Source of the DNA: Escherichia phage UPEC03
DNA: 64,000 nucleotides
Direction: 5' to 3' (one strand)
Sequence record: MW250785
Shown here: positions 1 to 64,000 of the stretch, piece by piece
Numbering within the stretch: the first letter of the stretch is position 1
How the letters are laid out: every line of letters begins with the position of its first letter
Program-made: the position numbers and the translations under genes
Notes under the pieces: model-generated
Database searches by the model: none
The model's input: the letters and a program-made list of their open reading frames with translations, nothing else
What the model was told of the DNA's origin: nothing

Positions 1-2119
1 TGTCGTTGACCTGCTTCGTGATGGTATGACTACCAAACAGATCCAGGCTGTAGCGATCAAGTATGCAGCGGATCGAATCTCCGCAAAAGAACCTGACTGG
101 CAGTATGTAGCGGCTAACCTCGAAATGTTCGCCCTTCGTAAAACCGTTTACGGGCAGTTTGACCCGATTCCGTTCTACGACCACATCGCTAATCTGGTTC
201 TCGCTGGGAAATACGATAAAGAAATCCTGGCAAAATGGACTCCAGCGGAGATTGATTATCTGGAATCGAAAATCAATCACGATAAAGATTTTGAATTTTC
301 GTATGCTGGCGTTCAGCAGTTGATCGGGAAATATCTGTTACAGGATCGCACGTCCGGCGACATCTACGAAACACCACAGTATGCATTCATGCTGATCGCG
401 ATGTGTCTGCATCAGGACGAAAAACACGCTGATAAAATCAGTCATGTGGTTGACTTCTATAACGCAATTTCGGATCGTAAACTGTCATTACCTACGCCTA
501 TTATGGCGGGTGTGCGTACTCCTACGCGTCAGTTCTCCAGTTGTGTTGTAATCGAATCTGGTGATTCTCTGGGTTCTCTGAACGCTGTTACGTCCGCGAT
601 CGTGAAATATATCTCTCAACGTGCGGGTATCGGTGTCAACGCCGGACACATTCGCGCTATGGGTTCAAAAATCCGTGGTGGTGAAGCAGTCCATACAGGC
701 GTTATCCCGTTCTGGAAACACATTCAGACGGCGGTTAAATCCTGTTCACAGGGCGGTGTTCGTGGTGGTGCAGCAACCCTGTATTATCCGATCTGGCATC
801 TTGAAGTTGAAAACCTGCTGGTTCTGAAAAATAACCGTGGTGTTGAAGAAAACCGTATTCGTCACCTGGACTATGGCGTACAGCTTAACGATTTGATGTA
901 TAAGCGTTTAATCAATAACGATTACATCACCCTGTTCAGCCCTGACGTTGCAAACGATCGCCTGTATGACGCGTTCTATCAAGCGGATCAGAGTGAGTTT
1001 GAAGAACTCTATACCAGTCTGGAAAAAGACCCAACGGTACGCAAGAAACGCATCAAAGCGGTAGATCTGTTCCAGTTGCTTGTTCAGGAACGCGCACAGA
1101 CCGGACGCAAATACATTTTCAACAGTCATCACGTAAACCAGCAGGGTAGTTTCTCTGTTCCGGTTCGTATGTCGAACCTGTGTTGTGAAATCGCGATCCC
1201 AACTTCACCACTGGACGACGATGATAAACTGGCTGGCGAAATTGGACTGTGTACGCTTATGGCGATCGTTCTCGATAATGCCGATATAAGCGAATTCCCA
1301 GCCCTTACACGCATCGCAGTACGCGCACTGGATAACCTGCTGGATTATCAGAACTACCCTGTTGCAGCGGCTCTGAAAGCCAAACAGCGTCGTTCTCTGG
1401 GTGTTGGTATTACTAACTATGCATCATGGCTGGCAAGCAACTATTGCGACTACTCCGAAGCATACGCCGGAAACGTTCATGAGTTGATGGAAGCGTTTCA
1501 ATTTAACCTGCTGGTTGCCTCTATGGAACTCGCACAGGAACGCGGTGCATGTGGACTGTTCCACGAAACGAAATATGCACAAGGGCTGTTGCCTATTGAC
1601 TGGTACTGCAAAAACGTTGATGAACTGGCAGCGCCTGTGTATAACTGCGACTGGGAATGGTTACGCGGTGAAATTAAAAAACACGGTTTGCGTAACTCAA
1701 CGCTTTCTGCTTTAATGCCTTGTGAAAGTAGCTCGCAGGTAAGTAACTCAACTAACGGGATCGAACCTCCGCGCGGCCCTGTGAGTGTGAAATCTTCGAA
1801 AGAAGGTTCATTCAATCAGGTAGTACCAAACCAGAATAATCAGATTGACTTCTATGATTATCTCTGGACAATGGCAAAACGTGGAAACAAAGGTTATCTG
1901 TCGCACGTAGCGGTTATGCAGAAGTTTGTTGATCAGGCTATCTCTGCAAACACAAACTATGATCCGGCTAACTTCCCAGATGGTAAAGTGAAATCTGAAA
2001 TCATCCTTGAAGATCTGCTGTATGCAAACTATTTCGGCATCAAAACGCTGTACTACCACAACACCCGTGACGGTGCAGGTGAGGAAGAAGCGGAAGATTG
2101 CGAAGGTTGCAAAATTTGA
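1..2119 (+). CDS. nrdA: ribonucleotide reductase class Ia alpha subunit, 5' end outside window
   Basis: ORF open to window start (track ORF 26..2119); motif NLCCEIAIP and C-terminal redox tail CEGCKI; followed directly by nrdB. Confidence 0.9.
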   Translation, partial: VVDLLRDGMTTKQIQAVAIKYAADRISAKEPDWQYVAANLEMFALRKTVYGQFDPIPFYDHIANLVLAGKYDKEILAKWTPAEIDYLESKINHDKDFEFSYAGVQQLIGKYLLQDRTSGDIYETPQYAFMLIAMCLHQDEKHADKISHVVDFYNAISDRKLSLPTPIMAGVRTPTRQFSSCVVIESGDSLGSLNAVTSAIVKYISQRAGIGVNAGHIRAMGSKIRGGEAVHTGVIPFWKHIQTAVKSCSQGGVRGGAATLYYPIWHLEVENLLVLKNNRGVEENRIRHLDYGVQLNDLMYKRLINNDYITLFSPDVANDRLYDAFYQADQSEFEELYTSLEKDPTVRKKRIKAVDLFQLLVQERAQTGRKYIFNSHHVNQQGSFSVPVRMSNLCCEIAIPTSPLDDDDKLAGEIGLCTLMAIVLDNADISEFPALTRIAVRALDNLLDYQNYPVAAALKAKQRRSLGVGITNYASWLASNYCDYSEAYAGNVHELMEAFQFNLLVASMELAQERGACGLFHETKYAQGLLPIDWYCKNVDELAAPVYNCDWEWLRGEIKKHGLRNSTLSALMPCESSSQVSNSTNGIEPPRGPVSVKSSKEGSFNQVVPNQNNQIDFYDYLWTMAKRGNKGYLSHVAVMQKFVDQAISANTNYDPANFPDGKVKSEIILEDLLYANYFGIKTLYYHNTRDGAGEEEAEDCEGCKI

Positions 2120-2125
2120 TTCAAT

Positions 2126-2145
2126 GCCCCTTCGGGGGCTTTTTA
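2126..2145 (+). terminator. intergenic hairpin plus T-run between nrdA and nrdB
   Basis: gcccc-ttcg-ggggc stem-loop followed by ttttt. Confidence 0.55.
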
Positions 2146-2157
2146 TAAGGTAAATCC

Positions 2158-3333
2158 ATGTTAACTGTAATGAACACAAACCCAGATCACAAACACTTAG
2201 AACAGCCTATGTTCTTTGGTGAGGATACGGGCGTAGCACGATACGAAGAACAGAAACACCGTGTATTCGAAACCCTGACTGAAAAACAACTGTCATTCTT
2301 CTGGCGACCGGAAGAAGTGGATCTGTCGATCGACCGTATGCAGTACGCGAAAATGCCGGAACACGAAAAAATCATTTTCGATTCGAACCTGCAATATCAA
2401 ACCCTGTTGGATACCATTCAGGGGCGCGGCCCTAACCTGGCTTTCCTCCCTATCGCTTCCGATGTCTCAATGGAAACGTGGATCGAAACATGGGCGTTCA
2501 GTGAAACAATTCATAGCCGCAGTTATACGCACATTCAGCGCAATTTACACATCGACCCGTCGAAAGAGTTCGATAAAATTCTGCGCAACGAAGCGATCAT
2601 GAAACGTTCGGCTTCCATGACAAAATACTACGATGACCTGATCGCAGAATGTCACGAACTGAAAAACATTGTGCTCAAAATCGAAATGTTAACGTCCCAC
2701 GGATACCCAGACGAATCGATCGCAGAGTACGAAAAGAAACGCAAAGAGCAAATGCGTAAATGCAAGGTTGCTCTATACCTGTGTATGCACGCTGTCAACG
2801 CTCTGGAAGCGATCCGCTTCTACGTGTCGTTTACCTTCACGTTCAACTTTGCCGAACAAGGCAAGATGGAAGGTAACGCGAAGATCATGCGTCTGATTGC
2901 CCGTGATGAAGCACTTCACCAGAAAGGCACTCAAAGCAAGATCCGACTCTGGCAGATGGGTAAAGATGACCCAGAAATGGCGGAAATCGCTTACCAGTAC
3001 GAAGAGGAAGCGACAAAGATTTTCCTGGAAGTATACGAACAGGAAAAAGAATGGGCTGAACACCTGTTCTCTATCGGTGATGTAGACGGCGTATCCCTGA
3101 AAAGTACGATCGCTTATATCGAACACCTGACAGATCAGCGTATGCGAGCGGTTGGCTTGCAGTCTCCATTTAAACCAACGCCGAACCCGTATCCGTGGAT
3201 GAACAAATGGTTGAAGTCTGACAACGTACAGGTAGCCCCACAGGAAGTAGAAGTGAGTTCTTACCTGGTTGGCAACCTCAACACCGAGATCAGCGACGAA
3301 TCCTATGCAAAATGGCGACAAAAATACGCTTGA
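2158..3333 (+). CDS. nrdB: ribonucleotide reductase beta subunit
   Basis: 391 aa; ferritin-like di-iron motifs (ETIHSRSY, ARDEALH); uninterrupted reading frame. Confidence 0.9.
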   Translation: MLTVMNTNPDHKHLEQPMFFGEDTGVARYEEQKHRVFETLTEKQLSFFWRPEEVDLSIDRMQYAKMPEHEKIIFDSNLQYQTLLDTIQGRGPNLAFLPIASDVSMETWIETWAFSETIHSRSYTHIQRNLHIDPSKEFDKILRNEAIMKRSASMTKYYDDLIAECHELKNIVLKIEMLTSHGYPDESIAEYEKKRKEQMRKCKVALYLCMHAVNALEAIRFYVSFTFTFNFAEQGKMEGNAKIMRLIARDEALHQKGTQSKIRLWQMGKDDPEMAEIAYQYEEEATKIFLEVYEQEKEWAEHLFSIGDVDGVSLKSTIAYIEHLTDQRMRAVGLQSPFKPTPNPYPWMNKWLKSDNVQVAPQEVEVSSYLVGNLNTEISDESYAKWRQKYA

Positions 3334-3616
3334 TTGTCGCGTCGTAAACAAGTATAAAGGTAGCTGGGATGTCGATATTCAGAGAGGTACGAAATTCGGC
3401 AATCCCTTCTACAAGGGAACACGGGCTGAAAACATAATGAACTTCATCCCGTATTTCCAAAACTTGATTCGAACTGGCGTGATCACAATCGACGAACTGA
3501 AAGCATTGGACGGGAAGCGGTTAGGATGTACATGCAAACCTCTACCGTGCCACGGTGATTATATTGCTCACTGCGTCAATGTGTTGACCGGAAAGGTGAA
3601 TAAGTTGGATATATAA
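3305..3616 (+). CDS. hypothetical protein
   Basis: ORF overlapping nrdB stop; internal ATG at 3305 chosen over track start 3269; no motif recognised. Confidence 0.45.
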   Translation: MQNGDKNTLDCRVVNKYKGSWDVDIQRGTKFGNPFYKGTRAENIMNFIPYFQNLIRTGVITIDELKALDGKRLGCTCKPLPCHGDYIAHCVNVLTGKVNKLDI

Positions 3617-4014
3617 TGGACGATGTAACATTTGGTGTAATATTTCCTTTGCGTCTGGGTTCAGACAAGAGGATAGACCGGAGTTTCGTTAAATGTGGCG
3701 AATTCCGGCATTGTGTGTATTTTATTGAAATTGACGGTCGGATAGTGTATGTTGGAAAATGTCGTGATTTGTGGAAGCGGTTAGACACATACCGCAATTC
3801 GAAATACTGGCGGGAAGCAAACCCCAGTAATATTCTGAAAACCGCACGTCTGGAAATGGCAATCAAAAAACGTAAGCGTGTAAATCTTATCGTGACAACA
3901 CACGATGAAGACACATATCATGATTTTGAAATAAACATGATCCGAAAAATCAATCCTGAATGGAACAAACAGCACTATGACAAAGCTAACCAAAAATCAG
4001 AAAACCCTCTTTGA
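3616..4014 (+). CDS. denA: endonuclease II-like GIY-YIG nuclease
   Basis: 132 aa; GIY-YIG-like core VYFIEIDGRIVYVGKCRDLWKRLDTYR and C-terminal INPEWNKQH resemble T4 DenA as recalled; sits between nrdB and rnlA as in T4. Confidence 0.7.
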   Translation: MDDVTFGVIFPLRLGSDKRIDRSFVKCGEFRHCVYFIEIDGRIVYVGKCRDLWKRLDTYRNSKYWREANPSNILKTARLEMAIKKRKRVNLIVTTHDEDTYHDFEINMIRKINPEWNKQHYDKANQKSENPL

Positions 4015-5134
4015 CCAGTTGATGAAACTGTGTAACGAAAGCGAATGCTTCTACTTCATTGATCAAAAAACTGTGATGCAAACCAATGTTCGCATCTTTA
4101 ACTATCGCATGGCGAGCTATTCCGACTGGTTAAAACCTGGTGCGCTGGAATGTCGCGGCATCATGTTTGTAATGGATGGGGATACCCCCGTAAAACTCGC
4201 CAGTCGCCCTATGGAGAAGTTTTTCAACTATGCCGAGGTAAAGGCATGGGAAGCGCTGAAAGCCTCTCCTGTGACGATTGGTGAAACCGTAGTGGATGTG
4301 ATGATTAAGGAAGATGGTTCCCTGATCTCCACCTTCTGTGATTCCGGCTATCTGGGCGTTAAGTCTAAAGCATCCGTTCAATCTGAACAGGCTATGGACG
4401 CTATGAGCGTGATCCAGACTAACCGCGCATTGTTCGACCGCCTGACCGAACTGGTTAACGATGGTTTCACAGTCAACATGGAATACGTCGCACCGACAAA
4501 CCGTATTGTAATTGGCTATCAGGAACCAGCAGTGGTGATCCTGAACATCCGTAATAACGACACGGGCGAATATGTCGATTATCAGGATATCTTCGCAGAT
4601 GGTGTATTACGTCCGTTCCTGGTTGAGCGCGAGAAAATCGAAATCACCGATCTGGATGCGTTCATTACCGAAGCCTACACGAAAGAAGGTTTCGAGGGTT
4701 ACGTGATCAAAACTGATAAAGGTTTTGTGAAAGCGAAAACCAACTGGTATGTAAACCTTCACCGCACTAAGGATAGCATCAACAATAATAAGGATCTGTT
4801 CTTAAATATTGTTGAAAATACCGTCGATGACCTGAAACAAATGTTCCTCGATGATATGTACGCACTCAAGAAGATCGACGCGTTCGAAACGTTATTCCTT
4901 GATAGTCTGAATCGTCTGACTGCAAAAGCATTCCAGGCAATCGAAGACACGAAAGGCAAATCACGCAAAGATTACGCGATCGCCCTGAGCGCTGACTTAA
5001 CCCCTGACGGTCGTATTATCTTCGGGCCTATGATGCGTTATTTCGATGATACCGATAAGCAAAAGCTGGTCGATAACATCGTTGCATTAATGGCGAAGAA
5101 CTACGAACAGTTTATACCGGAAGAATATAAATGA
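3977..5134 (+). CDS. rnlA: RNA ligase 1
   Basis: 385 aa; strong resemblance to T4 Rnl1 as recalled (ALECRGIMF, lysine-adenylation motif IKEDGSL, IEGYV). Confidence 0.85.
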   Translation: MTKLTKNQKTLFDQLMKLCNESECFYFIDQKTVMQTNVRIFNYRMASYSDWLKPGALECRGIMFVMDGDTPVKLASRPMEKFFNYAEVKAWEALKASPVTIGETVVDVMIKEDGSLISTFCDSGYLGVKSKASVQSEQAMDAMSVIQTNRALFDRLTELVNDGFTVNMEYVAPTNRIVIGYQEPAVVILNIRNNDTGEYVDYQDIFADGVLRPFLVEREKIEITDLDAFITEAYTKEGFEGYVIKTDKGFVKAKTNWYVNLHRTKDSINNNKDLFLNIVENTVDDLKQMFLDDMYALKKIDAFETLFLDSLNRLTAKAFQAIEDTKGKSRKDYAIALSADLTPDGRIIFGPMMRYFDDTDKQKLVDNIVALMAKNYEQFIPEEYK

Positions 5135-5457
5135 CATTACCAGCCTTTCCAAAGTTAACTTCTTTGGTGTGGCCTGTCATTGTAGCCCTGTCTTTGGCAG
5201 GGCTTTTGTACATGACAATCACGCTAAAGAGCGAAAACGATCAATTGGCTAAAGATATCAAAGAGTTACAGGCTGATATCAAAAAAGTCAAAGAGACAAA
5301 CAACACCAATACGGTGATCTATGTCGAACAGAAAGCGAAGGATCAGCAGTTGGTCAAGGATGCCGGACGTAAAGACCTGCTGTTCAAGAAACCAGGACTG
5401 ATCGAAATCAAGATCAACAAGTCCTTCGAAGAGTATATGGCGGAGTACGACAAATGA
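5131..5457 (+). CDS. i-spanin-like membrane protein
   Basis: N-terminal TM helix then coiled-coil; ATGA-coupled to the next gene. Confidence 0.55.
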   Translation: MTLPAFPKLTSLVWPVIVALSLAGLLYMTITLKSENDQLAKDIKELQADIKKVKETNNTNTVIYVEQKAKDQQLVKDAGRKDLLFKKPGLIEIKINKSFEEYMAEYDK

Positions 5458-5771
5458 AAATTGCAACGATAGCCCTTGTTCTGGGCGTTCTGTTGGTTGG
5501 GTGTGCGGAGAAGCCCCCAGAAAAGATTTTGCCTACACTCCCCGCTAAGGTGAATCCGGTGAATGTGAAATGGAAAGTGGTTGCAGAAGTCCGAGAGATT
5601 GACGGTAAAAAATACCTTGTCATGCCTTATGACGGAAACCCATACGTTGCCCTTTCATATCCCGATTCGTTAATCTTCCGTAGCTGGATGAATGACGTTA
5701 AGCGTCAGAAAGACCAGACGGATAACATTCTGTGTACCGTGGGATACCCTGAGAAATGCAAGTCAAAATAA
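5454..5771 (+). CDS. o-spanin-like outer-membrane lipoprotein
   Basis: signal peptide with lipobox LLVGC directly after the i-spanin-like gene. Confidence 0.6.
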   Translation: MKIATIALVLGVLLVGCAEKPPEKILPTLPAKVNPVNVKWKVVAEVREIDGKKYLVMPYDGNPYVALSYPDSLIFRSWMNDVKRQKDQTDNILCTVGYPEKCKSK

Positions 5772-5929
5772 TCAAGTCATTTTTCCGTGACATAACCGAA
5801 GGAAAGGTTTATGATGCGAAGAAGGACAAAGAAGGTCTCTGGATCGAAAATGACTGGAACCGTGATATGTGGCTCAATCTAACGAATGAGCATAACAAAG
5901 AACTGATTGAATATGAGATTGTGAAATGA
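5756..5929 (+). CDS. small hypothetical protein (57 aa)
   Basis: ORF found by hand (below track cut-off); stop overlaps pseT start (ATGA). Confidence 0.35.
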   Translation: MQVKIIKSFFRDITEGKVYDAKKDKEGLWIENDWNRDMWLNLTNEHNKELIEYEIVK

Positions 5930-6813
5930 ATCTGTTTATTACTGTAGGCGTACCAGGTAGCGGGAAAACTACATGGGCGAAAGAAAAAGCGCGTCAACTG
6001 GGGAACACGCTGACTGTTTCCCGTGACGATATCCGCAAAACCCTTTACTGTGCTGGCGGTGATCTGACTAACTACCGATTCACCGAAGAGAAAGAACTGT
6101 TTGTTTGCCGTGTGCAAGAAGATACAGTTCGTAATGCCCTGGCGAGTGGAAAGAACGTTATCGTTCACAATACCCATTTACACCAAAAAGATCATGATGT
6201 GTGGCGAGAGATCGCGAAAGAGTTCAATGCTGATTTCCATATCGAATGGATTGATGCCGATATCGTAGAACTCCTGAAACGCAACCATAAACGCGGTGTG
6301 AATGCTCTACCTGTTTCCCGTGTCTGGGCGATGTTCGAACAGTACCGTAAACTCCGTGGCTGGGTTCCGGCTATGAGCTATGCAGATCCGAGCAAACCGA
6401 AATGCGTTATCTTCGACGTTGACGGGACATTAACCAAAGTTGGACAACGTAGCCCGTATGACTTCACGAAGGTTATCAACGATCCGCCTAACCCTCCTGT
6501 TCAAGAACTGTTCAGGATGTATAAGGCCGCTGGTTATGCCTGTGTTGTTGTGTCTGGGCGTGAGGGTACTGCACAGTGCGCACATGATACCGCTGCAAGC
6601 CTGATCGGGTACGATATTGACCTGAGTGATGGTATCTACATGCGCGAAGAAGGTGATCATCGTCACGATTTCCACGTAAAAGAGCAAATACTTGTTGAAA
6701 AGATTCTCGATAAGTATTATCCTGTTCTTGCAGTGGACGACAGGGATACACCAGTCGGGATGTGGCGAATGAACGGTATCCCATGTTTCCAGGTTGATTA
6801 CGGCGACTTCTAA
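5926..6813 (+). CDS. pseT: polynucleotide 5'-kinase/3'-phosphatase
   Basis: Walker A GVPGSGKTT; HAD phosphatase motif VIFDVDGTL; length and layout match T4 Pnk. Confidence 0.9.
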   Translation: MNLFITVGVPGSGKTTWAKEKARQLGNTLTVSRDDIRKTLYCAGGDLTNYRFTEEKELFVCRVQEDTVRNALASGKNVIVHNTHLHQKDHDVWREIAKEFNADFHIEWIDADIVELLKRNHKRGVNALPVSRVWAMFEQYRKLRGWVPAMSYADPSKPKCVIFDVDGTLTKVGQRSPYDFTKVINDPPNPPVQELFRMYKAAGYACVVVSGREGTAQCAHDTAASLIGYDIDLSDGIYMREEGDHRHDFHVKEQILVEKILDKYYPVLAVDDRDTPVGMWRMNGIPCFQVDYGDF

Positions 6814-6819
6814 AAACAG

Positions 6820-6848
6820 TTGACAGTGAAGTGCGGGTGTGATAAGAT
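6820..6848 (+). promoter_or_regulatory. sigma70-type early promoter
   Basis: TTGACA (6820-6825), 17-nt spacer, TAAGAT (6843-6848); 25 nt upstream of RBS aaaggagaa and ATG 6874. Confidence 0.6.
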
Positions 6849-6873
6849 ACCCGCACAAACAAAGGAGAATATT

Positions 6874-7140
6874 ATGGTTATTCGTGAAAATGAAAATGTG
6901 ATGGTTGAACTGGGTGATCGTGTTAAAGTTGAGAATCCTGTTGAACTTCAACTGAAACTCAACCAGTTAGGCCAGCGCATTGCTGATAAAATTCCTGCTG
7001 GTTATACAGTGAAGATTGTCCGCGATGGTCAGTTCTCCTTCCTCCTGGGTATTTTGAGTCAACGCAACATCGTTGAACAACAGTTCGGGATTCAGTGGAA
7101 TCCGGTAACTAAATTCGTAACATGGGCGGCAGTATTATGA
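6874..7140 (+). CDS. hypothetical protein
   Basis: ORF with RBS aaaggaga; start moved from track 6820 to ATG 6874 downstream of the promoter. Confidence 0.55.
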   Translation: MVIRENENVMVELGDRVKVENPVELQLKLNQLGQRIADKIPAGYTVKIVRDGQFSFLLGILSQRNIVEQQFGIQWNPVTKFVTWAAVL

Positions 7141-7391
7141 GTGACAAAATCAGAAAGATCCATCAAGCATGGTTCTGTACTGAACCAACGATGCTTCGGT
7201 ATGGTTGTGTGTTTGGGTTGGTTGATAATGATCCGCAACAGGACATTGCAACAAGTCCGGTTGTTGAATACGCGATTCCGGCGAACAAATCGTTTGTTGA
7301 AGTAGTGACACGTTCAGGTACTACGTATCACATCGTTAACCCTGATAACGATTTCATCAAAGACATTCTGAAATATATGGATGACCGTTAA
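7137..7391 (+). CDS. hypothetical protein
   Basis: ATGA-coupled ORF between the previous gene and cd. Confidence 0.5.
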   Translation: MSDKIRKIHQAWFCTEPTMLRYGCVFGLVDNDPQQDIATSPVVEYAIPANKSFVEVVTRSGTTYHIVNPDNDFIKDILKYMDDR

Positions 7392-7921
7392 TGAAATTCA
7401 AAGTAATGAATATGCTGAGAGCAATCGATCGGAGTCAACGTTCTCAATGTATTTCGAATCGTGTAGGTGCTATTATCGCGATGGGTGGTCGTGCCGTCGC
7501 GTGGGGAGAAAATAATACGGTTGACCTTGATTGTCGTTGCAACTCATGCAACAATCATATGGTGAATGATGACGGTAAACTGAAAGCGGTTGATCGTCCT
7601 GAACATTCAGCGTGGTCAAACGATAACGAAATTCATGCAGAAATGAAAGCGCTATTGAGTGCGCACACAAGAGGTGTTATACTCAAAGATGCAGCACTTT
7701 ACACAACTGCATCGCCTTGCCCTAACTGCGCGAAACATATCGAATGGTATGTTGCTAGCGGGGCGATTACATCGGTGTATTATCTCGATAAATACGATCG
7801 TGGTAATGATGAATGGATTTCACGCTTGCAGAAATATGGCTGTGTCGTGGAACAAATTAAACGGGAAGAGTTAGAATCGTTTATCGACTTTTCCAAAGTA
7901 GTGTTTAACAACAATGAGTAA
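7391..7921 (+). CDS. cd: dCMP deaminase
   Basis: cytidine/dCMP deaminase zinc motifs HAE (NEIHAEMKAL) and SPCPNCAK. Confidence 0.85.
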   Translation: MKFKVMNMLRAIDRSQRSQCISNRVGAIIAMGGRAVAWGENNTVDLDCRCNSCNNHMVNDDGKLKAVDRPEHSAWSNDNEIHAEMKALLSAHTRGVILKDAALYTTASPCPNCAKHIEWYVASGAITSVYYLDKYDRGNDEWISRLQKYGCVVEQIKREELESFIDFSKVVFNNNE

Positions 7922-8270
7922 AGAAATGTCTGAACTGAAAGTAAAAGCATCCGGCGAATATGTGATCATCGAAGCTACTGCGCGTCCGCAGGGTTCCGAA
8001 ATCAAATCTGAATCTGGTATCGTGGTTGGTGTACGCCAGCACGGGGAACAACCTTTTTATGGTAAAGTTGTTTCTGTAGGCGTAGACGTTCCAGCAGAAG
8101 CGGCAGAACGAATCCTGGGTAAATATATCCCACTGCCAAGCGCTCACATGGCGAATGTTCCTGACCCTGATCTGGTTGCGGGTTACATTTCCGAAAAAGA
8201 AGCAAAAGAGAAGGAAACAAAATACGTTTCCGCACATTACAAAGCAATCCAGGCAATCTACGAGATCTAA
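7914..8270 (+). CDS. 31: GroES-like co-chaperonin for capsid folding (gp31-like)
   Basis: 118 aa; position after cd and similarity to T4 gp31 as recalled (GEYVI..., SAHYKAIQ). Confidence 0.7.
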   Translation: MSKEMSELKVKASGEYVIIEATARPQGSEIKSESGIVVGVRQHGEQPFYGKVVSVGVDVPAEAAERILGKYIPLPSAHMANVPDPDLVAGYISEKEAKEKETKYVSAHYKAIQAIYEI

Positions 8271-8272
8271 AA

Positions 8273-8524
8273 ATGGCTAAATCAATTCAAGCAATTATCG
8301 CTGATACCGTCAGCAAATCCAAAAAGCTGTTCGACAAAGGCGAAATTCTGGAAGCCCCGACGCGTATTGACGTAATGACATCAATGATCATTGATGCGCA
8401 TCAGGGTAAACTAAAATCCCGTGCCGATGAAGTCATGGCGTACATCGTCCAGTTCGAAGACGTATGTAAGTACGCGAAAGATGTTGATCCGCTGGTTCGC
8501 GAAATCTATCGCAAACAGTTCTAA
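8273..8524 (+). CDS. hypothetical protein (31.1-like by position)
   Basis: 83-aa ORF directly after gene 31. Confidence 0.55.
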   Translation: MAKSIQAIIADTVSKSKKLFDKGEILEAPTRIDVMTSMIIDAHQGKLKSRADEVMAYIVQFEDVCKYAKDVDPLVREIYRKQF

Positions 8525-8531
8525 AAATTCC

Positions 8532-8608
8532 GGCCCTTTAGCTTAATTGGTTAGAGCGGGTGACTCATAATCGCGCGGTTGCTGGTTCGAATCCAGCAGG
8601 GGCCACCA
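8532..8608 (+). tRNA. tRNA with CAT anticodon (Ile2-type or Met)
   Basis: hand-folded cloverleaf: acceptor GGCCCTT/AGGGGCC, D-arm with GG, anticodon loop CTCATAA, T-loop TTCGAAT, 3' CCA encoded; close to E. coli ileX as recalled. Confidence 0.75.
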
Positions 8609-8613
8609 AATAC

Positions 8614-8689
8614 GCAGGTGTAGTTCAATTGGTAGAATATCTGGTTTCCATCCAGATTGTTGAGGGTTCGAGTCCCTTCACCTGCTCCA
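8614..8689 (+). tRNA. tRNA-Gly (anticodon TCC)
   Basis: hand-folded cloverleaf: acceptor GCAGGTG/CACCTGC, anticodon stem TCTGG/CCAGA, loop TTTCCAT, T-arm GAGGG-TTCGAGT-CCCTT, CCA encoded. Confidence 0.8.
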
Positions 8690-8838
8690 ATTCGGGTGCG
8701 TAGCGCAATGCCGTTAAATGGTTCGGAATATGCAACCTTATCGTATGCGATAGGCTCTGTTGGTATCCGGTAATAGGTTCCCCGGAATGCGGGGTGAAGT
8801 AAAGAAACTTCCAGCCCACAAATTTAAAAGAGAAAAAT

Positions 8839-9258
8839 ATGAAAGGTCTCCAAAAGCTGTTTGAGTTAACCCCAAAAATTCGCGAAATCGTCGCTGCATC
8901 AACTGAAAAAGAAATCAACGGTAAATTGATGAAACTGTTTACCGAAGAAATCACTGATTTCGATAAAGAATATCGTAAAGCGTTCGATGCGTATTCTGTT
9001 GATGGTTTCTTTGCATCACCGCAGGTGAATAGCAAACATGAATATCATCGACGATTCTTTGACTGGTCGATCGTCAATATCGTTCGACGAACTGATATCG
9101 AACCTACGAACCATCAGTTGATCTCTATGGATTCTTCTGTGTTCTTTATCCAGTATCTTATTACTGGTGGATTTAAAGCAGAAGGTATTCCGTTCTACAA
9201 CGAAGCTCTGGAAGAAGAATTCGCAGAAGCGTATAAGTATATCAAAGCAGTTCGTTAA
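8839..9258 (+). CDS. hypothetical protein
   Basis: 139-aa ORF with RBS; followed by terminator. Confidence 0.6.
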   Translation: MKGLQKLFELTPKIREIVAASTEKEINGKLMKLFTEEITDFDKEYRKAFDAYSVDGFFASPQVNSKHEYHRRFFDWSIVNIVRRTDIEPTNHQLISMDSSVFFIQYLITGGFKAEGIPFYNEALEEEFAEAYKYIKAVR

Positions 9259-9264
9259 TCAACA

Positions 9265-9288
9265 GGCTATCTTCGGATAGCCTTTTTT
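9265..9288 (+). terminator. rho-independent terminator
   Basis: ggctatc-ttcg-gatagcc stem-loop followed by tttttt. Confidence 0.65.
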
Positions 9289-9300
9289 CTGGAGAAGCAC

Positions 9301-9870
9301 ATGCGCTTTTTAAAATACGCAAGCTGGTTTGTACTGGTTCCCCTGGATATTCTGTCCGGTGTTCTGGCTATTCTGCTGGCTCCTTTCGTGGTTCCGTTCT
9401 ACAGTGACGAAACAGGACATTTGCCTAAAGGGTTCCGTTGGATGGAAACATTCGATAACCCGATCGATGGTGATGGTGGACATATCCGGCGTTGGGCTAA
9501 CATCCGGTATCACTTAGGCGCTCTGGGTGTGTATGCGCAGCGTGTAGGCTGGTTGTGGCGTAACAAGGCGTACAACTTCGCTTATAACGTCTTAGGGCGT
9601 GAAGCACAATCAGACTTCGACTGGAAGGGAAACCCGAAAACAGAAGGTGGTTCCGACCCATCACGTCACGGTTATCTGTTGATGTGGAATGATTCGGCAT
9701 GGGGGCTTTATGTCTTCAAACCGTGGCTTAAAGTCGGAAAGGTTCAGTTCTGCTTACGCGTGTATTGCGGGTGGAAACTGAAACAGGAAGTAACTGACCC
9801 TAACGGGCTGGATCGTGCAATGCTGGCGTTCCATATCAACCCGTTACGTTATTATGTCGTAGAAAGGTAA
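9301..9870 (+). CDS. hypothetical membrane protein
   Basis: 189 aa; hydrophobic N-terminal helix ([23 protein letters not shown]). Confidence 0.6.
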
Positions 9871-9874
9871 TACA

Positions 9875-10237
9875 ATGAAAGCATATCAGATTTTAGAAGG
9901 TTTACACACTGGTACAATCTACCTGGAAGAAGGTAATGATGTTCGTGTGGTGGTATCCAAAACCCTCGAAATGGATTCAGTGATCGGTAAAGCTCGCGTT
10001 GCTCCATTCGCAAAACGTGAAGTCGATATTGAATTTCAACCCACTGTTAAAGTGGAAGGTGGACAACACTTAAACGTAAACGTGTTGCGCCGTGAAACTC
10101 TGGAAGACGCTGTGAAGCATCCAGAAAAATACCCACAGTTAACGATCCGTGTGTCCGGCTATGCAGTGCGTTTCAATTCACTGACTCCTGAACAACAGCG
10201 CGACGTTATCGCCCGAACCTTTACAGAGAGTCTATAA
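9875..10237 (+). CDS. autonomous glycyl-radical cofactor (GrcA/YfiD-like, T4 Y06I-type)
   Basis: 120 aa; glycyl-radical motif RVSGYAVRF; C-terminal ~60 aa appear identical to enterobacterial GrcA as recalled. Confidence 0.85.
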
Positions 10238-10518
10238 TGGCGATTGAAGACGTACAGGGCTATAAGCCCCATTCAAAAGAAAAGATCGACAAAGTAAACC
10301 ACATCAAGGCCGCTGAAATTGCCCTGGGCGAAATCTTCAAAGAACTGGATGAAGAGTATTCAAGCGATTACGCGGTATCAGATACCGATTCATTCACCAC
10401 AGAAGAACTCGATGCGATGCTTGAACGTGTCCATCAAATCCAACTGGCGAAAGACCGACTGAAAGAAGCCTCTATGTGGGCGTGTCGTGCGGTGTTCCAG
10501 CCAGAAGAAAAGTATTAA
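10237..10518 (+). CDS. hypothetical protein
   Basis: 93-aa ORF, ATGA-coupled to the GrcA-like gene. Confidence 0.55.
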   Translation: MAIEDVQGYKPHSKEKIDKVNHIKAAEIALGEIFKELDEEYSSDYAVSDTDSFTTEELDAMLERVHQIQLAKDRLKEASMWACRAVFQPEEKY

Positions 10519-10522
10519 AATC

Positions 10523-10553
10523 CAGCCGTTGCCGAAAGGTAGCGGCTTTTTTC
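10523..10553 (+). terminator. probable terminator
   Basis: imperfect hairpin agccg...cggct followed by ttttttcgttttt. Confidence 0.45.
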
Positions 10554-10573
10554 GTTTTTATGCAAAATAATGC

Positions 10574-10602
10574 TTGCACTGAATCAGGCTTTCTTGTATC
10601 TT
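10574..10602 (+). promoter_or_regulatory. candidate promoter
   Basis: TTGCAC, 17-nt spacer, TATCTT; preceded by aaTGCTTgca (MotA-box-like); upstream of RBS tgaggatga. Confidence 0.4.
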
Positions 10603-10643
10603 TAACCACGTAGGCAAGACAACTTAACTTTGAGGATGACATT

Positions 10644-10937
10644 ATGAAAACTTACAACATGAAAGAACTGGTTTGCTTCAACACTCGTCGTGAAGCCCGT
10701 GCGTATGTTCTGGCGGCTGGTAAGAATACCTCTGCTGTAATCGACCTGGGTACTGATAAAGCTGTTGGCGCACGTTGGGCTGCTGTTGTGGTTATCGCTG
10801 CTCCTGTGACTCCTGTTAAAACTCTGGTTCTGGGTGCGCGTAAAGCCGAAACTCTGAAAACCAGCACTTGCGGGGCGGGTGGTGTTCATAATGTTACGGT
10901 CATTCGAAAAAGATCTTTTAATCGAGTCGGTGTATGA
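10644..10937 (+). CDS. hypothetical protein in a locally GC-rich segment
   Basis: ORF with RBS gagga; region open in three frames on both strands; 3' extent uncertain. Confidence 0.4.
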   Translation: MKTYNMKELVCFNTRREARAYVLAAGKNTSAVIDLGTDKAVGARWAAVVVIAAPVTPVKTLVLGARKAETLKTSTCGAGGVHNVTVIRKRSFNRVGV

Positions 10938-11027
10938 AGGTATACGGGGAAAACATAAAGAACAATCTCCGAAGAGATTGATGTAATCAATGAATTTCTA
11001 TGTAGACCATACGTTAAGAGAGTTATT

Positions 11028-11468
11028 ATGAATATTGGTAGTGGTGATTCATACCCATCATGCGCATTGAGCAACTTCGCCCCGCATCCGTTTACGTTTG
11101 ACGGGGTAGAATGTGCATCAATGGAGGGCTTTTTACAAAGTCTGAAATTCAGCAATCCAGATATGCAAGCGCATGTGTGTACGCTGGTTGGTAAAGCCGC
11201 CAAGTTCAAAGGCAAGAAAAAGAAATGGTATCGCGATCAGACCCTATACTGGAAGGGTATGCCGATTCACCGTGAATCAGAAGCATATCAAATCCTGATT
11301 GAAAACGCGTACAATGCTCTTTTCCTGAATGACGGGTTCCGCCGTGCGCTGGCTGCAACCGGAAAAAGTACCTTGACTCATTCAATGGGAAAGAATAAGA
11401 TGAATGAAACGGTACTCACTGAACGTGAGTTTGTCCGAAATTTAACCCGATTGAGAGATCTGTTATGA
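11028..11468 (+). CDS. NADAR-domain (YbiA-like) protein
   Basis: 146 aa; NADAR signature ALSNFAPHPFTFDGVECASMEGFLQSLKF. Confidence 0.6.
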   Translation: MNIGSGDSYPSCALSNFAPHPFTFDGVECASMEGFLQSLKFSNPDMQAHVCTLVGKAAKFKGKKKKWYRDQTLYWKGMPIHRESEAYQILIENAYNALFLNDGFRRALAATGKSTLTHSMGKNKMNETVLTEREFVRNLTRLRDLL

Positions 11469-11743
11469 TAGGTTATAAAGATTATGATGAAAGAGTAGAA
11501 TGCGCGTTCCTGTTCAAAGGCGCGATTAACCCGTTGGCATTACTCCACGCACAGGGTGCTTTGAGTTCTACCCTGATTATGGGTGTTATCTACAAAGCAG
11601 GTGTGTATTACGTTACCATCGGCGCAAACAACATTAACGTGATCAACAGCTACGTTGAAAAATGTAAGCTGAAAGATATTGTGTTCGATAAAGTCGAAAT
11701 GGATGTTCCAGGCTTCGACGCTGTTTATATGTACAAGGGCTGA
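11465..11743 (+). CDS. hypothetical protein
   Basis: ATGA-coupled 92-aa ORF. Confidence 0.5.
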   Translation: MIGYKDYDERVECAFLFKGAINPLALLHAQGALSSTLIMGVIYKAGVYYVTIGANNINVINSYVEKCKLKDIVFDKVEMDVPGFDAVYMYKG

Positions 11744-11745
11744 TA

Positions 11746-11991
11746 ATGAGTTACGTAATTTATTTCGATTGTTCGGATCTTGATCCTTTCGTTCTGCAAC
11801 AGGCAAAGAAATATCATCAAGATATCACTGGTATCAGTGTCACGAACGATGATATGCTGTGCATCGAATTTGATTATTATCGTACATTTGAGCGTGACAA
11901 ATTCCTTGCGGATATTGAAGCGTTTAAAGTACCCTTTTCTTTGATCGTTATGAGGTTAAATCTTGAAACCAGTTATTCTTACCGACATTGA
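11746..11991 (+). CDS. hypothetical protein
   Basis: 81-aa ORF. Confidence 0.45.
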   Translation: MSYVIYFDCSDLDPFVLQQAKKYHQDITGISVTNDDMLCIEFDYYRTFERDKFLADIEAFKVPFSLIVMRLNLETSYSYRH

Positions 11992-12568
11992 CGGGATCGC
12001 CGTAAAATGGCAGTCGGGGTTGCCGTTCTTTTTGTCTAAACACAACATGCCGACCGATATCGCGCTGGATATGGTTACGGATGAAAAGTTCCGCGATATG
12101 ACCGAAATCTTCGGGTGTGATCACCAACTGGCGAAAATTCTCATGGAAGAATACAACAACAGTTCGTTTATTCGCTATCTAAGCGCGTATGACGATGCGT
12201 TAATTGTTATCAACCGTCTGAAAGCCAAATATGATTTTGTGGCTGTCACGGCGCTGGGAACCACTCCTACGGCAAGCCTTAACCGTATTGCAAACCTGAA
12301 CACGCTGTTCCCTTCTGCATTCAAAGAGGTTTGTGTTGTCGGTCACGGCGAAACGAAAGTACATCGTTACCTGGAAGCCAAAGCAAAATATGGCGATCGT
12401 TTAGTATGTTTCATTGATGACCTTGCAGTAAACTTGAATGAGTGTCATAACGTCATCAGTCAGTTGCCGTTATTCCATATGTTGCGTGGCGAACGTAGTG
12501 AACCGAGTGTACCTCATACTAAAGTGAATAACTGGCATGAAATTGAAAAAGCAATTGAGAACTCTTGA
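11963..12568 (+). CDS. HAD-superfamily hydrolase
   Basis: HAD motif I LTDIDGIAV; TTG start with RBS tgagg. Confidence 0.55.
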   Translation: MKPVILTDIDGIAVKWQSGLPFFLSKHNMPTDIALDMVTDEKFRDMTEIFGCDHQLAKILMEEYNNSSFIRYLSAYDDALIVINRLKAKYDFVAVTALGTTPTASLNRIANLNTLFPSAFKEVCVVGHGETKVHRYLEAKAKYGDRLVCFIDDLAVNLNECHNVISQLPLFHMLRGERSEPSVPHTKVNNWHEIEKAIENS

Positions 12569-13088
12569 TGAAGAAACGCAAGGTATAGAAAACCTACTAC
12601 AATGTATTCGAGTAGAACCAGAAACCGGAAAATGTTTCTGGTTGGAAAAGAGAAGTAATAAAATTCCTGCTGGAAGTGAAGCAGGTTCTTTTCATAAATC
12701 AAGTGGATATACGCGAATAAAATTCGAAAATGCGATGTACATCCGGTCACGGGTGATATTTTATTACGTTAATGGTTATCTTCCAGTGATGGTTGACCAT
12801 GTTCACGGTGTTGAATGCGGTGATATGATTTCTAATCTAAGGGAGTCCAATCAGGTAACAAATCAACAAAACCGCACACGGAATAAAAATAATACCGTTG
12901 GGTTTAAGGGCGTGTCATTCAACAAGAAATCGCAAAAATATAGCGCCAAAATCACTTTACATGGAGTGACTAAGTGGTTAGGATTTTATGATTCTGCCGA
13001 GGAAGCAAGTGAAGCATATAAGGCCAAAGCACTCGTTTCCTTTACACATAATGAAAGGTACTTAAATGATCTTACAGATTCTAAATGA
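12537..13088 (+). CDS. HNH homing endonuclease with AP2 DNA-binding domain
   Basis: HNH core VDHVHGVECGDMISNLR...N; AP2-like GFKGVSF...YSAKITLHG...GFYDSAEEASEAYKAKA; paralogous to ORFs at 30224 and 44376. Confidence 0.7.
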   Translation: MKLKKQLRTLDEETQGIENLLQCIRVEPETGKCFWLEKRSNKIPAGSEAGSFHKSSGYTRIKFENAMYIRSRVIFYYVNGYLPVMVDHVHGVECGDMISNLRESNQVTNQQNRTRNKNNTVGFKGVSFNKKSQKYSAKITLHGVTKWLGFYDSAEEASEAYKAKALVSFTHNERYLNDLTDSK

Positions 13089-14589
13089 ACTCGCTTCGAC
13101 TCTGAAAATTTCAGAGAAGGAAGCGATCCTGAAACGTAATGCAGGTAATGATCTGCTGAAAGAGATTTTCCGCATTACGTACACGAAACAGATTATGTTT
13201 CACATTAAGAAGTTTCCGCAGGTGGACGGTAAGCCAGGCACAACCCCGCTATCGAATGCTATCGCGGATTTGATGTCTGATTTGGCAACGCGAAAATATA
13301 CGGGCAACGCAGCCCGTGATCGTCTGCTGGATATCGTATCATCGGTGAACGAGAATGATCGCGAAGTGCTTCGCCGTATCATTAACCGCGATCTGGAATG
13401 TGGTGCTGGTACAACGTTACCGAACCGCGTATGGAAGAAACTCATTCCAGAACAGCCTCAATGCCTCGCTACGCCGTTTAGTGAGAAAGCCTTAAAACGT
13501 ATTCGCTTCCCTGCTTACTCGCAGCTTAAAGCCGATGGTGCGCGTTGTATGTCCGATCTGTTAGAGAATCAGATCCGCAAAGCAACCCGCGCGGGAAATG
13601 AGTATGAAGGTTTGGTGAATCTGGACAAGGATCTGAAAAAGATTCGTGAATATCTGGGTTATGATGTTGTACTTGATGGAGAACTGATTTATGTCCCTGC
13701 TGAAAAAACTGCTGTCGTTCCTTCAAACAGCGTTCCATTTAGTCTTGCTGGGTTTATGGGCGATGACGACGATTCTGTTTCTGACCTTGTGGCAGATGTT
13801 AGGCGGGAAGCTACCGAGAACGAGACACAAGCGGAAGCGAAACGCGAAGAGGGCAACGGGATTGTAAACAAATCCCTGAAAGGTACTATCAGCGACGAAG
13901 AACAGCGCAATATCGTTTATGTTGTCTGGGATATCGTACCGTATGAAGTATACTATGGCGATGCTCCGAGTGTTCAACCATATTGCGATCGTTTCTCTAT
14001 CCTGGAAGGTGCGCTGGCTGGCTCTGGTGTAACATCGGTTAAGTTGATCCCTTCTATCCTGGTGCAGAACTACGCGGAAGCGAAAAAGGATTACAACAAT
14101 TACCGCAATGACGGTAAAGAGGGTTCAATCCTGAAAAACGTTGATTTCAAATGGAAGGATTCACGCGTTGCGGATCAGGTGAAGTTGAAGAACAAAACCC
14201 CGATTGAACTGCGAATCATCGACGTGTACGAACACACCAAAGAAGCTCATAAGGTCGGAGGGTTCGTGGTTGAGGACTTATCAGGAGAAGCCAGAACAAA
14301 CACAGGTTCCGGTCTGACTGATACGGACTACCGATACGATGAAGACGGTATTAACCGCGTGTACATCCCGTTAGAAGAACGTGGTGAACTGGATCGCGAA
14401 TACATCATGGCGAACAAAGATGACTATATCGGCGCTATCGTCGAAATGGAAGTTGACGGACTCCAGAAGTCTAAAACGCGTAAGAAGGGCGAACCTGAGT
14501 TCAGTTTCTTCTTGCCAATCATCAAGAAGATCCGACGCGATAAGACCGAACCGGATGATATTCACGTTATCTTCGCTGATCTGTTTTAA
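13066..14589 (+). CDS. 30: ATP-dependent DNA ligase
   Basis: 507 aa; adenylation motif QLKADGARC; N-terminus resembles T4 gp30 as recalled. Confidence 0.9.
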   Translation: MILQILNELASTLKISEKEAILKRNAGNDLLKEIFRITYTKQIMFHIKKFPQVDGKPGTTPLSNAIADLMSDLATRKYTGNAARDRLLDIVSSVNENDREVLRRIINRDLECGAGTTLPNRVWKKLIPEQPQCLATPFSEKALKRIRFPAYSQLKADGARCMSDLLENQIRKATRAGNEYEGLVNLDKDLKKIREYLGYDVVLDGELIYVPAEKTAVVPSNSVPFSLAGFMGDDDDSVSDLVADVRREATENETQAEAKREEGNGIVNKSLKGTISDEEQRNIVYVVWDIVPYEVYYGDAPSVQPYCDRFSILEGALAGSGVTSVKLIPSILVQNYAEAKKDYNNYRNDGKEGSILKNVDFKWKDSRVADQVKLKNKTPIELRIIDVYEHTKEAHKVGGFVVEDLSGEARTNTGSGLTDTDYRYDEDGINRVYIPLEERGELDREYIMANKDDYIGAIVEMEVDGLQKSKTRKKGEPEFSFFLPIIKKIRRDKTEPDDIHVIFADLF

Positions 14590-14606
14590 ATAGCACTTTT
14601 TGCTAA

Positions 14607-14650
14607 AAAGCCCCTTGCATGAGTAAGGGGCTTTTGTTATATTACAAACA
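14607..14650 (+). promoter_or_regulatory. stem-loop/promoter cassette (PeSL-like) after ligase
   Basis: hairpin aaagcccctt-gcatgagt-aaggggcttt with -35-like TTGCAT in the loop, -10-like TATATT, then leader ACAAACATCGAAACGAAA. Confidence 0.55.
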
Positions 14651-14680
14651 TCGAAACGAAACAGACAAAAGGAACATCCC

Positions 14681-14953
14681 ATGCAAATCACTAAAGAACT
14701 CGAAGGCAAAGTAATCGTTCTGGTAAATGAAGACCGTTTGGCACAACTGGGTAACGGTGGTGAAAAACTGCCAGCGGACGCACTCGAAAGCCTTTCTAAA
14801 ATGCGTGTGATGCGTGTTACTGACGGTTGGGTTACTTGTCTGCCTCTGAACGACGAAGACAAAGCCGTATACGATGCACAAGCGGATTCATGGGATATCG
14901 AAGTACCTCTGGTAAACATCGAAGTTGAAGAGTGCTACGAAATCGAAAAATAA
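14681..14953 (+). CDS. hypothetical protein
   Basis: 90-aa ORF downstream of the cassette. Confidence 0.55.
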   Translation: MQITKELEGKVIVLVNEDRLAQLGNGGEKLPADALESLSKMRVMRVTDGWVTCLPLNDEDKAVYDAQADSWDIEVPLVNIEVEECYEIEK

Positions 14954-14956
14954 TGC

Positions 14957-14989
14957 TTGCTTACTGGGTAATGTAGTGGTACATTACCC
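14957..14989 (+). promoter_or_regulatory. candidate promoter with spacer stem-loop
   Basis: TTGCTT, 17-nt spacer, TACATT; 10-bp inverted repeat gggtaatgta/tacattaccc; followed by ATCGAAACGAAAGGAGA leader. Confidence 0.45.
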
Positions 14990-15014
14990 ATATCGAAACG
15001 AAAGGAGAAACATC

Positions 15015-15194
15015 ATGAAAATTATGCACACTGCAAATCAACTTCAAAACGGCAACTACGCTATCCACGATGCTATCGGTGCGCTGGTTGGGGTTTATCT
15101 TCATGGTATCAAACTCCTTGAAGTAAGTGGGAATACCTTTTATGGTGTTGAAAACATCGAAGCAGCGATGGAAATTATCGGTGACCTGAAATGA
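15015..15194 (+). CDS. hypothetical protein
   Basis: 59-aa ORF with RBS aaaggaga; start moved from track 14925 to the internal ATG. Confidence 0.5.
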   Translation: MKIMHTANQLQNGNYAIHDAIGALVGVYLHGIKLLEVSGNTFYGVENIEAAMEIIGDLK

Positions 15195-15382
15195 GTAAGA
15201 AACTCGAAATATTCGAAACTATCAGCGAAGACCCTAATCATCGCTGGTGCTGTGCGAAAACTGGTTTTGATGCTGCATGGGGTGATACTCCAGAACAGGC
15301 GCGTAAAAACTGGGAACACCAACAATTGTTTTTTGCCTGTCGGGTTCCTACCAATTATGAGGGGAGTCAATTGTTAGCATGA
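15191..15382 (+). CDS. hypothetical protein
   Basis: ATGA-coupled 63-aa ORF. Confidence 0.5.
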   Translation: MSKKLEIFETISEDPNHRWCCAKTGFDAAWGDTPEQARKNWEHQQLFFACRVPTNYEGSQLLA

Positions 15383-15675
15383 AAAATAAAGAATATGACC
15401 CAATAGAAGTTAAAGAGCGGTTATCGGTAGCAAGAAGATTCCTTGAATCTATCGACCCTGATAAACTTGGAAAATGCCCTGATACGATTTGCCTTAATTG
15501 TGGGCGATCCGTAATGGTTGGAAAGTGCTGTGATAATCAGAATATCGTTATCATGGACAGGAAAGAAGTTTCACCGGAAGTATGGGATCGGATTCAAGAG
15601 ATCATCAAAAACCCACCTGAACCGACGAAACGTTTACGCGAACTTATGAGCAGGAAACCACGTTATGAAAAATGA
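15379..15675 (+). CDS. hypothetical protein with Cys cluster
   Basis: 98-aa ORF; CPDTICLNCG...CC. Confidence 0.5.
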   Translation: MKNKEYDPIEVKERLSVARRFLESIDPDKLGKCPDTICLNCGRSVMVGKCCDNQNIVIMDRKEVSPEVWDRIQEIIKNPPEPTKRLRELMSRKPRYEK

Positions 15676-16039
15676 ACCAAGTAAAACTATCCGCCTGATC
15701 CGTTGGGAAGGGCAAGAAATCCGTTATGAAGACGACGACCGCGAATTCGTCCATGAAATGCTTGCGCATAATCTGGGATTCAAAAACGCCGCACTGGTGA
15801 TGATGCAACAAACCAGCGATGAAGACACCTGGCAATGCGTCATTCTCGATCTGGACAAAAACAAGGAATACACCGAAGATGAACTGTTTGCGCTCACAGA
15901 GAACGCTACAGCGCGTCAGAAGTGCTTCATGATCGATATGCCTCGCGAGAACTACGAGAATATCAAGAAAGCCCGTAAACAGAACAAGAACAACGTGTTC
16001 GACCTGTTCATGGGCTATCATGAAGAAACTACGGCCTAA
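15665..16039 (+). CDS. hypothetical protein
   Basis: 124-aa ORF. Confidence 0.5.
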   Translation: MKNEPSKTIRLIRWEGQEIRYEDDDREFVHEMLAHNLGFKNAALVMMQQTSDEDTWQCVILDLDKNKEYTEDELFALTENATARQKCFMIDMPRENYENIKKARKQNKNNVFDLFMGYHEETTA

Positions 16040-17139
16040 GCCTCACTTGTTTTGCTGGTGTCGTTAGTAGCCGCTGCCACCTGTACACATTCCAATGTTT
16101 GCAGGTGGAAATCTTTTGATACGTCGCGGACACATTCAACGATCAGATACTTCCCTGAATATTCATCCCCTAACACCTCAATCAATGCCCCCACTTTAAC
16201 ATCCATTCGACCCTGATTGATATCAAACCGAATACGTTTTTCATAGCTGGATAACGTCTGACACTTCACAGCCTGGAACGGTTGACCCTGTTTGTCTGGG
16301 TTCTGGAAGTTGTTCTCATATACCGCGTTTCTGTTCATGGTGATCCATGCGTTTTCAATATCGGTACTCGCAAGGATATCACTATACAGTTTTTTATCCG
16401 TCATCGAGAAACTAAAGAAACTTGCATCCCCTAACAGGGTAGTGTTATCCTTATGGGTAATGTATTCACCTTTCGTGAATACCAAAGCGTCACCTAAAAA
16501 CGGGTTACTTACGTTGAACTTGTAAGCCTTTAACGGGGTTTGTGCGAGGATCTCCGTATTGCTTTTCATAAAGATACCGGAACCATCTTCCCACAGATAA
16601 CAGAAGTCAGACGAATCTACGCTCTGCCCGTTGTCACGGATGTAATCAAACACGGTTTCATACGTCCCGCTCAGGCAAGCCGGAGGAATACGCACGTTTG
16701 ATGCGTCGATATGCGGCGTGATCAACTTCATATCGTTATACAGTGCCGTCATGCACTCTGTAATCGTCTGTACGGCGTTGTTACTGAACGAACGGGAAAA
16801 CTTACGACGAAACACCGTATGCACCGGAGAAAGGTTTAGGCGCAGTATAGAGCGGTTCATATCATCGGTTTCGACGTTTGAATACAGAACACCGTAGTAA
16901 TGCTGTTCTAACGTTTCGTTATACTGGAAGGATACCTGAATAATCGGTTTTTCTGTCAACTGATAGATTAACTGGTTATCATAGATCTGCATCAATGTTT
17001 CAGAAGTACCGTTAATGATGGTTTTCTCACTCATTGAGACAAGGGCAGGTAACAATTCAAGATAGACGTTATCAGCGAACTTTTCATATGTTGGATATAA
17101 TTTAACCGACACGACGCGGTTTATAACTTTACTGGACAT
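16036..17139 (-). CDS. 27: baseplate hub subunit (gp27-like)
   Basis: 367 aa; segments resemble T4 gp27 as recalled (VSVKLYPTYE, LMQIYDNQ, IIQVS, CYLWED); RBS ggagg. Confidence 0.65.
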   Translation of the reverse strand: MSSKVINRVVSVKLYPTYEKFADNVYLELLPALVSMSEKTIINGTSETLMQIYDNQLIYQLTEKPIIQVSFQYNETLEQHYYGVLYSNVETDDMNRSILRLNLSPVHTVFRRKFSRSFSNNAVQTITECMTALYNDMKLITPHIDASNVRIPPACLSGTYETVFDYIRDNGQSVDSSDFCYLWEDGSGIFMKSNTEILAQTPLKAYKFNVSNPFLGDALVFTKGEYITHKDNTTLLGDASFFSFSMTDKKLYSDILASTDIENAWITMNRNAVYENNFQNPDKQGQPFQAVKCQTLSSYEKRIRFDINQGRMDVKVGALIEVLGDEYSGKYLIVECVRDVSKDFHLQTLECVQVAAATNDTSKTSEA

Positions 17140-17201
17140 TAGACATCCTCCCTTTATATTCTATTTACTAAATAGTAAATATCGGGATACTTGAGGCGAT
17201 C

Positions 17202-17780
17202 ATGAAAGAGAAGAAAAACACACTTGATAAATTTATGGTTACGCGTTTAAACATCAAGAACAGCAAAAATAAAGTAGTCACGTTGCCTACTGGTGAACAG
17301 GTTACGATCCCCCGTCTGGGCTATCGTCATTTCACCCAGATTAAAGCAATGAAAGACCCAATGCAGTTGCTTGAGTATATCATCAAAGAGATTCAACCGC
17401 GCGAATTAACCGCAGCAGAAACCGAATTCCTTTTGATTCACCTGCATTATCACAATGACGATAAAGCAATGGCGATACTGAAAGAGATCGGTATTAATCT
17501 GGATGATATGAAAATCAGCGAAGCTAAGTATGAACATACTTTTGATAACCTTCGATTGGTCTTCAATAAACCGACCCTAATGCTGGATGATCTGGCATTA
17601 CTGCTTAAAGAAGCGTATGACAACGGGAAGCCGATCGAACTGACGGACGAAAACCGTATTCAATTAATTAACTGCCTGTATCGTTATGAATATGACGATG
17701 TAAAACGTGGCGTACTCCAGGAAGTCTATATTGTGCATGAGGGGAAAACCATTAAAGGGCTTAACATCATCGGTGAATGA
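17202..17780 (+). CDS. putative baseplate hub distal subunit (gp28-like), assigned by position and size
   Basis: 192-aa ORF immediately upstream of, and coupled to, the gp29-like gene. Confidence 0.4.
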   Translation: MKEKKNTLDKFMVTRLNIKNSKNKVVTLPTGEQVTIPRLGYRHFTQIKAMKDPMQLLEYIIKEIQPRELTAAETEFLLIHLHYHNDDKAMAILKEIGINLDDMKISEAKYEHTFDNLRLVFNKPTLMLDDLALLLKEAYDNGKPIELTDENRIQLINCLYRYEYDDVKRGVLQEVYIVHEGKTIKGLNIIGE

Positions 17781-19525
17781 TAATGGCTAGCAATCCATAT
17801 TTTAACGAAGAACAACGTCGCCGGATGCAGAATCCACCAAAACCACAGGCGCAACCGACTGTTCGTAAGATCCAGGCAACGTTAGATAAAGATTCGATGC
17901 GCGAGTTAAAGGATATCAATGATAATACCCTTGAAACCGCGCTGAATACACTGGACATCAAAGACAGTGTGAAATCCTTTGAGGATCGTTTCAAAGAGAA
18001 ATTCGCTGGCTTCCAGGAACAATACGAACAGGATCAGCAACCACTTGCTGAACAGTTGCCCGATTTTGTTGGGCCAGCGCGTCCACCATCATTAACAGAC
18101 AACAGCACAACCAGTGTTGATAACTCCGTCAGTGTATCGAACCAGCATAACCCATTTGCGAAAATCGAAACATACACCGGAACGATTGCAGAAGCAATCA
18201 CCAAGTTTATCGAACTCGCTGAAAAGAAACCAGCCCCCGCGCCGGAACCTGAACCAGTACCGGAAGAGGAACCGGAGGTCGATCGGGACAAGAAGAAGAT
18301 CCGCGATAAGGATAAAGACGAGAAGAAATTCAGCAAGAAAGTATTGTCTTTGCTGGGTGCAATCAAGGATAATACATCCGGTCTTCTGGCTCGCTTTATC
18401 GGTTATTCTCTCGAAGCGCTGGCGAAGTTTGCAAAATGGACTCTGATTATCGGTAGTATCGTATTTGCGATCGACGTACTGAGTAAGGTTGTTCAGAAGT
18501 GGTTCCAGGATATTCTTGCAGAGGGTGAAGCCTCGAAAGATTTGTTTGGTTCATACTTCGGGAATATCAAAACCCTTGCTGAGAAAATCAACGAAGGTCT
18601 GCAAAACTTTGATATGAGTAATTTGGGCGAATCGCTGAAAAACTTGTTCCTTGAACCGTTTAAGGTTCTGGGCGATACCATCAAAACCGCAATCACGGAA
18701 GGTATCGGTAATCTGATTTACGCTCTGGGTGAATATACCGGATCTGAAACAATTACCAACGCCGGACGCGGAATGAAAGTATCAGCACTGCGCGACAAAC
18801 AAAAATACGGTCTTGAAATTGATCCCGATGACCTGATTCTGCTGAAACAGCAGGAGATCCAGGATCAGAATGATAAAGTGGTTGAGGCACGTTCTAAGGT
18901 TGTCGAACAGGTTAAGGCTACCCAGGGCGCATTCTCATATAGTTTCGGACAGCAAACAGACGCACAGAAAGCATTGTCTAAGCAATTGGAACAGATGCGC
19001 GATCGTGTGGCTATTGAAGAAAAGATCACCGAAGAGAAGAAGAAAGAACTGAAAGCATTGCAGGAAAACCCCGCACTGTTACAGGCTGAGGTTGATAAAG
19101 AGAATACCGCTAATCGTAAGCGCGTGGACGAAACCAAACAGATCGAAGCCGCGCAAGCGAAAGCGAAACCTAAAGCGGATAATGAATTCGATCAGGGCGA
19201 TGAAATCCTGAACAAAGACAATCTGACGGGCAACGATAAAAAGGTAATGGAAAAACTCATAGAATCGCTTGAAGAGAAAAACAACTCCAAGAAACTTGAC
19301 GAAGACGATAGCGAACGATTCCGCTCAATGCTTGACCAGTGGCAGAACAAGATCGCCGCAGTACCGGAAAGCAGTGCAAGTATTGACAAGCAACCGGAAG
19401 CAGTGAAAGCCCCTGTTCAGCCTACAACGCCTAACAGCGTTCAGGTCAACAACAAAACAGTAAACAACACGGTTCAGCATTCAGTACAACGAACTGACCG
19501 TAAATCATTGATTGCATTAGCTTAA
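17777..19525 (+). CDS. 29: baseplate hub / tail length determinator (gp29-like)
   Basis: 582 aa, low-complexity and coiled-coil rich; size and neighbours match T4 gp29. Confidence 0.55.
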   Translation: MIMASNPYFNEEQRRRMQNPPKPQAQPTVRKIQATLDKDSMRELKDINDNTLETALNTLDIKDSVKSFEDRFKEKFAGFQEQYEQDQQPLAEQLPDFVGPARPPSLTDNSTTSVDNSVSVSNQHNPFAKIETYTGTIAEAITKFIELAEKKPAPAPEPEPVPEEEPEVDRDKKKIRDKDKDEKKFSKKVLSLLGAIKDNTSGLLARFIGYSLEALAKFAKWTLIIGSIVFAIDVLSKVVQKWFQDILAEGEASKDLFGSYFGNIKTLAEKINEGLQNFDMSNLGESLKNLFLEPFKVLGDTIKTAITEGIGNLIYALGEYTGSETITNAGRGMKVSALRDKQKYGLEIDPDDLILLKQQEIQDQNDKVVEARSKVVEQVKATQGAFSYSFGQQTDAQKALSKQLEQMRDRVAIEEKITEEKKKELKALQENPALLQAEVDKENTANRKRVDETKQIEAAQAKAKPKADNEFDQGDEILNKDNLTGNDKKVMEKLIESLEEKNNSKKLDEDDSERFRSMLDQWQNKIAAVPESSASIDKQPEAVKAPVQPTTPNSVQVNNKTVNNTVQHSVQRTDRKSLIALA

Positions 19526-19536
19526 AGGAAATTTAA

Positions 19537-20622
19537 ATGAAAATTACAGTATTGCAAGACACTGTACAATCATTTGCTGAAATCAAAAATGCTGGCATCC
19601 CCTCTGGGGGTGCTGCAACAACTAAAAACGCGTTGACTCAACCGATCGTAACAGCGGAATTTCCTTCCCAACGTGCAGCAGGTATTGATAACGCTTATAA
19701 TGCATCAAGCCTGTATAATAACGGCTTGCTGTTCACAGCATATGATTTCACGGGTGGACTTGCACCAGGCAGTAAAGACAACTACCGCTCATTACGTCAG
19801 GCAGCACAGAACGCGCAACAGATCCTTAGTGCCAACACTGGGAACGTTCGATACAAACAGGTTTTGAATACCCGTACTATGGGTACACTTAACCCCATTT
19901 GTCAAATACTTTTACCGCGAAGCCTGAACGATAACGAAGTGAACTCACACCGTTATCAGGATGCAACCGATAGTATTGTTGCTAAAGGTTTATCCCGTGC
20001 GGTATCAAACGTTATCTGGGGCGCTGTAGAATCCGTTTCTGGTGGTATTCTGGCAGACCGTAGGGAAGCAATCGACATCGGTACGAAAGCAGCGTTTCAA
20101 GGCTCTGATAAGCGCACAAAGATGTATTACAATACATTCGTTATCGAAAGCCGTTATGACCTGCTGGAACTGATTAAAATCTATTACCTGTTCACGGTGC
20201 TGGGTTATGGTACTACTTCTGGCGGTACTCCAGCAGAATTAGCCGGACTGGTTAAACAAGCGTATAATTCCAGCGCTTCGAAGGTTGCAAACGTTTTTGC
20301 ACCATCAACAAACCAGACGACAGCAAGCGATTTCAACGGCAGCATCGGGGATCAGATTGTTGACTTCGTATCGAACGTTGAAGTTATTAAATCGCCTCCT
20401 GTGTGGTTTATTCGTGACTTCCAGACAGGTGACAGTTTGCGGTTCCCTCATTCCACGTTCGGGCCAGCAGGTATTACCAGCGTTCGTTTCGGGCGTACAA
20501 TGGACAACATTGTAAATACGTTGAGAGAATCACCGAACACCCCGATCGCAGTTGAAATCGAAATTCAGTTTATGGAACTGATCGATATGCGTCAGGATTC
20601 GATTTTTGATACGCAGTATTAA
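19537..20622 (+). CDS. 48: baseplate tail-tube cap (gp48-like)
   Basis: 361 aa; size and position between the 29-like and 54-like genes. Confidence 0.5.
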   Translation: MKITVLQDTVQSFAEIKNAGIPSGGAATTKNALTQPIVTAEFPSQRAAGIDNAYNASSLYNNGLLFTAYDFTGGLAPGSKDNYRSLRQAAQNAQQILSANTGNVRYKQVLNTRTMGTLNPICQILLPRSLNDNEVNSHRYQDATDSIVAKGLSRAVSNVIWGAVESVSGGILADRREAIDIGTKAAFQGSDKRTKMYYNTFVIESRYDLLELIKIYYLFTVLGYGTTSGGTPAELAGLVKQAYNSSASKVANVFAPSTNQTTASDFNGSIGDQIVDFVSNVEVIKSPPVWFIRDFQTGDSLRFPHSTFGPAGITSVRFGRTMDNIVNTLRESPNTPIAVEIEIQFMELIDMRQDSIFDTQY

Positions 20623-20631
20623 GGGGGAACA

Positions 20632-21495
20632 ATGTTCTATAGCGTAGATGAATTTTTGTCAGGAATGGCAAATAGAGACTTTCAGCGAAGCAACCTGTTT
20701 AGTGTTGTATTCGCAACCAGTCCTGCATCACGCATTCTCGACAGCACGATCGGGAGTATCCGCGATACTTTAATAGATGGTACTATGAGTTCCATTAACG
20801 CGAATAACCCGAACGAGTTCATGAACGCTATTACAGGGGGCGTAAGCAAGCTATTCAGCTATACAGTTGATAAAGCTATTATGTCCCTGAACAAAACAGG
20901 TTTCAGTAAAATCATGGGGGCGTTAAGCCCTCGTTTAATTACTTCCCTGTTTGGTGATAGTGTTTACGGACAGATGCTAACAGAATTCCGTGACAAAATG
21001 ATGTATAATATGGGGTTGAGCATCGTTGGTGTTCAGTTGCCTGGCAAAACGCTGGGTTATGAATACGTGTATAATGGCGGTGTACCCCAGATCCGATTCA
21101 CCCGACCGGAGAATGGAGAATTATCACTAACGTTCCGTGTGGATTCAGAAGCGCGTAACCTGAAAGTATTCAACGAATGGTTATCGGCTATTCGCGATGA
21201 TATTACAGGCCAGTTCGCATTCATTGATGAAGTATCAAGCGCGATCCAGGTAAACTTACACAATCGCGATGGTGTCCCGCACAGCACGTATGTATTCCAG
21301 AAGTGTTTGCCTGTTAAAGTCAGCAACCCAGAACTGAGTTATGAAAGCAATAACGAAATCTGGACATTCACTGTTGACTTTGCATATAAAACAGGCTGGC
21401 TTGTCGAAGCAGATAAAGAAGGTTGGGACGGATTCAAACAATCACTTATCGAAGGGGCAGCAATTGCCGTTCGTGGTGTGGTTACAGGACAATAA
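20632..21495 (+). CDS. 54: baseplate tail-tube initiator (gp54-like)
   Basis: 287 aa; N-terminus MFYSVDEFL...DFQRSNLFSVVFAT resembles T4 gp54 as recalled. Confidence 0.55.
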   Translation: MFYSVDEFLSGMANRDFQRSNLFSVVFATSPASRILDSTIGSIRDTLIDGTMSSINANNPNEFMNAITGGVSKLFSYTVDKAIMSLNKTGFSKIMGALSPRLITSLFGDSVYGQMLTEFRDKMMYNMGLSIVGVQLPGKTLGYEYVYNGGVPQIRFTRPENGELSLTFRVDSEARNLKVFNEWLSAIRDDITGQFAFIDEVSSAIQVNLHNRDGVPHSTYVFQKCLPVKVSNPELSYESNNEIWTFTVDFAYKTGWLVEADKEGWDGFKQSLIEGAAIAVRGVVTGQ

Positions 21496-21513
21496 GGGGC
21501 GAAAGCCCCTTTT
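21496..21513 (+). terminator. hairpin plus short T-run after the gp54-like gene
   Basis: ggggc-gaaa-gcccc followed by tttt. Confidence 0.4.
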
Positions 21514-21522
21514 GAGGTTAAA

Positions 21523-22266
21523 ATGATTGACATAATCCGCGTAAAACTCCCAGGTGGAGTGAAGCGATTCCCTATGTTTACCGTGCGCGATCAATTGAGT
21601 TTCTTACTCACAAGCGCGGACATGGAAGGGAAGACGCTCACAGAACAGCAAGAAATGCTGGATGAAATTTTAGATATTCTGTATCCGGGTTATTCCCGCA
21701 CCGAACAGGAAAACATTTTCACTAAGGTGTATTGTGTATCGTTCGGTAAGAACGCAATCAAGATCCGAATCAAAGGCAGCAGCGGACAATCAGAAGCATT
21801 CATGCATGTAACTGATTACGTTTTGCAAAATGAATATGCCCTTGATGATTCGCTTACTCTGGGATTCAAATTCCCGAAACATCGTAACAACAGTGAACAA
21901 TTATTCCTTGAATGTATCCAGTATGTCAAGCAGGACGGCGAAAGATACGAATGGAATGCATTAGACGAGGATACAAAGAACGCGATCCTGGATCTGGTGT
22001 CTATTGAAGATATGGAAAATATCGTTAAACTGTTACGCAAGTCCTGTCATGTTACCGTGCGTGATATTGAGTTCAGCGACTTATTGACACTGTACAAAAT
22101 CCTGTTCAACAAATCAGAACTGAATGAGTTCTTCAAAACCAACTATTTGTTAAATAAGAATACCGTACAGATTGAACCTATAATGAATGGAAGCCCGATG
22201 GAACGTTCAATTTACGTTGCATTGCTGGCAGAAGACTTGAAACGAAAAGAGAATGCAAATGCGTAA
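21523..22266 (+). CDS. putative baseplate hub assembly protein (gp51-like), assigned by size and position
   Basis: 247-aa ORF (T4 gp51 is 249 aa) upstream of the 26-like and 25 genes. Confidence 0.4.
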   Translation: MIDIIRVKLPGGVKRFPMFTVRDQLSFLLTSADMEGKTLTEQQEMLDEILDILYPGYSRTEQENIFTKVYCVSFGKNAIKIRIKGSSGQSEAFMHVTDYVLQNEYALDDSLTLGFKFPKHRNNSEQLFLECIQYVKQDGERYEWNALDEDTKNAILDLVSIEDMENIVKLLRKSCHVTVRDIEFSDLLTLYKILFNKSELNEFFKTNYLLNKNTVQIEPIMNGSPMERSIYVALLAEDLKRKENANA

Positions 22267-22816
22267 ACATACCCCCCGACATATCCCAAAATATAATGTG
22301 ACTTATCGCCCGTTAACCATTGGCGATCTTGATGATACGGATAACTTCATCATTGAAGGTGATGTGTTCAGGCATCAGCGCGATTATGTTTACATTATGG
22401 CTCTGTTCGACAGTATCAACAAAGAGACTGTAGATCTCCAAATCAAATGCCCTGAATGCGGGGAACTGATTAAGTTTGTGCTCAACCGTCATCATATCAT
22501 GGTGGATGAATACGAAGAAAAGCTGTATGGCAATGAGATCAAGATTTCAGTTGAACCACGTCGCACCGGAAAGGAAGAGTTACCCGAACTGATTAAGTTT
22601 GTTGTCATCGACGGTGAACAAATCTTATGGGATGACTGTAAAGAGTCAGAGAAAGAAGCCGTTCTGGATAGTATCGACTATCCGGTCTTTAAATCAATAA
22701 ATAGCGCCCTGGATAAGCCAGCAATCGTTGCAAACATTCCGGTAAGGTGTTCGTGTGGCTACGAGCATATCGTTGCACTGAGAGGCTTAGAGGCGTTTCT
22801 AAAGGTGGTTGGATAA
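22253..22816 (+). CDS. putative baseplate hub subunit (gp26-like), assigned by position
   Basis: 187-aa ORF with Cys pairs (CPECG, CSCG) directly upstream of gp25. Confidence 0.4.
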   Translation: MQMRKHTPRHIPKYNVTYRPLTIGDLDDTDNFIIEGDVFRHQRDYVYIMALFDSINKETVDLQIKCPECGELIKFVLNRHHIMVDEYEEKLYGNEIKISVEPRRTGKEELPELIKFVVIDGEQILWDDCKESEKEAVLDSIDYPVFKSINSALDKPAIVANIPVRCSCGYEHIVALRGLEAFLKVVG

Positions 22817-23210
22817 AATGGGTGTTAACCTTCGCTTACTGTATAGCGATATCGATCCCAACTTAACAAAAGACTGGAACAATGACGTAACCGCCTCGAA
22901 AGGGGCGGCAGCGGTAAAGAATAGTCTGATCGGTATCGTAACAACACAAAAAGGCACACGGCCTTTCGATAGCAACTTTGGTTGTGAGATCGGGGAACAG
23001 ATTTTCGAGAACATGAACCCGCTAACAGCGGAAGCAGTAAGGACTTCGATTGTCTCCGCGATCCGCACATACGAACCCCGTGTTTACAATCTGGATGTTG
23101 AAGTGATTCCGCAGTATGACGAAAACGCAATCACCGTGACGATTTACTACAGCATCATTGATGAACCGGAAGAAGTAGAAAGAATCAAACTCCAGCTATC
23201 ATCCTCATAA
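22809..23210 (+). CDS. 25: baseplate wedge subunit gp25 (GPW/gp25 family)
   Basis: 133 aa; LYSDIDP, SLIGIVTTQKGTRPFDSNFGCEIGEQIFENMNPLTA, EQIKLQL resemble T4 gp25 as recalled. Confidence 0.85.
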   Translation: MDKMGVNLRLLYSDIDPNLTKDWNNDVTASKGAAAVKNSLIGIVTTQKGTRPFDSNFGCEIGEQIFENMNPLTAEAVRTSIVSAIRTYEPRVYNLDVEVIPQYDENAITVTIYYSIIDEPEEVERIKLQLSSS

Positions 23211-23215
23211 CAAAA

Positions 23216-23235
23216 AGCCCCTTTCGGGGCTTTTC
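23216..23235. terminator. bidirectional terminator between convergent gene blocks
   Basis: agcccc-tttc-ggggct hairpin flanked by an A-run upstream and T-run downstream. Confidence 0.65.
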
Positions 23236-23733
23236 TTATTCCATCACGATCCAGCCCATTAGCTGTTGATATCGCAATTCGAACGGGGTGATGAAAGAGC
23301 GGTTATTGATAACCTTCGTCCCGTTGTAGGACTTAATCACTTCTTCACCACGAAGTACATATTCGTATACTTCGTCCATAGTGTCGTAACGCACTTCTTC
23401 GACTTCGAAGCAGAAGTTGGAATATTCAATCATCCCGATCTTGTTCGCGTAACGACGTTCGATACAACCCTGTTTTTCAATCTGAGTAATCGCAGTATCA
23501 ATGAACTGCGCAAGTGCTTGCATGAAATTACCACATTCGACTTCACGGCCCCCGCTTGAGATAGCCAGGTAAACGCGGTTCAATCCATCATTACCGATGT
23601 AGCCGATGCAATCGCCACCGATATTAACAGCCCACACTTTACCCATTGGCCCCATACCCATTCTGTTCTCACTACGAGAAACACCTTTCAGTAACAGTGC
23701 CATGATACCGCCGCGAACGTAATTCATTTTCAT
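23236..23733 (-). CDS. hypothetical protein
   Basis: 165-aa ORF; last gene of the minus-strand block. Confidence 0.55.
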   Translation of the reverse strand: MKMNYVRGGIMALLLKGVSRSENRMGMGPMGKVWAVNIGGDCIGYIGNDGLNRVYLAISSGGREVECGNFMQALAQFIDTAITQIEKQGCIERRYANKIGMIEYSNFCFEVEEVRYDTMDEVYEYVLRGEEVIKSYNGTKVINNRSFITPFELRYQQLMGWIVME

Positions 23734-23743
23734 GATAAGCCCC

Positions 23744-23974
23744 TTATTTTTTCAGGTTGATTAACCAAGATGGTTGGGTTTCTAAACTAACCGCTTTCCA
23801 AGCATATGCAACACTATAACCGGAATACGTCTGACATACAACAGCATTTTCATTTAAATATTTCACTTTGTGATTTGCCTCTTGTTCATCCAGGGCAGCA
23901 CACACGATATTCTTTTCATACACCCCGCCGTTTGGCTGGATAATGGTTTCTTCAATCAGATAAACGCTGTTCAT
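23744..23974 (-). CDS. hypothetical protein
   Basis: 76-aa ORF. Confidence 0.5.
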   Translation of the reverse strand: MNSVYLIEETIIQPNGGVYEKNIVCAALDEQEANHKVKYLNENAVVCQTYSGYSVAYAWKAVSLETQPSWLINLKK

Positions 23975-24186
23975 GCTAATTCCTTCTCGATTGCTTCGAT
24001 GATGTGGAGAACGTAACCGTTCAGTTCTTTTGCTTTATCAGCGGCTTCAACCATACCGTAACGAGGAACTTCTAAAACGTTCGCACCTTCGAGCAGGTTG
24101 CTTTCGATGTCTACGATTACGTAGCTCTCACCGATTACTGCGCCTTTTCTCCAGTCTTTTACGAACTTCATCATTTTAGCTTTCAT
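23971..24186 (-). CDS. hypothetical protein
   Basis: start moved to the internal ATG at 24186 that follows the cassette leader and RBS aaaaggaac. Confidence 0.5.
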   Translation of the reverse strand: MKAKMMKFVKDWRKGAVIGESYVIVDIESNLLEGANVLEVPRYGMVEAADKAKELNGYVLHIIEAIEKELA

Positions 24187-24210
24187 GTTCTCGTTCCTTT
24201 TGGCTGTTCC

Positions 24211-24264
24211 GTTTCGATATGTGTAATATAACAAAGCCCTCACCGAGAGGCAAGGGCTTTTTTG
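24211..24264 (-). promoter_or_regulatory. PeSL-like stem-loop/promoter cassette
   Basis: minus-strand reading: agccc-TTGCCT...-gggct hairpin, TATATT, ACACATATCGAAACGGAA leader. Confidence 0.55.
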
Positions 24265-24266
24265 AT

Positions 24267-24557
24267 TTAATGCATAAAAGATTTGACGTACTTCACGATT
24301 TCTTCACGACACATATCGACCGGAGTATCCTCTGCAATAGCAGCATGACAGAAGATTTCACCATCCAGCCAGAACGATAGCATGTACTGAATATCCCGAC
24401 CTTCGTTTTCTTTCTGGTGTTTCTTGATGCGATCAAATGCATCATCCATACTTTCGGTAGCTGTAAGCATTTCAGATTCACCCGCTACAGCAGCCATTTC
24501 CCCAGCTTCATCACTGAATTCGCTTTCCAGTTCTTCCCAGTATACTATCGTTATCAT
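24267..24557 (-). CDS. hypothetical protein
   Basis: 96-aa acidic ORF. Confidence 0.5.
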   Translation of the reverse strand: MITIVYWEELESEFSDEAGEMAAVAGESEMLTATESMDDAFDRIKKHQKENEGRDIQYMLSFWLDGEIFCHAAIAEDTPVDMCREEIVKYVKSFMH

Positions 24558-24560
24558 GGA

Positions 24561-24701
24561 TTACCCCAAACAGATTTTACATTTACAGAGAGGACATTCC
24601 GCCTCTTTAACGCGCAAGCGCTTTGTTGCTGTTCGCTTCGCTGTGTTGTGATCATACACATGCAAACAGCGATAACAGATCACCAATCGTTTAGCCGTCA
24701 T
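24561..24701 (-). CDS. small zinc-ribbon-like protein (46 aa)
   Basis: hand-found ORF MTAKRLVICYRCLHV...CPLCKCKICLG; start overlaps upstream stop. Confidence 0.35.
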   Translation of the reverse strand: MTAKRLVICYRCLHVYDHNTAKRTATKRLRVKEAECPLCKCKICLG

Positions 24702-25164
24702 AACCACCACCGCAACGAACATCACCTTCAATGAACAGTTCGCGGTTATCTCTCAGGAGATTGTATTTCTTTTCGAGTTCCGGCCCGAATGCGTCCGCGT
24801 CGTCATACCAGTCATAGTTATAACTTCCGGTTTCCTCGTCGTATTCCGGTTCGTCGCCGCACTCATTGAAGTGAACGATTTTAACATCATCCAGATTCAG
24901 TTCTTTCAGCTTGTCCCAGATGCGGGTTATTTCGACGCTATTACATCCGAACGCTTCCAGTGTGATTGTACCGTCATCATGTACTTGAGGAACACCCCAG
25001 CGCGGACGATGATGAATTTCGGTGATCATATCCATCAGCGATTCAACGTTTGACTCACCGTAAATCTTTGCAACTTCCTGTTCTTTACCAGGGCGGACAA
25101 GTCCTATCCCGATAATGAAACTACTGCTTGAGCTATTGCTCACGAACCCAGAACGGATCTTCAT
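24691..25164 (-). CDS. hypothetical protein, paralogue A with conserved N-terminal peptide
   Basis: 157 aa; first 16 residues MKIRSGFVSNSSSSSF identical to ORF 28599..29111 although six codons differ synonymously; acidic YDW motifs. Confidence 0.65.
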   Translation of the reverse strand: MKIRSGFVSNSSSSSFIIGIGLVRPGKEQEVAKIYGESNVESLMDMITEIHHRPRWGVPQVHDDGTITLEAFGCNSVEITRIWDKLKELNLDDVKIVHFNECGDEPEYDEETGSYNYDWYDDADAFGPELEKKYNLLRDNRELFIEGDVRCGGGYDG

Positions 25165-25352
25165 CGCCTTGCCTCGTATTTCGCGTTATCTGCGATTTTC
25201 TCATGATACAGGTTGTATGACAACACCAGCGGGATACAAGCTACTATAAGCCCGATGATAGCCAGTTGATATTCGCGTTTATCGAACGCCATGAATGTAA
25301 TCGTAGCGCCCAGAATAAACACACCTAACGCAATGATGAAGAATAATGTCAT
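25161..25352 (-). CDS. small membrane protein
   Basis: 63 aa with two predicted TM helices; ATGA-coupled. Confidence 0.5.
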   Translation of the reverse strand: MTLFFIIALGVFILGATITFMAFDKREYQLAIIGLIVACIPLVLSYNLYHEKIADNAKYEARR

Positions 25353-25975
25353 TTTGGCAGGGTATCCATTTCACGAGATTTTGCTTTCAGGATGTCAATC
25401 ACAGTAGTCATCGCCTGTTCTACATCACCATCATAGTGAACCAGGAATGTTTTGTGAAGTCCCATGATCAGACGATTGATGATATAAGCCATTTCTGACG
25501 GTAACAGTTTACCATTCTGGCGATCGTACTTTCCAAACAAGCGGTAGAGTTCTGCGCTGTTGCCTGGCTTCTCAATGCTGAAATTATGCATCCCAGACAG
25601 AATACCATCCAGATACAGAACAGTTTTGTTATCACTACGCAGGTGTCCGCCGACCTTGTAGTAGTTGCTGAATACATACGGTTTTTCGCGGATATCTTCG
25701 ATATCGAAATCACCATGATCTTCGATGTTGCCAACATGGGCGAAGAAATGATGATCTTCCAGTTCGAGAAGGATTGCACCCTTTTTGTATGGGAATCCGA
25801 CTAAATCGATCTGCCAGCCATTTTCACCGACAAAGACATCATCGACAACCACGAAATCCGGCAGCATAGGCGCGTATGCGTGGTTCTTTTCGTTGTTTTC
25901 ACGATAGGCTTGTGGTTCGGACAGATACAGGATATCGCCTTTTACAACTTCACCCCAGAATACGTTACGTGACAT
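25349..25975 (-). CDS. hypothetical protein
   Basis: start moved to ATG 25975, which has RBS gagga and follows a hairpin. Confidence 0.5.
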   Translation of the reverse strand: MSRNVFWGEVVKGDILYLSEPQAYRENNEKNHAYAPMLPDFVVVDDVFVGENGWQIDLVGFPYKKGAILLELEDHHFFAHVGNIEDHGDFDIEDIREKPYVFSNYYKVGGHLRSDNKTVLYLDGILSGMHNFSIEKPGNSAELYRLFGKYDRQNGKLLPSEMAYIINRLIMGLHKTFLVHYDGDVEQAMTTVIDILKAKSREMDTLPK

Positions 25976-26016
25976 ATTATTTTCCTCAATATGCCCCCTT
26001 TCGGGGGCGGTCATTG

Positions 26017-28263
26017 TTAGATTTTGACTTCTTTTTCTTCCAGGACGATTTCACATTCGAATGATGTGGTTTCCCAGACTTTCCAGAAATCGGATGGAAT
26101 ATTATCTTCTTTCGGAAGAATATCTTTTGCAGCGATAGAAACTTTGGTTTCTTCGAAGTCCAGATCCGCGAACCATGCATGGGCTACTACAACACCGTAC
26201 ATTACGCGACTTAAACGGGCATTCAGTTTACGGACTTCCTGAATCGTTGCCTTTGTCTGCTTATCAAGATACTCGACTACCTGATCTTTGTCAAGCGCAT
26301 CCAGTTCAGATTTCACCTGATCGTAAGCCCACAGGATAATCAGGTCGCCGTTGTTCAGTTTCTTCTTACCTTCGTCACGTTTCGCGACGGTAGCCGCTAC
26401 AGCAGGAAGGGAGGAAACACCCTTGACTTTCACGTTCAGTTCTTTCGACATGTAAACATCAGTCGATTCTGTGCGCTCAACCTTCGGAGAGAACCCGTAA
26501 TCACGAATATCCTGTTCAGACAGCCATTCACCCGCTGCATCACCAAAGCGCTGTTTCAGCCCTTCTGCGTTGCGCAGTCCGATCGCGTTGTCACGGAAGA
26601 ACTTCATAACCTTCTGACGGCCTTTCAGGATTTCCAGACGCACGTTATCAGTCACGAACTCTTTACCGCTTAACCCGCGAGTCATGCCACGGTTAACCAG
26701 AGGCAGAGAGGTAAAGTCTACCAGTACCGACATACGGTCATCACCGATTTTTTCCAGCGGCTTGATAGTCAGGCCAGAAGCGCGAAGGTTTTTCAGTGTC
26801 GGAATATCAGTTTCCAGCGGCAGAACTTTCACGTTCACGATACCATCTTTAACGATGGTGAAGTTACGCACCTGCTTAGTTTCGATTTTTTCCGGCAGAC
26901 CGAATTCTTTCTGTTTGCTTTCTGGGATAGTCACATACCCTTCCAGATCCGTGTTGATGGAAATGTTAGGACGGGAACTGTTACCCACCAGATGTTTAAC
27001 CGATACTTTGGTTGTGGTCTGGGTAAATTTCGGTGTCCAGACTTCATGCGCTACCATTTGCGCCGCCAGTGCTTTACGTTCTTCTGGGATTGCAGCGTTT
27101 GCGATCTGTTCGGTCAGTTGATCCAGTGTATCATCTTCTTTCTGTACAGTCTGACGGCCTGTGCGGTTATACGCCCAGTGCTCAGAAGACAGGTCGATCA
27201 CTGTGTCAGTTTGTGCCAGCAGTTCGAGCGCATCAACCAGAGTGAACGCGTTTTCGTCTGGAACCATGTTGTAATCAATACCATCAACGAAACGCTGTGA
27301 TGGATCTACAACAGCCTGTGCAATCAGGTCTTTCGCGTTGGAGTAGTCCTGTTTGGTAAAGCAGTTGTCATACGCCTTGATCAGACGGACATCACCCAGC
27401 TTTTGAAGCACTTTCCATGCCAGATCAGGGTTCATTGTGTGCAGTGCATGATAAAGCACGACATACAGAACTTGCTGTTCGCTGGCGATGTTCGGATCGA
27501 ATCCGTCAACATCATTAATCGCGTTTTCACCCAGCGCCCAGATGTTTTTGATGTGTTCTGGAACTAGCACAACACCGTTTGCAGCGTTCAGGACATACAC
27601 GCACCCTTCGTCCAGGTAGATCGCATGGGTAGCATCAGCAACTTTGACTTCGATACGCGCGGAAGTCTGCGCGGTGATGATTTCGTTAAATGCTGGTTCG
27701 TATGCGTCGAAACCTTCAACGAATTTGTGCAATGCGTTGGTTGCTTCTGCCATTTTTTCCAGCAGAGGACGGTTTACATAATAACCGTATTCCAGGAACG
27801 CGATACTGTTGAAAGTCAGTGGCAGAACCGCACACGCTTTCAGAATATCATCGGTACGCCAGCAGTTATCATAACCATCAGTCAGGAAGATCAGGCTGTT
27901 CAGGTTGCCGTTTTCAGATTGCAGATCGGTAGCGATTTCCGCAGCCAGATTCAACGGCTCAACAAAGCCAGTACAACCCGTAGGTTTCAGGTAACGGTCG
28001 ATAGCCGCGCAGATGTTAGACAGGTCAGAGACATTGCTAACCTTCTCACCACGGAACACCGTGCCGTAATCGCCTTTGCTGGAGAAGTACAGGATCGAAA
28101 CGGTGTCATCCTGTTTAACCAGACTCGCCAGATTTGCTTTCAGGTGTTTACGGATCTTAGGCAGTTCGTTGTACATTGAACCGGATACGTCACACACGAA
28201 AACGTGGTTTGTCGGGGTTGGCTTCGATACAGCGTTTTTGAATTCGATATTTGTGATTGACAT
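26017..28263 (-). CDS. von Willebrand factor A (vWA) domain protein
   Basis: 748 aa; N-terminal MIDAS motif VFVCDVSGSM and later FLTDGYDN; long C-terminal region with no motif recognised. Confidence 0.7.
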   Translation of the reverse strand: MSITNIEFKNAVSKPTPTNHVFVCDVSGSMYNELPKIRKHLKANLASLVKQDDTVSILYFSSKGDYGTVFRGEKVSNVSDLSNICAAIDRYLKPTGCTGFVEPLNLAAEIATDLQSENGNLNSLIFLTDGYDNCWRTDDILKACAVLPLTFNSIAFLEYGYYVNRPLLEKMAEATNALHKFVEGFDAYEPAFNEIITAQTSARIEVKVADATHAIYLDEGCVYVLNAANGVVLVPEHIKNIWALGENAINDVDGFDPNIASEQQVLYVVLYHALHTMNPDLAWKVLQKLGDVRLIKAYDNCFTKQDYSNAKDLIAQAVVDPSQRFVDGIDYNMVPDENAFTLVDALELLAQTDTVIDLSSEHWAYNRTGRQTVQKEDDTLDQLTEQIANAAIPEERKALAAQMVAHEVWTPKFTQTTTKVSVKHLVGNSSRPNISINTDLEGYVTIPESKQKEFGLPEKIETKQVRNFTIVKDGIVNVKVLPLETDIPTLKNLRASGLTIKPLEKIGDDRMSVLVDFTSLPLVNRGMTRGLSGKEFVTDNVRLEILKGRQKVMKFFRDNAIGLRNAEGLKQRFGDAAGEWLSEQDIRDYGFSPKVERTESTDVYMSKELNVKVKGVSSLPAVAATVAKRDEGKKKLNNGDLIILWAYDQVKSELDALDKDQVVEYLDKQTKATIQEVRKLNARLSRVMYGVVVAHAWFADLDFEETKVSIAAKDILPKEDNIPSDFWKVWETTSFECEIVLEEKEVKI

Positions 28264-28599
28264 TTAAATTTTCTCGTATTTGAATTTTTCTAAAATTTCG
28301 TTAACTTTATTGCTTACTGCTTCGACTGTACGATCACACCCGAACTTACGCGCCAGGAGTTCAACGTATTCATCCATCGTAGTGAGTTTGGATTCTGCAA
28401 CGTCAAACGCAAGCGCATACATTACTGGATTCAATACTCGAACGATTTGGAGAGTATACTCGTTCAGTTCAAAACGTTCAAGATATTTTCGCAGAGAAAA
28501 TACATCAAACGGTGCGGGGCGATCCTGGCTAAAGGGGATCGACTCCCCTAATGCATAGCGAGGCATAACAACACAGACTTCGGTTTTTAACTTATCCAT
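28264..28599 (-). CDS. hypothetical protein
   Basis: 111-aa ORF between paralogue B and the vWA gene. Confidence 0.5.
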   Translation of the reverse strand: MDKLKTEVCVVMPRYALGESIPFSQDRPAPFDVFSLRKYLERFELNEYTLQIVRVLNPVMYALAFDVAESKLTTMDEYVELLARKFGCDRTVEAVSNKVNEILEKFKYEKI

Positions 28600-29111
28600 C
28601 AGTGATGACTCTTTGATGTGTGTTCAAGGTTACGGAAGATGTTTCCATGTTCCAGTTGAGTTCCGATCGGGCCGCATTCATCGGAGTACGTGAATTCATA
28701 GATAAACACGCCGTCCTGATTGCCATACTTCGTGTTGTACTCTTCATACAACCACATTTTGATCAGAGCGTCTTTCTCTTCTGTGTCCAGATCGTACCAG
28801 TCTCGCCCGTCATACGCAAGCGCAATTTGAGGGTTTGAACGGTAGCGGGTTTCTGCGCTTTCTTCGGTTTCCCAGTCATAGCGTTTATCGTCGTAGAACG
28901 ATTCAAAGCTATTACCCAGATGACCGCCTAAGTCACGGTGAACATGATTGACCACTTCTTCCGCTGTTAACGGAGGATTGTAGTAACCGCAGTTCGGAAC
29001 GCAATCACCCATCATTTCGCGCAGGTTGTCGATATTAGTCGGATCTTTCGGGAACCGGACGATGAAACTACTTGATGAACTGTTGCTCACAAAACCAGAA
29101 CGGATTTTCAT
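28599..29111 (-). CDS. hypothetical protein, paralogue B with conserved N-terminal peptide
   Basis: 170 aa; N-terminus MKIRSGFVSNSSSSSF identical to paralogue A; RBS gagga. Confidence 0.65.
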   Translation of the reverse strand: MKIRSGFVSNSSSSSFIVRFPKDPTNIDNLREMMGDCVPNCGYYNPPLTAEEVVNHVHRDLGGHLGNSFESFYDDKRYDWETEESAETRYRSNPQIALAYDGRDWYDLDTEEKDALIKMWLYEEYNTKYGNQDGVFIYEFTYSDECGPIGTQLEHGNIFRNLEHTSKSHH

Positions 29112-29341
29112 TTTACATCCTCAAATTGTAAGTTTTCTTTGGTTGCGTTCGCAATGGCTTTTTCGTTGCTCAGTGTTACTATGCGCAGACGTTCTCCAGT
29201 AAAGCCGTCGCATTCAGTGATACTTACCCAGTCAAAAGGTTTAGCCATTTCAATCGCACGTTCCAGCGATACGGTAGAACCGACCAAATCACTAAATGTA
29301 TAGTAATCTTCGCTTAAACTTTCAACAGTATAAATTTTCAC
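29108..29341 (-). CDS. hypothetical protein
   Basis: 77 aa; N-terminus MKIYTVESL resembles that of ORF 29577..29849. Confidence 0.5.
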   Translation of the reverse strand: MKIYTVESLSEDYYTFSDLVGSTVSLERAIEMAKPFDWVSITECDGFTGERLRIVTLSNEKAIANATKENLQFEDVK

Positions 29342-29580
29342 GATACTTTACCTTTTGTTTCAGATTTCAGGACGATGTTACTGTAAGGATCTTTTGCTAC
29401 CAGTTCCCACAGGTCGCCAGGATGTTCCCCGCTACGGTAGACGGATGAACGGATGATTTCGTTAAACTTGCTCAGGGCTTCGTCTATGTCGTCATACCCG
29501 CATTTGAGAGGCTTACGGTTGCAACGAATGAAGAACATTTCGTTGGTATTCTCCCAGCGTTCGGCGTTTTTAACCTTCAT
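29338..29580 (-). CDS. hypothetical protein
   Basis: 80-aa ATGA-coupled ORF. Confidence 0.5.
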   Translation of the reverse strand: MKVKNAERWENTNEMFFIRCNRKPLKCGYDDIDEALSKFNEIIRSSVYRSGEHPGDLWELVAKDPYSNIVLKSETKGKVS

Positions 29581-29849
29581 ACCGCCTCCATTTTACCAAT
29601 GACTTCTTCGTATGTCACAGGGTTAGGTTCATAGCCGTTAGCGCCTATTGTATCGCCTACTCTGTTTCCTACTAAAGAAGCAACCGCAACTTTCTTGCCG
29701 TCTTTCCACGCAGTGAAATGCAGATTATCCGCAACATACGGGAAGGTTTCGTGATTGTTCACCGCGTCGATGCAGTCCATAACGGTATCAGACGCGCAGA
29801 TCAGATTACCAGGTTCATAATCAACCAAACATTCAACAGTGTAAATCAT
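29577..29849 (-). CDS. hypothetical protein
   Basis: 90 aa; N-terminus MIYTVECL. Confidence 0.5.
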   Translation of the reverse strand: MIYTVECLVDYEPGNLICASDTVMDCIDAVNNHETFPYVADNLHFTAWKDGKKVAVASLVGNRVGDTIGANGYEPNPVTYEEVIGKMEAV

Positions 29850-29868
29850 AATAATTTCCTCACGAAAA

Positions 29869-29884
29869 AGCCCCTTTCGGGGCT
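29869..29884. terminator. hairpin terminator
   Basis: agcccc-tttc-ggggct with flanking A/T runs. Confidence 0.55.
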
Positions 29885-29891
29885 TGATTAA

Positions 29892-30170
29892 TCAGTGTCC
29901 GAACACACCACGAATAGACTCTGCGAACGCGTACAGTTCAGGGTTTTTCGCTTTCACTGTTTCGATTTGTTCCAGGATGTAATCTGGTTTGTATTTCGCA
30001 CCGAACCAGCAGTAAGAGAAAGAACGATCCCACATGAACACGTTGTAGTATTCACCGTTACGCACTTCAACCATCACGTAACCTGGATTAGAACCCAGCG
30101 GGTAATCTTTCAGTAGATTAAATTTCGCACCAGCGCCAGTACATCCGTTAAACAGGTCATTAAAAGTCAT
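29892..30170 (-). CDS. hypothetical protein
   Basis: 92-aa ORF. Confidence 0.5.
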   Translation of the reverse strand: MTFNDLFNGCTGAGAKFNLLKDYPLGSNPGYVMVEVRNGEYYNVFMWDRSFSYCWFGAKYKPDYILEQIETVKAKNPELYAFAESIRGVFGH

Positions 30171-30223
30171 GGTATGTTCCTTTTCAGTTTCGTTTCGGTA
30201 AAGCTAATGTATCACTATCCTGG

Positions 30224-30760
30224 TCAGTATGCAATGTTTAATTTTGCAAATTTACCAAAATGTTTTATCGCTTCCCGATCGTATGCTTTTGCAGCCTCGT
30301 ATTCGTCACGATAGGAACCGATATGTTTAACCTTGCCGTCAATCTTTATCTGTGCAATGTAACGTATTCCAGTAGGTTGATCACGTACACATACACCCTT
30401 GAATCGACTGGTTGCTACTCTTCGTTTAGTCCGGTTCTGACAGTTTCGGGATTGATCCGCTTCACGCAAGTTATCAATCCCGTCGCCAGCCTCAACACCA
30501 TTTTTATGATCAATCACATCAGGCAGTTTTCCGGTTGCAACGTAGTAGATGATTCGATGACGTAGATATCCTTTGCTTTTGAAATAAACGCGGGTATATC
30601 CTCCTTTAATCTTCGAACCTACTTCCTTTCCGATCAAGTCAGAACGTTTGTGTGACGTTCGTATAATTGTCCCCGTTTGTATATCAACAGAAACAGTTTT
30701 AAGGAATTCGTCAATTCCTTTCTGTTCTTCTTCGATTGTTCTTAGTCCGTTGTGTGACAT
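30224..30760 (-). CDS. HNH homing endonuclease with AP2 domain
   Basis: HNH core RHRIIYYVATGKLPDVIDHKNGVEAGDGIDNLR; AP2-like FKGVCVRD...YIAQIKIDGK...GSYRDEYEAAKAYD; overlaps the methyltransferase gene 3' end. Confidence 0.7.
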   Translation of the reverse strand: MSHNGLRTIEEEQKGIDEFLKTVSVDIQTGTIIRTSHKRSDLIGKEVGSKIKGGYTRVYFKSKGYLRHRIIYYVATGKLPDVIDHKNGVEAGDGIDNLREADQSRNCQNRTKRRVATSRFKGVCVRDQPTGIRYIAQIKIDGKVKHIGSYRDEYEAAKAYDREAIKHFGKFAKLNIAY

Positions 30761-31665
30761 AACACCTTCTTGATTTGTTTTGCTATAGCCTCGATTACTG
30801 GTATTGAAACAGAATTACCTGCTTGTTTATACGCTTGCATCTTGCTTTTGTTGATAATAAACGAATCTGGGAAACCCTGCAAACGAAAACACTCACGGGG
30901 AGTAAGTCTTCGGGGGTTCTTTCCTTCCTGCAATACCAGACATTGAACACCATCTTTATAGTAATTTGCAGTGATAGTCCCAGTGTGCGTAGAATCGCTT
31001 GTGACGGCCTGATAACCGAAACCCTTACCGTTTGCCTTATTTCGTTCCTTACGCTCTCTAAAGCCCTTCCATGCGTTATCTGACAGGGTGAACGAATCAT
31101 CAGCATCTTCGAGGATGTCGCCTACGCGTGTAGGGGTACGCGGGGGAACCGGAAACGAAAAGAATACATCATCCAGGAAGCAGACAATAAACACGCGTTC
31201 CCGTCTTTGGGGTAGTCCGAAATCCTTTGTGTTCAGGCGTTGATAGAATACGTTATATCCTTCGGCCTCCAGAAGCCCGTAAATCGTTTTAAACGTCTTC
31301 CCCTTGTCATGGGTTAGCAGTTCAGGCACGTTCTCAAAGAACAACACACGGGGCTTTTTAGCGCGTATAATGCGGAGGATTTCGAAGAACACCGTACCGC
31401 GTACATCATCAAAGCCCAGTTTCAATCCGGCTTTACTGAACGCCTGACACGGGAACCCCGCGAGCAGGATATCATGATCAGGTACTTTGTTTTCATCAAT
31501 GGCGAATAGATCACCCTGTAGGTTATCATCGCCCCAGTTTTCGATATATGTTTGCTGTGCGAACTTGTCGATTTCAGACGTTAAAAGGCATTCGACACCG
31601 CCGAACGCCTTATCAAATCCTAATCGAACCCCGCCCACACCAGCGCAGAGGTCAATTATTTTCAT
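30742..31665 (-). CDS. DNA (cytosine-5)-methyltransferase
   Basis: 307 aa with C5-MTase motifs I DLCAGVGG, IV GFPCQAFS, VI FFENV, VIII QRRERVFIV and X AGNSV. Confidence 0.85.
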   Translation of the reverse strand: MKIIDLCAGVGGVRLGFDKAFGGVECLLTSEIDKFAQQTYIENWGDDNLQGDLFAIDENKVPDHDILLAGFPCQAFSKAGLKLGFDDVRGTVFFEILRIIRAKKPRVLFFENVPELLTHDKGKTFKTIYGLLEAEGYNVFYQRLNTKDFGLPQRRERVFIVCFLDDVFFSFPVPPRTPTRVGDILEDADDSFTLSDNAWKGFRERKERNKANGKGFGYQAVTSDSTHTGTITANYYKDGVQCLVLQEGKNPRRLTPRECFRLQGFPDSFIINKSKMQAYKQAGNSVSIPVIEAIAKQIKKVLCHTTD

Positions 31666-31931
31666 ACGTCAAAATCAATCTCGTCGATTTTGTATGAGTT
31701 TTCGTCAATGTCCGCCCATAGGGTTACATTAACGTGTTTGCTATCTTCGTACAACTGGCGACCATCAATCCCGCCCGTGTAATTGCTTTCGGTACGTTCA
31801 GTAACTTCCAGTCGGAGGCTATCGCGCATGATCTGAACAACAGCCTGTTCCAGTGTAACTGCGTCTGGGTTTTTGGTATCGCCCAGTACAACATCTTTAA
31901 CGTTCAAAATAATATCAGTCATTAGTGCCAC
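31662..31931 (-). CDS. hypothetical protein
   Basis: 89-aa ORF coupled to the methyltransferase gene. Confidence 0.5.
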   Translation of the reverse strand: MALMTDIILNVKDVVLGDTKNPDAVTLEQAVVQIMRDSLRLEVTERTESNYTGGIDGRQLYEDSKHVNVTLWADIDENSYKIDEIDFDV

Positions 31932-32164
31932 TCCGTTTTAATACCATGTCGGTATGCGTCAATCCCCAGCGGGGTAATCAGCAACCATGCTTTCGAATTA
32001 TCGTGATAGCCCGTTACCCTTCGAGCGTAACCTTTTTGAATCAGGGCATCACGCCCTGATTTGCTGGGTACGTCATCGAAATCTAAGTCTAGCACCTTAG
32101 TTGCATATCCGTAAAGTTTATACAGAACATCAATTTCAGCGCCGGACAATTTAGGATACATCAT
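31922..32164 (-). CDS. hypothetical protein
   Basis: 80-aa ORF. Confidence 0.5.
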   Translation of the reverse strand: MMYPKLSGAEIDVLYKLYGYATKVLDLDFDDVPSKSGRDALIQKGYARRVTGYHDNSKAWLLITPLGIDAYRHGIKTEWH

Positions 32165-33162
32165 TTGTAATACCCCACAACATGATCGCGGTATACGCGT
32201 TCGATGAAATCGTTCCAGAATTCGCGGTCAACTTCTTTCGGATATGTTGAAATCGCTGCAAGCCGTTCGACTTCGCCCATGACTTCTTCCAGCTTTTCCT
32301 GTACGGTTGCGAACGGTACGCCGCCAGCTTTAACCAGTTTCAGGAATGCGCTATCAGGCAGAGGATAAACGATATCACCATCTTTGTAAATCTGGATCAA
32401 CTGCATACCACCGCGCAACGCGTGACTTAAAGCCTTCCAGTCGATGCCGTTGTTGGCTTCTGCTTGTCGTGCGCGTTCTCCGTATTCATCCCAGAGTTTG
32501 TACACTGACTTACGCATTTCATCGGCTTTGATCGTGAACTGGAATTTACGCCCCAGCACTTCATAGAAGTCCTGACAACCAGATTTCATTGTCGTGTCGG
32601 TAACGAATCGGCAGAACTCGTTTGTAGGGAAACGATTCTTGATGTCAGACACTTTCACTTCACGCGTATAGCGTTTCATATCTGGTGTGAATTCCTGAAT
32701 ACCACCGATCGTTTCGGTTTCTTTCAGTACATCGACAACTTCGCGCAGTGCAGCCAGTCGGGAACCTTTCACACCATATTTTGCGGCTTGCTTGCGAACA
32801 TAACCGAACAGGCCAGTTAGTTCAGTGGTGTAAAAACGCCAGCGGTTAGCGCGGATATACTGCCAGATTTCAGAGTTAGCGATCAGCTTGTCATCCGAAG
32901 CGTGAAGCATATCGAGCGCTACGGTATCACCATCACACGCAAGGCTGATAAACTTAGTCAGACTATACAACTGACGATCAACGTCGTCTACGGTGTTTTT
33001 AGAGCTTTTATCGCCCGTGCTGGTGTCGATAGACTTCTTCGCAGTGCCTAACAGGATTTCGCGAGGATGAGGGAGATAGATCCCTTTGTAGTCTTTATCG
33101 CTTGTTGGTGTTTCCAGTCCGTAAAGATGGGATCCAAAAATCATTTCAGTAATCATTTTCAT
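32161..33162 (-). CDS. nucleotidyltransferase (pol-beta superfamily) of unknown specificity
   Basis: GS-x10-DxD signature FGSHLYGLETPTSDKDYKG; start moved to ATG 33162, which has RBS ggag and a TAATG overlap with the upstream stop. Confidence 0.55.
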   Translation of the reverse strand: MKMITEMIFGSHLYGLETPTSDKDYKGIYLPHPREILLGTAKKSIDTSTGDKSSKNTVDDVDRQLYSLTKFISLACDGDTVALDMLHASDDKLIANSEIWQYIRANRWRFYTTELTGLFGYVRKQAAKYGVKGSRLAALREVVDVLKETETIGGIQEFTPDMKRYTREVKVSDIKNRFPTNEFCRFVTDTTMKSGCQDFYEVLGRKFQFTIKADEMRKSVYKLWDEYGERARQAEANNGIDWKALSHALRGGMQLIQIYKDGDIVYPLPDSAFLKLVKAGGVPFATVQEKLEEVMGEVERLAAISTYPKEVDREFWNDFIERVYRDHVVGYYK

Positions 33163-33920
33163 TATACAAATCTCCAATAAAACCCTTTATGAGTTTTTCT
33201 TTTACCGTTACAGCATGAACTTACATGCCCTTTGTTATACCCCATTTCAACGGCTTCCACAATACCACCATTTAAAATAGTTTCTCTTTCTGTTTTGATA
33301 CATTTCATAATCAAAGGTTTTATCAATTCCGTCTTCTTTTGTGAAATATTAGCTAATGCAATTACATTTCTGATATCAGATTCACTCATTAAATCAGAAA
33401 TCTTCTTTCTTAACCATACATAGCCTTGACTTTTGGCAAGTTTGCCGGAGCAACATTCATGAATATGACTAGGGTTAAATCCACGCAATTTCATTTCTTG
33501 CCGACCGCCTAATATGATAATCTCGTCTCCTGTTTCAAGGTTGAATCCGACAACTGGAATTATTTGCCGTTCCGACATTTTCTTTCTCGCTTCTTTCGTG
33601 AATATTGTAAGAGATTTTAATTTTCTCGCGTCGCTCATTTGCGAAGATGTCGTTTTGTATTTCTTAGTATTATGAGACATACGGAAAAAAGCATATCTCA
33701 TTTTATCACCAGCATACTTAGCAAGTAGATGATGAGCAAGATAATGCTCTTTATATGTTAAATATACTAAATTTTCGGGTTCATCAGTACCACCTAATGA
33801 CTTAGCAACGATATGGTGTATATCATAACCGCGCTTTCTATACTTTTTCGAGTAACCTTTAGGTATATCTCTTCTTTTTGCCAATGTAATTAGTTGGTCG
33901 TAAATACGCTTATAGTTCAT
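33162..33920 (-). CDS. HNH homing endonuclease (Mob-like family)
   Basis: HNH motif YDIHHIVAKSLGGTDEPENLVYLTYKEHYLAHH; start at internal ATG 33920 with RBS ggag; paralogous to ORF 61728..62396. Confidence 0.65.
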   Translation of the reverse strand: MNYKRIYDQLITLAKRRDIPKGYSKKYRKRGYDIHHIVAKSLGGTDEPENLVYLTYKEHYLAHHLLAKYAGDKMRYAFFRMSHNTKKYKTTSSQMSDARKLKSLTIFTKEARKKMSERQIIPVVGFNLETGDEIIILGGRQEMKLRGFNPSHIHECCSGKLAKSQGYVWLRKKISDLMSESDIRNVIALANISQKKTELIKPLIMKCIKTERETILNGGIVEAVEMGYNKGHVSSCCNGKRKTHKGFYWRFV

Positions 33921-34050
33921 ACACTCTCCTTTAGGCGTATTTATCACTTAAAATCCGAACACGGTTTCCATAATCATTTTCATCAGAATTCAACCTTTAA
34001 TGTTTTTGCGATCCCGCGCAATTCCGCGGTAGTAATAACAGGGATCATAA

Positions 34051-34323
34051 TCATTTCCTCACAGTTTCAAATTCTTCGTCAGATTTCCAGTACACGTTAA
34101 AGTTACGGCAATCGTGGTCGGAAGTCAACGTATATTTTTCTTTTGTTTTCTCGTCGGTGATCACCATCGTTTCATTCTCGATCGAGTCCACACCATAGAC
34201 GAATACTTTATCACCGCGTTTATTCAGGAACGCTTCACCTGTTTCAACCAACTGCCAGCAGTTGACGGGTAAACCACCCGCACAGATCGGACGGTTTACG
34301 AGGCAGTAAGGACGTTTAATCAT
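34051..34323 (-). CDS. hypothetical protein
   Basis: 90-aa ORF. Confidence 0.5.
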   Translation of the reverse strand: MIKRPYCLVNRPICAGGLPVNCWQLVETGEAFLNKRGDKVFVYGVDSIENETMVITDEKTKEKYTLTSDHDCRNFNVYWKSDEEFETVRK

Positions 34324-34514
34324 TTAAATTCTTCCATTGCATAGGAAGTAAGATCTTTGAAATACCTTGCGGTGTTGCCTTCTGGGTTGTTTGTAATCTC
34401 CATCAGGATAACAGCACCATCAACTCCTGCTTTCTTAGCCATGAATGAAATGGCTTCGGTAGCAATAATCGTTGCTTTCATAACATCAGCTTTAGAAACG
34501 TTGATCGTATTCAT
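34320..34514 (-). CDS. hypothetical protein
   Basis: 64-aa ORF downstream of the cassette; RBS aaaaggaag. Confidence 0.5.
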   Translation of the reverse strand: MNTINVSKADVMKATIIATEAISFMAKKAGVDGAVILMEITNNPEGNTARYFKDLTSYAMEEFK

Positions 34515-34547
34515 TTTTCTTCCTTTTCATTATTCATGCGGTATGTG

Positions 34548-34603
34548 TATATAATACAAAAGCCCTCACGCGAACGCAAGGGCTTTTTTAATCTTTTATC
34601 AGA
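34548..34603 (-). promoter_or_regulatory. PeSL-like stem-loop/promoter cassette
   Basis: minus-strand reading: aaaaaagccc-TTGCGT...-gggctttt hairpin, TATTAT, ACACATACCGCATGAA leader. Confidence 0.5.
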
Positions 34604-35666
34604 GTCCCGTGAAAGCTACAACGATTTGATAGTGGTCATCGAAGAATTCCCCTTGTCGTTGTACGACCTCATGTAAGGGCATCCAGAACGCCTCTAACGC
34701 ATCGTCAGAACCGCCCATAATGCGGGGCAGACTACCATCATTGTTAGGCTCTAACTTGATGTACTGCGCCACAGTCGGTTTTGAGAAGTGTACGGAACGC
34801 TTCGGATGATCGAACAACATCGAATTGCGGATTGAACCACGGATAACCTTTTCAGGAACCTTGATCCGTACCTCTTCGAGCAGTTCGCGGATCGCACAAT
34901 CCAGGAACGTTTCATTTGCGTTTTTGTGTCCGCCGGGAAGGGCTAACGCGTCTTTACCTGGGGCGAACTTACGACGAATTACCAGCAGGTGATTGTTGCA
35001 CACAACCACACTATCACCCGTGCAACAGTTTAGCGCGTCGGGGTATGGGTAGTTTTTGAATTTCTCCAATTCGCTTTCCCATTTCTCGTATTCGTAGAAT
35101 AAACGCCAGAACGTGTCTTCCATCATCCATTTGTCGATATAATCAACGGTTGCTTGAGGAACAAAGCGCAACAGTTTCTTATCCCACCCGTTTTTATGGT
35201 TAAAGATAATCGGACGCAGATCGGTTGCTGATAGATCCTTGCCGTTAATCTGGACAGGTGGAACTGGTACGTGTGTCCATCCGAACGCTTTAAGCCAGTA
35301 TGAACCTGCATCTTTTTCGTAACCGTAGATAGCGATTTTGTCGCCTTTGGTTTCCCTGATAGCAGTACGAACAGAGGTTTTCCATTTCTCTTCGTTGTAA
35401 AGATAATCTGGAATGTGCTCAAACTGAACACGAACAACATCTTCGATCGGGAAGTTAGCGTTTAACCATGAGAAGATCATGGTTTGACGCTCACGCGCCG
35501 TCAGCGGGTTTAAAACGTTAGGGTAAGCATATGCTGAACCCAGAAGGATGTAAACGATCTTTGCTTCTCCGAGTGCTTTACGCACCATTGCTGCATGACC
35601 ATTATGGAAGGGTTGGAATCTGCCAATTACGACAGCTTTATCAAATTGTTTCATAACGTGCTCCAC
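34599..35666 (-). CDS. bifunctional NMN adenylyltransferase / Nudix hydrolase (NatV/NadM-like)
   Basis: 355 aa; HxGH motif GRFQPFHNGH at the N-terminus; C-terminal Nudix box GGHKNANETFLDCAIRELLEEV. Confidence 0.8.
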   Translation of the reverse strand: MEHVMKQFDKAVVIGRFQPFHNGHAAMVRKALGEAKIVYILLGSAYAYPNVLNPLTARERQTMIFSWLNANFPIEDVVRVQFEHIPDYLYNEEKWKTSVRTAIRETKGDKIAIYGYEKDAGSYWLKAFGWTHVPVPPVQINGKDLSATDLRPIIFNHKNGWDKKLLRFVPQATVDYIDKWMMEDTFWRLFYEYEKWESELEKFKNYPYPDALNCCTGDSVVVCNNHLLVIRRKFAPGKDALALPGGHKNANETFLDCAIRELLEEVRIKVPEKVIRGSIRNSMLFDHPKRSVHFSKPTVAQYIKLEPNNDGSLPRIMGGSDDALEAFWMPLHEVVQRQGEFFDDHYQIVVAFTGL

Positions 35667-35679
35667 GTTTAAAGGTTAA

Positions 35680-35778
35680 TCATAAAACAGACGCAATCAC
35701 CAATACACCAAGAAAACCGCCAATAAAGCCGAAGAATAGCGAAATGAAGATAGTAAGGATGATCTGTTTTATGTTCAT
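35680..35778 (-). CDS. small hydrophobic peptide (32 aa)
   Basis: hand-found ORF MNIKQIILTIFISLFFGFIGGFLGVLVIASVL. Confidence 0.3.
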   Translation of the reverse strand: MNIKQIILTIFISLFFGFIGGFLGVLVIASVL

Positions 35779-35794
35779 TGTAGTATTCTCGTTC

Positions 35795-35818
35795 GGAGAA
35801 AGCCCCCGCTCTGGGGGC
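35795..35818 (-). terminator. terminator after the SPFH gene
   Basis: agccccc-agagc-gggggct hairpin with T-run on the minus strand. Confidence 0.55.
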
Positions 35819-35827
35819 TTTAAACCC

Positions 35828-36754
35828 TTATTTACGAGAATCGAAAATCACTTTACCAGCGTAATCAGAACCCATGACAGTTTGAGGTACACCGCCCTGA
35901 TATTTTTCCGCGATGGTCTGCTGAACATCAAGTTCTTTCCAGCGAATCATTTCTGGTGTAATGGTACGCTGCAACACGGCGTTCGCTTCGGCTTCTTTCT
36001 TAGCCGCATACAGACGGGCATCAGCATCACGCTCGTTAGCCTGTGCAGCATTGCTACGGGCTTCTTTATCGGCAATTGCCTGAACAACTGCCTGTTGAGC
36101 GATTTGCTCTTTACGTGCCAGTTCTGCTTTCTCTGCGTTCACCTGTTCTTCACGAATTTTCGTGTTTTCAACCTGCTTCTTGATCGCTTCCGGCAGGTCG
36201 ATATCCTGCAAGAATACCTGTTTCACGGTGTAACCGTAAGGGCGGGCATACTCTTCAACTTCCTGCTGGATCGCGATCTGTAGCTGGCTTTGAACTTCTG
36301 CATTATACAGATCCTGTGCTTTCGGTACAGATTTACCGAACTCACGGACAGTTGACAGAAGTTTTTCAGTCACATATTTATCCAGCGCCTGATCCTGACT
36401 ACCCGCATTGATACGGTTGATCGGGGCTTTGCTACCATCGAACTGTAACATCACGGTCATATCCACAGTGGATTTGAATTTATCCTGGGACGGAACCTGC
36501 AATTTGTCAAACTTCATTGCGATGTCTTTGGTGTTGAACACCTCGAAATCAGCCAGTGGATTTACCAGGTGGAAACCAGGCAGAACAGGCTTCGGTGAAA
36601 CTTTACCCATGAAGGTTTGAGTTTTTACCGTACCATCCTGAACGATAGTGTACGAGTTCGGAACCAGCCACAGAGCGGCGATTACGCCCAGAGCGATCAG
36701 TGTGGTTTTCTTCGGGTTGTTTACGATAGTGTTTAAGTTCATCATTATTTCCAT
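35828..36754 (-). CDS. SPFH/band-7 (prohibitin/HflC-like) membrane protein
   Basis: N-terminal TM helix, SPFH-like core, Ala/Gln/Glu-rich coiled coil; exact start uncertain (ATG at 36754, 36745 or 36742). Confidence 0.65.
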   Translation of the reverse strand: MEIMMNLNTIVNNPKKTTLIALGVIAALWLVPNSYTIVQDGTVKTQTFMGKVSPKPVLPGFHLVNPLADFEVFNTKDIAMKFDKLQVPSQDKFKSTVDMTVMLQFDGSKAPINRINAGSQDQALDKYVTEKLLSTVREFGKSVPKAQDLYNAEVQSQLQIAIQQEVEEYARPYGYTVKQVFLQDIDLPEAIKKQVENTKIREEQVNAEKAELARKEQIAQQAVVQAIADKEARSNAAQANERDADARLYAAKKEAEANAVLQRTITPEMIRWKELDVQQTIAEKYQGGVPQTVMGSDYAGKVIFDSRK

Positions 36755-36815
36755 TGGGTTTATGTTTCAATTCGATAGTTATTCTATCATCACTTTTTCG
36801 CTTGTCAAACTCTTT

Positions 36816-37205
36816 TTAAGAAAGTTTTGTCAGCTTGTAAATCGTTTGATAGCACAAGCCTTTGATCTCGTCCAGGACGTTCTTCAATGAACTATCTACT
36901 GAATCATAGATTTCGTTGGCTTCATCGGCTATTTTACGGAGATACGCGACCGTGTCAAGCACATTTTCTGTTTTTAATACGGGTTTGTATCGACCAGTAA
37001 TGCCTATATGGATTTCGGTGAATTTATCAACCAAATCCTGCATATCTTCGTAAAACCCTTCAAATGCTTTATGCTGTGAATATGAACCAGTCGCAAAATG
37101 TGCGCTGTGCATATAGGTTACAGACATTAAGCAAGTGCCAATAAAGGCATCAATTTTACTCGCGGTATCGCGTTCTGTTACTTCGTTAAACGTCTGCATC
37201 TTCAT
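36816..37205 (-). CDS. hypothetical protein
   Basis: 129-aa ORF. Confidence 0.5.
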   Translation of the reverse strand: MKMQTFNEVTERDTASKIDAFIGTCLMSVTYMHSAHFATGSYSQHKAFEGFYEDMQDLVDKFTEIHIGITGRYKPVLKTENVLDTVAYLRKIADEANEIYDSVDSSLKNVLDEIKGLCYQTIYKLTKLS

Positions 37206-37208
37206 CCC

Positions 37209-37499
37209 TTATGAACGATGAATAGCGGCGAATTCACTTGCAACCCGTAGCCCTAAACGTTTACATTCGGGTTCGGATTTACATTGCTTCTGCTGCCATT
37301 TTCGTTCCATGTAATTATAGAATAGTTCACTGATATTTACGCTGGGAGGGATGGTGTCAAGATATACCTGTAGCGCCGCATTGATATAGTAATCGAACTC
37401 TTTGGCGACTACTGACCTATCATCAGCATGTGATGACGGAGACAAGATTAACAAACCAAACATCAGCGCTTTAGATATGCGTTTAATGTTCATAAGCAA
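37209..37499 (-). CDS. hypothetical secreted protein
   Basis: predicted signal peptide (MFGLLILSPSSHA). Confidence 0.5.
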   Translation of the reverse strand: MLMNIKRISKALMFGLLILSPSSHADDRSVVAKEFDYYINAALQVYLDTIPPSVNISELFYNYMERKWQQKQCKSEPECKRLGLRVASEFAAIHRS

Positions 37500-37558
37500 T
37501 TCTCTACGTGCTTACGGATCAACAATAGATCCGTTCCTGTATATATTTATAGCAAAAA

Positions 37559-37576
37559 AGGGGCGATTCGCCCCTT
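37559..37576 (-). terminator. rho-independent terminator
   Basis: ggggcg-attc-gcccc hairpin with T-run on the minus strand. Confidence 0.6.
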
Positions 37577-37600
37577 ATGTAAAATTAGTCTAAAAATACA

Positions 37601-37993
37601 TCAAGTTATCTCATACCAGCATAAGCTACGCTCAAAAGCGCGGATCTTATTTGCGTTCTCGATATTTTCATCCCATCCAATCACGCCAGCTTTCATCCGG
37701 CGTAACTCCTGACGCATTTTAGCGCGTACTTTCGAATCAATCTTTTTGACTGCGATTGAAAGCATCGCGGAGATATCACGATGAGCTTTGTTACCGTCGC
37801 GATTCAGGTTTTTATCGAACCGGATATATGCACAACCTGATTTGTGTTTCCAGTTGGTTGAGTACCAACGAATACCATCAGGGCTTTCTCCGTGCTGTGC
37901 ATAATACTGTGAAAATGCTTTTGTCTCTTCGATTTGTTCGATAGAGGACTTATCACGGACTGGAACATATTTCTTACGGTAAGTACGGCTCAT
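37601..37993 (-). CDS. hypothetical protein
   Basis: 130-aa basic ORF. Confidence 0.5.
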   Translation of the reverse strand: MSRTYRKKYVPVRDKSSIEQIEETKAFSQYYAQHGESPDGIRWYSTNWKHKSGCAYIRFDKNLNRDGNKAHRDISAMLSIAVKKIDSKVRAKMRQELRRMKAGVIGWDENIENANKIRAFERSLCWYEIT

Positions 37994-38023
37994 AGTGTTC
38001 TCCTTTGTTTGTCTGAATACACC

Positions 38024-38608
38024 TTAACAGTTCAGACCAACATTATCAAGAAGTTTTTCGTGATAATGTTTGCGACAGAGCGAAACGTATTTGTCTTCGG
38101 CTCCGATCTCAACCTGCGCCCCTTCGGTTACGAAGTTGCCTTGTGCGTCGATACGTGCAACCGTAGTTGCTTTACGCCCACAGTGACACATTCCGCGCAG
38201 TTCTCGGATCTCGTCTGCCCAGGCCAGCAACCAGTAAGAACCCTCGAACAGATTCAACTGAAAATCAGTACGCAGACCGTAAGCCATTACAGGGATTTCG
38301 AGTTCATCAACAACGCGACATAGATCGAAAACGTTTTTCTTCGAAAGGAATTGCGCCTCGTCAACGAAGATGCAAGCAATTTTATTCCGGCGCTGAATGT
38401 CCCAGAACAGATCCATATCAGGCGCAATCAATTCACACTTTTCGTTCAGCCCGATACGCGAACTCACTGTGTTTGATGTGCGGGTGTCGATTGCTGGCTT
38501 ATAGATTACAACTCGCATACCGCGCTCTTTGTAATTGTGCGCGTCCGTCAATAGTCGCGCACTTTTGCCAGCGTTCATGGATGCATAGTGATAATACAAT
38601 TTAGCCAT
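38024..38608 (-). CDS. tk: thymidine kinase
   Basis: P-loop ASMNAGKSA; motifs VDEAQF, YGLRTDF, CHCG..., SLCRKHY; start at internal ATG 38608. Confidence 0.85.
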   Translation of the reverse strand: MAKLYYHYASMNAGKSARLLTDAHNYKERGMRVVIYKPAIDTRTSNTVSSRIGLNEKCELIAPDMDLFWDIQRRNKIACIFVDEAQFLSKKNVFDLCRVVDELEIPVMAYGLRTDFQLNLFEGSYWLLAWADEIRELRGMCHCGRKATTVARIDAQGNFVTEGAQVEIGAEDKYVSLCRKHYHEKLLDNVGLNC

Positions 38609-38882
38609 TGACACGCTCCACAAACTTAATATGATTCTGGAATTTGCCCTCACCTTCATGGTTTTTGCATGTTTTGTTTGAACAGTATATCCACCAATCC
38701 CACTCGTCGTAAGGGGGTTTGTCAATGTTCATGACGCAAATCAAAGGAAAATGACAATCCCGACAACGAACTTTTTCTATAATGTGTGCGTTAGCCAATT
38801 GAAAACCATCCTTTACCCATGAGTTTTTCATTATGTCGCGCAAGATGCTCTTTGATTTCCGGTATCTGGATAGCAATATCAT
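38601..38882 (-). CDS. hypothetical Cys-rich protein
   Basis: ORF with CRDCHFP...CSNKTCKNH; start uncertain. Confidence 0.45.
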   Translation of the reverse strand: MILLSRYRKSKSILRDIMKNSWVKDGFQLANAHIIEKVRCRDCHFPLICVMNIDKPPYDEWDWWIYCSNKTCKNHEGEGKFQNHIKFVERVNG

Positions 38883-39006
38883 ACTCTTCTTTCGTCATAG
38901 TATGATTTGCGCAACCCATACACCCGCACACCTGCGCGTTACACCAACGGAGTGTTCCGTATGTCGCAATCACCTTCATTGCTTTAGCTTTGATTTTGTC
39001 AGTCAT
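38791..39006 (-). CDS. hypothetical Cys-rich protein
   Basis: 71 aa with WCNAQVCGCMGCANH. Confidence 0.45.
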   Translation of the reverse strand: MTDKIKAKAMKVIATYGTLRWCNAQVCGCMGCANHTMTKEEYDIAIQIPEIKEHLARHNEKLMGKGWFSIG

Positions 39007-39211
39007 GATTAGCTCGCTCCACCGCTACCGCATCACGAACAGCATCGGTGATTTCATTTTCAACGAAATCCAGGATATCCGCTGTAATATCGTCGATACA
39101 GGATTGATTGTAGTTACGTGAATCAGGATCATCATCTTCGGCATAATCCTGATACGCTTCGCCCAGTTGTTTCAGCTTGTGTTTTAACAGCTTTTGTTCT
39201 TGCGGTCTCAT
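38999..39211 (-). CDS. hypothetical acidic protein
   Basis: 70-aa ORF. Confidence 0.45.
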   Translation of the reverse strand: MRPQEQKLLKHKLKQLGEAYQDYAEDDDPDSRNYNQSCIDDITADILDFVENEITDAVRDAVAVERANHD

Positions 39212-39705
39212 GATAAATCCGCCTTATGTGGATCAACCGATGGATCGAAGTGAACAACGATGATTGGATAATCACCCGTACACTCGTCGATAATGGCGCT
39301 AATACGCAACCAATCGCCACCAGCAAGCCCCGCACCGATAAGAGGGGTAATGATAGGCAATTTTTCAGGAAACGCACTGGCGCGTTCTACGGCGCTCACA
39401 AAGCATGATCGGATTGCGTCATAATCCACTTGCGGGCCAGTACCCCAGAATTTAAACTGAGTGTAGGCATTGAAGACAATCTGACCTTCTTCCGTCATGT
39501 AGATGGAGTTAGTGCCTAACTTACGCTGGTCTCCTTTCATCGTCAATGCATCAATTTTGAACGCACCAGGGATTTTGTGCTTCACTTCTTTAGCAATACC
39601 CGCACCCATGTTGCAATAACAGTTACACCCATGAATCAAGTGTACTTTTCGTTTCAGGAACAACTCTACAGCGTTCCCTTTGATTTCTTTAATAATCATT
39701 TTCAT
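39208..39705 (-). CDS. macro-domain protein (ADP-ribose binding/processing)
   Basis: glycine-rich macro motifs NMGAGIAK and IGAGLAGGDW; ATG at 39705 preferred over the track GTG start. Confidence 0.65.
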   Translation of the reverse strand: MKMIIKEIKGNAVELFLKRKVHLIHGCNCYCNMGAGIAKEVKHKIPGAFKIDALTMKGDQRKLGTNSIYMTEEGQIVFNAYTQFKFWGTGPQVDYDAIRSCFVSAVERASAFPEKLPIITPLIGAGLAGGDWLRISAIIDECTGDYPIIVVHFDPSVDPHKADLS

Positions 39706-39787
39706 CACCTGTATAGTGGCGGTAAGCCAGCACAGCCAGCCCCGCGATCACAACAATAACACACATTAAGATATAACCTGTGTTCAT
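39689..39787 (-). CDS. small TM peptide (32 aa)
   Basis: hand-found ORF MNTGYILMCVIVVIAGLAVLAYRHYTGDENDY, ATGA-coupled on both sides. Confidence 0.35.
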   Translation of the reverse strand: MNTGYILMCVIVVIAGLAVLAYRHYTGDENDY

Positions 39788-39930
39788 TTAAATTGGTCAT
39801 CCCATCTTTGCCACGCTTCCAACTCGTCATCATATACAGGGAACGAGCTTTCGTTTGGCTTTTTAACGTAATACCAGATAATGATTGCAGCAGCAATCAC
39901 ACACCCATAAAAGATCACTAATCCCAACAT
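39784..39930 (-). CDS. small TM peptide (48 aa)
   Basis: hand-found ORF MLGLVIFYGCVIAAAIIIWYYVKK..., ATGA-coupled to both neighbours. Confidence 0.4.
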   Translation of the reverse strand: MLGLVIFYGCVIAAAIIIWYYVKKPNESSFPVYDDELEAWQRWDDQFK

Positions 39931-40250
39931 CAGTATAATCCTATACCAGCGTTATATTCTTCAACCAGGTAAGTACGGAGTTTTTCACAACGTTCCTTAT
40001 TTGGCGCTTTGGTGCAGAGGTTCATCATCGGTTCAGACTGCAAAAACTCACGCTGTTTAACCAGCTTCTGACGCTTGAAGAGGTGCGCATTTTCTTCGCC
40101 CCATACATAAGCCGCGTCCAGTTGTTCAGCGATTACCTGTTCACATACCGCAACGTCTTTAATGTCACGATTATTGCAGAGTTCAGCCAGTCGATCATCA
40201 GCATGAGCAAAGCCAGCAAACAGAGTGAGTAACAGCGCAAGTTTTTTCAT
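39930..40250 (-). CDS. hypothetical secreted protein
   Basis: signal peptide MKKLALLLTLFAGFAHA. Confidence 0.55.
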   Translation of the reverse strand: MKKLALLLTLFAGFAHADDRLAELCNNRDIKDVAVCEQVIAEQLDAAYVWGEENAHLFKRQKLVKQREFLQSEPMMNLCTKAPNKERCEKLRTYLVEEYNAGIGLY

Positions 40251-40259
40251 CGTTTTACC

Positions 40260-40871
40260 TTAGTATGAATCGTTTTCGATAGGGGTATAATAATGGGTTT
40301 CGCAGACATAAGCAAGCACTGATCGCAAACTATCGCTTTCAAATTCTGGCTTTTGATTGAGTTCCAGACTCCAGCCAGTGAAGCACATCCAGCGTTCTTC
40401 TGCAACGTCAAAGGCTAACCAATACATGTTGAACTGTGAACATGTATGTTCGAAGATGTCGAATAGTAGTTTACCGCCGATCGGTTTCACATATGGTTTC
40501 ACGCGTTGAAGCGATTTCAGGACTGTTTCGAGGTTACTGCGATCCTCATTCATCGCGATACGAAGAATATGCTGATTGGTTTCTGGGTTGTATCCATCAA
40601 TCCCCAACCCCATATCCTGGAAGAACTTAGTCGCATCATGGAAAATCTCTCGTCCGCTGTTCGGGGAATTGATGTAAAACTTAATGCGTTGTTTTGGAGT
40701 CATCGCGCGGACACGGGAAGCGGTTTTGTGATCGATCTCTTCTTTGATGTCTTTGCGAGCGTTCAGAAGTTTATTCAGCTTTTCCTGGTAAGGTTTCATT
40801 ACCGCCCTGATCTCGTCGATACGTTCATCAACGATCGCTAACTGCTGTTCCGGTGTCAGTTTAGTTTCCAT
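40260..40871 (-). CDS. hypothetical protein
   Basis: 203-aa ORF. Confidence 0.55.
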   Translation of the reverse strand: METKLTPEQQLAIVDERIDEIRAVMKPYQEKLNKLLNARKDIKEEIDHKTASRVRAMTPKQRIKFYINSPNSGREIFHDATKFFQDMGLGIDGYNPETNQHILRIAMNEDRSNLETVLKSLQRVKPYVKPIGGKLLFDIFEHTCSQFNMYWLAFDVAEERWMCFTGWSLELNQKPEFESDSLRSVLAYVCETHYYTPIENDSY

Positions 40872-40872
40872 G

Positions 40873-41277
40873 TTAAGCCCCTACGCACACAAAGCGATCT
40901 TCAATTGCATCATTAACACATTCGTAAATGCTAACGTCATTCGGGACGTGCTTACGAATACCCACTTTCACGATATCCATGATCTCTTTGTTGCTGCCCC
41001 ACACGTTCAGGTTGAAGTAAACACCGCCGCTATGAATTGTGCTGTTGCCAACATCAAGATACGTATCTTGACTTTCGCAGATAAACAGTTTGCGTTTTTC
41101 TTCTCCGTATGCGAAGTAGATACTGAACGATTCCATACGATGACGATCGACCGTGATGGTTTCCACTTTAACCTTTGGATCTTTGTTCAGTTCATCTAAC
41201 ACACCCTGAATGATGTGCAGCATGTTCGGCTTGATGATAGTCGGATGACTGGTGATAACTCGATGTGATGTGCTCAT
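40873..41277 (-). CDS. hypothetical protein
   Basis: 134-aa ORF. Confidence 0.55.
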   Translation of the reverse strand: MSTSHRVITSHPTIIKPNMLHIIQGVLDELNKDPKVKVETITVDRHRMESFSIYFAYGEEKRKLFICESQDTYLDVGNSTIHSGGVYFNLNVWGSNKEIMDIVKVGIRKHVPNDVSIYECVNDAIEDRFVCVGA

Positions 41278-41312
41278 AATTTAATCCTCAATAGTTGGTA
41301 CACACATAATAA

Positions 41313-41343
41313 AAAAGCCCCTGCGAAAATGCAAGGGCTTTTT
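41313..41343. terminator. hairpin terminator
   Basis: agcccctgc-gaaaa-tgcaagggct hairpin flanked by A and T runs. Confidence 0.55.
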
Positions 41344-41344
41344 A

Positions 41345-41992
41345 TCAGATAATGCGTTTTTCTTCTAACAGCTTCGCGGTATGGTTAACCATGCGAGCAT
41401 AATCACGGGCTTCTTTCTTTGAATACTTGAACCCCGCGTTGTAACTCGCCAGCGCCTTTTTCAAGTCGCCTTTGTGGTAATCAAGCCAGTATTCCAGTTC
41501 GTGAAGTGCGTACTTGGAACCACCCCGAAGGGTTTCGAGCTTATTGATTACTACGCGTTTGGAATATGATTTATCCATTCGTGCGGACGCGCTACGGGCT
41601 GTTACTTGAAAACAACCATAAGCATGATGATTCTTTTTGCCTTTCCCTACGTTCTCACATGCGCGAGACTCGATCCAGGCAATAGCCGCTAAATGATATC
41701 CCAAACGTTTCGATGTTTCCGATTCAACTGGCTTTGCAGTTTTGAGATCGTATTCGTTACCGATCCTGAAAGCGTACTCCAAAACCTTTTTCTGCTTTGG
41801 TGTAATATCATCCAATTCCTTAACATAGCTGAGGGCATTGGCTGGCGCTTTCTTCATTACTGTTGCTTGTTGTAGCGGTAAAGTTGACTTCACAGAAGGG
41901 AGTGTTTGGATAAACTCTCCTAACGGATCAGTCGCCGCGTTGCCAGAAAAAGAGCATAAGAAAATGCTGGCAGCAAAGATAATTTTCTTCAT
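41345..41992 (-). CDS. lytic transglycosylase (SLT domain) with signal peptide
   Basis: signal peptide MKKIIFAASIFLCSFSGNA; SLT catalytic region AWIESRACEN...YGCFQV; start at internal ATG 41992. Confidence 0.65.
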   Translation of the reverse strand: MKKIIFAASIFLCSFSGNAATDPLGEFIQTLPSVKSTLPLQQATVMKKAPANALSYVKELDDITPKQKKVLEYAFRIGNEYDLKTAKPVESETSKRLGYHLAAIAWIESRACENVGKGKKNHHAYGCFQVTARSASARMDKSYSKRVVINKLETLRGGSKYALHELEYWLDYHKGDLKKALASYNAGFKYSKKEARDYARMVNHTAKLLEEKRII

Positions 41993-42043
41993 TGTAATAC
42001 CTATTTGTAACAAGAGAGGGCTATGATACCCTCGTCTTATTAT

Positions 42044-42613
42044 TTATGCAACGATTTTACGCTGTTTTGCTTCGGTCAGCTTTTTCTCGATGAATTCAGC
42101 AATGTTATAGTTTGAAATTGACGCAATCGGATCGTACAGCGCTATGATTTCATCAAACGATACCCGAACCACATGTTTAAAGTAAACGCTCCAGCTTGTC
42201 GTAAAGATTTCGCTGTGATCAAATCCACAATTAGGACTGAACAAGGCGCGGTATTGGTATCCGCTGTATTTGGTCAGACGGCTTGTGCTGTGCGCGTTAC
42301 TGGTGATGAGGAATTTCCCTGTGTGAGTCTCAACCACGAAGAAATAACCCAGACGTTCTTTGTTGTCCAGCATCGTTTCAAACTTACGATTGTTTTCTTC
42401 GCGCTCAACACGGGTTTCGATCATCTTCCAGACCTGTTCATATTCAGGCCAATCATGCTCGACAACAACCCCTTTTATGGGTTCTTTGCCTTGCTCTTTA
42501 CGATAGCGATCAATTTTATTCACTACCGCAGAGAGAAGCAGTTTGTCGCTATCACTTAACGCCGCATCAATATCCGCATATTTAAGCACTGCATAACGTT
42601 CTTCGCGTTTCAT
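42044..42613 (-). CDS. hypothetical protein
   Basis: 189-aa ORF. Confidence 0.5.
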   Translation of the reverse strand: MKREERYAVLKYADIDAALSDSDKLLLSAVVNKIDRYRKEQGKEPIKGVVVEHDWPEYEQVWKMIETRVEREENNRKFETMLDNKERLGYFFVVETHTGKFLITSNAHSTSRLTKYSGYQYRALFSPNCGFDHSEIFTTSWSVYFKHVVRVSFDEIIALYDPIASISNYNIAEFIEKKLTEAKQRKIVA

Positions 42614-42780
42614 ACTACTACATCCTTATCACAGACTGGACACCGGATCACACGATACACATCACGACCGCCAGTGTAATCAGTAGATACCTTTTCTTTG
42701 ACATCCTGCGCAGTGTATGACAGAACAGCACCACAACGACAGGCAGTTTGTTTTGGGGTAATGCTTACAACTTGAACCAT
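42610..42780 (-). CDS. small zinc-ribbon protein (56 aa)
   Basis: hand-found ORF with CRCG...CPVC, RBS gaggt, ATGA-coupled to the downstream gene. Confidence 0.4.
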   Translation of the reverse strand: MVQVVSITPKQTACRCGAVLSYTAQDVKEKVSTDYTGGRDVYRVIRCPVCDKDVVV

Positions 42781-42787
42781 AATAACC

Positions 42788-42982
42788 TCACAAAAATAGT
42801 TTCACTTCGCTACCGCATTTCGGGCAGACGATATGTTTTTTCACGATGTAATCAGCAGCACGGAAGAAACCGTTGTAGAACACTTCGTTTTTCTTCTGTA
42901 CATCAGACAATTCATACTCTAACCCACTTTTGCAGTTAGCGCAAACGGTAATTAGCTTTGGACTAACAATAACGCTGATCAT
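42788..42982 (-). CDS. small zinc-ribbon protein (64 aa)
   Basis: CANCKSG...CPKCGSE; start at internal ATG 42982 with RBS gaggt. Confidence 0.45.
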   Translation of the reverse strand: MISVIVSPKLITVCANCKSGLEYELSDVQKKNEVFYNGFFRAADYIVKKHIVCPKCGSEVKLFL

Positions 42983-42999
42983 GTATACCTCACGAAAAA

Positions 43000-43015
43000 G
43001 GGGGCCGAAGCCCCC
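43000..43015 (-). terminator. terminator after the PhoH-like gene
   Basis: gggggc-cgaa-gccccc hairpin with T-run on the minus strand. Confidence 0.6.
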
Positions 43016-43019
43016 TTGA

Positions 43020-44366
43020 TTAAAAGTTCTCTTCGACGAATGCAGCCAGTCGCCCACGATATACGGTATCCAGGATCACATGACTTGAATGACCGTACTC
43101 TTTAAGTTTTTCAACCGCATACACAAAGCCGTTGTTAACAGCAGTGTTGCGCGGGTTGTCAATCTGTTTAATGTTCCCGCATAGTATCAGAAGGGTGTTC
43201 TCACCGCAACGGGAAATGATGGATTTGATTTCGTGATTGCTCAAGTTTTGACATTCATCAACAATCAGAACCGAACCTTTACCCGGATCAGGATGCCCGA
43301 TTGAGCGCCCACGGAAGTAATACAGGCTAGGGAACTGGACAACGTTTTTCTCCAGCAGCCCTTCTACGTATTTGTCAACTTCCGGTTGATCCTTAAACAG
43401 AATGTTCAGGCTCGTAATACATGGTTCTACAGCAGGACGCAGTTTTTCGCCAAGAGTACCAGGTAAGAACCCGATTTCGCCCGACAGAGGGCTATCTGCC
43501 TTGACATACATCAGGTTTGCGAAGTGTCCCGCGTTTACCATGTGCATTGCACCAGCAACAGCCAGCATGGTTTTACCTGAACCCGCCGCGCCCATGATGG
43601 TCACAACGTCATTGTTTTTGTCCAGAATAGCATCAACGAATGACGCTTGCAGAGCATCGCGAGGCTGAATTGTTTTCATCAGCTTACGCTTTAACGCCTG
43701 TTCGTGCTTAATAGGCAACACTTCAAGCTGAAACTCTCCAGCATTCACCACACGCCCTACAATCTCACCACACGATAGAATGTATTGGTTAGGGTAGAAA
43801 TCCGCGTCAGGAAGCGATGAATACGTTATAACGGCAACAGGCCCGACATACTCCAGGACTTCAACAGTTTCCCAGAACAGAGGCAGGTCGATATAACCTG
43901 AATACAACACATCACTATCTTTCAGCGAGTCATCGCCAGTGTATTGAAGAACCGAACAACCTTTAGACATCGCGATCAACAGCATGTTAATGTCACGAGT
44001 CACCAGAGTTGCGCCCTGCTGAATACAAGTTGCAATGATCCGCGCATCCTGTTTATCCAGAGGGAATTCTTCGGTGCCGTCATAATCGACGATTTTCAGT
44101 GTTACGCTTTCCGGTACTGCTGGGTTCGATAAGTTTAACGAAACCCCTGTTTGGGTAATTGCTTCATAATTTTGTCCCAGGATTGCTTTGGACAAAAGCC
44201 GGATCGCCAGTCGTGCTTCATGAGCGGTTCGCTCTTTGCTTTTCAGGTGATCCAGTTCTTCCATCGTTGCAGCGGTGATAATGATTTCGCTGTCAGGTTC
44301 GATGTAAGAATAGATTGAATATGGGTTACTAATCAAAACATTGGTGTCTAATACGTATTTTGACAT
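43020..44366 (-). CDS. PIN-domain PhoH-like ATPase (PhoH2-type)
   Basis: N-terminal PIN-like YVLDTNVLI; Walker A GAAGSGKT; Walker B VLIVDECQN. Confidence 0.8.
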   Translation of the reverse strand: MSKYVLDTNVLISNPYSIYSYIEPDSEIIITAATMEELDHLKSKERTAHEARLAIRLLSKAILGQNYEAITQTGVSLNLSNPAVPESVTLKIVDYDGTEEFPLDKQDARIIATCIQQGATLVTRDINMLLIAMSKGCSVLQYTGDDSLKDSDVLYSGYIDLPLFWETVEVLEYVGPVAVITYSSLPDADFYPNQYILSCGEIVGRVVNAGEFQLEVLPIKHEQALKRKLMKTIQPRDALQASFVDAILDKNNDVVTIMGAAGSGKTMLAVAGAMHMVNAGHFANLMYVKADSPLSGEIGFLPGTLGEKLRPAVEPCITSLNILFKDQPEVDKYVEGLLEKNVVQFPSLYYFRGRSIGHPDPGKGSVLIVDECQNLSNHEIKSIISRCGENTLLILCGNIKQIDNPRNTAVNNGFVYAVEKLKEYGHSSHVILDTVYRGRLAAFVEENF

Positions 44367-44375
44367 ACATTAACC

Positions 44376-44900
44376 TTATGTGGTTTCGTTAAAAAATGTG
44401 CCGAAAACCTCTTTCGCTTTCCGGTCATAAACGGCTTTTGCTTCTTCTGGAGTGGTATAATACCCCAAAAATTTTCTTTTTCCATCTATGTTTATCTGCG
44501 CTTTATACTTCCCATTTGCTTTGTGATAAGAAACACCTTTCAACCCCGTACTGCTGTTTGAATTACATTTCTTTTTCATCGCGTTTTGTTGGTTCGTCGC
44601 TTTCTGTAGATTTCTTGCTGTATCTCCATTTTCAACACCATACACATGATCTACGATAGGAGGAAGATAACCATTCTCAACGTAAAACACTATTCGGTGT
44701 CGCAAATACATAGAACCTTTAAAATGAATTTGGGAATACTCGTTCTTGCTTCCGGCTTCACTTCCAGGAGACATAGGGCCGCGCTGAATTTTCCAATACA
44801 CTTTTCCCGTAGATGTATCAACATCTACATAACTCAGAAGAGACTCAATCCCTTGAATCTCTTCCTGTATGGTTCTTGATGAATAACCATGACTTTTCAT
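44376..44900 (-). CDS. HNH homing endonuclease with AP2 domain
   Basis: RHRIVFYVENGYLPPIVDHVYGVENGD...NL plus AP2-like GLKGVSYHKANGKYKAQINIDGK; ATG at 44900 preferred to the track GTG at 44963. Confidence 0.65.
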   Translation of the reverse strand: MKSHGYSSRTIQEEIQGIESLLSYVDVDTSTGKVYWKIQRGPMSPGSEAGSKNEYSQIHFKGSMYLRHRIVFYVENGYLPPIVDHVYGVENGDTARNLQKATNQQNAMKKKCNSNSSTGLKGVSYHKANGKYKAQINIDGKRKFLGYYTTPEEAKAVYDRKAKEVFGTFFNETT

Positions 44901-45370
44901 TACATACCCAAACGGATAATATGGATATATGGGAACGGGTGAAGATGACTTGAACGCATACACAAGGTCAGTGTTTTTGCCAGTTCAAACCGTTCGTCGA
45001 TCGTCATGTCGCATTCATCGAAAATCAGGTTGATTGCCTGATACTTGATCGTTTGTCCACGGAAAATGGTATTCAGATCTTGACGTTTCGACAGAATGAA
45101 AGACGAATCAGCGCCCTTATCCATTCCATGTTCTGCCGCAGCACAAATACCCATTTGCTTTGTCGGCGCAACGTAGATATTCAGTGTCCCTTTCGACTGC
45201 TTGATGATATCGAAAGCCGCTTTGGTTTTACCCGACATCCGGCCCATATCCAGCGCAGTTTCGAAAATAGACACACCGCCGCATTCTTGCCCCCAACGCC
45301 CATCAATGATTCGCGCAAGGTGCAGGTTACGTGACTGCTTTACAGCGTCAACATAGAATTGTGAAATCAT
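44900..45370 (-). CDS. small P-loop NTPase-like protein, possibly truncated
   Basis: Walker A-like GRMSGKTKAAF and Walker B-like LIFDECD in only 156 aa; abuts the HNH gene. Confidence 0.4.
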   Translation of the reverse strand: MISQFYVDAVKQSRNLHLARIIDGRWGQECGGVSIFETALDMGRMSGKTKAAFDIIKQSKGTLNIYVAPTKQMGICAAAEHGMDKGADSSFILSKRQDLNTIFRGQTIKYQAINLIFDECDMTIDERFELAKTLTLCMRSSHLHPFPYIHIIRLGM

Positions 45371-45379
45371 GTTGTCGCC

Positions 45380-45775
45380 TTATGCAAGTTCAACGTGTGG
45401 TGCGTCGATAAATTTCGTTTCAATAGGAAGATTTGGATCGTTCTTCCAGTTGATACCGTAACGCAGTTTTACACCCTGTTCACCAGCGGCTTGTTTCACT
45501 GCATTCAGGACAGGCAACCACACTTTCGGGTTAGTCTGCCAGCCAGCAGGGAGAACGCTAGGATACAGATCCACAGCATCACCAGTGATGTGTTTTGAGT
45601 TCATGGTCTGGGAAACACCCTTGCGGACGTTCTCGCGCTGTTGCTCTACGGTGCGCAGACCTTCGCGTACACCAAAATCAACAGGCGAGAGTTCCAAAGC
45701 ACGTTTTACCACCTTAACCAGTTCCGGCTTCACGCCTTGCAGGTTGTTCAGGCTTTTCTGACTAAATTTAAACAT
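45380..45775 (-). CDS. endolysin, peptidase M15-type L-alanyl-D-glutamate peptidase (T5-endolysin-like)
   Basis: 131 aa; zinc-peptidase motif SKHITGDAVD and C-terminal HVEL; overall resemblance to T5 endolysin as recalled. Confidence 0.7.
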   Translation of the reverse strand: MFKFSQKSLNNLQGVKPELVKVVKRALELSPVDFGVREGLRTVEQQRENVRKGVSQTMNSKHITGDAVDLYPSVLPAGWQTNPKVWLPVLNAVKQAAGEQGVKLRYGINWKNDPNLPIETKFIDAPHVELA

Positions 45776-45842
45776 ACATACCTCTTTATGAAAATACCCT
45801 ATGGGCTACACAGGGTATTTACGGTTTAAGAGGCGCAACGTT

Positions 45843-46241
45843 TTACATGTAACCCCAAATTGCATCTTCCGCGCGATCGCGTTTCCAGCGAATCGTCATT
45901 TCAACACTCTCCTGTTTGTCATCAGGAGGAAGTTTATCATTATTGATTTGTTCAATATATGCTTGCGCATCTGCTTCGCTACGGAACAACGCATGGAAAT
46001 TATAATGGTTGCGCCCAGTTACGTTACGATCATCCAGAGAGAATTGACCTTTATTTTCCCAATCATCATACACAGTGATTCCGTTAACAAACAGCCCCAG
46101 CCCACGATGTTCACGCGGGAAGCCAGTGATGATATGTTTTCGACCCATCTGTGCCTTTTCACCAGTGATACTGATTACTTCGTACAGGATTGCGCCAGGT
46201 TTGATATCTTTCAGGACAGCACGTTTTTCAAAAGCGTTCAT
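45843..46241 (-). CDS. hypothetical protein
   Basis: start moved to internal ATG 46241, which has RBS gagga. Confidence 0.5.
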   Translation of the reverse strand: MNAFEKRAVLKDIKPGAILYEVISITGEKAQMGRKHIITGFPREHRGLGLFVNGITVYDDWENKGQFSLDDRNVTGRNHYNFHALFRSEADAQAYIEQINNDKLPPDDKQESVEMTIRWKRDRAEDAIWGYM

Positions 46242-46296
46242 AATGTATTCCTCACAATTAGTTTTCATATACAGATTACCACAATCTGTTTTGATG

Positions 46297-46617
46297 TCAA
46301 CAAGGTCTATCGTTTTTATTTGGGAAAGTTAACTGGAACAGGCGATCGTGTAATCCCTCGATCCGCTCATACGCTTGTTTCAGGATCGTCTTATCTTCTG
46401 GGTTCGTTGTCTCGATACAGATCAGTTCGTCCGAGTCGATAGCGATCACATCATCCATCAGTGAAGCGAATACGTTCACGTCAGGGTGAGTCAATTCCTT
46501 TATCTCCGCTTCCATCCCGTCATGCTGGGATAACAGTTCGATGATATCGCGCTGTAGATCTCCCTGGTACGGGAATCCGGTTTGAAGATGGTTAATAATT
46601 CTTTCTGCTTTGGTCAT
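46297..46617 (-). CDS. hypothetical protein
   Basis: 106-aa ORF. Confidence 0.5.
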   Translation of the reverse strand: MTKAERIINHLQTGFPYQGDLQRDIIELLSQHDGMEAEIKELTHPDVNVFASLMDDVIAIDSDELICIETTNPEDKTILKQAYERIEGLHDRLFQLTFPNKNDRPC

Positions 46618-46634
46618 ATTTCACCTACAAAAAA

Positions 46635-46650
46635 AGCCCCTTTCGGGGCT
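46635..46650 (-). terminator. rho-independent terminator
   Basis: agcccc-tttc-ggggct hairpin with T-run on the minus strand. Confidence 0.6.
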
Positions 46651-46654
46651 GGGA

Positions 46655-46918
46655 TTAAATGTCTTTGCACTGGCAAACACCGTATTTGGTGAAAGGCTTG
46701 TCACCGCTCAGGTAAGACCAGAAATCGCAAGCCTGTTCAGCGGTTTCGAAGATTACAGCATCATAGAAGCCGTGTTCTTCGTTACCATCTTTATTGAGGA
46801 ACACAGGAAGCCAGCTTTGCGGTTTGAAGCAGTCAGTAACAACTACCCAACCTTCTTTCGCTTTCATTGCTTCTTTGTTCGCTTCAACCATTTCCAGCAT
46901 TTCGTTCAGTAAGTTCAT
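46655..46918 (-). CDS. hypothetical protein
   Basis: 87-aa ORF. Confidence 0.5.
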   Translation of the reverse strand: MNLLNEMLEMVEANKEAMKAKEGWVVVTDCFKPQSWLPVFLNKDGNEEHGFYDAVIFETAEQACDFWSYLSGDKPFTKYGVCQCKDI

Positions 46919-46990
46919 TTCAATCCCCTTGTTTATCTGTTTCGTTGTCTACGAGAGAGATATTATCACAACGGGGATTAGTGTCAACAG

Positions 46991-47254
46991 TTATTCGAAA
47001 CGAATTGTGCTATTTTTGAAAAACATTCCAGAGCACACAGATCCTTTGATCTGCTTGCCGTTCACACCAGTTGCTTCGAATCCGGTTGAGTATGTGTCTT
47101 TTTCAGAACATGCAAACCACTTGTAACCCGTGAACTGGATGTTCGTATAACCCTGTGCTTCCAGGATACGCTGTGCCTCTTTCTCGTCAGTACAGCTTGA
47201 CTGCAAGAACACAACAACGACAACCATCAAAATACACACAACAATTTTCCACAT
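46991..47254 (-). CDS. hypothetical secreted or membrane-anchored protein
   Basis: hydrophobic N-terminus MWKIVVCILMVVVVVFLQSSC. Confidence 0.5.
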   Translation of the reverse strand: MWKIVVCILMVVVVVFLQSSCTDEKEAQRILEAQGYTNIQFTGYKWFACSEKDTYSTGFEATGVNGKQIKGSVCSGMFFKNSTIRFE

Positions 47255-47257
47255 AAT

Positions 47258-47686
47258 TTATACTCTTTTAAGGTTAGTTTTGCTGGCTTCGATCCAGCTT
47301 ACTTGGTTAGATCCAATATCACCCAGACATACAGTTGTATGACTAAATGTGTTCGGTAAAGAAACACCATCAGGAGATAACAACAAATCATGTACACTTA
47401 CGCTGGTTGCATACAAATAACCACCGGACGTATACAGTGTTTTTATGAAATCATATGAATCGTTGGGCCACTTGAAACGGTATTTCTGGTTCCAGAGTTC
47501 AACTTCATGCACATCATATTCATCGAACAGGGGATCGTTGCCCTTTGTCGCTTCGTAAAGCGCACCGCGCCATTCAACTAAATCCGCTTCGATATCACTT
47601 ACACAAAACTCTTCTTTTGCGCTCAGTTTATCAAGCATCATTTCAATAGTGCGGATAGCCATGCTTAATTCACGATCGAGTTTCAT
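47258..47686 (-). CDS. hypothetical protein
   Basis: start at internal ATG 47686, ATGA-coupled to the upstream gene. Confidence 0.45.
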   Translation of the reverse strand: MKLDRELSMAIRTIEMMLDKLSAKEEFCVSDIEADLVEWRGALYEATKGNDPLFDEYDVHEVELWNQKYRFKWPNDSYDFIKTLYTSGGYLYATSVSVHDLLLSPDGVSLPNTFSHTTVCLGDIGSNQVSWIEASKTNLKRV

Positions 47687-48045
47687 ACAATACCCTCTTC
47701 TTCGAGCACTTCCCAGATCAGGCGATCCAGGTGCATCAGGTTCCACATAACGGAGTCATACGAACCCAGCGAGCGGGAGTAAATCACTCCCCATGAACGA
47801 TAAGCCTTTTGGAATGATTCAGCACTGTTTTCATCGTGCGGCATATCGTCACCCGAAGCGATCAGCAGTTTCAGAACCATCAGGCTATTGAGTGCCTTTG
47901 GTGTGAATTCCTGTTCGCTTAACTTCATCGCGTAGCGTTCGATGATCGCGATTGACTTCGGATCTTTAATACGCCCATCTGTACGGCGCGTTTTAAACGC
48001 TCTCATTAATTCATCAACTACGGCGGTACACTTCATATGCTTCAT
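47683..48045 (-). CDS. hypothetical protein
   Basis: ORF; start uncertain (48045 or 48096). Confidence 0.45.
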   Translation of the reverse strand: MKHMKCTAVVDELMRAFKTRRTDGRIKDPKSIAIIERYAMKLSEQEFTPKALNSLMVLKLLIASGDDMPHDENSAESFQKAYRSWGVIYSRSLGSYDSVMWNLMHLDRLIWEVLEEEGIV

Positions 48046-48391
48046 CCTTTTCCTGTACAGACATCCGATTATAGCGGATCTCTTCGCGCTGTTCAACTTC
48101 TCTCACTGCTTCGGCTTTCTTTTCAGCGGTGAGTATGTGATGTACTACAGCGTTTCGGATTTCCCAGAGATATTCAATCATCTGCATATCTTCAACGGTG
48201 TGGTAGCCTTTCATATCACATTCAAATACAATTTCATCGCGTTCTGCCATTGCCACCTGTGCGGTAGAAGGACAAATAACCATTCCAGAGTATTTTTCAA
48301 TCAACGATTCCAGTGTACGCGGTTTTGCTGGAATGTCAATAGATACCGGAACCATTCGCATCGTTGAATCATTATGGGATTGGTAAATCAT
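48014..48391 (-). CDS. hypothetical protein
   Basis: 125-aa ORF. Confidence 0.5.
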   Translation of the reverse strand: MIYQSHNDSTMRMVPVSIDIPAKPRTLESLIEKYSGMVICPSTAQVAMAERDEIVFECDMKGYHTVEDMQMIEYLWEIRNAVVHHILTAEKKAEAVREVEQREEIRYNRMSVQEKDEAYEVYRRS

Positions 48392-48684
48392 CAGAATGTG
48401 ATCTCCGCAAACTGCATTCTACGCTCAATCGCATGGATAGCGTTATCACGCTGTTCTTTGTTTTCATATCCAGCCCAGGTAATCGGAGTTGAACAGATCA
48501 GGTGAAAAGTGATTGCTGGGTGTCTCTTCCCTTCAACAACGATTGTTGCATCATCTTCGATCCAGGTTACGTGATCCAGATTCACCGGATAGTTTCTTAC
48601 GGTAACAGTTTCACCAACCATAGGCGACACGTCCAGAATATCACGATCACGAACGTATGATTTAATACGAGATACGATTAACAT
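48391..48684 (-). CDS. hypothetical protein
   Basis: 97-aa ORF. Confidence 0.5.
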   Translation of the reverse strand: MLIVSRIKSYVRDRDILDVSPMVGETVTVRNYPVNLDHVTWIEDDATIVVEGKRHPAITFHLICSTPITWAGYENKEQRDNAIHAIERRMQFAEITF

Positions 48685-49838
48685 TATTTCAACTCCACTG
48701 CATATACATCGGTTTCAGGGGCTTTGTGTACGCGCATATCTTTACCACATACCGCATAAGCCGGACAGTTACGGCAACCGTTATGATCCTTGTTGCCCGT
48801 CAGTTCTTTACGGAACTGTTTTGTTTTCGGGTGTTCCCAGATATCCTTCACAAAATCTTCGGCTTCCAGAACATCCAGACCTTCTTCCCAGCCACCTTCA
48901 ACCCAACGTTCGGTAAACGAGCAAGGGAAGAACTGACCACGTTCATTAATGTAAGAGCTAAACATCGTCGCTTCACAGTCTTCGGCGTATTGCTTGTACT
49001 GTTCGAAGTTCGGGTGTCCCTCCATCGCTTCAACGAAAGCGGGGGCTGAACAGCTATCGAATCCAAATCCTACACCAGAATCGAGGCAATATTCAACAAG
49101 TTTTTTATATTGTTCGCGGGTAACGGTGTCCCAGTTCTTACCGCGTCCTTTTTGTTTCAGTCCCAGGAACACGATCGCGTTGACTTGTTTCAGGCGCGGA
49201 TCATTCTTCACGGCATCAACCACGTTAAACGCATCATCATAGGTTTTCGAGCTAACCATGAAGTGAAGGTTGATTTGCTGTTGTCCGGCTTCTGTCAGGT
49301 TCGCTACTGAGTCGAAAGCGACATCAAAACCAGCGTGTTTATAAACCGATACCGCAACAGCCCCAGCAACCGCCGCTAAACGCGCTGCAACGTCTTTTGA
49401 TACGTCAGCAATGGTAAGGTTCGGTACAATGCCTTTAGAACGCGCATACGCCATCATATCGAACATATCAGGGTTTGTTTGCCCCTGTGCATCAGCACCG
49501 AGTGCGCATTGAGTCAGCCAGGGCATTTTGTCGATGATTTTTTTGAAGTTGGCAAGATCCATGTTGAACCCGTTAGGGTTATTGGACTTGTAGCAGAACC
49601 CGCAGAGTTTACCAGCGGGACCATTACATTTGGTAGTGATCTCAACATCCAAGATTTCTGGGAATGGGGCATAGGTAGGATCAGTTTCGAACGATGTTCC
49701 CCAGCGAGCAAACTCACCAGTTTTAACGTTGAAATTGTAGTTGTACCAATTAGAGCGAGCGAAGCGCATATTACCCTGCTGGTAAATCATTAGCGAAGGG
49801 GCTTTCATTACAGTCTGTGCGCGGTCAATAATATCCAT
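48684..49838 (-). CDS. putative Fe-S / radical-SAM-like enzyme
   Basis: 384 aa; Cys cluster TTKCNGPAGKLCGFCYK (Cx7CxxC) near the N-terminus and C-terminal GCRNCPAYAVCG. Confidence 0.4.
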   Translation of the reverse strand: MDIIDRAQTVMKAPSLMIYQQGNMRFARSNWYNYNFNVKTGEFARWGTSFETDPTYAPFPEILDVEITTKCNGPAGKLCGFCYKSNNPNGFNMDLANFKKIIDKMPWLTQCALGADAQGQTNPDMFDMMAYARSKGIVPNLTIADVSKDVAARLAAVAGAVAVSVYKHAGFDVAFDSVANLTEAGQQQINLHFMVSSKTYDDAFNVVDAVKNDPRLKQVNAIVFLGLKQKGRGKNWDTVTREQYKKLVEYCLDSGVGFGFDSCSAPAFVEAMEGHPNFEQYKQYAEDCEATMFSSYINERGQFFPCSFTERWVEGGWEEGLDVLEAEDFVKDIWEHPKTKQFRKELTGNKDHNGCRNCPAYAVCGKDMRVHKAPETDVYAVELK

Positions 49839-49849
49839 GTATATAGTTC

Positions 49850-50056
49850 TCAGAATTTAATGTGGGATTGGAAAACAGCACGAGCAAGTGTTTCGCTATC
49901 GAACGGGATTGATGTTCCCTGGTCTTTGCTGTCAATGTTAACGCGCCAGAACTCACTAGACCCGTTTTTGGTGGAGTAATGCATCAGCGTTACCGTCTTA
50001 TTCTTTTCCAGGAAGGTGCGTTTATCAATCTCTGTTTTTATTTCGTGCTGCATCAT
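49850..50056 (-). CDS. hypothetical protein
   Basis: 68-aa ORF. Confidence 0.45.
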   Translation of the reverse strand: MMQHEIKTEIDKRTFLEKNKTVTLMHYSTKNGSSEFWRVNIDSKDQGTSIPFDSETLARAVFQSHIKF

Positions 50057-50313
50057 TTTACACTCCGTTTCAGTTTACGTTCGTCAGCCAGTTCTTTTTT
50101 GTACGTTTTGATGTACTTCCCGTTAAGGATGCGAAGCTGTTGGAAAACTTTGTTGCACAAAGCACGTTTTGCTTTGTATTCCTGCGTATTACGGATTGAT
50201 TCGACCGTCATACCCATTTCGTTTTTAGGGTACGCGCTCAACTCCCTGCCGATCTCTCTGTGCCAGTTGCTTAACTGATCACGCTGTGCTTTGTACTCTT
50301 CAAAAGTTAACAT
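50053..50313 (-). CDS. hypothetical protein
   Basis: 86-aa ORF following the cassette variant; RBS ggag. Confidence 0.5.
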   Translation of the reverse strand: MLTFEEYKAQRDQLSNWHREIGRELSAYPKNEMGMTVESIRNTQEYKAKRALCNKVFQQLRILNGKYIKTYKKELADERKLKRSVK

Positions 50314-50325
50314 AACAATCTCCGG

Positions 50326-50376
50326 TTTCGTTTCTATGTGTGTAAGGTATCATTACCCTACACACAACGCAAGCGA
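50326..50376 (-). promoter_or_regulatory. stem-loop/promoter cassette (variant)
   Basis: minus-strand reading: TTGCGT, 17-nt spacer containing inverted repeat gtgtgtaggg/ccttacacac, TACCTT, leader CATAGAAACGAAACCGGAG. Confidence 0.4.
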
Positions 50377-50379
50377 TTT

Positions 50380-50580
50380 TTATTTTCCGTAAAGAACACA
50401 ATATTCTTTATATTTTTCACGGGCTTTTTCTTCATTACTAAAGGAAACTCCCATTCCAAAATCAGAACCTTCGAACGTAACATCCCACGATTCATACCCA
50501 TCTTCCGAATAATAGGAAAGTGTTATTTTACGATCTTCAAGAACAAGTTGTTCAACAACAATATCAATTTCAGTAGTCAT
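50380..50580 (-). CDS. hypothetical protein
   Basis: 66-aa ORF. Confidence 0.5.
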   Translation of the reverse strand: MTTEIDIVVEQLVLEDRKITLSYYSEDGYESWDVTFEGSDFGMGVSFSNEEKAREKYKEYCVLYGK

Positions 50581-50723
50581 AGTTCATTTCCATAATCTTT
50601 TGCTGCATCTTCGGGGGTTGCGTCCAGTCGGTAAAGCTCAACGGCTAACGGACTGGGTTTGATTTCGCGGTTCAGGATCTCACTGATACCGCGAAGGAAT
50701 TCGATATAAGGACGGAATCTCAT
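50577..50723 (-). CDS. small hypothetical protein (48 aa)
   Basis: hand-found ORF ATGA-coupled to both neighbours. Confidence 0.35.
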   Translation of the reverse strand: MRFRPYIEFLRGISEILNREIKPSPLAVELYRLDATPEDAAKDYGNEL

Positions 50724-50971
50724 TTGATACGTACCGCGTTAAAAGCCTGGTTGCGCAGTTCATAAGCCTGTTCAAGCTGTTCTGTAGTGAACAGAGGACT
50801 ATCGGTGTTAGTGGTGAAACTGCAAATGGTTTTGTTGTCGGCGTTAACTTCTTCAACAACGATTTCATAACCCCAGATCCCGCTGTACTCACATTTCACG
50901 TTACGGTACTTGATGTAAACCGCAGCAACATCTTCTTTTTTGTAGTTCCGGCTTTTGTAGATGATTTCCAT
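50720..50971 (-). CDS. hypothetical protein
   Basis: start at ATG 50971 after the cassette leader and RBS ggagg. Confidence 0.5.
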   Translation of the reverse strand: MEIIYKSRNYKKEDVAAVYIKYRNVKCEYSGIWGYEIVVEEVNADNKTICSFTTNTDSPLFTTEQLEQAYELRNQAFNAVRIK

Positions 50972-51040
50972 GATATCCTCCTTCGTTTCGATGTGTGTAA
51001 TATAACAAAACCCCTCACCATAGACAAGGGGTTTCTTTAA
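50972..51040 (-). promoter_or_regulatory. PeSL-like stem-loop/promoter cassette
   Basis: minus-strand reading: aacccc-TTGTCT...-ggggtt hairpin, TATATT, ACACACATCGAAACGAAGGAGG leader. Confidence 0.55.
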
Positions 51041-51053
51041 CAAAAAGTGCTAT

Positions 51054-51656
51054 TTAATAGTATCCAGGATCTTTGAAGTGTGCTTTCATATATCGCAGAA
51101 TTTCACGCAACATCTGGGTTTGCTCATGTCCACACTGTGAAGCCATATCGATCATGACGCGAGTCATTTCGACGTTCTCCAAGCTGGTTATACGCTGTTT
51201 TAAGGCTTTGTTTTCCTCTTCCAACTCAACCATACGGTCATATGCTTTGATGCGCTCCAAAGGCATATCAGGGCGCTGTTTGAGGACACGGGCGCGTGAC
51301 ACTTCGCATTCGTGATTTGCTTTCCAGTGATCACGTTCACCAGCAATTTTATCATTCTCCTGGTGTAGACGTACAATCTCTTTAAGGAGGCGTTCAGTGG
51401 TATCGGGATCAAACGAAACCATGTATTGCATCAGGGATTGCAACCACAGATCCTCTTGTACCGCCTGTAACGCTTTAGGCCCAATAATGGTAAACTCGCG
51501 TTTCTTCATGTTGCTACCGCAACCGTAGTTAACGTTACCCGCAATCGAACCTGGTTGATTAGTACCATCCCATTTGTCACCGATAACAGGTTTTACTTGC
51601 TGAATAGCACGATTCAGCATTTCGAATTCTTCATCTAAAATCATTTCATATCCCAT
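51054..51656 (-). CDS. hypothetical protein
   Basis: 200-aa ORF. Confidence 0.55.
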   Translation of the reverse strand: MGYEMILDEEFEMLNRAIQQVKPVIGDKWDGTNQPGSIAGNVNYGCGSNMKKREFTIIGPKALQAVQEDLWLQSLMQYMVSFDPDTTERLLKEIVRLHQENDKIAGERDHWKANHECEVSRARVLKQRPDMPLERIKAYDRMVELEEENKALKQRITSLENVEMTRVMIDMASQCGHEQTQMLREILRYMKAHFKDPGYY

Positions 51657-52045
51657 AATTCATATTGTGAGCGAAGGATAGCGTAAAGGCTACCGATATG
51701 GATTGTGTCTACCGGACACTGGAAAAGATCCCCGCGCATCATGTTAAACTCGATATCGTTACGTTCAACATAGTTACCGATCATTGATGTCCAACCCATC
51801 ACCAGGTTATAACCATCTTCTGATAACCCATAAGCCAGCCTAACCATGATACAACGCTTATCAGCCAGTTCTACGCGCATATGGGTACTGGTATGAGTGA
51901 CCTTGTTCGGGAATCTGCGAAACATTTTAGTAAGGAGTTTGGCGGTTTCAATATTGAACGCCAGTTCTTGATCCTTACTGGTCTGGTTGTCATGACGGCG
52001 ATTCAGATACTTTTCCATTTTTGGGTTGAGATTCACATGTTGCAT
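51641..52045 (-). CDS. hypothetical protein
   Basis: 134-aa ORF. Confidence 0.5.
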   Translation of the reverse strand: MQHVNLNPKMEKYLNRRHDNQTSKDQELAFNIETAKLLTKMFRRFPNKVTHTSTHMRVELADKRCIMVRLAYGLSEDGYNLVMGWTSMIGNYVERNDIEFNMMRGDLFQCPVDTIHIGSLYAILRSQYELWDMK

Positions 52046-52251
52046 AATATATTCCTCACAGGTTTAAAGCGTTCTTTTCCGGTTCCATTACATGAACTGC
52101 ATTTCGGAGATCGGTCGCTATCATATCGCCCAGATCCATTACATGCAACACATTTCCGTAATTTCCAGCCATACACGAACCGCATATAATCGGTTCGTGC
52201 GGCCTTGCGTTCGTGGAAGTTCATACTTTGTTGTAAACCTGAACAACCCAC
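52033..52251 (-). CDS. small DnaJ-type zinc-finger protein
   Basis: two CxxCxGxG repeats (CVACNGSG, CSSCNGTG). Confidence 0.5.
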   Translation of the reverse strand: MGCSGLQQSMNFHERKAARTDYMRFVYGWKLRKCVACNGSGRYDSDRSPKCSSCNGTGKERFKPVRNILCNM

Positions 52252-52427
52252 ATTTCGATGTTCGGTGAGTAAGTAACGTTCACCATCGGCATAGTGCGGT
52301 ATTTGTATGCGGCTTTGTACGCATCGAGTTCAGTCGGAACACAGAAAGAGAAACCGTTGTCATAACGTTCTGCGTTAGAAACTTCACAACCAACTACAGA
52401 AGCAATGTTTTTGTTCATGTTCATGAT
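52221..52427 (-). CDS. hypothetical protein
   Basis: start at ATG 52427 after the cassette leader and RBS aaaggaaaa. Confidence 0.5.
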   Translation of the reverse strand: MMNMNKNIASVVGCEVSNAERYDNGFSFCVPTELDAYKAAYKYRTMPMVNVTYSPNIEMWVVQVYNKV

Positions 52428-52500
52428 GTTTTCCTTTCTCTGTTTCGTTTCGATGTGTGTAATATAACAAAGCCCCTGCATTGCTGCAAGGGCTTTTTTC
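52428..52500 (-). promoter_or_regulatory. PeSL-like stem-loop/promoter cassette
   Basis: minus-strand reading: aaaaaagccc-TTGCAG...-ggggcttt hairpin, TATATT, ACACACATCGAAACGAAACA leader. Confidence 0.55.
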
Positions 52501-52503
52501 ACT

Positions 52504-52812
52504 TTAATCGAATTTTTCTGGCAACTGGTCTACAAGTGCTTGAGTTTGATGAAGTTCTTCACTCAATTTATCACGATAATGAACCAATTCGCGGGTTCTT
52601 GATGCGGAATAGCTAATGAGTTTATCAGCGGTAGCGGTGTAACCGTAACCAGCACACGCGATTTCCAGTTTTGCGTTATCGCCGTTAGGTACGCGGATAT
52701 GAGCATACGCCAGCAAGTTTTTAACCGCTTGCAACAGTTCATGATCTTCTTTGCCGATGATAAACTGGTTTGGTTCTGCTGAATCCATATACAGTTCTTC
52801 GTCTTTGTTCAT
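52504..52812 (-). CDS. hypothetical protein
   Basis: 102-aa ORF. Confidence 0.5.
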   Translation of the reverse strand: MNKDEELYMDSAEPNQFIIGKEDHELLQAVKNLLAYAHIRVPNGDNAKLEIACAGYGYTATADKLISYSASRTRELVHYRDKLSEELHQTQALVDQLPEKFD

Positions 52813-53342
52813 TTTGCAGCCTTATACATTTCCAGGACGCGGTTCATGTGATCTTGAGATTGAGGCACACCCGCGAAGTTCAGTTTGATGAAGAATTCCA
52901 GACGATCCTTTTTGGTGCATTCATCCAGCCCCAGGGCAGGTAATGAAATGTTTTCAAAGGCTCGTTGTTCGTGTCGTGGTATTTCGTCCCAGAACAAACG
53001 GGAACCGTCCGGCATAGGAATCCCAATTTCACCTTCGTAGACTTTGATAATCGTCGTCAGGCGTTGTTTGCCGTCGATCACTTCTACCCAATGGGTTTCG
53101 TTGAACTGACTATCAACCGCGATCGCAATGATACCGCAAGGGAAACCACTGATCAGGGTAGTCAGAAACGCATCTTGCTCTTTCTGCGTCCACACATAGG
53201 GGCGCTGGTAAGATGGATTCAGATCCAGATCTTTATTCTTCCACCAATGCAGATAACTCCCAACCATGATCGCGTGATCGCGACTGCGAAAAGTTAACTG
53301 ATCGCGGATACGGTTATGAACCGGAATATCATCTTTAGACAT
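52809..53342 (-). CDS. DUF262 (ParB-like / GmrSD N-terminal-like) domain protein
   Basis: motifs NPSYQRPYVW and IDGKQRLTT; 177 aa with no DUF1524/HNH partner domain. Confidence 0.55.
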   Translation of the reverse strand: MSKDDIPVHNRIRDQLTFRSRDHAIMVGSYLHWWKNKDLDLNPSYQRPYVWTQKEQDAFLTTLISGFPCGIIAIAVDSQFNETHWVEVIDGKQRLTTIIKVYEGEIGIPMPDGSRLFWDEIPRHEQRAFENISLPALGLDECTKKDRLEFFIKLNFAGVPQSQDHMNRVLEMYKAAK

Positions 53343-53664
53343 GATTCACCACCCAGCCCAACAAACCAGTATTGATAGCCGCAACGGTAAGGCAAATCAC
53401 CGCCAACACCCGCGCGTTATGAACTTTGGTTTTCAGTTCTGCGATCTCCTGATCATTTTCACTTTCGAACTCTTCACGGGTTCCATAGTAACCAGGATCA
53501 GCAGCGGTTGCCGGACGAACTGCATCTTTTTCAACGATGGTTGCATAACCGCTCGTTACTTTCGTTGCTCCGTACCAGTCACCGCGATCGTTATTGATGA
53601 TCAGGTGATCACCCTTCGCGTTATGCTTCGACTTACCAATGACAACTACACGTTCACCATTCAT
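53335..53664 (-). CDS. hypothetical protein with C-terminal TM helix
   Basis: C-terminus VLAVICLTVAAINTGLLGWVV. Confidence 0.5.
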   Translation of the reverse strand: MNGERVVVIGKSKHNAKGDHLIINNDRGDWYGATKVTSGYATIVEKDAVRPATAADPGYYGTREEFESENDQEIAELKTKVHNARVLAVICLTVAAINTGLLGWVVNHV

Positions 53665-53671
53665 AATATAA

Positions 53672-53932
53672 TCACTCTTTCACGTTTTGTTGTAAGAACT
53701 CTAACAGCTTTCCTTCGGCCTGTAAAGCATAAAGTTTATTCAGCTTTGCGATATTTTCAAAGTCTGATTTTTCGCTGAACGACCAGACCCCATCATCGGA
53801 AACCAGCGCACCGATTGATACGCCAGTTTCAGGATCACGCGTCAACGCCAGCCCCAGGGGATGCAGGATATCTTTATTGATTTTCCAAATCAGCCCCAAT
53901 TGAGATAAGGTGTTGAAATCAACGTGACTCAT
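53672..53932 (-). CDS. hypothetical protein
   Basis: 86-aa ORF. Confidence 0.5.
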   Translation of the reverse strand: MSHVDFNTLSQLGLIWKINKDILHPLGLALTRDPETGVSIGALVSDDGVWSFSEKSDFENIAKLNKLYALQAEGKLLEFLQQNVKE

Positions 53933-54315
53933 TTAGGCAATGCCCCGAAAGACAGCAGCCCCATACGATGATCGTTATCTGATTCACCAGTGCTGAATTC
54001 AAATTCTTCACCGCTGATACTGATAGCGCGGAAACCGTCTTTCAGGTATGGCAACAGATACAGAGGGATCAGCATCATGTTTGAATCGTCGCTCCACTTA
54101 CGGAAGCCCAGATTTTTCATTTCTTCCAGCGTCAAATCATTCGGATCGACGGGTTCGAAATCAGGGGAAGCGTAAAGGCGTCCAGGCAGATCGCGAATAT
54201 TTTTCACGGTGAATGAATCACCCCAGGACTGATACACGGTAGGTTCAGCGGCGCGGGTTGCGGTAGCCAGGAGGATCATTTGACAGATTTGAAAAGTTGT
54301 TGCTTTTGGTTTCAT
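53929..54315 (-). CDS. hypothetical secreted protein
   Basis: N-terminal signal-like sequence. Confidence 0.5.
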   Translation of the reverse strand: MKPKATTFQICQMILLATATRAAEPTVYQSWGDSFTVKNIRDLPGRLYASPDFEPVDPNDLTLEEMKNLGFRKWSDDSNMMLIPLYLLPYLKDGFRAISISGEEFEFSTGESDNDHRMGLLSFGALPK

Positions 54316-54725
54316 GATGTATATCCCACAAGTTTAGTCAGTAAATTCCCCATAGTCTTACGCGCATGATCGCGGATCTGGCTATACGGAACATATTTGA
54401 AGTCATCCATTTCAGTAATGGTTCGACCATTTTTAACGAAGGTTGAAGCACAAACACATTTTTCTGCTTCGGGGTAATTATTACCCACATATACGAATAA
54501 CACAAGCTCTTTTTTACTCGTATAATCAATCAGACCCAGGCTCAACAGTTCGTGTTGTTCAACTACAACGCCCGTTTCCTCGAAGCATTCACGGATAGCA
54601 GCATTGATCGGGGATTCGCCTTTTTCGATATGCCCCTTTGGGATGTCCCAATGAGGCGTTTCGGTTGCGTGGCCCATTAAAACGCTGCCGTTATTCAGGA
54701 AGAGAATACCAGCAGACCGTTCCAT
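54312..54725 (-). CDS. Nudix hydrolase (NudE-like)
   Basis: perfect Nudix box GHIEKGESPINAAIRECFEETGV. Confidence 0.8.
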   Translation of the reverse strand: MERSAGILFLNNGSVLMGHATETPHWDIPKGHIEKGESPINAAIRECFEETGVVVEQHELLSLGLIDYTSKKELVLFVYVGNNYPEAEKCVCASTFVKNGRTITEMDDFKYVPYSQIRDHARKTMGNLLTKLVGYTS

Positions 54726-54970
54726 TACTGTGCTCCGAACTTACGATCGTATGCTGCCAGCGCTTTATCTGCTGCATCAACTGCCTGAGTGTGTTTGTTA
54801 GCGGATTTCTCGCTGAACACTTCGCGGTAAATGGCAACCCAGAGGGATCGGCGGGTCTGTTCGCTTTCTTCATTGACGCGAGAAGCCGCAAAAGCGTTAT
54901 GTTCTTTGATCAGTTGTGCGAATTCAGCATCATGATCAATGGTTTGTTGTTGAATAGCTGTAGAAGTCAT
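54725..54970 (-). CDS. hypothetical protein
   Basis: 81-aa ORF. Confidence 0.5.
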   Translation of the reverse strand: MTSTAIQQQTIDHDAEFAQLIKEHNAFAASRVNEESEQTRRSLWVAIYREVFSEKSANKHTQAVDAADKALAAYDRKFGAQ

Positions 54971-55245
54971 AATTCACCTATTTCTTTCAGTTCAGTTTTG
55001 AGTTTTTCGAGAGTCGATTGGTACTGAATGCCGTTTTCTGGATTTGGCAGACGGGCATAATACAGCGTACCAGTTTTGTTGATGTCTGACAACACCTCTT
55101 GATCGAGGGTAGCCGGATCGATGCCAAAAGCCATTTTAAACATGGTTTCCGCGTCTGGGGCGAATCCGTGAGAGAATGCAAACCCCAGCTTTTTATCAAA
55201 CTGCATCAGGGATACTTTGTTACCCATTGATATCTTATTCCCCAT
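54967..55245 (-). CDS. hypothetical protein
   Basis: ORF; start uncertain (55245 or 55227). Confidence 0.4.
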   Translation of the reverse strand: MGNKISMGNKVSLMQFDKKLGFAFSHGFAPDAETMFKMAFGIDPATLDQEVLSDINKTGTLYYARLPNPENGIQYQSTLEKLKTELKEIGEL

Positions 55246-55531
55246 AATGTTCTTCGTAATCCTCGCATTCTGGGAGATAGGTTTCGCAGAACATACACAG
55301 CGTGAAGAATGTAGGCTGGCGAATTCCGATATTATCGGGTAAGTACATCCAGAACGTGTTAGCAAACACGATGAACGTTTTCAGGTTTTCAACGGTTACG
55401 GTACTGACACCATCATAACCGGATTGAGCAATTGCGCGTTCCAGGGGAACAGGGTATTGCTCGCAGTAATCGACGTAATGATCGCTTGTTACAAGCGCAT
55501 TAGCCGCTTTTACGAGATCGGTAATTTTCAT
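55235..55531 (-). CDS. hypothetical protein
   Basis: 98-aa ORF. Confidence 0.5.
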   Translation of the reverse strand: MKITDLVKAANALVTSDHYVDYCEQYPVPLERAIAQSGYDGVSTVTVENLKTFIVFANTFWMYLPDNIGIRQPTFFTLCMFCETYLPECEDYEEHYGE

Positions 55532-55794
55532 TCAATATATCCCCAACGAATTTTTACGTTATCTTCTGACGCCGGACTTGTAGGAGTTGGGTATGGATAA
55601 CTTTGCGCTTCCCACAGATAAACAATGGCGTGTTTTGTCAATTCTTCGATAACTTCATCGAAAGTACCGACACTGGTTTGTAAAGGCAACGAGAAAGGTT
55701 TATCGTTGGTTTCTACTTGAGCGATTGGCCCATCTACCAAGATAACACGAACCGTTGTGTGCTCAGACATATGAGCATAGATTTTGTTTTTCAT
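55528..55794 (-). CDS. hypothetical protein
   Basis: 88-aa ORF. Confidence 0.5.
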   Translation of the reverse strand: MKNKIYAHMSEHTTVRVILVDGPIAQVETNDKPFSLPLQTSVGTFDEVIEELTKHAIVYLWEAQSYPYPTPTSPASEDNVKIRWGYIE

Positions 55795-56129
55795 GCGGGT
55801 ACATATTCCACTTTGACAGGTTTTGCAATAAGGCGTTCTTTGGTGAAGCCTTGCCCGTTACAGATATCACAAGTAACGTTGAAGTCTTCCATCTGATCAA
55901 CCCAGCCAGAATCCGGTAAGCCAGAAGGATACGTGTTAACACGCACAACTTCGAACCCTTTACCATCGCATTTCGGGCATTTGTGCGGGTACTGGGATTT
56001 AACCATACTCAGCAGTTGCCCCAGCGTTGTTGAACGATCGAAGCGTTCGACCAGTGCCATTACATCAGCAATACGAATCGAACCAGCATCAATAACGGTA
56101 TACAGGTTTTTCGGTACATTTGAGCGCAT
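55791..56129 (-). CDS. DnaJ-type zinc-finger protein
   Basis: CxxCxGxG repeats (CPKCDGKG, CDICNGQG); start at internal ATG 56129. Confidence 0.5.
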   Translation of the reverse strand: MRSNVPKNLYTVIDAGSIRIADVMALVERFDRSTTLGQLLSMVKSQYPHKCPKCDGKGFEVVRVNTYPSGLPDSGWVDQMEDFNVTCDICNGQGFTKERLIAKPVKVEYVPA

Positions 56130-56133
56130 AGTA

Positions 56134-56280
56134 TATTTCTCACTTAAAAATTTTTTTGATGAAAGAGAGGAACAATCCACCACCGAACATGATCCAGTAT
56201 CCCGCGCCGTCACCGTTAAACAGGACATACACAGCGACACCATAGCAAAAGATTTCCGCGATATTCAGTAAGTTTCTCAT
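56134..56280 (-). CDS. small TM peptide (48 aa)
   Basis: hand-found hydrophobic ORF with strong RBS aaaggaggg. Confidence 0.4.
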
Positions 56281-56369
56281 AACTCCCTCCTTTGTCTACA
56301 CCAGGTATTTTACCAGAAAGTAGATTACTGTCAACAACAAAGTTTTATCAACCCACTTATCACCAGTCA

Positions 56370-56510
56370 TTAGTAATCCCCTACAGGTTGAGAAGATGCA
56401 ACGCTCAGTATACGGAAAGAGCATTCATTCCATTTGCAATAAGTTTTCGCACAGTGAACAGTGCCTTTCATTACAAACCCGTTTGAGAACACCAGCCAGT
56501 AAAGTTTCAT
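56370..56510 (-). CDS. small Cys-containing protein (46 aa)
   Basis: start at ATG 56510 after the cassette leader and RBS aaaggagg. Confidence 0.4.
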   Translation of the reverse strand: MKLYWLVFSNGFVMKGTVHCAKTYCKWNECSFRILSVASSQPVGDY

Positions 56511-56585
56511 GATTGCCTCCTTTGTTTCGACACCCCTAATATAACAAAAGCCCCTGCACGAATGCAAGGGCTTTTTTCAAATATT
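56511..56585 (-). promoter_or_regulatory. PeSL-like stem-loop/promoter cassette
   Basis: minus-strand reading: aaaaaagccc-TTGCAT...-ggggctttt hairpin, TATATT, leader GGGGTGTCGAAACAAAGGAGG. Confidence 0.5.
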
Positions 56586-57134
56586 TTTCAACATGTGTAG
56601 TTGAGGCGGACAATCTTTTGAAGCAATCAGGCGATCCAGGCGTGACATAACGCGTCTGTAGCCGTCATACTCGAACTTGATTTTAGGTGCGATGTAATTA
56701 ACATGGATCGCGTTTCGCGTGTTCAGGCTCAATGTATACTCAGGGATAACGGTTCGGAATCGTACAGCAATCACTGGCTTTTCGTGAGCAATAGAATCAT
56801 CCATGTTTTCAAACATCTGGACGGTGAACGCACAGGCAAACACTTTGCCATTGATCCGGCGATATGCAATGACTTCCTGCATACCTTCGTTTTTCGCTTT
56901 CACCGCGTAATGCAGAACGTTACACGAATAATGTTTAGCGAGACTATTAAGAATTTCACTGTAGATCGCAAAGTCTTTTTTGACTGACGCGGAACGATCC
57001 AGGAATCGGTCTGCGATGTGATCTGTAGTCATTGAAACCTTTGTCACATACCAATCACTTAACGCTTTACTGAAATTTTGGTTAACTTCTCTGCGTAAGT
57101 TATTGATAACATACATCAATCGTGCTCTGTTCAT
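56577..57134 (-). CDS. hypothetical protein
   Basis: 185-aa ORF. Confidence 0.55.
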   Translation of the reverse strand: MNRARLMYVINNLRREVNQNFSKALSDWYVTKVSMTTDHIADRFLDRSASVKKDFAIYSEILNSLAKHYSCNVLHYAVKAKNEGMQEVIAYRRINGKVFACAFTVQMFENMDDSIAHEKPVIAVRFRTVIPEYTLSLNTRNAIHVNYIAPKIKFEYDGYRRVMSRLDRLIASKDCPPQLHMLKNI

Positions 57135-57137
57135 AAA

Positions 57138-57761
57138 TCACCCATTATGTTTGAAGTATTCGATCTGACGCAGACGTTTTTCTGCTGCCTCTTTCGAATC
57201 ATATTCACCAAGTTCTTTCGTGCGATCATGGTTCAGCACAACCCACTTATCGCCGCGATGTTCGATGTGCTCCGTGATGTCTTCAACTTTCTTATCAAGA
57301 TCCAGCGGTTCAGCATCTTCCTCGATAATAGTCAAATCTACGGGCAGTGTCAACAGTCTTTTAACTCCGCTGATATCTTCGATGCGGGAATCATATGCGA
57401 GCGTTACGTGTGGTTTGTAATCGTCATAATCGTATGTTGCTCCAGCATCCATTGCATCTTTGAAGCGGCTATGGAGATAATCAGATTCCAGAACGCCCAC
57501 GATCGTATTACCGTATTTCGTTTCCCACTTCTCCACGTCAACCAGTCGGGCAGGTTCAGAGATACCGGAGGCAGGGAACAGATCAACCGTCTTACGGCTA
57601 TACACAATCGTTGTATGCAGTTTTGCAGCGGAAACAGGATTCTCTACACCCAGAAGTTTTTGCACCTTCGCGAGCGCTTCACAGGAAGCCTGATCGAACT
57701 TCGCACACATATAGATCCCCGGATCAACTACGGGTTTCGCTACTTCAATAAAACTTTTCAT
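57138..57761 (-). CDS. 57B: 2H phosphoesterase family protein (57B-like)
   Basis: two H-x-T motifs (LHTTIVYS, PHVTLAYD); lies downstream of 57A as in T4. Confidence 0.6.
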   Translation of the reverse strand: MKSFIEVAKPVVDPGIYMCAKFDQASCEALAKVQKLLGVENPVSAAKLHTTIVYSRKTVDLFPASGISEPARLVDVEKWETKYGNTIVGVLESDYLHSRFKDAMDAGATYDYDDYKPHVTLAYDSRIEDISGVKRLLTLPVDLTIIEEDAEPLDLDKKVEDITEHIEHRGDKWVVLNHDRTKELGEYDSKEAAEKRLRQIEYFKHNG

Positions 57762-57780
57762 GTGTACTCCAAATGAAAAA

Positions 57781-57794
57781 GGGGCTTTCGCCCC
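57781..57794 (-). terminator. terminator after the 57A-like gene
   Basis: ggggc-gaaa-gcccc hairpin with T-run on the minus strand; second palindrome aacgcctaagcgtt lies beside it. Confidence 0.5.
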
Positions 57795-57819
57795 CAGTGG
57801 TTAAACGCCTAAGCGTTAA

Positions 57820-58086
57820 TTATGCTTTTGATGCATCAATCGCTTCATTATCACCAGCGATTTCTACTGTTGCTGGCAGAAGTGCTTTGATCGCGCCGAT
57901 CAGGGCATCAGGGGATACACCCTGCGAACCGTCGATTTCCAGAAGACCGCAAATCTGGCCTACGAGTTGACGGTGATTTGCCAGTTCTTGTTCTTTACCC
58001 TGAATGATTTCGTTCAGGTCGAATACACGGGCTTTCAGGATCAGGACATCGTTTTGAAGCTGTTGGGTTTGGTTTTGTTCAGTCAT
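57820..58086 (-). CDS. 57A: tail-fibre assembly chaperone (gp57A-like)
   Basis: 88-aa coiled-coil protein directly downstream of gene 1. Confidence 0.6.
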   Translation of the reverse strand: MTEQNQTQQLQNDVLILKARVFDLNEIIQGKEQELANHRQLVGQICGLLEIDGSQGVSPDALIGAIKALLPATVEIAGDNEAIDASKA

Positions 58087-58089
58087 TGT

Positions 58090-58758
58090 TTACACTCTTA
58101 AAAGATTGAATACATTAAGCACGTTGCGTTTCAAATCGTCTAACGTACCATTATTTAGGATTGTATAATCACTCAAGCCAGGTGTCAAACCTTTCTCCGT
58201 TGAATGATTATCTTCAATACCAGTTTCACGTTCAAGGAACACAAAGCGAGTCCCGAACTTGCTCAGGTATTTATATTCGTGCGGTTGACGCACATCGGTA
58301 ATGATAAAGTGATCCGCGTAGGATTTCAACATTTTTTGAAGCGCAATTGAAGTCCAGATAGACGGATCTACTTTACAAACAATATCAGTCCCGAACACCT
58401 GCATCAAACGGCGAATCGTCCAGGGCTGGGTGTTTTCTTCGCAAATTTTATGAGCGATAACATCTGCGTTACTCATGAAGAACCCGCGAGAACTTAATTT
58501 TTTGATACCGCTAGAAAACAGCGTGTATGCATCGTTATTGGACATCACCAGCGGGGCTTCACGATCACCCTCATAGAATGGGTTCTTCGCTGCCAGCGCT
58601 CGCAATTGCGTGTTATCGTGATGTTCCATAGAACGTTTCAGGATAGCTTTGATTTCGTCGGCTAACGCGATAACTTCAACATTGCGGAAGTTATGCACAA
58701 CCATTTGAGCAACGGTATCTTTACCCGTTCGCTTTTTACCACAAATACCATAAATCAT
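58090..58758 (-). CDS. 1: deoxynucleoside monophosphate kinase
   Basis: P-loop GICGKKRTGKDT; segment WTIRRLMQVFGTDIV resembles T4 gp1 as recalled. Confidence 0.8.
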   Translation of the reverse strand: MIYGICGKKRTGKDTVAQMVVHNFRNVEVIALADEIKAILKRSMEHHDNTQLRALAAKNPFYEGDREAPLVMSNNDAYTLFSSGIKKLSSRGFFMSNADVIAHKICEENTQPWTIRRLMQVFGTDIVCKVDPSIWTSIALQKMLKSYADHFIITDVRQPHEYKYLSKFGTRFVFLERETGIEDNHSTEKGLTPGLSDYTILNNGTLDDLKRNVLNVFNLLRV

Positions 58759-59306
58759 TTTTGCGTTTTCCGTGGAGTAGGCACGATCACCCGTCCGTCG
58801 ATCTCAATTTCCATGTGAGCGAAGTTGAACATCGTCATACAGGATACGGCTTCATCCGAATCATTGGTATACATAAGCTCAAGCTCTCCGAGGTTGGAGG
58901 GCCAAGCGCCATAGAAGCGAAATGTCGCTACAGTTTTTGACTGCGAGTTATCCAGGATATGCAAAGCCATTGCCTGTTGTGGTTCACTCCAACGCACGGA
59001 ATCGAAGGTGTTAAAATCGACAGTACCGAGCATCCAAAGGTAAACCCCAAGATACGATCGCAGTTCTTCATCAACAGCAAAACGAATAGTCAGTGGATCG
59101 AACTCCATTGCAGATCCTGGGATCTTCCCTCGAATCATTGGGTTCAGTGGGACATCCGTAATTGGAATGTTGATAGAAGGTAGTGTAACACCCTGAACTT
59201 GTAGTTTCAACCCTTTTACATAATCATTGTCAGGAATATCTAACATGAAGTTAGTAGGTGAAATCTGGTTCAGGATCATAGCAGTTGTATTCATGATGAT
59301 CTCCAT
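58755..59306 (-). CDS. 3: tail completion / sheath stabiliser protein (gp3-like), by synteny
   Basis: 183-aa ORF immediately upstream of gene 1 (T4 order 3-1-57A-57B); preceded by a TATAAATA motif. Confidence 0.5.
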   Translation of the reverse strand: MEIIMNTTAMILNQISPTNFMLDIPDNDYVKGLKLQVQGVTLPSINIPITDVPLNPMIRGKIPGSAMEFDPLTIRFAVDEELRSYLGVYLWMLGTVDFNTFDSVRWSEPQQAMALHILDNSQSKTVATFRFYGAWPSNLGELELMYTNDSDEAVSCMTMFNFAHMEIEIDGRVIVPTPRKTQK

Positions 59307-59387
59307 TTTATAGATATTTAGATCAAGACCGTGAGCGAAGCGAACACACGAACGAAGTGAGTGTTATGTACGATGTACTGTTTATAA

Positions 59388-59395
59388 TATTTATA
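59388..59395 (-). promoter_or_regulatory. T4-type late promoter core TATAAATA
   Basis: exact TATAAATA on the minus strand about 80 nt upstream of the gp3-like start, inside an AT-rich core flanked by inverted GC-rich repeats. Confidence 0.45.
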
Positions 59396-59562
59396 TTTTA
59401 TATATAGAGAAAACAGTACATTTCCGTATACTTTTTATACAATCGTTAACTATCCGTCTTCGCTTCGCTTGACGGAACTCGCTTCGCTCGCGATCTAATT
59501 TTTAGTTGATCTATTCAATAAATAGGTATATCATACCTATACTTTCAAAAGAGATTGAAAAC

Positions 59563-60348
59563 ATGAAATCATTCAAAGAACTACTTTCTGAATCTGTTCA
59601 GAACAAAAAATTTGCTAAGACCGTTGATCTGGTTGACCGTGGTAACGCTGCAAAAGGTCAGATCGGTTTCCTGCATTTTGCACATGGTGCTGATTACGAT
59701 GTGTATGCGCCGGACTCCCACGATCTCGCTTACTTCGGTAAAGGTGTTGTCCGCCTGAAAGGTAAAACCACTGGTAAGACTCAGGCAGCGTATATTGACT
59801 GGGCGAAAGGCACTGTTTCATTCTACAGCGGTGATCCTGCTGACGATCTGAAATTTGACAAGCCACTGAAATTCAAAGGCGCTTCCCTGTACAAAGAAGC
59901 CGAAGAAAACCTGGATCTGTACAATCAGTTGGCGGAAGATTTCGAGATTGATCTGCCTCTGGATGAAGCATTGGTGAAAGGAAAGGTGTACAAGCTCCCA
60001 AGTAACGATATGTGCTTGCTGTATACCGGACGTACCAAAACCAAAGAAACAGGTGAATACGCCGTGTTTACGGTTGTAGATGCCTCTGGTAAGCCTCGTC
60101 TGGTATCGGGTAAACGCTTTACCCAGGAATACAAAGGTGATGTTCTGTCTAAACTGGTTCTAGCTGAATCAGAAGATTTGAACGAAGCCGCTAAAGATAT
60201 TCGCGAAAAAGTTATTGCGGTGTTGGTGAAACGTGGGTTTAACGAAAAAGACGCAGAAAAGATGGTTGATAAAAACCTGAAAGATGCGATGAAGGTTCGA
60301 CCTGGCGCAACCCCTGGCAAACTCGCGGAAATCGTGAGTATCCTGTAA
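59563..60348 (+). CDS. putative internal (capsid-packaged) protein with capsid-targeting-like N-terminus
   Basis: N-terminus MKSFKELLSE resembles the T4 internal-protein targeting sequence MKTYQEFIAE; start taken at ATG 59563 (RBS gagattgaaaac), not track start 59506. Confidence 0.45.
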   Translation: MKSFKELLSESVQNKKFAKTVDLVDRGNAAKGQIGFLHFAHGADYDVYAPDSHDLAYFGKGVVRLKGKTTGKTQAAYIDWAKGTVSFYSGDPADDLKFDKPLKFKGASLYKEAEENLDLYNQLAEDFEIDLPLDEALVKGKVYKLPSNDMCLLYTGRTKTKETGEYAVFTVVDASGKPRLVSGKRFTQEYKGDVLSKLVLAESEDLNEAAKDIREKVIAVLVKRGFNEKDAEKMVDKNLKDAMKVRPGATPGKLAEIVSIL

Positions 60349-60354
60349 AAATAA

Positions 60355-60383
60355 AGCCCCTTCCTTTCGGTTGGGGCTTTTTT
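60355..60383. terminator. bidirectional terminator
   Basis: agcccc...ggggct hairpin followed by ttttt, between convergent genes. Confidence 0.55.
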
Positions 60384-60384
60384 G

Positions 60385-61239
60385 TTAATATCTGTTCCAA
60401 ACTTTCTTCGCGCTGTATGGTTTTCCTTTGGACTGGAAAGCCTGTGTAGGCAACCAAACTGCTTTCGCCCAATCTTTTGGGGCGATCTCTGCAAGTGGTG
60501 AACGTAGATGGGCTGGCAGATAGGCTTTGATCATTTGATCAGCCCCGCGCATTCCCTTCACGTTGTTCCAGTTGATTTTCAGTCTGGTTTTGTTAGAAAG
60601 TCGATCTGTTGATCCGTAGCCACGTTTCAGGAGTTCTTCTAAAAACTCTTGACGTGCTCGCGGTGGCGCATAGTGCAAGTTCAGCCCGTAAAGAACCAAG
60701 TTACCCGCTTTCGAACGTCCTGAACCCAGGAAAATGATCAGCGGGAACCGATCCCAGTATGGCAGGGTGTCTTTGTATTTCGCATCGTAGATGAACGTAT
60801 ACAAACGACCCGTTGCTGGTTTCGCAACCCTGTGCGTCTTAATGCTGGTTTTGATGAAATCACCAAACCAATCGGTCGAATCTTTCTGACGTTTCGCAGC
60901 GGTTACACCAACAGTCATTTTCTTCAAACTGTTGCGGAAATCGTTTACGATATCAACCGCGTGTTTTTTGCGATAATCATTACGTTTGCGTCGGGCTTCG
61001 GTTTCTGCTTTACGGCGTTCGATTTCATCATCAATCTGCTGCTTATAGCGGTGCATAGACTTTGTGAACGTTGCGTATGCAATCCCGTTTTCGTCCGCGA
61101 ACTTTTTGGCTGTCATGCCTTTTAATTTTGCGCGTCGGAATTTGATACCAAGTTCAACCCATTCACCCAGCTTTCGCTTCGGTGGTGGTTTTGGCTTGTC
61201 TTCTTCTGCGATGATCTCGAACTCAAAAATAAAACTCAT
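60385..61239 (-). CDS. 2: DNA end-protector protein (gp2-like), by synteny
   Basis: 284-aa basic ORF between the gp4-like and gp3-like genes; size matches T4 gp2. Confidence 0.5.
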   Translation of the reverse strand: MSFIFEFEIIAEEDKPKPPPKRKLGEWVELGIKFRRAKLKGMTAKKFADENGIAYATFTKSMHRYKQQIDDEIERRKAETEARRKRNDYRKKHAVDIVNDFRNSLKKMTVGVTAAKRQKDSTDWFGDFIKTSIKTHRVAKPATGRLYTFIYDAKYKDTLPYWDRFPLIIFLGSGRSKAGNLVLYGLNLHYAPPRARQEFLEELLKRGYGSTDRLSNKTRLKINWNNVKGMRGADQMIKAYLPAHLRSPLAEIAPKDWAKAVWLPTQAFQSKGKPYSAKKVWNRY

Positions 61240-61260
61240 AATTCCCTCCGTTTAGGGTAT

Positions 61261-61728
61261 TTATTGCCCTTTCCATCCGAACACACGTTTCAATGTGTCC
61301 TCTGTGATGATCTTGAACTCCCAGCCCTTTTGTTTTGCTGCTGCATTCGCGGCTTTCCATTTGTCAATGTTTACTGCATACGTATACAGTGCATCAACGA
61401 ATTTCTTTTTGTTGTGAACGTTGTTGTTCGCTGGCTTAGGTGGGGGCAACGTTTCTTTCATCGGTTTGACTTCCCAAAGGTAGGTCACTCCATTATCCAT
61501 TTCGACATAGAAATCCATGAAGTAACGCCGTCGCTTTCCGTCTGCGTTGCTGAAATAAGGGATCACAACGCATTCTGAATTCCACCTCTTTACGTGGGGA
61601 TTTCGGTCTAACCAATTCATTATATATTTTTCCCATGAAGAACGATATGTTATTTTTCTGGGATCTCCTTTATACTTTTCTATCTGTTGTGGCATAAAGG
61701 AACCTTTGTATGTCTGTCTTCCAGTCAT
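61261..61728 (-). CDS. 4: head completion protein (gp4-like), by synteny
   Basis: 155-aa ORF upstream of the gp2-like gene; size matches T4 gp4. Confidence 0.5.
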   Translation of the reverse strand: MTGRQTYKGSFMPQQIEKYKGDPRKITYRSSWEKYIMNWLDRNPHVKRWNSECVVIPYFSNADGKRRRYFMDFYVEMDNGVTYLWEVKPMKETLPPPKPANNNVHNKKKFVDALYTYAVNIDKWKAANAAAKQKGWEFKIITEDTLKRVFGWKGQ

Positions 61729-62396
61729 TATTTCACCTTACAATTATCAAAATGCCACCTATACATTGCTCTGGGGTTTCCTTCTTTTCCGCAATGTGGA
61801 CATATTACAGGTTTCGTGTTTTTAGCTGAGTCGCGCATCTTTTGTTTTGCTTCTTCGCTAATAATTCTTCCTGTTAACGAAGCGCTAAGGTTATCTCTAT
61901 GCTCTTTAGAACGGTTTGACGCAACTCTACTCATTTTTTGTTTGAATTCATCACTTCTCTTTATTCCGGTCATCCCTTCGGAAATACTTTTCTTGTGTGC
62001 TTCTGATAGCGGTTTCCCTTTTATTGATTCTCGTCTTTTTCGTTTCCAATCATCGCTACGTGGTGGGTGTTTAGTCCCTATAGAATTGATTCGATTTTGT
62101 TCGGCTACTTTCTCTCTGATCCATCCGTAAGTTCGAGAAGTCATTCTTCCAGAATGAAATCTTGATGCCATTGACATCATCTTACACGCGTATATAAGTT
62201 TTCCGTTTGTTGGGTACATTTTGACGAGTAGTTGATGGGCGAGATAGTGTTCTTCGGCAGTGAGACAAACGATATTTTCGGGTTCGTCCATTCCTCCCAT
62301 ACACCGAGGGATGATGTGATGGTTTTCTGAATACCCGCTTATAGTTCTTGATTGTGCTCTTTTGATAAGAAGTTCATAGTGTTTGCGGTAATTCAT
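61728..62396 (-). CDS. HNH homing endonuclease (Mob-like family)
   Basis: HNH motif ENHHIIPRCMGGMDEPENIVCLTAEEHYLAH; C-terminal CPHCG; paralogous to ORF 33162..33920; sits between genes 4 and 53. Confidence 0.7.
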   Translation of the reverse strand: MNYRKHYELLIKRAQSRTISGYSENHHIIPRCMGGMDEPENIVCLTAEEHYLAHQLLVKMYPTNGKLIYACKMMSMASRFHSGRMTSRTYGWIREKVAEQNRINSIGTKHPPRSDDWKRKRRESIKGKPLSEAHKKSISEGMTGIKRSDEFKQKMSRVASNRSKEHRDNLSASLTGRIISEEAKQKMRDSAKNTKPVICPHCGKEGNPRAMYRWHFDNCKVK

Positions 62397-62443
62397 GCGT
62401 ATTCCCTAAATAGTAGTAATATTCATATTTAGGAGAAGCCATC

Positions 62444-62998
62444 GTGTTGTTCTCATTCTTTCCACCAGTTGATTACAAAGGCACACCAACTACTGATATC
62501 TACCGCGATTATCGTTTTTACTTTAACCGCGTGATCAGGAATTATAAGCCGCGTACATATCAACTGACAGGTTCATTAAGACCCGAACAATTAGCGGAAA
62601 CGCTATACGGAAACCAGCAATACTACTGGGTTATCCTGATGCTTAACGATAATTACGATCCGTTTTACGGATGGATTACCGATCAGGAAACGGCTTATCA
62701 ATGCGCTATCCAGCGTTATTCAAAAGCAGGTGGTGAACAGGTTCTTTATCATATGGATGGTAAGGGCAACCGTTATTACAATTTGGTTGAAGACCCTACG
62801 AATCCCGGTCATTGGTATGACAAAGGCGATAAGAACATGCGTTATTTGCAGTACCAGGGAACATTAGTCCCTGTAGATATTTATGAAGATGCGGTGCTTC
62901 AAAATGAAGCAAAACGAACCATCAAGATTATTAACCCCTCTGATATTCAATCATTTGTAAGTGATTATATCAAGGAAATGGAAAAGGCAAACCTATGA
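62444..62998 (+). CDS. 53: baseplate wedge subunit (gp53-like), by synteny
   Basis: 184-aa ORF with GTG start and RBS aggag; ATGA-coupled to gene 5. Confidence 0.5.
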   Translation: MLFSFFPPVDYKGTPTTDIYRDYRFYFNRVIRNYKPRTYQLTGSLRPEQLAETLYGNQQYYWVILMLNDNYDPFYGWITDQETAYQCAIQRYSKAGGEQVLYHMDGKGNRYYNLVEDPTNPGHWYDKGDKNMRYLQYQGTLVPVDIYEDAVLQNEAKRTIKIINPSDIQSFVSDYIKEMEKANL

Positions 62999-64000
62999 AA
63001 TACGGTGGAAATAAATACTCCCCTTTCTTTGAGGGGGTGGTCGAAGAAGTCGATGATCCTCGTCTATTGGGGCGTGTTCAGGTGCGTGTATTCGGTGAGC
63101 ATCCGGCACAGAAACAAAAATCTGAAACTATCGGTATTCCGGTTGAGGAATTGCCGTGGATGATGCCTATTCAGGATATTCGCAGCGCCGCTATTTCTGG
63201 TGTTGGTTTTTCCCCGACTGGTATCACGCGCGGTAGTTTCGTTATCGGTTACTGGCGCGATAAATGGCACCAGGACGGCGTTATACTGGGAACCTTTGCG
63301 GGTGAGTACCGAGAGAAGCCGGACACCCAGAAAGGCTTCTGTGACCCGTTTGGTGAGTATCCTCGTTATGTAGGTAACGATGTCAACGTACTGGCTCGCG
63401 GTGGCGCAGAGGGGCGCGGTTCTTCAAGCGTGATTATTCGTGATGCTAACAGTTCGTTAGCTGTCAATCCAGATGATCGCCCACTTGACGAGATCCCAGA
63501 AGATAACCGACCTGATACTGGTGGGTTTACGATAGAAAAAATGATCCGTGGTGATGAAGGTATTAGATTGACGTGGTATTATGATGTTAAAGGTTATACC
63601 ATCGGGATCGGGCACTTTTTCTTAACCGCACCACAAGGAACAGACCCAGCAGTTGTTAACGCTGCGTTATCTAAACAAATTGGCAGAACGGTTACTGGTG
63701 TTCCTGGATCAATCACTGCTGATGAAGCGAGTGTTTTATTTCAGCAGGATTTAGCTAAAGTTCATAACGATATTCAGAATAATAGCAAAGTTCGCGAAGT
63801 GTATGTGACGTTAAACCGTCCTCGTCAAATGGCTATTGAAAATATGTGCTTCCAGATGGGTGTTGGTGGTGTCGCCAAATTTACGAATGCTCTGGCTGCT
63901 ATGAAGCGTCAGGACTGGCAAACCGCTTACAACGAACTGCGAAACTCTACATGGGCTAACCAGACGCCAGGACGTTCTTCACGCGTATCTAAAATCGTTC
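62995..64000 (+). CDS. 5: baseplate hub subunit with tail lysozyme (gp5-like), 3' end outside window
   Basis: ORF open to window end; N-terminus MKYGGNKYSPFFEGVVEEVDDP...RVQVRVFG (OB-fold-like) and later lysozyme-like region. Confidence 0.7.
   Translation, partial: MKYGGNKYSPFFEGVVEEVDDPRLLGRVQVRVFGEHPAQKQKSETIGIPVEELPWMMPIQDIRSAAISGVGFSPTGITRGSFVIGYWRDKWHQDGVILGTFAGEYREKPDTQKGFCDPFGEYPRYVGNDVNVLARGGAEGRGSSSVIIRDANSSLAVNPDDRPLDEIPEDNRPDTGGFTIEKMIRGDEGIRLTWYYDVKGYTIGIGHFFLTAPQGTDPAVVNAALSKQIGRTVTGVPGSITADEASVLFQQDLAKVHNDIQNNSKVREVYVTLNRPRQMAIENMCFQMGVGGVAKFTNALAAMKRQDWQTAYNELRNSTWANQTPGRSSRVSKIV

Follow-up and report, generated by a model that had tools for sequence, protein, structure and literature searches.

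A predicted phage radical-SAM/SPASM-type enzyme is genomically linked to a family of proteins with a common serine-rich N-terminal tag

The gene at 48684..49838 of the window, by which we mean the whole analysed stretch of 64,000 nucleotides from Escherichia phage UPEC03 (MW250785), codes for a radical-SAM enzyme of a peptide-modifying type that is specific to phages and falls into the SPASM/twitch subgroup, an assignment supported by sequence comparison and a structural model, with cleavage of S-adenosylmethionine (SAM) predicted. In diverse contigs of uncultured phages, this gene is accompanied by genes for proteins that have a serine-rich N-terminus of 16 residues in common and nothing else. 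The existence of this tagged partner family is the new result of this study and had not been seen in the initial annotation of the DNA. From the gene neighbourhood we infer that the enzyme probably modifies the tag of the adjoining small proteins, and the modification site, chemistry and biological role are likewise putative. That large phages carry an undescribed maturation system, in which a radical-SAM/SPASM-type enzyme modifies the tag of thousands of unrelated, fast-diversifying proteins, is a wider proposal whose chances we consider evenly balanced.

The window derives from a T4-like phage of the Pseudotevenvirus/Slopekvirus type, and all features described here lie on its minus strand. 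The open reading frame (ORF) of 384 aa, which starts with ATG, was found exactly at 48684-49838 as initially annotated, although without a strand, and it is indeed one of the largest in a region of tiny ORFs, since the other minus-strand ORFs between approximately 44.4 and 57 kb all have 200 aa or less. Its product belongs to PHROG 7293, a family with more than 1,600 homologues, and the annotation "putative radical SAM protein" pre-exists for the gene in relatives. Homologues from cultured phages with less than 60% identity were a Vibrio phage protein and one other, and a search of 185,579 prokaryote genomes yielded matches at 16 loci only, mostly on MAG contigs; both the enzyme and the tagged family are essentially restricted to phage contigs. 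Radical SAM goes unmentioned in a comparative paper on jumbo phages, and other phage papers only list radical-SAM genes. A homing endonuclease splits the gene in some relatives (PMC9960720), and two-piece matches were also observed here for some of them. Under laboratory conditions at least, the phages can thus do without the enzyme.

The N-proximal Cx7CxxC cluster CNGPAGKLCGFC (C71-x7-C79-x2-C82, residues 71-82, 49593..49628) had been proposed to be a radical-SAM motif, and the comparison with BtrN bears this out. The motif comes after strand 62-66, and HMMER pairs C71, C79 and C82 with the CX3CX2C motif of BtrN, leaving an insertion of four residues. Across the family, the distance between C71 and C79 amounts to 3, 5, 6, 7, 8, 10, 11, 12, 13 or 19 residues, so that canonical CX3CX2C is retained in some members; taken together with the BtrN alignment, this variable spacing identifies Cx7 as a loop insertion into CX3CX2C. 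In an alignment of 26 sequences with identities down to 46%, C71, C79, C263, C288, C306 and C358 are invariant and C82 is nearly invariant, which argues against a chance occurrence of the cysteine motifs. The radical-SAM core (residues ~61-260, 49059..49658) adopts the partial (beta/alpha)6 TIM barrel that the initial annotation had named as a check, as evident from secondary structure, the alignment and the fold matches of the predicted structure, for which the AF2 model is confident. The GGE site at the end of beta-2 corresponds to G114-A115-D116, with the glycine invariant and the aspartate present in at least 90% of the members. Pfam Radical_SAM (PF04055), a further check, did not match the enzyme at E<=1, which is attributed to sequence divergence and the loop insertion; a precomputed PF04055 hit exists for homologue P0092, in which the cysteine spacing is canonical.

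Residues ~261-365 (48744..49058) constitute a SPASM/twitch-like auxiliary Fe-S domain according to Pfam SPASM, invariant columns and the BtrN alignment, with C263, C288-x12-G301-x4-C306 and C355-x2-C358-x6-C365 as its cysteines. The idea of an auxiliary cluster gained support from a match of Pfam SPASM (PF13186) to residues 288-359 with 24.5 bits compared to a gathering threshold of 21.5 bits, while TIGR04085 scored 24.6 bits and hence remained under its cutoff of 27. The C-terminal cysteine cluster GCRNCPAYAVCG (residues 354-365, 48744-48779), from which this idea had arisen, is present with C355, C358 and C365, but only C358 is invariant, whereas C355 occurs in most homologues only and C365 in close relatives only; many homologues end upstream of the C365 position. 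C355 and C358 pair with C232 and C235 of BtrN in the HMMER alignment. Conserved auxiliary cysteines had been missed further upstream, namely C263 (GFDSCS), C288 and C306 (C-x12-G-x4-C); C288-x12-G301-x4-C306 represents the CX9-15GX4C element and C263 its upstream cysteine, all of them invariant. The full seven-cysteine SPASM signature (CX2CX5CX3C plus a distal cysteine, two auxiliary clusters) is not present in the enzyme, which has CX2CX6C. Given the invariance of C358 only, the patchy distribution of C355 and C365 and the TIGR04085 score below cutoff, the domain is closer to the twitch type with one conserved auxiliary cluster. The assumption of a radical-SAM/Fe-S enzyme with atypical cysteine spacing and an auxiliary cluster is thus supported by the SPASM match, the cysteine alignment and the fold.

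The N-terminal residues 1-60 (49659..49838) fold into an all-beta domain carrying the motif RSxxYNYxFNxxTGxFxRWG, in which DSSP assigned strands to residues 9-13, 16-21, 24-28, 33-37 and 43-46 and no helices. S29, N33, G41 and G47 are invariant, and the domain is a candidate docking site for a substrate tag. It is not a canonical winged-helix RRE of the PqqD-like type, given that residues 1-60 are devoid of helices and that the PqqD Pfam model gave no match. With respect to other identities, glycyl-radical-enzyme activases (NrdG/PflA) have about 150-250 aa, lack a SPASM domain and are partnered with a glycyl-radical enzyme; such an activase, already dismissed as NrdG on the basis of size, is ruled out by size, the SPASM domain and the fold ranking. 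The phage Gp37/Gp68 family (PF07505), also named as a candidate, remained unmatched in Pfam at E<=1 and was dropped. No match at E<=1 was obtained with the NCBIfam models for anSME, FxsB, XYE, PqqE and similar enzymes, and a PDB sequence search with the single protein returned noise only. In a PDB profile search, BtrN was the best, albeit weak, sequence-level match (E 0.008).

The tagged proteins begin with M-K-I-R-x-G-F-V-S-N-S-S-S-S-S-F, which extends to the consensus M-K-[IVT]-R-x-G-F-V-S-N-S-S-S-S-S-F-[IV]-[IV]. At 50% identity, the family comprises about 9,000 clusters, and BLAST grouping of its C-terminal regions gave at least 113 unrelated groups (81 singletons); neither a Pfam or NCBIfam model nor literature on this family was found. 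Tag statistics were derived from a regex set, in which G6, N10, S/T11 and S/T/A12 are forced, and repeated on a BLAST-defined set and a full-length-similarity subfamily. The start codon is located exactly five codons upstream of G6 in 212/216 cases, and R4, F7, N10, S11 and S12 are each kept in 207-209 of the 211 members of the regex-free, BLAST-defined set. Among 419 distinct 5' ends, third positions vary, serine uses AGY as well as TCN, arginine AGA as well as CGN, and all four glycine codons occur; such mixed codons behind fixed amino acids demonstrate that the tag is conserved by selection on the protein.

Two members are encoded in the window. Partner protein 1 (170 aa, start MKIRSGFVSNSSSSSFIV, PHROG 7397, 28599..29111) belongs to a subfamily with the C-terminal motif YSD(E/N)xG...LEHGNIFRNLxH..SHH, and its tag, the proposed site of recognition and modification as delineated by motif statistics and codon selection, covers residues 1-18 (29058..29111). 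Partner protein 2 (157 aa, start MKIRSGFVSNSSSSSFII, 24691..25164) matched neither Pfam nor NCBIfam; its subfamily ends in G-A/G-G-R/Y-N/D-G, and motif statistics place the tag at residues 1-18 (25111..25164). The AF2 model of partner protein 1 has low confidence at residues 1-10, which is consistent with an accessible tail, and residues 13-20 are predicted as the first strand of a folded domain.

The linkage between the enzyme and the tagged genes was established on 83 non-redundant, diverse loci with flanks of 6-8 kb or less. At least one tagged gene flanks the enzyme gene in 68 of them, the nearest one at a median gap of 316 bp and within 1 kb at 54 loci. All tagged genes (251/251) are located on the strand of the enzyme gene, and they form arrays of 1-11 copies per locus. 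An all-against-all ORF BLAST of 80 homologous IMG/VR loci retrieved the tagged family from 61 loci with 227 copies, and no other neighbour family was detected there beyond close relatives. The linkage is kept beside enzymes with only 25-29% identity (L220 and L222), where the tags read GFVTNSSSTSF and GYVTNSSSTSF, and across contigs of about 6.5 to 548 kb. Conversely, a DNA pattern of the tag located 120 stretches (mean length 7.9 kb), 45 of which contain the enzyme gene. If a RiPP-like system is defined operationally by the clustering of an enzyme gene with genes whose products have a conserved recognition sequence in common, these loci qualify. The 97-aa ORF that overlaps the enzyme gene downstream and the small upstream ORFs had no homologues in diverse loci, the Pfam contexts of two distant enzyme homologues revealed no recurring annotated partner, and PADLOC defence models yielded 0 matches for the enzyme, both tagged proteins and the vWA protein.

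Several observations count against the tag as a substrate. The flanks of 15/83 loci are free of tagged genes, the enzyme gene is missing near approximately half of the tag-gene clusters with adequate flanks, and in the lineage of the window the tagged genes are not adjacent to the enzyme gene but 20-24 kb away from it. The co-occurrence in this lineage (173 vs 174 phage records) reflects only shared ancestry. Folded proteins of 70-390 aa, as the putative substrates are, would also be unusual targets for enzymes of this class. In favour of the link, the complete genome of the relative mtp5 (175 kb) has one enzyme gene and exactly two tagged genes. The enzyme and two tagged proteins are present in cultivable phages of Klebsiella, Enterobacter and E. 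coli (RB16, RB43, KP15).

We hypothesize that a [4Fe-4S] cluster on C71, C79 and C82 would cleave S-adenosylmethionine to a 5'-deoxyadenosyl radical, and that a second, auxiliary cluster would be held by the invariant C263, C288, C306 and C358. The substrates would most likely be the tagged proteins, including those at 28599-29111 and 24691-25164, with the flexible tag docking on the enzyme, perhaps at the conserved all-beta N-terminal domain. A hydrogen atom might then be abstracted from a residue within the near-invariant F-V-S-N-S-S core and a post-translational modification installed. Our guess is that the chemistry would be of one of two types, either a two-electron oxidation of a serine side chain as in anSME and BtrN, with the electron passing to the auxiliary cluster, or a cross-link inside the tag of the cyclophane or ether type. 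The hypervariable proteins of the tandem arrays are probably host-interaction effectors whose maturation would depend on this modification.

Among the alternatives, it is unlikely that the tag acts solely as a leader or docking peptide, with the enzyme modifying the variable body, or that the tagged proteins are adaptors bringing other targets to the enzyme. The layout is classic for RiPPs, with proteins that are conserved at the N-terminus and hypervariable elsewhere and whose genes form tandem arrays next to a radical-SAM/SPASM gene, and the nearest folds are those of the leader-dependent maturases SuiB, CteB and PqqE. However, the tag is stricter than typical leaders, as seen from the above-mentioned counts for R4, F7, N10, S11 and S12, it begins at Met1, and a cleavage site could not be recognised in it. 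The 113 variable-body groups moreover share no residue or motif that a radical could uniformly attack, the strand predicted for residues 13-20 belongs to the folded domain, and a canonical RRE is absent from the enzyme.

We further regard it as quite improbable that the linkage is incidental, the enzyme acting on a small molecule, nucleotide, DNA, tRNA or a host protein such as a Ser-type sulfatase. The tagged genes would then simply share hyperplastic early-gene regions, and the tag would serve targeting, packaging, proteolysis or stability. The distance of 20-24 kb in the window and the 15 loci without a nearby tagged gene fit this explanation, as does the use of small molecules by some of the good fold matches (BlsE, DesII, BtrN, viperin); moreover, Klebsiella hosts possess a Ser-type sulfatase system. 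Nevertheless, the tagged family is the sole neighbour family common to diverse loci, its genes are always on the same strand and often only a few hundred bp away, and the association persists over the whole range of enzyme identities and contig sizes given above. Partner genes from nucleotide or sugar metabolism do not recur, the tag lacks a sulfatase motif, and defence or anti-defence models remained without a match.

That the ORF encodes a remnant devoid of activity, or an Fe-S protein without catalysis whose degenerate radical-SAM fold does not cleave SAM, is very unlikely. The missing Pfam Radical_SAM match, the non-canonical SAM-cluster motif, GAD in place of GGE and the splitting of the gene in some relatives would be compatible with such a protein, but the SAM-cluster motif (C82 nearly) and four auxiliary cysteines are invariant down to ~45% identity in a family of more than 1,600 homologues, the full length shows strong purifying selection, members with canonical spacing exist, and active enzymes with enlarged loops such as QueE are known. 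Finally, T4-like phages shuffle early genes at short conserved sequences and the motif is always found at the very start of the genes, but a DNA or RNA element as the cause of the shared 5' ends, be it a recombination cassette boundary or a translation-initiation module instead of a protein motif, has a negligible probability, since the codon analysis of the 419 5' ends effectively refutes a repeat at the DNA level.

If the enzyme indeed modifies the tag, two large families of the phage 'dark matter', PHROG 7293 and the tagged proteins, would gain a function. Radical-SAM/SPASM maturation would then extend from short peptides to full-size proteins with a portable N-terminal tag, RiPP logic would operate on whole folded effector proteins in viruses, and phages would possess a modification-dependent repertoire of hypervariable proteins that likely acts where phage and host meet. 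Protein engineering would also gain an attractive handle, namely a short tag that is recognised by an enzyme and accepts more than 100 unrelated fusion partners. As T4-like phages of E. coli and Klebsiella that are easy to grow carry the system, it is directly testable. Should the link prove wrong, the gene would be no more than an ordinary putative radical-SAM gene, annotated before, whose cluster loop is widened.

In comparison with known systems, the T4 internal proteins, which share an N-terminal capsid-targeting sequence, resemble the tagged proteins in that both are hypervariable, encoded in tandem loci and have only a short N-terminal sequence in common. In contrast to the capsid-targeting sequence, the tag has a different sequence, and the link observed for it is to a radical-SAM gene rather than to the prohead protease. 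Three-residue cyclophane-forming radical-SAM enzymes of the XyeB/GrrM/FxsB type target aromatic-X-X motifs, to which F7-V8-S9 of the tag, where F/Y and S/T swaps are tolerated, bears a likeness; by this analogy, a cyclophane-type reaction on these residues may be considered as a lead only. Another related chemistry is that of anSME, which oxidises a protein serine to formylglycine, and the phage tag is likewise serine-rich. While anSME has two auxiliary clusters and a (C/S)xPxR substrate motif, the tag lacks (C/S)xPxR, and membership in the anSME/AtsB family was rejected on the grounds of the family HMM, the number of auxiliary clusters and this motif. BtrN resembles the enzyme in the SAM-cluster cysteines and the C-terminal CxxC, and the single conserved auxiliary cluster of the enzyme is similar to the twitch arrangement, but the substrate of BtrN is an aminocyclitol, unlike the proposed tag. 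Enlarged SAM-cluster loops are found in other radical-SAM enzymes, namely CX14CX2C in QueE of Burkholderia multivorans and CX5CX2C in HmdB, which, like the phage enzyme, have an enlarged loop between the first two cysteines and keep CX2C and the barrel. The peptide maturases SuiB/StrB, SkfB, PqqE, CteB and TigE exhibit 14-16% identity to the enzyme, and their family HMMs did not match it. The SPASM maturases carry a PqqD-like RRE, whereas the phage enzyme has an all-beta N-terminal domain, and it further differs from them by one auxiliary cluster that appears conserved, a widened SAM-cluster loop and its location in phages. While SPASM maturases act on short leader-core peptides, the putative substrates of the phage enzyme are folded proteins of 70-390 aa with a 16-residue tag starting at Met1.

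The gene for the putative radical-SAM protein lies on the minus strand at 48684..49838 and encodes, from an ATG start, the 384 aa described in the initial annotation. No other coding-strand ORF within approximately 44.4-57 kb exceeds 200 aa, in agreement with its description as one of the largest genes in a region of tiny ORFs. The window DNA is 95% identical to that of Klebsiella phage phiKp_1 and ~94% identical to that of Cronobacter phage GAP161, which places its source among the T4-like phages of the Pseudotevenvirus/Slopekvirus group (Straboviridae), together with RB16, RB43 and KP15. Since the gene is labelled in the records of its relatives either 'hypothetical protein' or 'putative radical SAM protein'/'Fe-S oxidoreductase', the bare identification of the enzyme is not new. 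New here is a candidate substrate family with two members in the window.

The search of 5.8 billion proteins yielded 1,640 homologues of the enzyme, many on contigs of 100-340 kb. The protein corresponds to PHROG 7293, listed with 'unknown function'. Its sole Pfam match is SPASM (PF13186) at residues 288-359, with 24.5 bits against a cutoff of 21.5; the Pfam Radical_SAM and Gp37/Gp68 models did not match, and NCBIfam gave weak partial matches to radical-SAM/SPASM models far under the cutoffs. Profile support for the enzyme class is thus thin. The AlphaFold2 model (pLDDT 89.7, pTM 0.89), built from a 26-member alignment, comprises an N-terminal all-beta domain (residues ~9-46), a beta/alpha repeat core at 62-260, as expected of the TIM barrel whose absence had been named as evidence against the class, and a C-terminal Cys-rich domain. 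Foldseek matched the model to SuiB (E 2.7e-9), and structural tests placed it within the radical SAM superfamily. Membership tests placed it outside anSME, Gp37/Gp68, RRE-containing maturases and GRE activases, the last in line with the view that it is not NrdG. Taken together, the predicted fold, the cysteines and the SPASM match uphold the radical-SAM/Fe-S reading, and we are highly confident that the protein is a radical-SAM/SPASM-twitch enzyme.

The atypical N-proximal motif is located at residues 71-82 (CNGPAGKLCGFC, C-x7-C-x2-C). In the 26 aligned members, down to 46% identity, C71, C79, C263, C288, C306 and C358 are invariant and C82 is nearly so; a degenerate, inactive enzyme is unlikely given this invariance across the family. 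In the family profile, C71/C79/C82 align to the CX3CX2C of BtrN with a four-residue insertion, and the GGE position is occupied by G114-A115-D116. The first cysteine is followed by 3, 5, 6, 7, 8, 10, 11, 12, 13 or 19 residues before the second, most often 7, and 3 of 115 top matches and 11 of 59 IMG/VR loci have the canonical CX3CX2C. Cx7 is therefore a canonical site widened by a loop insertion of variable length. Active radical-SAM enzymes with an enlarged loop exist, such as Burkholderia QueE with CX14CX2C. The cysteine cluster near the C-terminus (residues 354-365, GCRNCPAYAVCG), proposed as an auxiliary site, was upheld with a refinement: C358 is invariant and the region matches SPASM, but C355 is absent from some homologues and C365 is confined to close relatives because many homologues end at ~363. 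C288-x12-G301-x4-C306 forms the CX9-15GX4C element of SPASM/twitch domains, with C263 as an invariant cysteine upstream, and C355/C358 align to the BtrN auxiliary-cluster cysteines C232/C235. The SPASM signature is incomplete in its second half (CX2CX6C in the window protein versus CX2CX5CX3C), and the full seven-Cys signature is absent. Judged by the alignment, C263, C288, C306 and C358 would fit one conserved, twitch-like auxiliary [4Fe-4S] cluster.

Several small ORFs adjoin the enzyme gene. A 97-aa ORF at 48391-48684 (-), kept in the close clade only and lacking a Pfam match, overlaps its stop codon (ATGA), which suggests translational coupling. Just upstream lie the paralogous ORFs 49850-50056 (-) and 50380-50580 (-) of 68 and 66 aa (32% identity, E 8e-7), for which no homologues were found in the diverse loci. 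In RB43 (NC_007023.1), leB (KX431559.1), IME-CF2 and CPRSB the enzyme gene matches in two pieces or has been split into two or three annotated ORFs, and a GIY-YIG homing endonuclease is reported to be inserted in the gene of Kpn35c1 (PMC9960720). Such natural split or knock-out variants may serve as controls.

After ORF calling and all-against-all clustering of 80 homologous IMG/VR loci, a single neighbour family recurred beyond close relatives, besides the enzyme and opposite-strand ORFs overlapping it. Its 227 members in 61 loci form tandem arrays on the strand of the enzyme, are 70-390 aa long (median 135) and share only the first 16-18 residues, M-K-[IVT]-R-x-G-F-V-S-N-S-S-S-S-S-F-[IV]-[IV]. 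The start codon stands exactly five codons ahead of the tag glycine in 212 of 216 cases. In a BLAST-defined set of 211 unique proteins, free of any position-fixing regular expression, conservation was 207 (R4), 198 (G6), 207 (F7), 197 (V8), 203 (S9), 207 (N10), 209 (S11), 209 (S12), 183 (S13), 168 (S14), 201 (S15) and 198 (F16); in a subfamily set by full-length similarity, residues 1-2, 4 and 6-16 were invariant down to 32% identity. Beyond residue 20, 428 unique proteins fell into 113 BLAST groups, 81 of them singletons, and only one of 144 representatives carried a Pfam domain (an LRR). The idea that the shared 5' ends are a DNA-level element is refuted by 419 distinct 5' ends, in which both AGY and TCN serve for serine, both AGA and CGN for arginine, and each of the four codons for glycine; the conservation is therefore at the protein level, excluding a DNA- or RNA-level repeat. 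Among 1.84 billion cluster representatives, 9,086 matched a profile of the family at E<=1e-3. No description of the tag family or its link to the enzyme was found in the open-access full-text literature, Pfam, NCBIfam, PADLOC or the PDB.

At least one tagged gene was present near the enzyme gene in 68 of 83 non-redundant diverse loci with flanks of 6-8 kb or less. In these 68 the nearest one lay at a median distance of 316 bp (within 1 kb in 54), downstream in 54 and upstream in 14. Copies per locus had a median of 3 and a maximum of 11, and all 251 tagged genes were on the strand of the enzyme. The linkage was kept beside the most distant enzyme relatives found (25-29% identity), where the tag had co-drifted to MKIRTGFVTNSSSTSF and MKINNGYVTNSSSTSF. 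Conversely, a degenerate tag DNA pattern matched at least 120 IMG/VR stretches (mean 7.9 kb), and 45 of the 120 listed contained an enzyme homologue; where a tag cluster had at least 5 kb on each side, the enzyme was nearby in five of eight. That the linkage is incidental and the enzyme acts on another substrate would agree with the 15 loci without tagged neighbours and the 20-kb separation in the lineage of the window, but strand bias, adjacency and phylogenetic breadth disfavour it. We regard the tagged proteins as probable functional partners of the enzyme.

Both families are essentially restricted to phages: in 185,579 prokaryote genomes no more than 16 loci matched the enzyme, almost all of them on MAG contigs. 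One is on a contig of a 'Flagellimonas marina' assembly (L207, NZ_JBHSCL010000010.1, 178,077 bp) that encodes an enzyme 96% identical to that of the window, equals the genome of this phage in size and is almost certainly a contaminating enterobacterial phage. Large phage genomes such as IMGVR_UViG_3300037400_006466 (284.7 kb) and IMGVR_UViG_3300006226_001702 (198.6 kb) carry tagged genes at several far-apart places. In one such contig they are found at 127-133 kb and again at 184.7 kb, and the enzyme gene lies within the 150-163 kb stretch; in another they occupy three stretches at 32-62 kb, so the repertoire is dispersed and not just arrayed beside the enzyme. In the distant locus L003, a gene with Pfam ARPP-1/ARPP-2 domains (10819-11826) lies two genes downstream of the enzyme gene.

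The two tagged genes of the window, 28599-29111 (-; 170 aa, starting MKIRSGFVSNSSSSSFIV; PHROG 7397, listed as function unknown) and 24691-25164 (-; 157 aa, starting MKIRSGFVSNSSSSSFII), are on the strand of the enzyme, 20-24 kb off, and each represents a widespread subfamily of its own. A C-terminal motif, YSD(E/N)xG...LEHGNIFRNLxH...SHH, is conserved among proteins of the 170-aa type, and those of the 157-aa type have a GAGRNG-like C-terminal end. The complete relative mtp5 (175.1 kb) has exactly these two and one enzyme gene. Of 50,697 cultured-phage records, 173 contained the enzyme and 174 the 170-aa protein, all from the same clade, which reflects co-inheritance and is not independent evidence. 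The label 'head-tail adaptor', given to the 157-aa protein in some records via phrog_132, is probably an annotation carry-over, since the gene lies in an early-type region and the label has no other support. Between the tagged genes, 26017-28263 (-) encodes a 748-aa protein (PHROG 2426, function unknown) in whose N-terminal part Pfam recognises a von Willebrand factor A domain (VWA_3/VWA_2/VWA). On a 307-kb IMG/VR contig, ~3 kb separate a homologue with 27% identity (L117, 2807-4876) from tagged genes and a fragment of the enzyme gene; the protein may be a third part of the system, or its position may be coincidental. Elsewhere, 52809-53342 (-) encodes a 177-aa protein with only a GmrSD_N domain (DUF262, ParB-like; Pfam E 6.9e-20), the N-terminal half of a type IV restriction enzyme, here phage-encoded and labelled 'DefenseFinder protein' in a related record, and 43020-44366 (-) a 448-aa PIN-PhoH fusion ('PhoH family' in relatives). 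The hypervariability of the tagged proteins, their arrangement in arrays, their location among early-type genes and the presence of LRR and Zn-ribbon-like members suggest host-interaction effectors.

The enzyme has a two-cluster radical-SAM/SPASM-twitch fold with its cysteines and is genomically coupled to a tag-defined family. We hypothesize that the tag is its substrate and would bind in the form of an extended strand, with the conserved N-terminal beta-domain and its invariant S29, N33, G41 and G47 (within RSxxYNYxFNxxTGxFxRWG) as a plausible docking site. One of the residues of the F7-V8-S9-N10-S11-S12 core would then lose a hydrogen to the 5'-deoxyadenosyl radical, and the second electron would go to the auxiliary cluster. 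The tag might instead serve as a leader for docking, with the modification elsewhere, but the tag is extremely conserved and the variable bodies have no feature in common, which makes this less likely; on balance, we lean towards a modification within the tag. Confidence in any specific chemistry is low. Two options appear most plausible and rank about equal, namely oxidation of a serine C-beta alcohol to the aldehyde, as in anSME, BtrN or DesII, favoured by the abundance of serine in the tag, the single twitch-like cluster and the sequence similarity to BtrN, and an intra-tag cross-link, either a Ser-O ether or a cyclophane of the aromatic-X-X type, the latter conceivable because the substitutions tolerated are F/Y for position 7 and S/T for position 9. 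Epimerisation would be a third possibility. In its proposed mode of working the enzyme resembles the radical-SAM/SPASM peptide maturases, and the system may be read as a phage-borne, RiPP-like enzyme/substrate logic acting on whole proteins via a Met1-anchored tag.

Follow-up and report, generated by a model that had tools for sequence, protein, structure and literature searches.

The 177-residue DUF262 protein of a T4-like myovirus of the genus Pseudotevenvirus is a bare nucleotide-binding module, without a DNA-binding domain, a nuclease, or an effector, and it belongs to a large, old, and mostly viral lineage of DUF262 proteins that lack the DNA-binding domain known as ParBDB. Its gene lies in a 64,000-nucleotide stretch of phage DNA (termed "the window" below), and over 4 kb the source phage is identical to Cronobacter phage GAP161 at 96% of positions and to RB16 at 88%. 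The favored reading, to which a probability of roughly 0.35 is attached, is that the protein is a complete, selectively maintained minimal ParB-DUF262 "sensor" module that may serve as an early NTP switch interfering with DUF262-based immunity.

At least six anti-phage systems (GmrSD, BrxU, SspE, Dazbog, Menshen, and PD-T4-2) use DUF262 as their sensor/NTPase module, and the ways in which this domain senses DNA and transfers a signal are still poorly understood. The resemblance of the RB16 ortholog to this family was annotated in 2010 ("similar to protein of unknown function DUF262") and is thus already on record, whereas its function is not; one GenBank record labels an ortholog a "DefenseFinder protein." New here is a ParBDB-less, effector-less architecture of this known family that is widespread in viruses. 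Literature searches on phage stand-alone DUF262 proteins, anti-Menshen factors, and homologs of GmrSD inhibitors returned no study on the short DUF262 family in the library covered.

Domain architecture of the phage protein

A first-pass annotation, made from the sequence alone, had proposed a DUF262/ParB-like NTPase domain standing by itself without the DUF1524 nuclease, and both parts of that proposal are borne out by profile and by fold. The Pfam profile PF03235 (GmrSD_N / DUF262) matches residues 40-140 at 72.5 bits (E = 6.9e-20), above its curated threshold of 33.2, and is the only Pfam match in the protein, and the predicted structure has the ParB/Srx fold; the protein falls in the family phrog_1583 (E = 8e-58). 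The three motifs that define ParB-DUF262 domains, QRxxxW (motif I), DGxQR (motif II), and FxxxN (motif III) (PMC12065111), can each be located (Table 1), and in the family alignment Gly-158, Pro-160, and His-165, which follow motif III, are also at least 90% conserved. Gln-93 and Arg-94 of motif II align with Gln-101 and Arg-102 of BrxU, mutation of which abolishes both hydrolysis and defense (PMC8565348). As judged from these residues, the phage protein is predicted to bind NTP and probably to hydrolyze it through DGKQR.

The same comparisons set the protein apart from other branches of the ParB/Srx fold. Unlike canonical ParB CTPases (PF02195 / TIGR00180), it gives no match to PF02195 even at E ≤ 1, and its predicted structure lacks the helix-turn-helix region; a scan of the NCBIfam profiles returned zero matches. 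DUF262 motifs occupy the positions at which ParB has GERRxR and sulfiredoxin its Cys motif. The catalytic Cys of sulfiredoxin belongs to a GCHR motif in the phosphate-binding loop, and it has no counterpart in the phage protein because the corresponding loop is DGKQR. A search of the PDB with the single sequence gave nothing significant, a profile query being needed. The idea of a DNA mimic finds no support in the pI of 6.06, which is not extreme.

In NsnA, DndB, GmrSD, and SspE, the ParB-DUF262 domain is followed by the eight-helix DNA-binding domain ParBDB (PMC12065111). The phage protein ends at residue 177, only 22 residues past motif III, with a single predicted helix (residues 163-176) in that interval, and hhalign pairs its residues 21-164 with positions 25-173 of NsnA-like proteins of about 350 residues (99.9%) and no further. 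Profile comparison found no match to ParBDB, a helical domain of about 190 residues, in the protein, in the flanking ORFs, or in a six-frame translation of the window. Pfam scans found a DUF1524/HNH nuclease neither fused to the protein nor in the adjacent genes, no Pfam domain in either flanking ORF, and no ATPase or effector domain among ten neighboring ORFs. The initial suggestion that the protein corresponds to the N-terminal half of GmrSD thus stands for the DUF262 domain but overstates the likeness, as the protein is less than that half, with ParBDB also missing. A split gene was considered and rejected: against ParBDB, the 102- and 109-residue flanking ORFs gave hhalign probabilities below 1% (0.6% for the downstream 102-residue ORF) versus 99.9% for the positive control.

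A predominantly viral lineage of short DUF262 proteins

The phage gene is under purifying constraint, with dN/dS of 0.08-0.11 against the orthologs of Lw1, RB16, RB43, CfP1, and KP15. When 1.84 billion cluster representatives were searched exhaustively with a profile, 589 clusters were returned at E ≤ 1e-30, mostly viral, and every one of the best 150 of these 589 is 150-370 residues long with at most 74 residues past the match. The family comprises two size classes, one of about 165-185 residues and one of about 250-300 residues with an N-terminal extension. In the viral short forms (145-304 residues) the domain reaches the C terminus, with no more than 18 residues past the match at 79 of 80 viral loci. 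The nearest DGKQRL-bearing proteins of bacterial genomes are mostly NsnA-like proteins of 320-400 residues, which carry about 190 residues more, or proteins of 600-790 residues. In a neighbor-joining tree of the domain only, built without bootstrap and with a bacterial sample biased to the nearest relatives, 62 non-redundant viral and 12 bacterial-genome short forms form a pure clade that contains none of the 48 NsnA-like proteins. Some at least of these 12 bacterial-genome forms are prophage-borne, and homologs are present in Klebsiella and Citrobacter prophages.

BFVD contains comparable short DUF262-only proteins from giant viruses and from numerous phages, all without a functional name, and the hosts of the family are diverse, its members including phages of Bacteroides, Alicyclobacillus, and Moraxella as well as jumbo phages. 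A remnant of a larger enzyme, one of the readings offered at the outset, is rejected because of the low dN/dS (about 0.1), the invariant catalytic motifs, and the large, old, and monophyletic lineage of short forms.

About half of the viral members (loci L040-L080; L065:4611-5489, L078:4692-5495; P0019, P0021, P0026) bear an N-terminal extension of 60-130 residues, composed of a basic helix and then a conserved segment, PTRxYKVGDRV..G....V.EV...G.YY. In the 250-300-residue viral forms this extension has no Pfam match, and the AF2 pLDDT is below 50 over residues 31-111.

Genomic setting and transcription

The DUF262 gene lies within a run of about 12 small minus-strand ORFs that includes nudE and overlaps the ORFs on either side (Table 1). 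This block is bounded by stem-loop/promoter cassettes that resemble the promoter-early stem-loop (PeSL) cassettes known from RB49-type phages (PMC2839356, PMC4122927), and this resemblance suggests early expression of the block. Published PeSL cassettes come from RB49/phi1, the T4/PST pair, and nt-1/KVP40, the RB16/RB43 group being unmentioned in the 2014 paper. The promoter in the cassettes of the window, TTGCAG-N17-TATATT, was read by eye and overlaps the terminator hairpin. From the sequence, an early transcription unit that includes nudE and extends to the DUF262 gene likely starts at the upstream cassette and the sigma-70-like site associated with it. A further, near-identical GC stem-loop with GTTATATTA is found at 51007-51035 (-), and a weaker copy at 24224-24243.

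Table 1. Coordinates in the window of the DUF262 gene, its motifs, and the elements that flank it
Feature	Position	Strand	Remarks
177-residue stand-alone ParB-DUF262 protein, CDS	52809..53342	-	Ortholog of RB16p168 / GAP161_167
Motif I, QRPYVW (Q46-W51)	53190..53207	-	Q46, R47, V50 invariant, W51 at least 90% conserved (family alignment)
Motif II, DGKQR (D90-R94)	53061..53075	-	5/5 residues invariant; predicted gamma-phosphate / NTP-hydrolysis center
Motif III, FIKLN (F151-N155)	52878..52892	-	F151, N155 at least 90% conserved
Downstream 102-residue ORF	52504..52812	-	ATGA overlap with the DUF262 stop at 52809-52812, translationally coupled; phrog_15764
Upstream 109-residue ORF	53335..53664	-	8-nt overlap with the DUF262 start; phrog_7472
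GC-rich stem-loop, then GTTATATTA	52469..52496	-	PeSL-like terminator/early-promoter cassette closing the DUF262 transcription unit
Upstream PeSL-like stem-loop/promoter cassette	56546..56575	-	Other boundary of the ORF block
Sigma-70-like site	56334-56307	-	With the 56546..56575 cassette

Gene neighborhoods across the family show no conserved gene partner for the phage DUF262 gene, which would accordingly act alone. When the four neighbors on each side were clustered by BLAST at 80 viral loci, representing 22 clades at 60% identity, no neighbor family occurred in more than 2 of the 22 clades, and pairwise comparison of the flanks in the window, RB49, an Erwinia phage, and a Bacteroides phage (DAC22) revealed only the DUF262 gene in common. 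The downstream 102-residue ORF is confined to clades 0-1 in this clustering, and conservation of the upstream 109-residue ORF is limited to the RB16/KP15 group.

Several features of the surrounding genes may be recorded here. The downstream gene is modular, encoding 102 residues in the window, RB16, and GAP161 and 304-319 residues in Lw1, CfP1, and KP15, and the C-terminal 90 or so residues of the long forms (L009:5531-6490, L012:5522-6481, L013:5510-6424) are common to the 102-residue ORF; the extra portion of about 215 residues has no match in Pfam or the PDB, and its coding sequence is absent from the window. The same ORF block encodes a DUF7415 protein at 53672-53932 (-) (E = 3.6e-12) and, at 55791-56243 (-), a 150-residue protein with a weak match, under the Pfam cut-off, to the DnaJ-type CXXCXGXG zinc finger. 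At 57138-57761 (-), some 3.8 kb upstream from the DUF262 gene, lies a gene for an Acb1 anti-CBASS protein (PF23474, E = 4e-49), which occupies the position of the gene annotated 57B in RB16.

Relationship to known DUF262 and ParB-fold proteins

On the evidence of defense-system profiles, the closest defense relatives of the phage protein are NsnA of Menshen and PD-T4-2A, not GmrSD. Among PADLOC models, those for NsnA (1.4e-15) and PD-T4-2_A (3.4e-12) score best, followed by SspE (2e-3), with the GmrSD-type mREase_IV at just 0.025, and the match to the NsnA model covers only positions 45-199 of its 385. The GmrSD-like character assigned at first therefore extends to the shared Pfam domain PF03235 and not to the nearest family. 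With NsnA and PD-T4-2_A the phage protein shares the DGKQR form of motif II in a ParB-DUF262 domain with motifs I-III (PMC12065111), and its nearest bacterial relatives are NsnA-like. Unlike NsnA, it does not bear a C-terminal ParBDB of about 190 residues, and it falls in a separate clade. Moreover, nsnA always precedes nsnB (ABC ATPase and DUF3696) and nsnC (inPIN and effector), whereas the phage gene has no such neighbors; PD-T4-2, similarly, couples DUF262 to a HEPN protein (PMC10952713), and no HEPN-type neighbor accompanies the phage gene.

The large members of the family represent a more distant paradigm. GmrS/GmrSD, BrxU, and SspE, type IV restriction and PT-sensing enzymes of 560-820 residues, cut or nick DNA and combine a middle helical domain, ParBDB or GmrSD-M, with an HNH/DUF1524 nuclease, whereas the phage protein has neither in its 177 residues, and its likeness to GmrSD, BrxU, and SspE is remote (profile E of 1e-6 to 2e-4). 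Closer in general form are GmrS1, of the two-gene type IV system of ECOR17 (PMC12373910), and DndB, which are DUF262/ParB-type proteins without a nuclease and which work with other components; both, however, are bacterial, longer, and encoded in operons with their partners, and DndB retains a C-terminal ParBDB-like domain. A lone ParB/Srx fold in a phage protein also recalls sulfiredoxin and the short single-domain ParB-CTPase-fold proteins of phages, but the latter have about 100 residues and were surveyed by PF02195, with DUF262 unmentioned.

DNA methylation and a possible role in counter-defense

Among the genes of the window is one for a complete C5 cytosine DNA methyltransferase (PF00145, E = 3e-92), which lies at 30742-31665 (-), 21 kb from the DUF262 gene. 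Its presence implies that the phage DNA contains ordinary cytosine and carries partial 5mC methylation. Pseudotevenvirus and Krischvirus have neither dCMP hydroxymethylase (gene 42) nor glucosyltransferases (PMC2993671 Table 4; PMC12115623). Orthologs of the methyltransferase and of the DUF262 protein are co-inherited, with 174 and 172 records, respectively, at 60% identity or more and host genera alike, this co-occurrence within the Pseudotevenvirus/Slopekvirus group counting as a single evolutionary event. In RB49, in Erwinia phage pEp_SNUABM_01 (L023), and in a prophage (L020), a methyltransferase gene is only 1-4 genes away from the short DUF262 gene, which in the prophage stands between Dam-like and Dcm-like genes. 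Adjacency as a property of the whole family is unsupported, methyltransferases being rare in a Pfam scan of 128 unbiased neighbors, and the link between methyltransferase and DUF262 is only a lead, restricted to a few enterobacterial lineages.

The adjacent methyltransferases (L020:3911-4780 and 6298-7251; L003:1951-2667; L004:1393-2073; L023:3306-3986), from an enterobacterial prophage, RB49, and Vequintavirinae-type phages, belong to unrelated families. One ortholog of the C5 methyltransferase of the window is annotated "bsuRI modification methylase," and an HNH_3 endonuclease ORF (30224-30760, -) lies directly downstream of the gene in the window.

Some DUF262 defenses are known to sense methylation. 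BrxU cleaves 5mC DNA (PMC8565348), and in the DUF262 system Dazbog the cytosine-methylase activity of the phage is the trigger, loss of the methylase allowing escape (bioRxiv 10.1101/2022.08.27.505566); the DUF262 genes are essential to defense by Menshen and by Dazbog (PMC10952713). By methylating its own cytosines the phage enzyme would provide escape from restriction-modification, and the same methylation would expose the phage to GmrSD enzymes of the BrxU type, to Dazbog, and possibly to Menshen or PD-T4-2. A bare sensor domain, made early, might then interfere with those DUF262 sensors, either through contact with the DUF262 domains of the host proteins or by competing for the step, dependent on nucleotide or on DNA, by which the effector is licensed. 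The phage protein would in either case be a switch dependent on nucleotide and would work by contacting other proteins, not by cutting DNA itself.

Counter-defense against modification-sensing DUF262 immunity is accordingly named as the most likely role, speculative and tentative as it is, because of the homology to immune sensors, the early accessory setting with acb1 nearby, and the rationale provided by self-methylation. A related proposal, in which the bare domain is a viral mimic of the immune sensor domain that disables BrxU/GmrSD-type systems, Dazbog, Menshen, and PD-T4-2 and so shields self-methylating phages, must be regarded as doubtful. Three considerations weaken the case for counter-defense. 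A known interface for a dominant-negative effect is lacking: AlphaFold 3 predicted neither self-association of NsnA nor contacts between NsnA and NsnB/C (PMC12065111), and BrxU dimerizes through linkers and C-terminal parts (PMC8565348) that the bare domain does not have. The hydrolysis residues are conserved more strictly than a passive decoy should require, and an enzyme or a true switch would fit this pattern equally well. The family, finally, spans phages of very different hosts.

Alternative roles

A bare ParB-type domain could instead be an NTP-dependent helper or regulator of a phage enzyme that modifies or processes DNA, with the DNA methyltransferase as the obvious candidate, by activating the enzyme or loading it on double-stranded DNA or by timing its action. 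ParB176, which has no DNA-binding domain, activates the thymine dioxygenase 5mYOX176 on double-stranded DNA in this manner (PMC13229309), phages are enriched in fusions of ParB-fold and methyltransferase domains (PMC12704722), and the stand-alone relative DndB regulates a DNA-modification operon; the nearby methyltransferases of RB49, the Erwinia phage, and the prophage, and the co-inheritance of the C5 enzyme, point in the same direction. The 21-kb separation in the window, the lack of a conserved neighbor over 22 clades, and the rarity of methyltransferases among the unbiased neighbors, with those that are adjacent coming from unrelated families, make such a role unlikely. The precedent is also imperfect, as the 5mYOX-associated ParB has a canonical nucleotide-binding domain and a C-terminal dimerization domain, is encoded beside its enzyme, and remains functional when its NTP site is mutated (PMC13229309), whereas the phage DUF262 protein has neither a dimerization domain nor an adjacent partner and its NTP site is invariant. 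Single-domain enzymes of the ParB/Srx fold such as sulfiredoxin, SerK, and SbnI suggest that the protein might act autonomously, transferring a phosphate or nucleotidyl group from NTP to a protein, a small molecule, or the end of a nucleic acid as the phage takes over its host; its sequence, however, is firmly that of DUF262, all studied members of which are DNA-associated NTPase sensors, nothing in it is equivalent to the catalytic Cys of sulfiredoxin, and the gene context offers no candidate substrate, so that this reading is judged improbable.

The protein might also be a sensor of the phage's own exclusion or defense system, detecting foreign or competing DNA and signaling to an effector elsewhere in the phage or the host. 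DUF262 proteins without a nuclease are required in Menshen, Dazbog, and PD-T4-2 (PMC10952713), as is GmrS1, which likewise has no nuclease, in the type IV system of ECOR17 (PMC12373910), and the prophage homologs and the "DefenseFinder protein" label would be in keeping with such a function. The known sensors nevertheless keep ParBDB and a conserved adjacent effector gene, neither of which the phage family has, and the DUF262 gene is near-core in strictly lytic T4-like phages, where it lies among early accessory genes; a phage-borne sensor is therefore considered decidedly improbable. Least credible, and indeed very improbable, is a decoy for classical GmrSD or a decaying remnant of it. The common Pfam domain and the existence of GmrSD inhibitors in T-even phages (PMC12373910) lend some substance to the decoy, which had been raised in the first-pass annotation, but without dCMP hydroxymethylase and glucosyltransferases a Pseudotevenvirus makes no glucosyl-hmC, the substrate of GmrSD, the C5 methyltransferase implies that the phage DNA is built with ordinary cytosine, and the profile scores favor NsnA over the GmrSD-type model; the selection and phylogenetic results given above speak against the remnant.

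Implications

Whatever its role, the short lineage, with its intact catalytic site, offers a natural minimal construct for the nucleotide cycle of DUF262, and its members are candidate antagonists by which phages might counter DUF262-based immunity. If the protein is a mimic of immune sensors, the viral lineage of 589 clusters would constitute a large and unrecognized anti-defense family; if it is a helper of DNA-modifying enzymes, it would extend the recently discovered theme of ParB as an enzyme activator. Either role would assign a function to a near-core gene of T4-like phages of Klebsiella, Enterobacter, and Cronobacter that are therapeutic candidates.

Other genes of the window

Several other minus-strand genes of the window encode proteins with recognizable domains. 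These include a 748-residue VWA-domain protein (26017-28263), an RNA-repair nucleotidyltransferase of the RlaP family (32161-33177), a fusion of cytidylyltransferase-like and NUDIX domains (34599-35666), an SPFH/Band 7 protein (35828-36754), a PIN-PhoH fusion (43020-44366), and a SPASM-domain protein (48684-49838), the RB16 ortholog of which is annotated as a putative radical SAM protein.

Follow-up and report, generated by a model that had tools for sequence, protein, structure and literature searches.

Gene order between genes 3 and 2

The window analyzed here is a 64-kb stretch (64,000 nucleotides) of Escherichia phage UPEC03 (sequence record MW250785), a T4-like Pseudotevenvirus of the RB43 group. 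Annotations were taken over from phages that are 99% identical; the related genome leB (178 kb) is 98.6% identical. Between genes 3 and 2 lie a palindromic element, promoter motifs, a plus-strand ORF, and a terminator (Table 1). The initial annotation had described this ORF, its start MKSFKELLSE, and its position between the two genes. The reading frame was found as described, and the position was confirmed by PHROG matches and by the annotation of the 99%-identical phages. In T4, genes 3 and 2 are adjacent with no gene between them, and ipI stands in the equivalent block, in the order ipI-57B-57A-1-3-2-4. The ORF is transcribed divergently from gene 3. Translation of gene 3 probably begins in reality at the ATG at 59294, behind the Shine-Dalgarno sequence GGAG at 59305-59302. 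The intrinsic terminator downstream is common to the ORF and gene 2, and KP15 and KP27 have a terminator annotated on each strand at the equivalent place. The palindromic element occurs in three copies per genome: copy A between gene 3 and the ORF, copy B between rnh and gene 55, and copy C between gene 24 and uvsY.

Table 1. Positions of genes and sequence features around the gene 3-gene 2 junction (window coordinates; a slash within a peptide marks a putative cut)
Feature	Position	Strand	Evidence or composition
Gene 3, tail completion protein / head-proximal tip of tail tube	58755..59306	-	phrog_45 (5.8e-42); annotation of 99%-identical phages
Three-copy palindromic element (~170 bp), copy A	59326..59498	.	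Left arm, A/T core hairpin, right arm
Left arm	59333..59364	+	Two 11-mers of the form GARCGAAGYGA
Core hairpin/cruciform	59373..59421	.	ATGTACTGTTT (59373-59383), 27-nt A/T-rich loop, AAACAGTACAT (59411-59421)
Exact TATAAATA	59395..59388	-	In core hairpin loop, inside the 26-nt A/T run
Right arm	59454..59490	+	Hairpin CCGTC-TTCGCTTCGCT-(T)GACGG (59454-59475), then CTCGCTTCGCTCG (59478-59490)
Sigma-70-like promoter for the ORF	59506..59534	+	TTGATC, 17 nt, TATCAT; promoter scan
Late-type promoter core AATAAATA	59517-59524	+	Ends 38 nt before the ATG
ORF, 261 aa, putative capsid-targeted internal protein	59563..60348	+	phrog_7322; ATG 59563, stop 60346-60348
CTS-like propeptide, codons 1-10, MKSFKELLSE	59563..59592	+	L-S-E/S, putative prohead protease site
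Conserved N-terminal domain, residues ~20-125	59620..59937	+	Invariant H38, H41, D44, D51, H53, D54, YFGK..VRLKG
Swappable C-terminal helical module, 48 aa	60193..60336	+	phrog_9411
Bidirectional intrinsic terminator, common to the ORF and gene 2	60354..60385	both	AAGCCCC, 12-nt loop, GGGGCTT, T run
Gene 2, DNA end protector	60385..61239	-	phrog_429 (2.6e-72)

Conservation and modular build of the ORF product

RB43ORF200w and KP15_152 are homologs of the ORF. Pseudotevenvirus, Slopekvirus, Yersinia phage JC221, and Pantoea phage Phynn all have the gene between genes 3 and 2. Comparison of the junction among relatives showed that the ORF and the element are both conserved in Pseudotevenvirus and JC221, and that copy A of the element is also present in Phynn. 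The gene had been ascribed to a hyperplastic insertion. That view is contradicted by the whole RB43 group, Slopekvirus, JC221, and Phynn among them, in which the gene occupies this position; judged from its distribution, it is an old conserved gene of the group and no recent insertion. An alternative TTG start at 59506 (280 aa) was dropped because every homolog begins at the methionine of MK.FKE.

The full product is a near-neutral protein of 29 kDa (pI 7.7). Without residues 1-10 it has a mass of 27.7 kDa and a pI of 7.65, and is thus neither small nor highly basic; its only basic parts are the putative sub-fragments 136-202 and 209-261. The conserved N-terminal domain has a fold without known relative, and the same domain occurs without a capsid-targeting sequence (CTS) in gp193 of Aeromonas phage CC2. 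The C-terminal module is preceded by two L-x-E sites, VLAE/S and DLNE/A. Alignment of the homologs showed that this module is exchanged between relatives, as expected for arms-race cargo, and modules of the phrog_9411 type also stand behind CTS-like peptides elsewhere (P0026, MLTFNEFLNE/A). Pfam, NCBIfam, and PHROGs gave no function for the ORF. A search of 1.8 billion representative proteins returned 24 relatives, none of them annotated, and the T4 internal proteins (IPs) are related to the ORF product neither in sequence nor in fold.

Promoters upstream of the ORF

The ORF would be expressed from the late-type promoter AATAAATA, which lies within the sigma-70-like promoter. The same octamer precedes genes 23, 2, 49, and gp232 in leB, and JC221 carries an exact TATAAATA at the equivalent position. 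The sigma-70-like promoter upstream of the ORF suggests that the product may also be made early; it is conserved in JC221 and Phynn. Behind the element, copies B (TTGAAA-17-TATAAT) and C (TTGACT-17-TATAAT) have an equivalent sigma-70-like layout.

The initial annotation had placed a late-promoter core on the minus strand. An exact TATAAATA is indeed present there, and the leB genome as a whole has only 10 such matches. Among the three copies of the element it is found in A and C only, being absent from copy B and from JC221 and Phynn, and in copy C it is directed into the 3' end of gene 24. This minus-strand octamer is probably a by-product of the A/T run, and the promoter reading was abandoned.

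Capsid-targeting-like N-terminus

The proposed likeness of the N-terminus to the CTS of T4 internal proteins was strengthened. Scored by BLOSUM against the T4 CTS MKTYQEFIAE, MKSFKELLSE was the top match among the 725 ATG-started ORFs of the window and the 2078 of leB (score 28; next best 24), and it is close to MKTFKEFTS, the start of T4 IPI. Most of the 17 aligned homologs keep the pattern MK-x-F-K-E-[LFMY]-[LI]-x-E, with F4, K5, and E10 invariant (17/17), L, F, M, or Y at position 7, and L or I at position 8. Distant relatives keep the tag as MKNFKEFMTE or MKQFKQFLSE. The decapeptide is conserved while residues 11-30 vary, and residues 1-13 have a pLDDT below 50 in the structure model. The propeptide ends in a gp21-type motif, L8-S9-E10/S11. 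For the T4 CTS, the sequence and residue roles of which have been reported (PMC8442874, PMC9026906), residues 4 and 7 matter for targeting and residues 8 and 10 for processing (PMC9026906). The corresponding residues of the ORF product match the T4 genetics and are kept in all homologs. The protease and the scaffolding core are encoded by this phage type, with gp21, gp22, gp67, and gp68 annotated in leB outside the region of the 64-kb window; gp23 has the expected gp21 site FLAE/A at residues 63-65.

On the best reading of these data, the ORF product is an internal protein that is targeted to the prohead, processed by the protease, and equipped with swappable C-terminal modules. It would enter the prohead core by means of its T4-type N-terminal CTS, be cut by the gp21 prohead protease after Glu10 and possibly also at the inter-module L-x-E sites, and then travel in the head and be ejected along with the DNA. 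The sequences themselves show a conserved tag, a promoter motif, and a modular build; packaging, cleavage, and ejection are what we infer from them. T4 IPs resemble the ORF product in having an aromatic residue at position 4, a hydrophobic residue at position 7, and L/I-x-E at positions 8-10, followed by an unrelated, variable remainder, and their genes resemble the ORF in the ipI-type neighborhood and the late-type promoter. They differ in being basic proteins of 8-20 kDa without homology to the 29-kDa, near-neutral ORF product, which is multi-domain with extra L-x-E sites between its modules, is encoded divergently from gene 3, and has its packaging and cleavage predicted from sequence.

It is possible, though we find it doubtful, that the CTS likeness is coincidental or reflects a translation-initiation preference, and that the ORF encodes an ordinary non-virion protein, for example one that has a metal-binding domain and acts at early or middle times in host takeover or DNA metabolism. 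The cluster of invariant His and Asp residues is suggestive of an enzyme, and the conserved sigma-70-like promoter, the larger and less basic product compared with T4 IPs, and the CTS-free N-domain of CC2 gp193 would all suit such a protein. UvsW.1, another small protein, also starts with MKSF; therefore, the CTS-like tag is less exclusive than it looks. However, a non-virion role fits poorly with a decapeptide that is kept ahead of variable residues 11-30, with the retention of the processing residues L/I8 and E10, with an N-terminus that is the best of 2078 and close to the start of IPI, and with a late-type promoter motif common to the ORF and gene 23.

An unrelated zeta-toxin-like P-loop protein of the same genome starts with MKSFKDFTSLDE/A. 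At the start, 19 of 20 nt are alike between its gene and the ORF, and TCAATAAATA upstream is common to both. If the internal-protein reading of the ORF is true, T4-style capsid targeting, so far documented for T-even phages, would extend to the RB43 and Slopekvirus groups, which hold many Klebsiella, Enterobacter, and Cronobacter therapy candidates, and at least two candidate injected proteins would be named, the modular ORF product and the zeta-toxin-like kinase.

In the literature, no virion proteomics was found for RB43-, KP15-, Pseudotevenvirus-, or Slopekvirus-type phages. The one T4-like Klebsiella proteome found is that of a Jiaodavirus, a different genus.

Anatomy of the palindromic element

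One direct and two inverted copies of the 10-mer AGCGAAGCGA had been noted upstream of the ORF. They are present as exact matches at 59334-59343 (+), 59460-59469 (-), and 59479-59488 (-), shifted by 1-2 nt from the approximate coordinates given earlier. Only one further exact copy occurs in the 64-kb window. When up to one mismatch was allowed, 14 matches were obtained against 4.0 ± 2.0 expected, a number reached in 0 of 100 shuffles. The inverted repeats extend to 18-nt arms (59326-59343 and 59479-59496; 89% complementary), which enclose a second stem of 11 bp formed by the two halves of the core hairpin. Folded as single-stranded DNA, the element scored z = -5.5 (plus strand) and -4.5 (minus strand) relative to shuffled sequences.

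The two 11-mers of the left arm, GAGCGAAGCGA (59333-59343) and GAACGAAGTGA (59350-59360), are both GAA-loop mini-hairpin motifs on the plus strand and are nearly invariant in 13 copies; GAACGAAGTGA is enclosed by the stem CACAC/GTGT (59345-59349 and 59361-59364). The right arm is the complement of the left-arm motifs, and therefore its GAA loops are on the minus strand. Orthologous right-arm hairpins have other stems (CCGGC-TTC-GCCGG, AGCGC-TTC-GCGCT, AACGC-TTC-GCGTT, and ATGACC-TTC-GGTCAT). The core contains a pure A/T run of 26 nt at 59381-59406.

Distribution and covariation of the element

The element was found at 194 places in 65 records, about three per record. The three-locus placement holds in all Pseudotevenvirus records and in JC221, and no presence/absence polymorphism was seen; in Phynn, only copy A was located. 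The repeats had been taken to mark the edge of an insertion and to be a possible recombination site. They are instead the arms of a three-copy element at conserved loci, and the fixed three loci and the lack of polymorphism largely refute the recombination idea. A scan of IMG/VR with a 16-mer gave mostly chance matches, and longer patterns were needed for an informative result.

Each locus has its own arms, which are conserved among orthologous copies. In leB, the two further copies, B and C, were found with 86-89% identity. The core stem exists in three lineage-specific versions, each fully complementary, and the version is identical among the three copies of one genome (core sequence ATGTACTG in the leB type, AACTACAT in the RB43 type). 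RNAalifold independently returned six pairs with changes on both sides; compensatory pairs in the left arm are at alignment columns 26/45 (AU:6, UA:6) and 33/39. The orientation of the element relative to the rightward gene is alike in copies A, B, and C, a sigma-70-like promoter follows the element within 10-30 nt in all three, and copies A and B lie between divergent genes. At the three equivalent loci, Slopekvirus KP15 carries a different element that is 75-82% AT and GATC-rich. Enrichment in GATC, as in oriC, is true of the Slopekvirus elements and not of the Pseudotevenvirus ones.

Duplex stability and likeness to replication origins

No duplex of 40, 60, or 100 bp in the 64-kb window is less stable than that of the core. 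In the 178-kb leB genome, the cores of the three copies rank first to third for instability among 40- and 60-bp duplexes, and A/T runs of at least 20 nt occur only there. The KP15 elements are again the least stable DNA within the ~102 kb of that genome examined. As a control, the annotated origins of T4 were ranked in the same respect and were not the least stable sites (oriF, top 1-2%; oriE, 5-11%; oriG, 8-44%); therefore, instability alone does not predict an origin.

To our knowledge, replication origins have been mapped only in T4. Copy C flanks uvsY on its 5' side, the place annotated as oriF in T4. Copy B adjoins rnh; T4 oriG is inside gene 34, 2.2 kb from rnh, and the neighbor differs. 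Copy A is at the gene 3-gene 2 junction, and the syntenic T4 oriE is 3.3 kb away, inside gene 5. T4 oriE, oriF, and oriG lie near strand-switch regions and comprise a promoter and an AT-rich unwinding element (PMC3016281). Like oriF and oriG, the element measures about 100-170 bp, contains an AT-rich, easily melted segment, lies at or near strand-switch regions, and is one of several origin-like sites per genome. Several differences were also evident. The AT-rich segment of oriF is downstream of the promoter, whereas the A/T core of the element is upstream of the rightward promoter, which is the only consensus promoter by the element and is directed away from the core. No MotA-type (TGCTT-type) box was apparent by eye in the element, only GCTTCG repeats, and no MotA-type promoter was recognized, unlike in oriF and oriG, where a MotA-dependent middle promoter reads into the unwinding element. 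The hairpin-forming GC-rich arms and the co-varying stem have no T4 counterpart. There is homology among the three copies of the element but little sequence in common among T4 origins.

The GCGAAGC/CCGAAGG-type loops of the element resemble the GNA mini-hairpin initiation signals of the phage G4 origin, RSF1010 ssiA/ssiB, and the N4 hairpin promoters, and the ssiA/ssiB pair of RSF1010 oriV likewise has its hairpins on opposite strands, with an AT-rich region between them. The likeness goes no further than resemblance. The element, unlike those systems, belongs to a double-stranded DNA, T4-like phage with its own gp61 primase. We know of no dedicated hairpin-recognizing primase or RNA polymerase in the RB43 group. 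GCGNAGC mini-hairpins recur in replication origins, and GAA triloops are exceptionally stable in DNA (PMC13037366).

By analogy with the T4 origins, the element is most likely a DNA unwinding or replication-initiation site, a role that is plausible but unproven. It would act at the DNA level: the 26-nt A/T core, the easiest site of the genome to melt, would be exposed in the loop of the co-varying stem, and the GAA-loop mini-hairpin motifs 5' of the core on each strand could hold the melted state open. We lean slightly towards accepting jointly that the ORF encodes a CTS-loaded, gp21-cut internal protein and that the element is an unwinding or replication-initiation site. More tentatively, and with considerable doubt, we suggest that the three homologous palindromic elements may be the replication origins of RB43-type phages, with the core stem read by a lineage-specific factor, the GNA mini-hairpins stabilizing the open state or directing outward priming, and the Slopekviruses having replaced the sequence and kept the sites.

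We count the element as mattering more than the ORF. If it is an origin, no conserved origin family of the T4 superfamily would have been defined by sequence before it. A three-copy element with compensatory changes at origin-like places makes T4-like replication start testable in another lineage, and it is a natural case of GNA mini-hairpin motifs placed symmetrically around an unwinding tract.

Alternative roles of the element

A site for a lineage-specific DNA-binding protein is a close rival to the origin reading, although as a specific proposal we consider it rather unlikely: the element would be a shared transcriptional control site through which a phage or host protein co-regulates the ORF, gene 55, and uvsY, and that protein would recognize the core inverted repeat, the 11-mer arm repeats, or both. 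The uniform orientation and the nearby promoter in all three copies favor such a site. A stem that is lineage-specific yet identical within a genome is expected if it co-evolves with a trans-acting factor, and the arm motif also occurs close to gene 55, in the interval between it and uvsW, in distant T4-like contigs with a gp55 only 28% identical. On the other hand, 27-43 nt separate the half-sites, a long distance for a simple dimer operator; L151 and L152 have the element in inverted orientation relative to gene 55; and no common regulation of the three genes is obvious. The analysis yielded no candidate for the binding protein, and a control site leaves the lowest stability in the genome, that of the core, unexplained.

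Action as RNA, in the form of a structured leader, a processing or stability element, or a small RNA, is improbable. The RNAalifold consensus fold would agree with it, as would the core stem of JC221, to which T·G (U·G) wobbles add further pairs, though on the plus strand alone. However, Rfam holds no family for the element. In copies A and B, both flanked by divergent genes, no promoter is so placed that its transcript would span the element from end to end. The mirror symmetry of the motifs between the strands is an argument for DNA, as is the stability of GAA triloops in DNA (PMC13037366).

A selfish, MITE-like mobile repeat or a recombination cassette marking plastic regions is very improbable and largely refuted: terminal inverted repeats, multiple intergenic copies, a neighboring ORF with a swapped C-terminal module, and GAGCGAAGCGAG pairs beside a resolvase in unrelated contigs speak for it, but there are three copies in nearly every record at fixed loci across Pseudotevenvirus and JC221, with locus-specific, orthologously conserved arms, core genes and not hyperplastic regions as neighbors, and no presence/absence polymorphism seen. 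The MITE and PeSL readings, as well as that of a terminator, were dropped because the copy number is fixed and copies A and B lie between divergent genes. PeSL (promoter-early stem-loop) cassettes, reportedly described in RB49/phi1 by Arbiol et al. in 2010, are said to be numerous, to lie in hyperplastic regions, and to act as terminators that promote shuffling. The element shares with them an intergenic stem-loop and a sigma-70-like promoter repeated in a T4-type genome; unlike them, it is present in three fixed copies by core genes, and its stem-loop is not terminator-like.

A conserved gene at the gene 3/gene 2 junction

The region 59000-60700 is 98-99.4% identical to Pseudotevenvirus phages of Cronobacter, Enterobacter, Citrobacter, and Klebsiella, and the window is assigned to Pseudotevenvirus (RB43 group, T4-like phages). 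T4 itself has the order ipI-57B-57A-1-3-2-4-53-5, and its genes 3 and 2 are a mere 106 nt apart. Relative to this order, a plus-strand gene (hereafter the ORF) does break the run, and its position and N-terminus are as initially annotated (see the table). The comparison of the junction among relatives proposed in the initial annotation was run, and the ORF lies at the same place throughout the RB43 group: in Pseudotevenvirus (RB43ORF200w), Slopekvirus (KP15_152, KP27_206), Pantoea phage Phynn, and Yersinia phage JC221. Protein identity among these homologs goes down to about 66%. Given this conservation, the idea of a hyperplastic insertion was abandoned, and we regard the ORF as an old RB43-group gene, not recently inserted.

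Coordinates of the ORF, its neighbors, and copy A of the upstream element
Feature	Coordinates	Strand	Description
ORF	59563..60348 (ATG 59563, stop 60346-60348)	+	261 aa, N-terminus MKSFKELLSE
Gene 3	58755..59306	-	phrog_45
Gene 2	60385..61239	-	phrog_429
Copy A, left arm	59333-59343, 59350-59360	+	11-mers GARCGAAGYGA, the second inside a CACAC/GTGT stem
Copy A, core	59373-59383 / 59411-59421		11-bp stem ATGTACTGTTT/AAACAGTACAT, 27-nt loop
Copy A, right arm	59454-59490		CCGTC-TTCGCTTCGCT-(T)GACGG, then CTCGCTTCGCTCG; complement of the left-arm motifs

The ORF family is phrog_7322, annotated as function unknown, and Pfam and NCBIfam searches with the protein gave no match. An alignment of 17 homologs divided the protein into a decapeptide, a linker, an N-domain, a middle domain, and a C-terminal module. 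The decapeptide is conserved and the linker after it is variable. The domain at residues ~20-125 is conserved, with invariant H38, H41, D44, D51, H53, and D54. The AlphaFold model was moderate (pLDDT 67.6; about 80 for the N-domain). After a junction of the form L-(V/T)-L-(A/V)-E-(S/A)-(E/Q), each homolog carries one of several mutually unrelated C-terminal modules. The window-type module (residues 211-258, phrog_9411) is absent from the RB43 homolog, and is also found as a separate 53-aa gene elsewhere in the genome.

A candidate capsid-targeting tag

The T4 capsid-targeting sequence (CTS) is MKTYQEFIAE (PMC8442874). By T4 genetics, residues 4 and 7 serve targeting and residues 8 and 10 processing (PMC9026906). 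The ORF has F4, L7, L8, and E10. All 17 aligned homologs have F4, K5, and E10; position 7 varies among L, F, M, and Y, and position 8 between L and I. Distant relatives from a search of 1.8 billion proteins retain the pattern (MKNFKEFMTE, MKNFKEYLNE, MKQFKQFLSE). Scored against the T4 CTS, the ORF N-terminus came out on top both in the window (725 ORFs starting with ATG) and in leB, a related phage genome of 178 kb (2078 such ORFs). The T4 internal protein IPI, as translated in this analysis, starts with MKTFKEFTS, which is nearer to the ORF decapeptide than the CTS is. Different cargos sharing one tag are the hallmark of T4 internal proteins (PMC3012670). The phrog_9411-type module also stands behind CTS-like peptides in metagenomic proteins (MLTFNEFLNE/A, MKFRELLNE/K).

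A zeta-toxin-like P-loop protein (PF06414, 4e-8) encoded outside the window, leB gp232 (contig L004, 41792-42625, minus strand), starts with MKSFKDFTSLDE/A, nearly identical to the IPI start. Its counterpart in the Slopekvirus KP15, KP15_200 (contig L009, 14857-15696, minus strand), starts with MKSFKQFTESTLTE/A. gp232 is unrelated to the ORF, yet 19 of 20 start nucleotides are shared, and TCAATAAATA lies upstream of both. gp232 is another candidate for capsid targeting.

The initial internal-protein reading was strengthened by the CTS match, the conservation of the tag, the second tagged protein, the prohead protease and core genes encoded in leB, and a gp23 with the expected LAE/A site. T4 internal proteins are small and basic, whereas the ORF protein is 29 kDa with a pI of 7.7. 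A literature search for a virion proteome of the RB43-type group found none. The ORF product is a candidate capsid-targeted internal protein, a reading that we hold, jointly with an unwinding or origin role for the upstream element, to be somewhat probable.

A structured element in three copies

Exact copies of the 10-mer AGCGAAGCGA stand at 59334-59343 (plus strand), 59460-59469, and 59479-59488 (both minus strand), which confirms the one direct and two inverted repeats initially annotated, with coordinates shifted by 1-2 nt. Only one further exact copy occurs in 64 kb; allowing up to one mismatch gives 14 matches, where 4.0 +/- 2.0 would be expected. BLAST against leB revealed two more copies of 59332-59487: copy B between rnh and gene 55 (86% over 160 nt) and copy C between gene 24 and uvsY (89% over 111 nt). 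The window holds copy A only. The element is present in 65 records of the phage collection, at about three places per record; JC221 has all three copies at the same loci, and Phynn has copy A between gene 3 and the ORF. The repeats are conserved in relatives, as arms of a three-copy element at fixed loci; their reading as the edge of an insertion was not supported.

Because the right arm complements the left, the GAA-loop motifs are on the plus strand on the left and on the minus strand on the right. As single-stranded DNA, the copy A region folds far better than shuffles on both strands (z = -5.5, -4.5). An Rfam search of the element region gave no match. The core stem has three versions, each fully complementary: ATGTACTGTTT/AAACAGTACAT (leB type), AACTACAT/ATGTAGTT (RB43, RB16, Lw1), and ATGTCCAC/GTGGACAT (JC221, Phynn). 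In the core loop, the TATA-AGA-AAA part is invariant and the remainder, TATATTTTATATATAGAGAAAA, nearly so. GAA/TTC loops are kept on differing arm stems (CCGACC-GAA-GGTCGG, CCGGC-TTC-GCCGG, AGCGC-TTC-GCGCT, AACGC-TTC-GCGTT, ATGACC-TTC-GGTCAT). In an independent RNAalifold run on a MAFFT alignment, the predicted fold comprised long-range pairing of the arms, the core stem, and the second left hairpin; six of its pairs are changed on both sides. These covariations suggest that the structure is under selection. The arms are specific to a locus and kept between species, and the core stem, specific to a genome, is identical in its three copies. Either gene conversion or co-evolution with a trans-acting factor could account for this pattern.

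In distant T4-like metagenomic contigs, the arm motif GAGCGAAGCGA-N3-5-CACGAACGAAGTGAGTG recurs in the interval from uvsW to gene 55, exact in L026 (4743-4775) and as a close variant in L151 (~4100-4300) and L152 (~3500-3700). The gp55 proteins of L026 and leB share only 28% identity. In these contigs the element center is different and more promoter-like, and the element is inverted in L151 and L152. Separately, GAGCGAAGCGAG pairs, with TTC-loop hairpins further along, were seen in the non-T4 contigs L148, L149 (2706-2731), and L150; the L149 pair is near a resolvase and a KAP-family NTPase.

Promoters

Since exact TATAAATA occurs only 10 times in the whole leB genome, and AATAAATA or CATAAATA lies upstream of many late genes including gene 23 (leB, L002-L005), the late-promoter core of the RB43 group appears to be nATAAATA. 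The octamer at 59517-59524 is a credible putative late promoter of the ORF because AATAAATA precedes genes 23, 2, and 49, the zeta-like gene, and the ORF in leB. JC221 has exact TATAAATA at the matching position. The octamer sits inside a conserved sigma-70-like promoter (TTGATC-17-TATCAT), so early synthesis of the ORF is also possible.

The exact minus-strand TATAAATA noted near the repeats is present at 59395..59388, within the loop of the core hairpin. Its initial interpretation as a late-promoter core did not hold: copy B and the JC221 and Phynn copies do not have it, and the one in copy C is directed into the end of gene 24. The likeliest reading is a by-product of the A/T run rather than a promoter of gene 3. 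In JC221 a separate TATAAATA stands between the element and the gene 3 start codon.

Possible function of the element

The repeats are best described as belonging to a DNA element that is conserved, structured, and present in three copies, with a possible role in replication initiation. In leB, pure A/T runs of at least 20 nt occur only in the three element cores, and among its duplex windows of 40 and 60 bp these cores rank as the three least stable. The least stable segment of the window is 59373-59440. KP15 lacks the element's sequence; a different repeated element (75-82% AT, GATC-rich) occupies precisely the three element loci, far less stable than any other DNA in the ~102 kb of KP15 examined. 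A T4 origin pairs a promoter with an AT-rich unwinding element, and strand-switch regions lie near oriE, oriF, and oriG (PMC3016281). T4 annotation puts oriF at the uvsY start; the distance from oriG to rnh is 2.2 kb, and from oriE to the gene 3/2 junction 3.3 kb. In DNA, GCGNAGC mini-hairpins have exceptional stability, and they are found repeatedly at replication origins, G4 and RSF1010 ssiA among them (PMC13037366). Because of the instability, the KP15 loci, the makeup and positions of T4 origins, and the mini-hairpins together, an unwinding or origin site is the most attractive reading. We infer this role and go no further, since a T4 control showed that the annotated origins are not T4's least stable windows, reading the element by eye revealed no MotA-type promoter, the core is upstream of the rightward promoter and not downstream as in oriF, and strict synteny with T4 origins holds for copy C only. 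A protein-binding control site common to the three rightward genes is to be taken seriously as an alternative, if a less probable one. A mobile element, PeSL-type cassette, or terminator is unlikely because the element keeps a fixed copy number at fixed positions and because divergent genes flank copies A and B.

Other features

The annotated KP15_152 start is MTHLKKFKEF (contig L006, 2492-2510). Because its Leu codon TTG aligns with the Met of all other homologs, the true start may be this TTG, giving M-KKFKEFLTE/G. The leB protein UvsW.1 (76 aa; L004 36689-36919, minus strand) also has a CTS-like start, MKSFTTFVNE/A; either the tag may be in wider use or MKSF starts may simply be common in leB. 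The terminator hairpin after the ORF (60354-60389) is 94% identical over 36 nt to leB 136657-136692, adjoining UvsW.1, and is read as a repeated terminator cassette. Gene 3 probably starts at ATG 59294, 12 nt downstream of the annotated ATG (59306); a GGAG Shine-Dalgarno lies 6 nt before ATG 59294. A 222-aa homing endonuclease (61728..62396, minus strand; phrog_655, 8e-63) lies between genes 4 and 53. The close relatives leB and PF-CE2 have a gap of only ~76 nt here, so the endonuclease is an insertion polymorphism.
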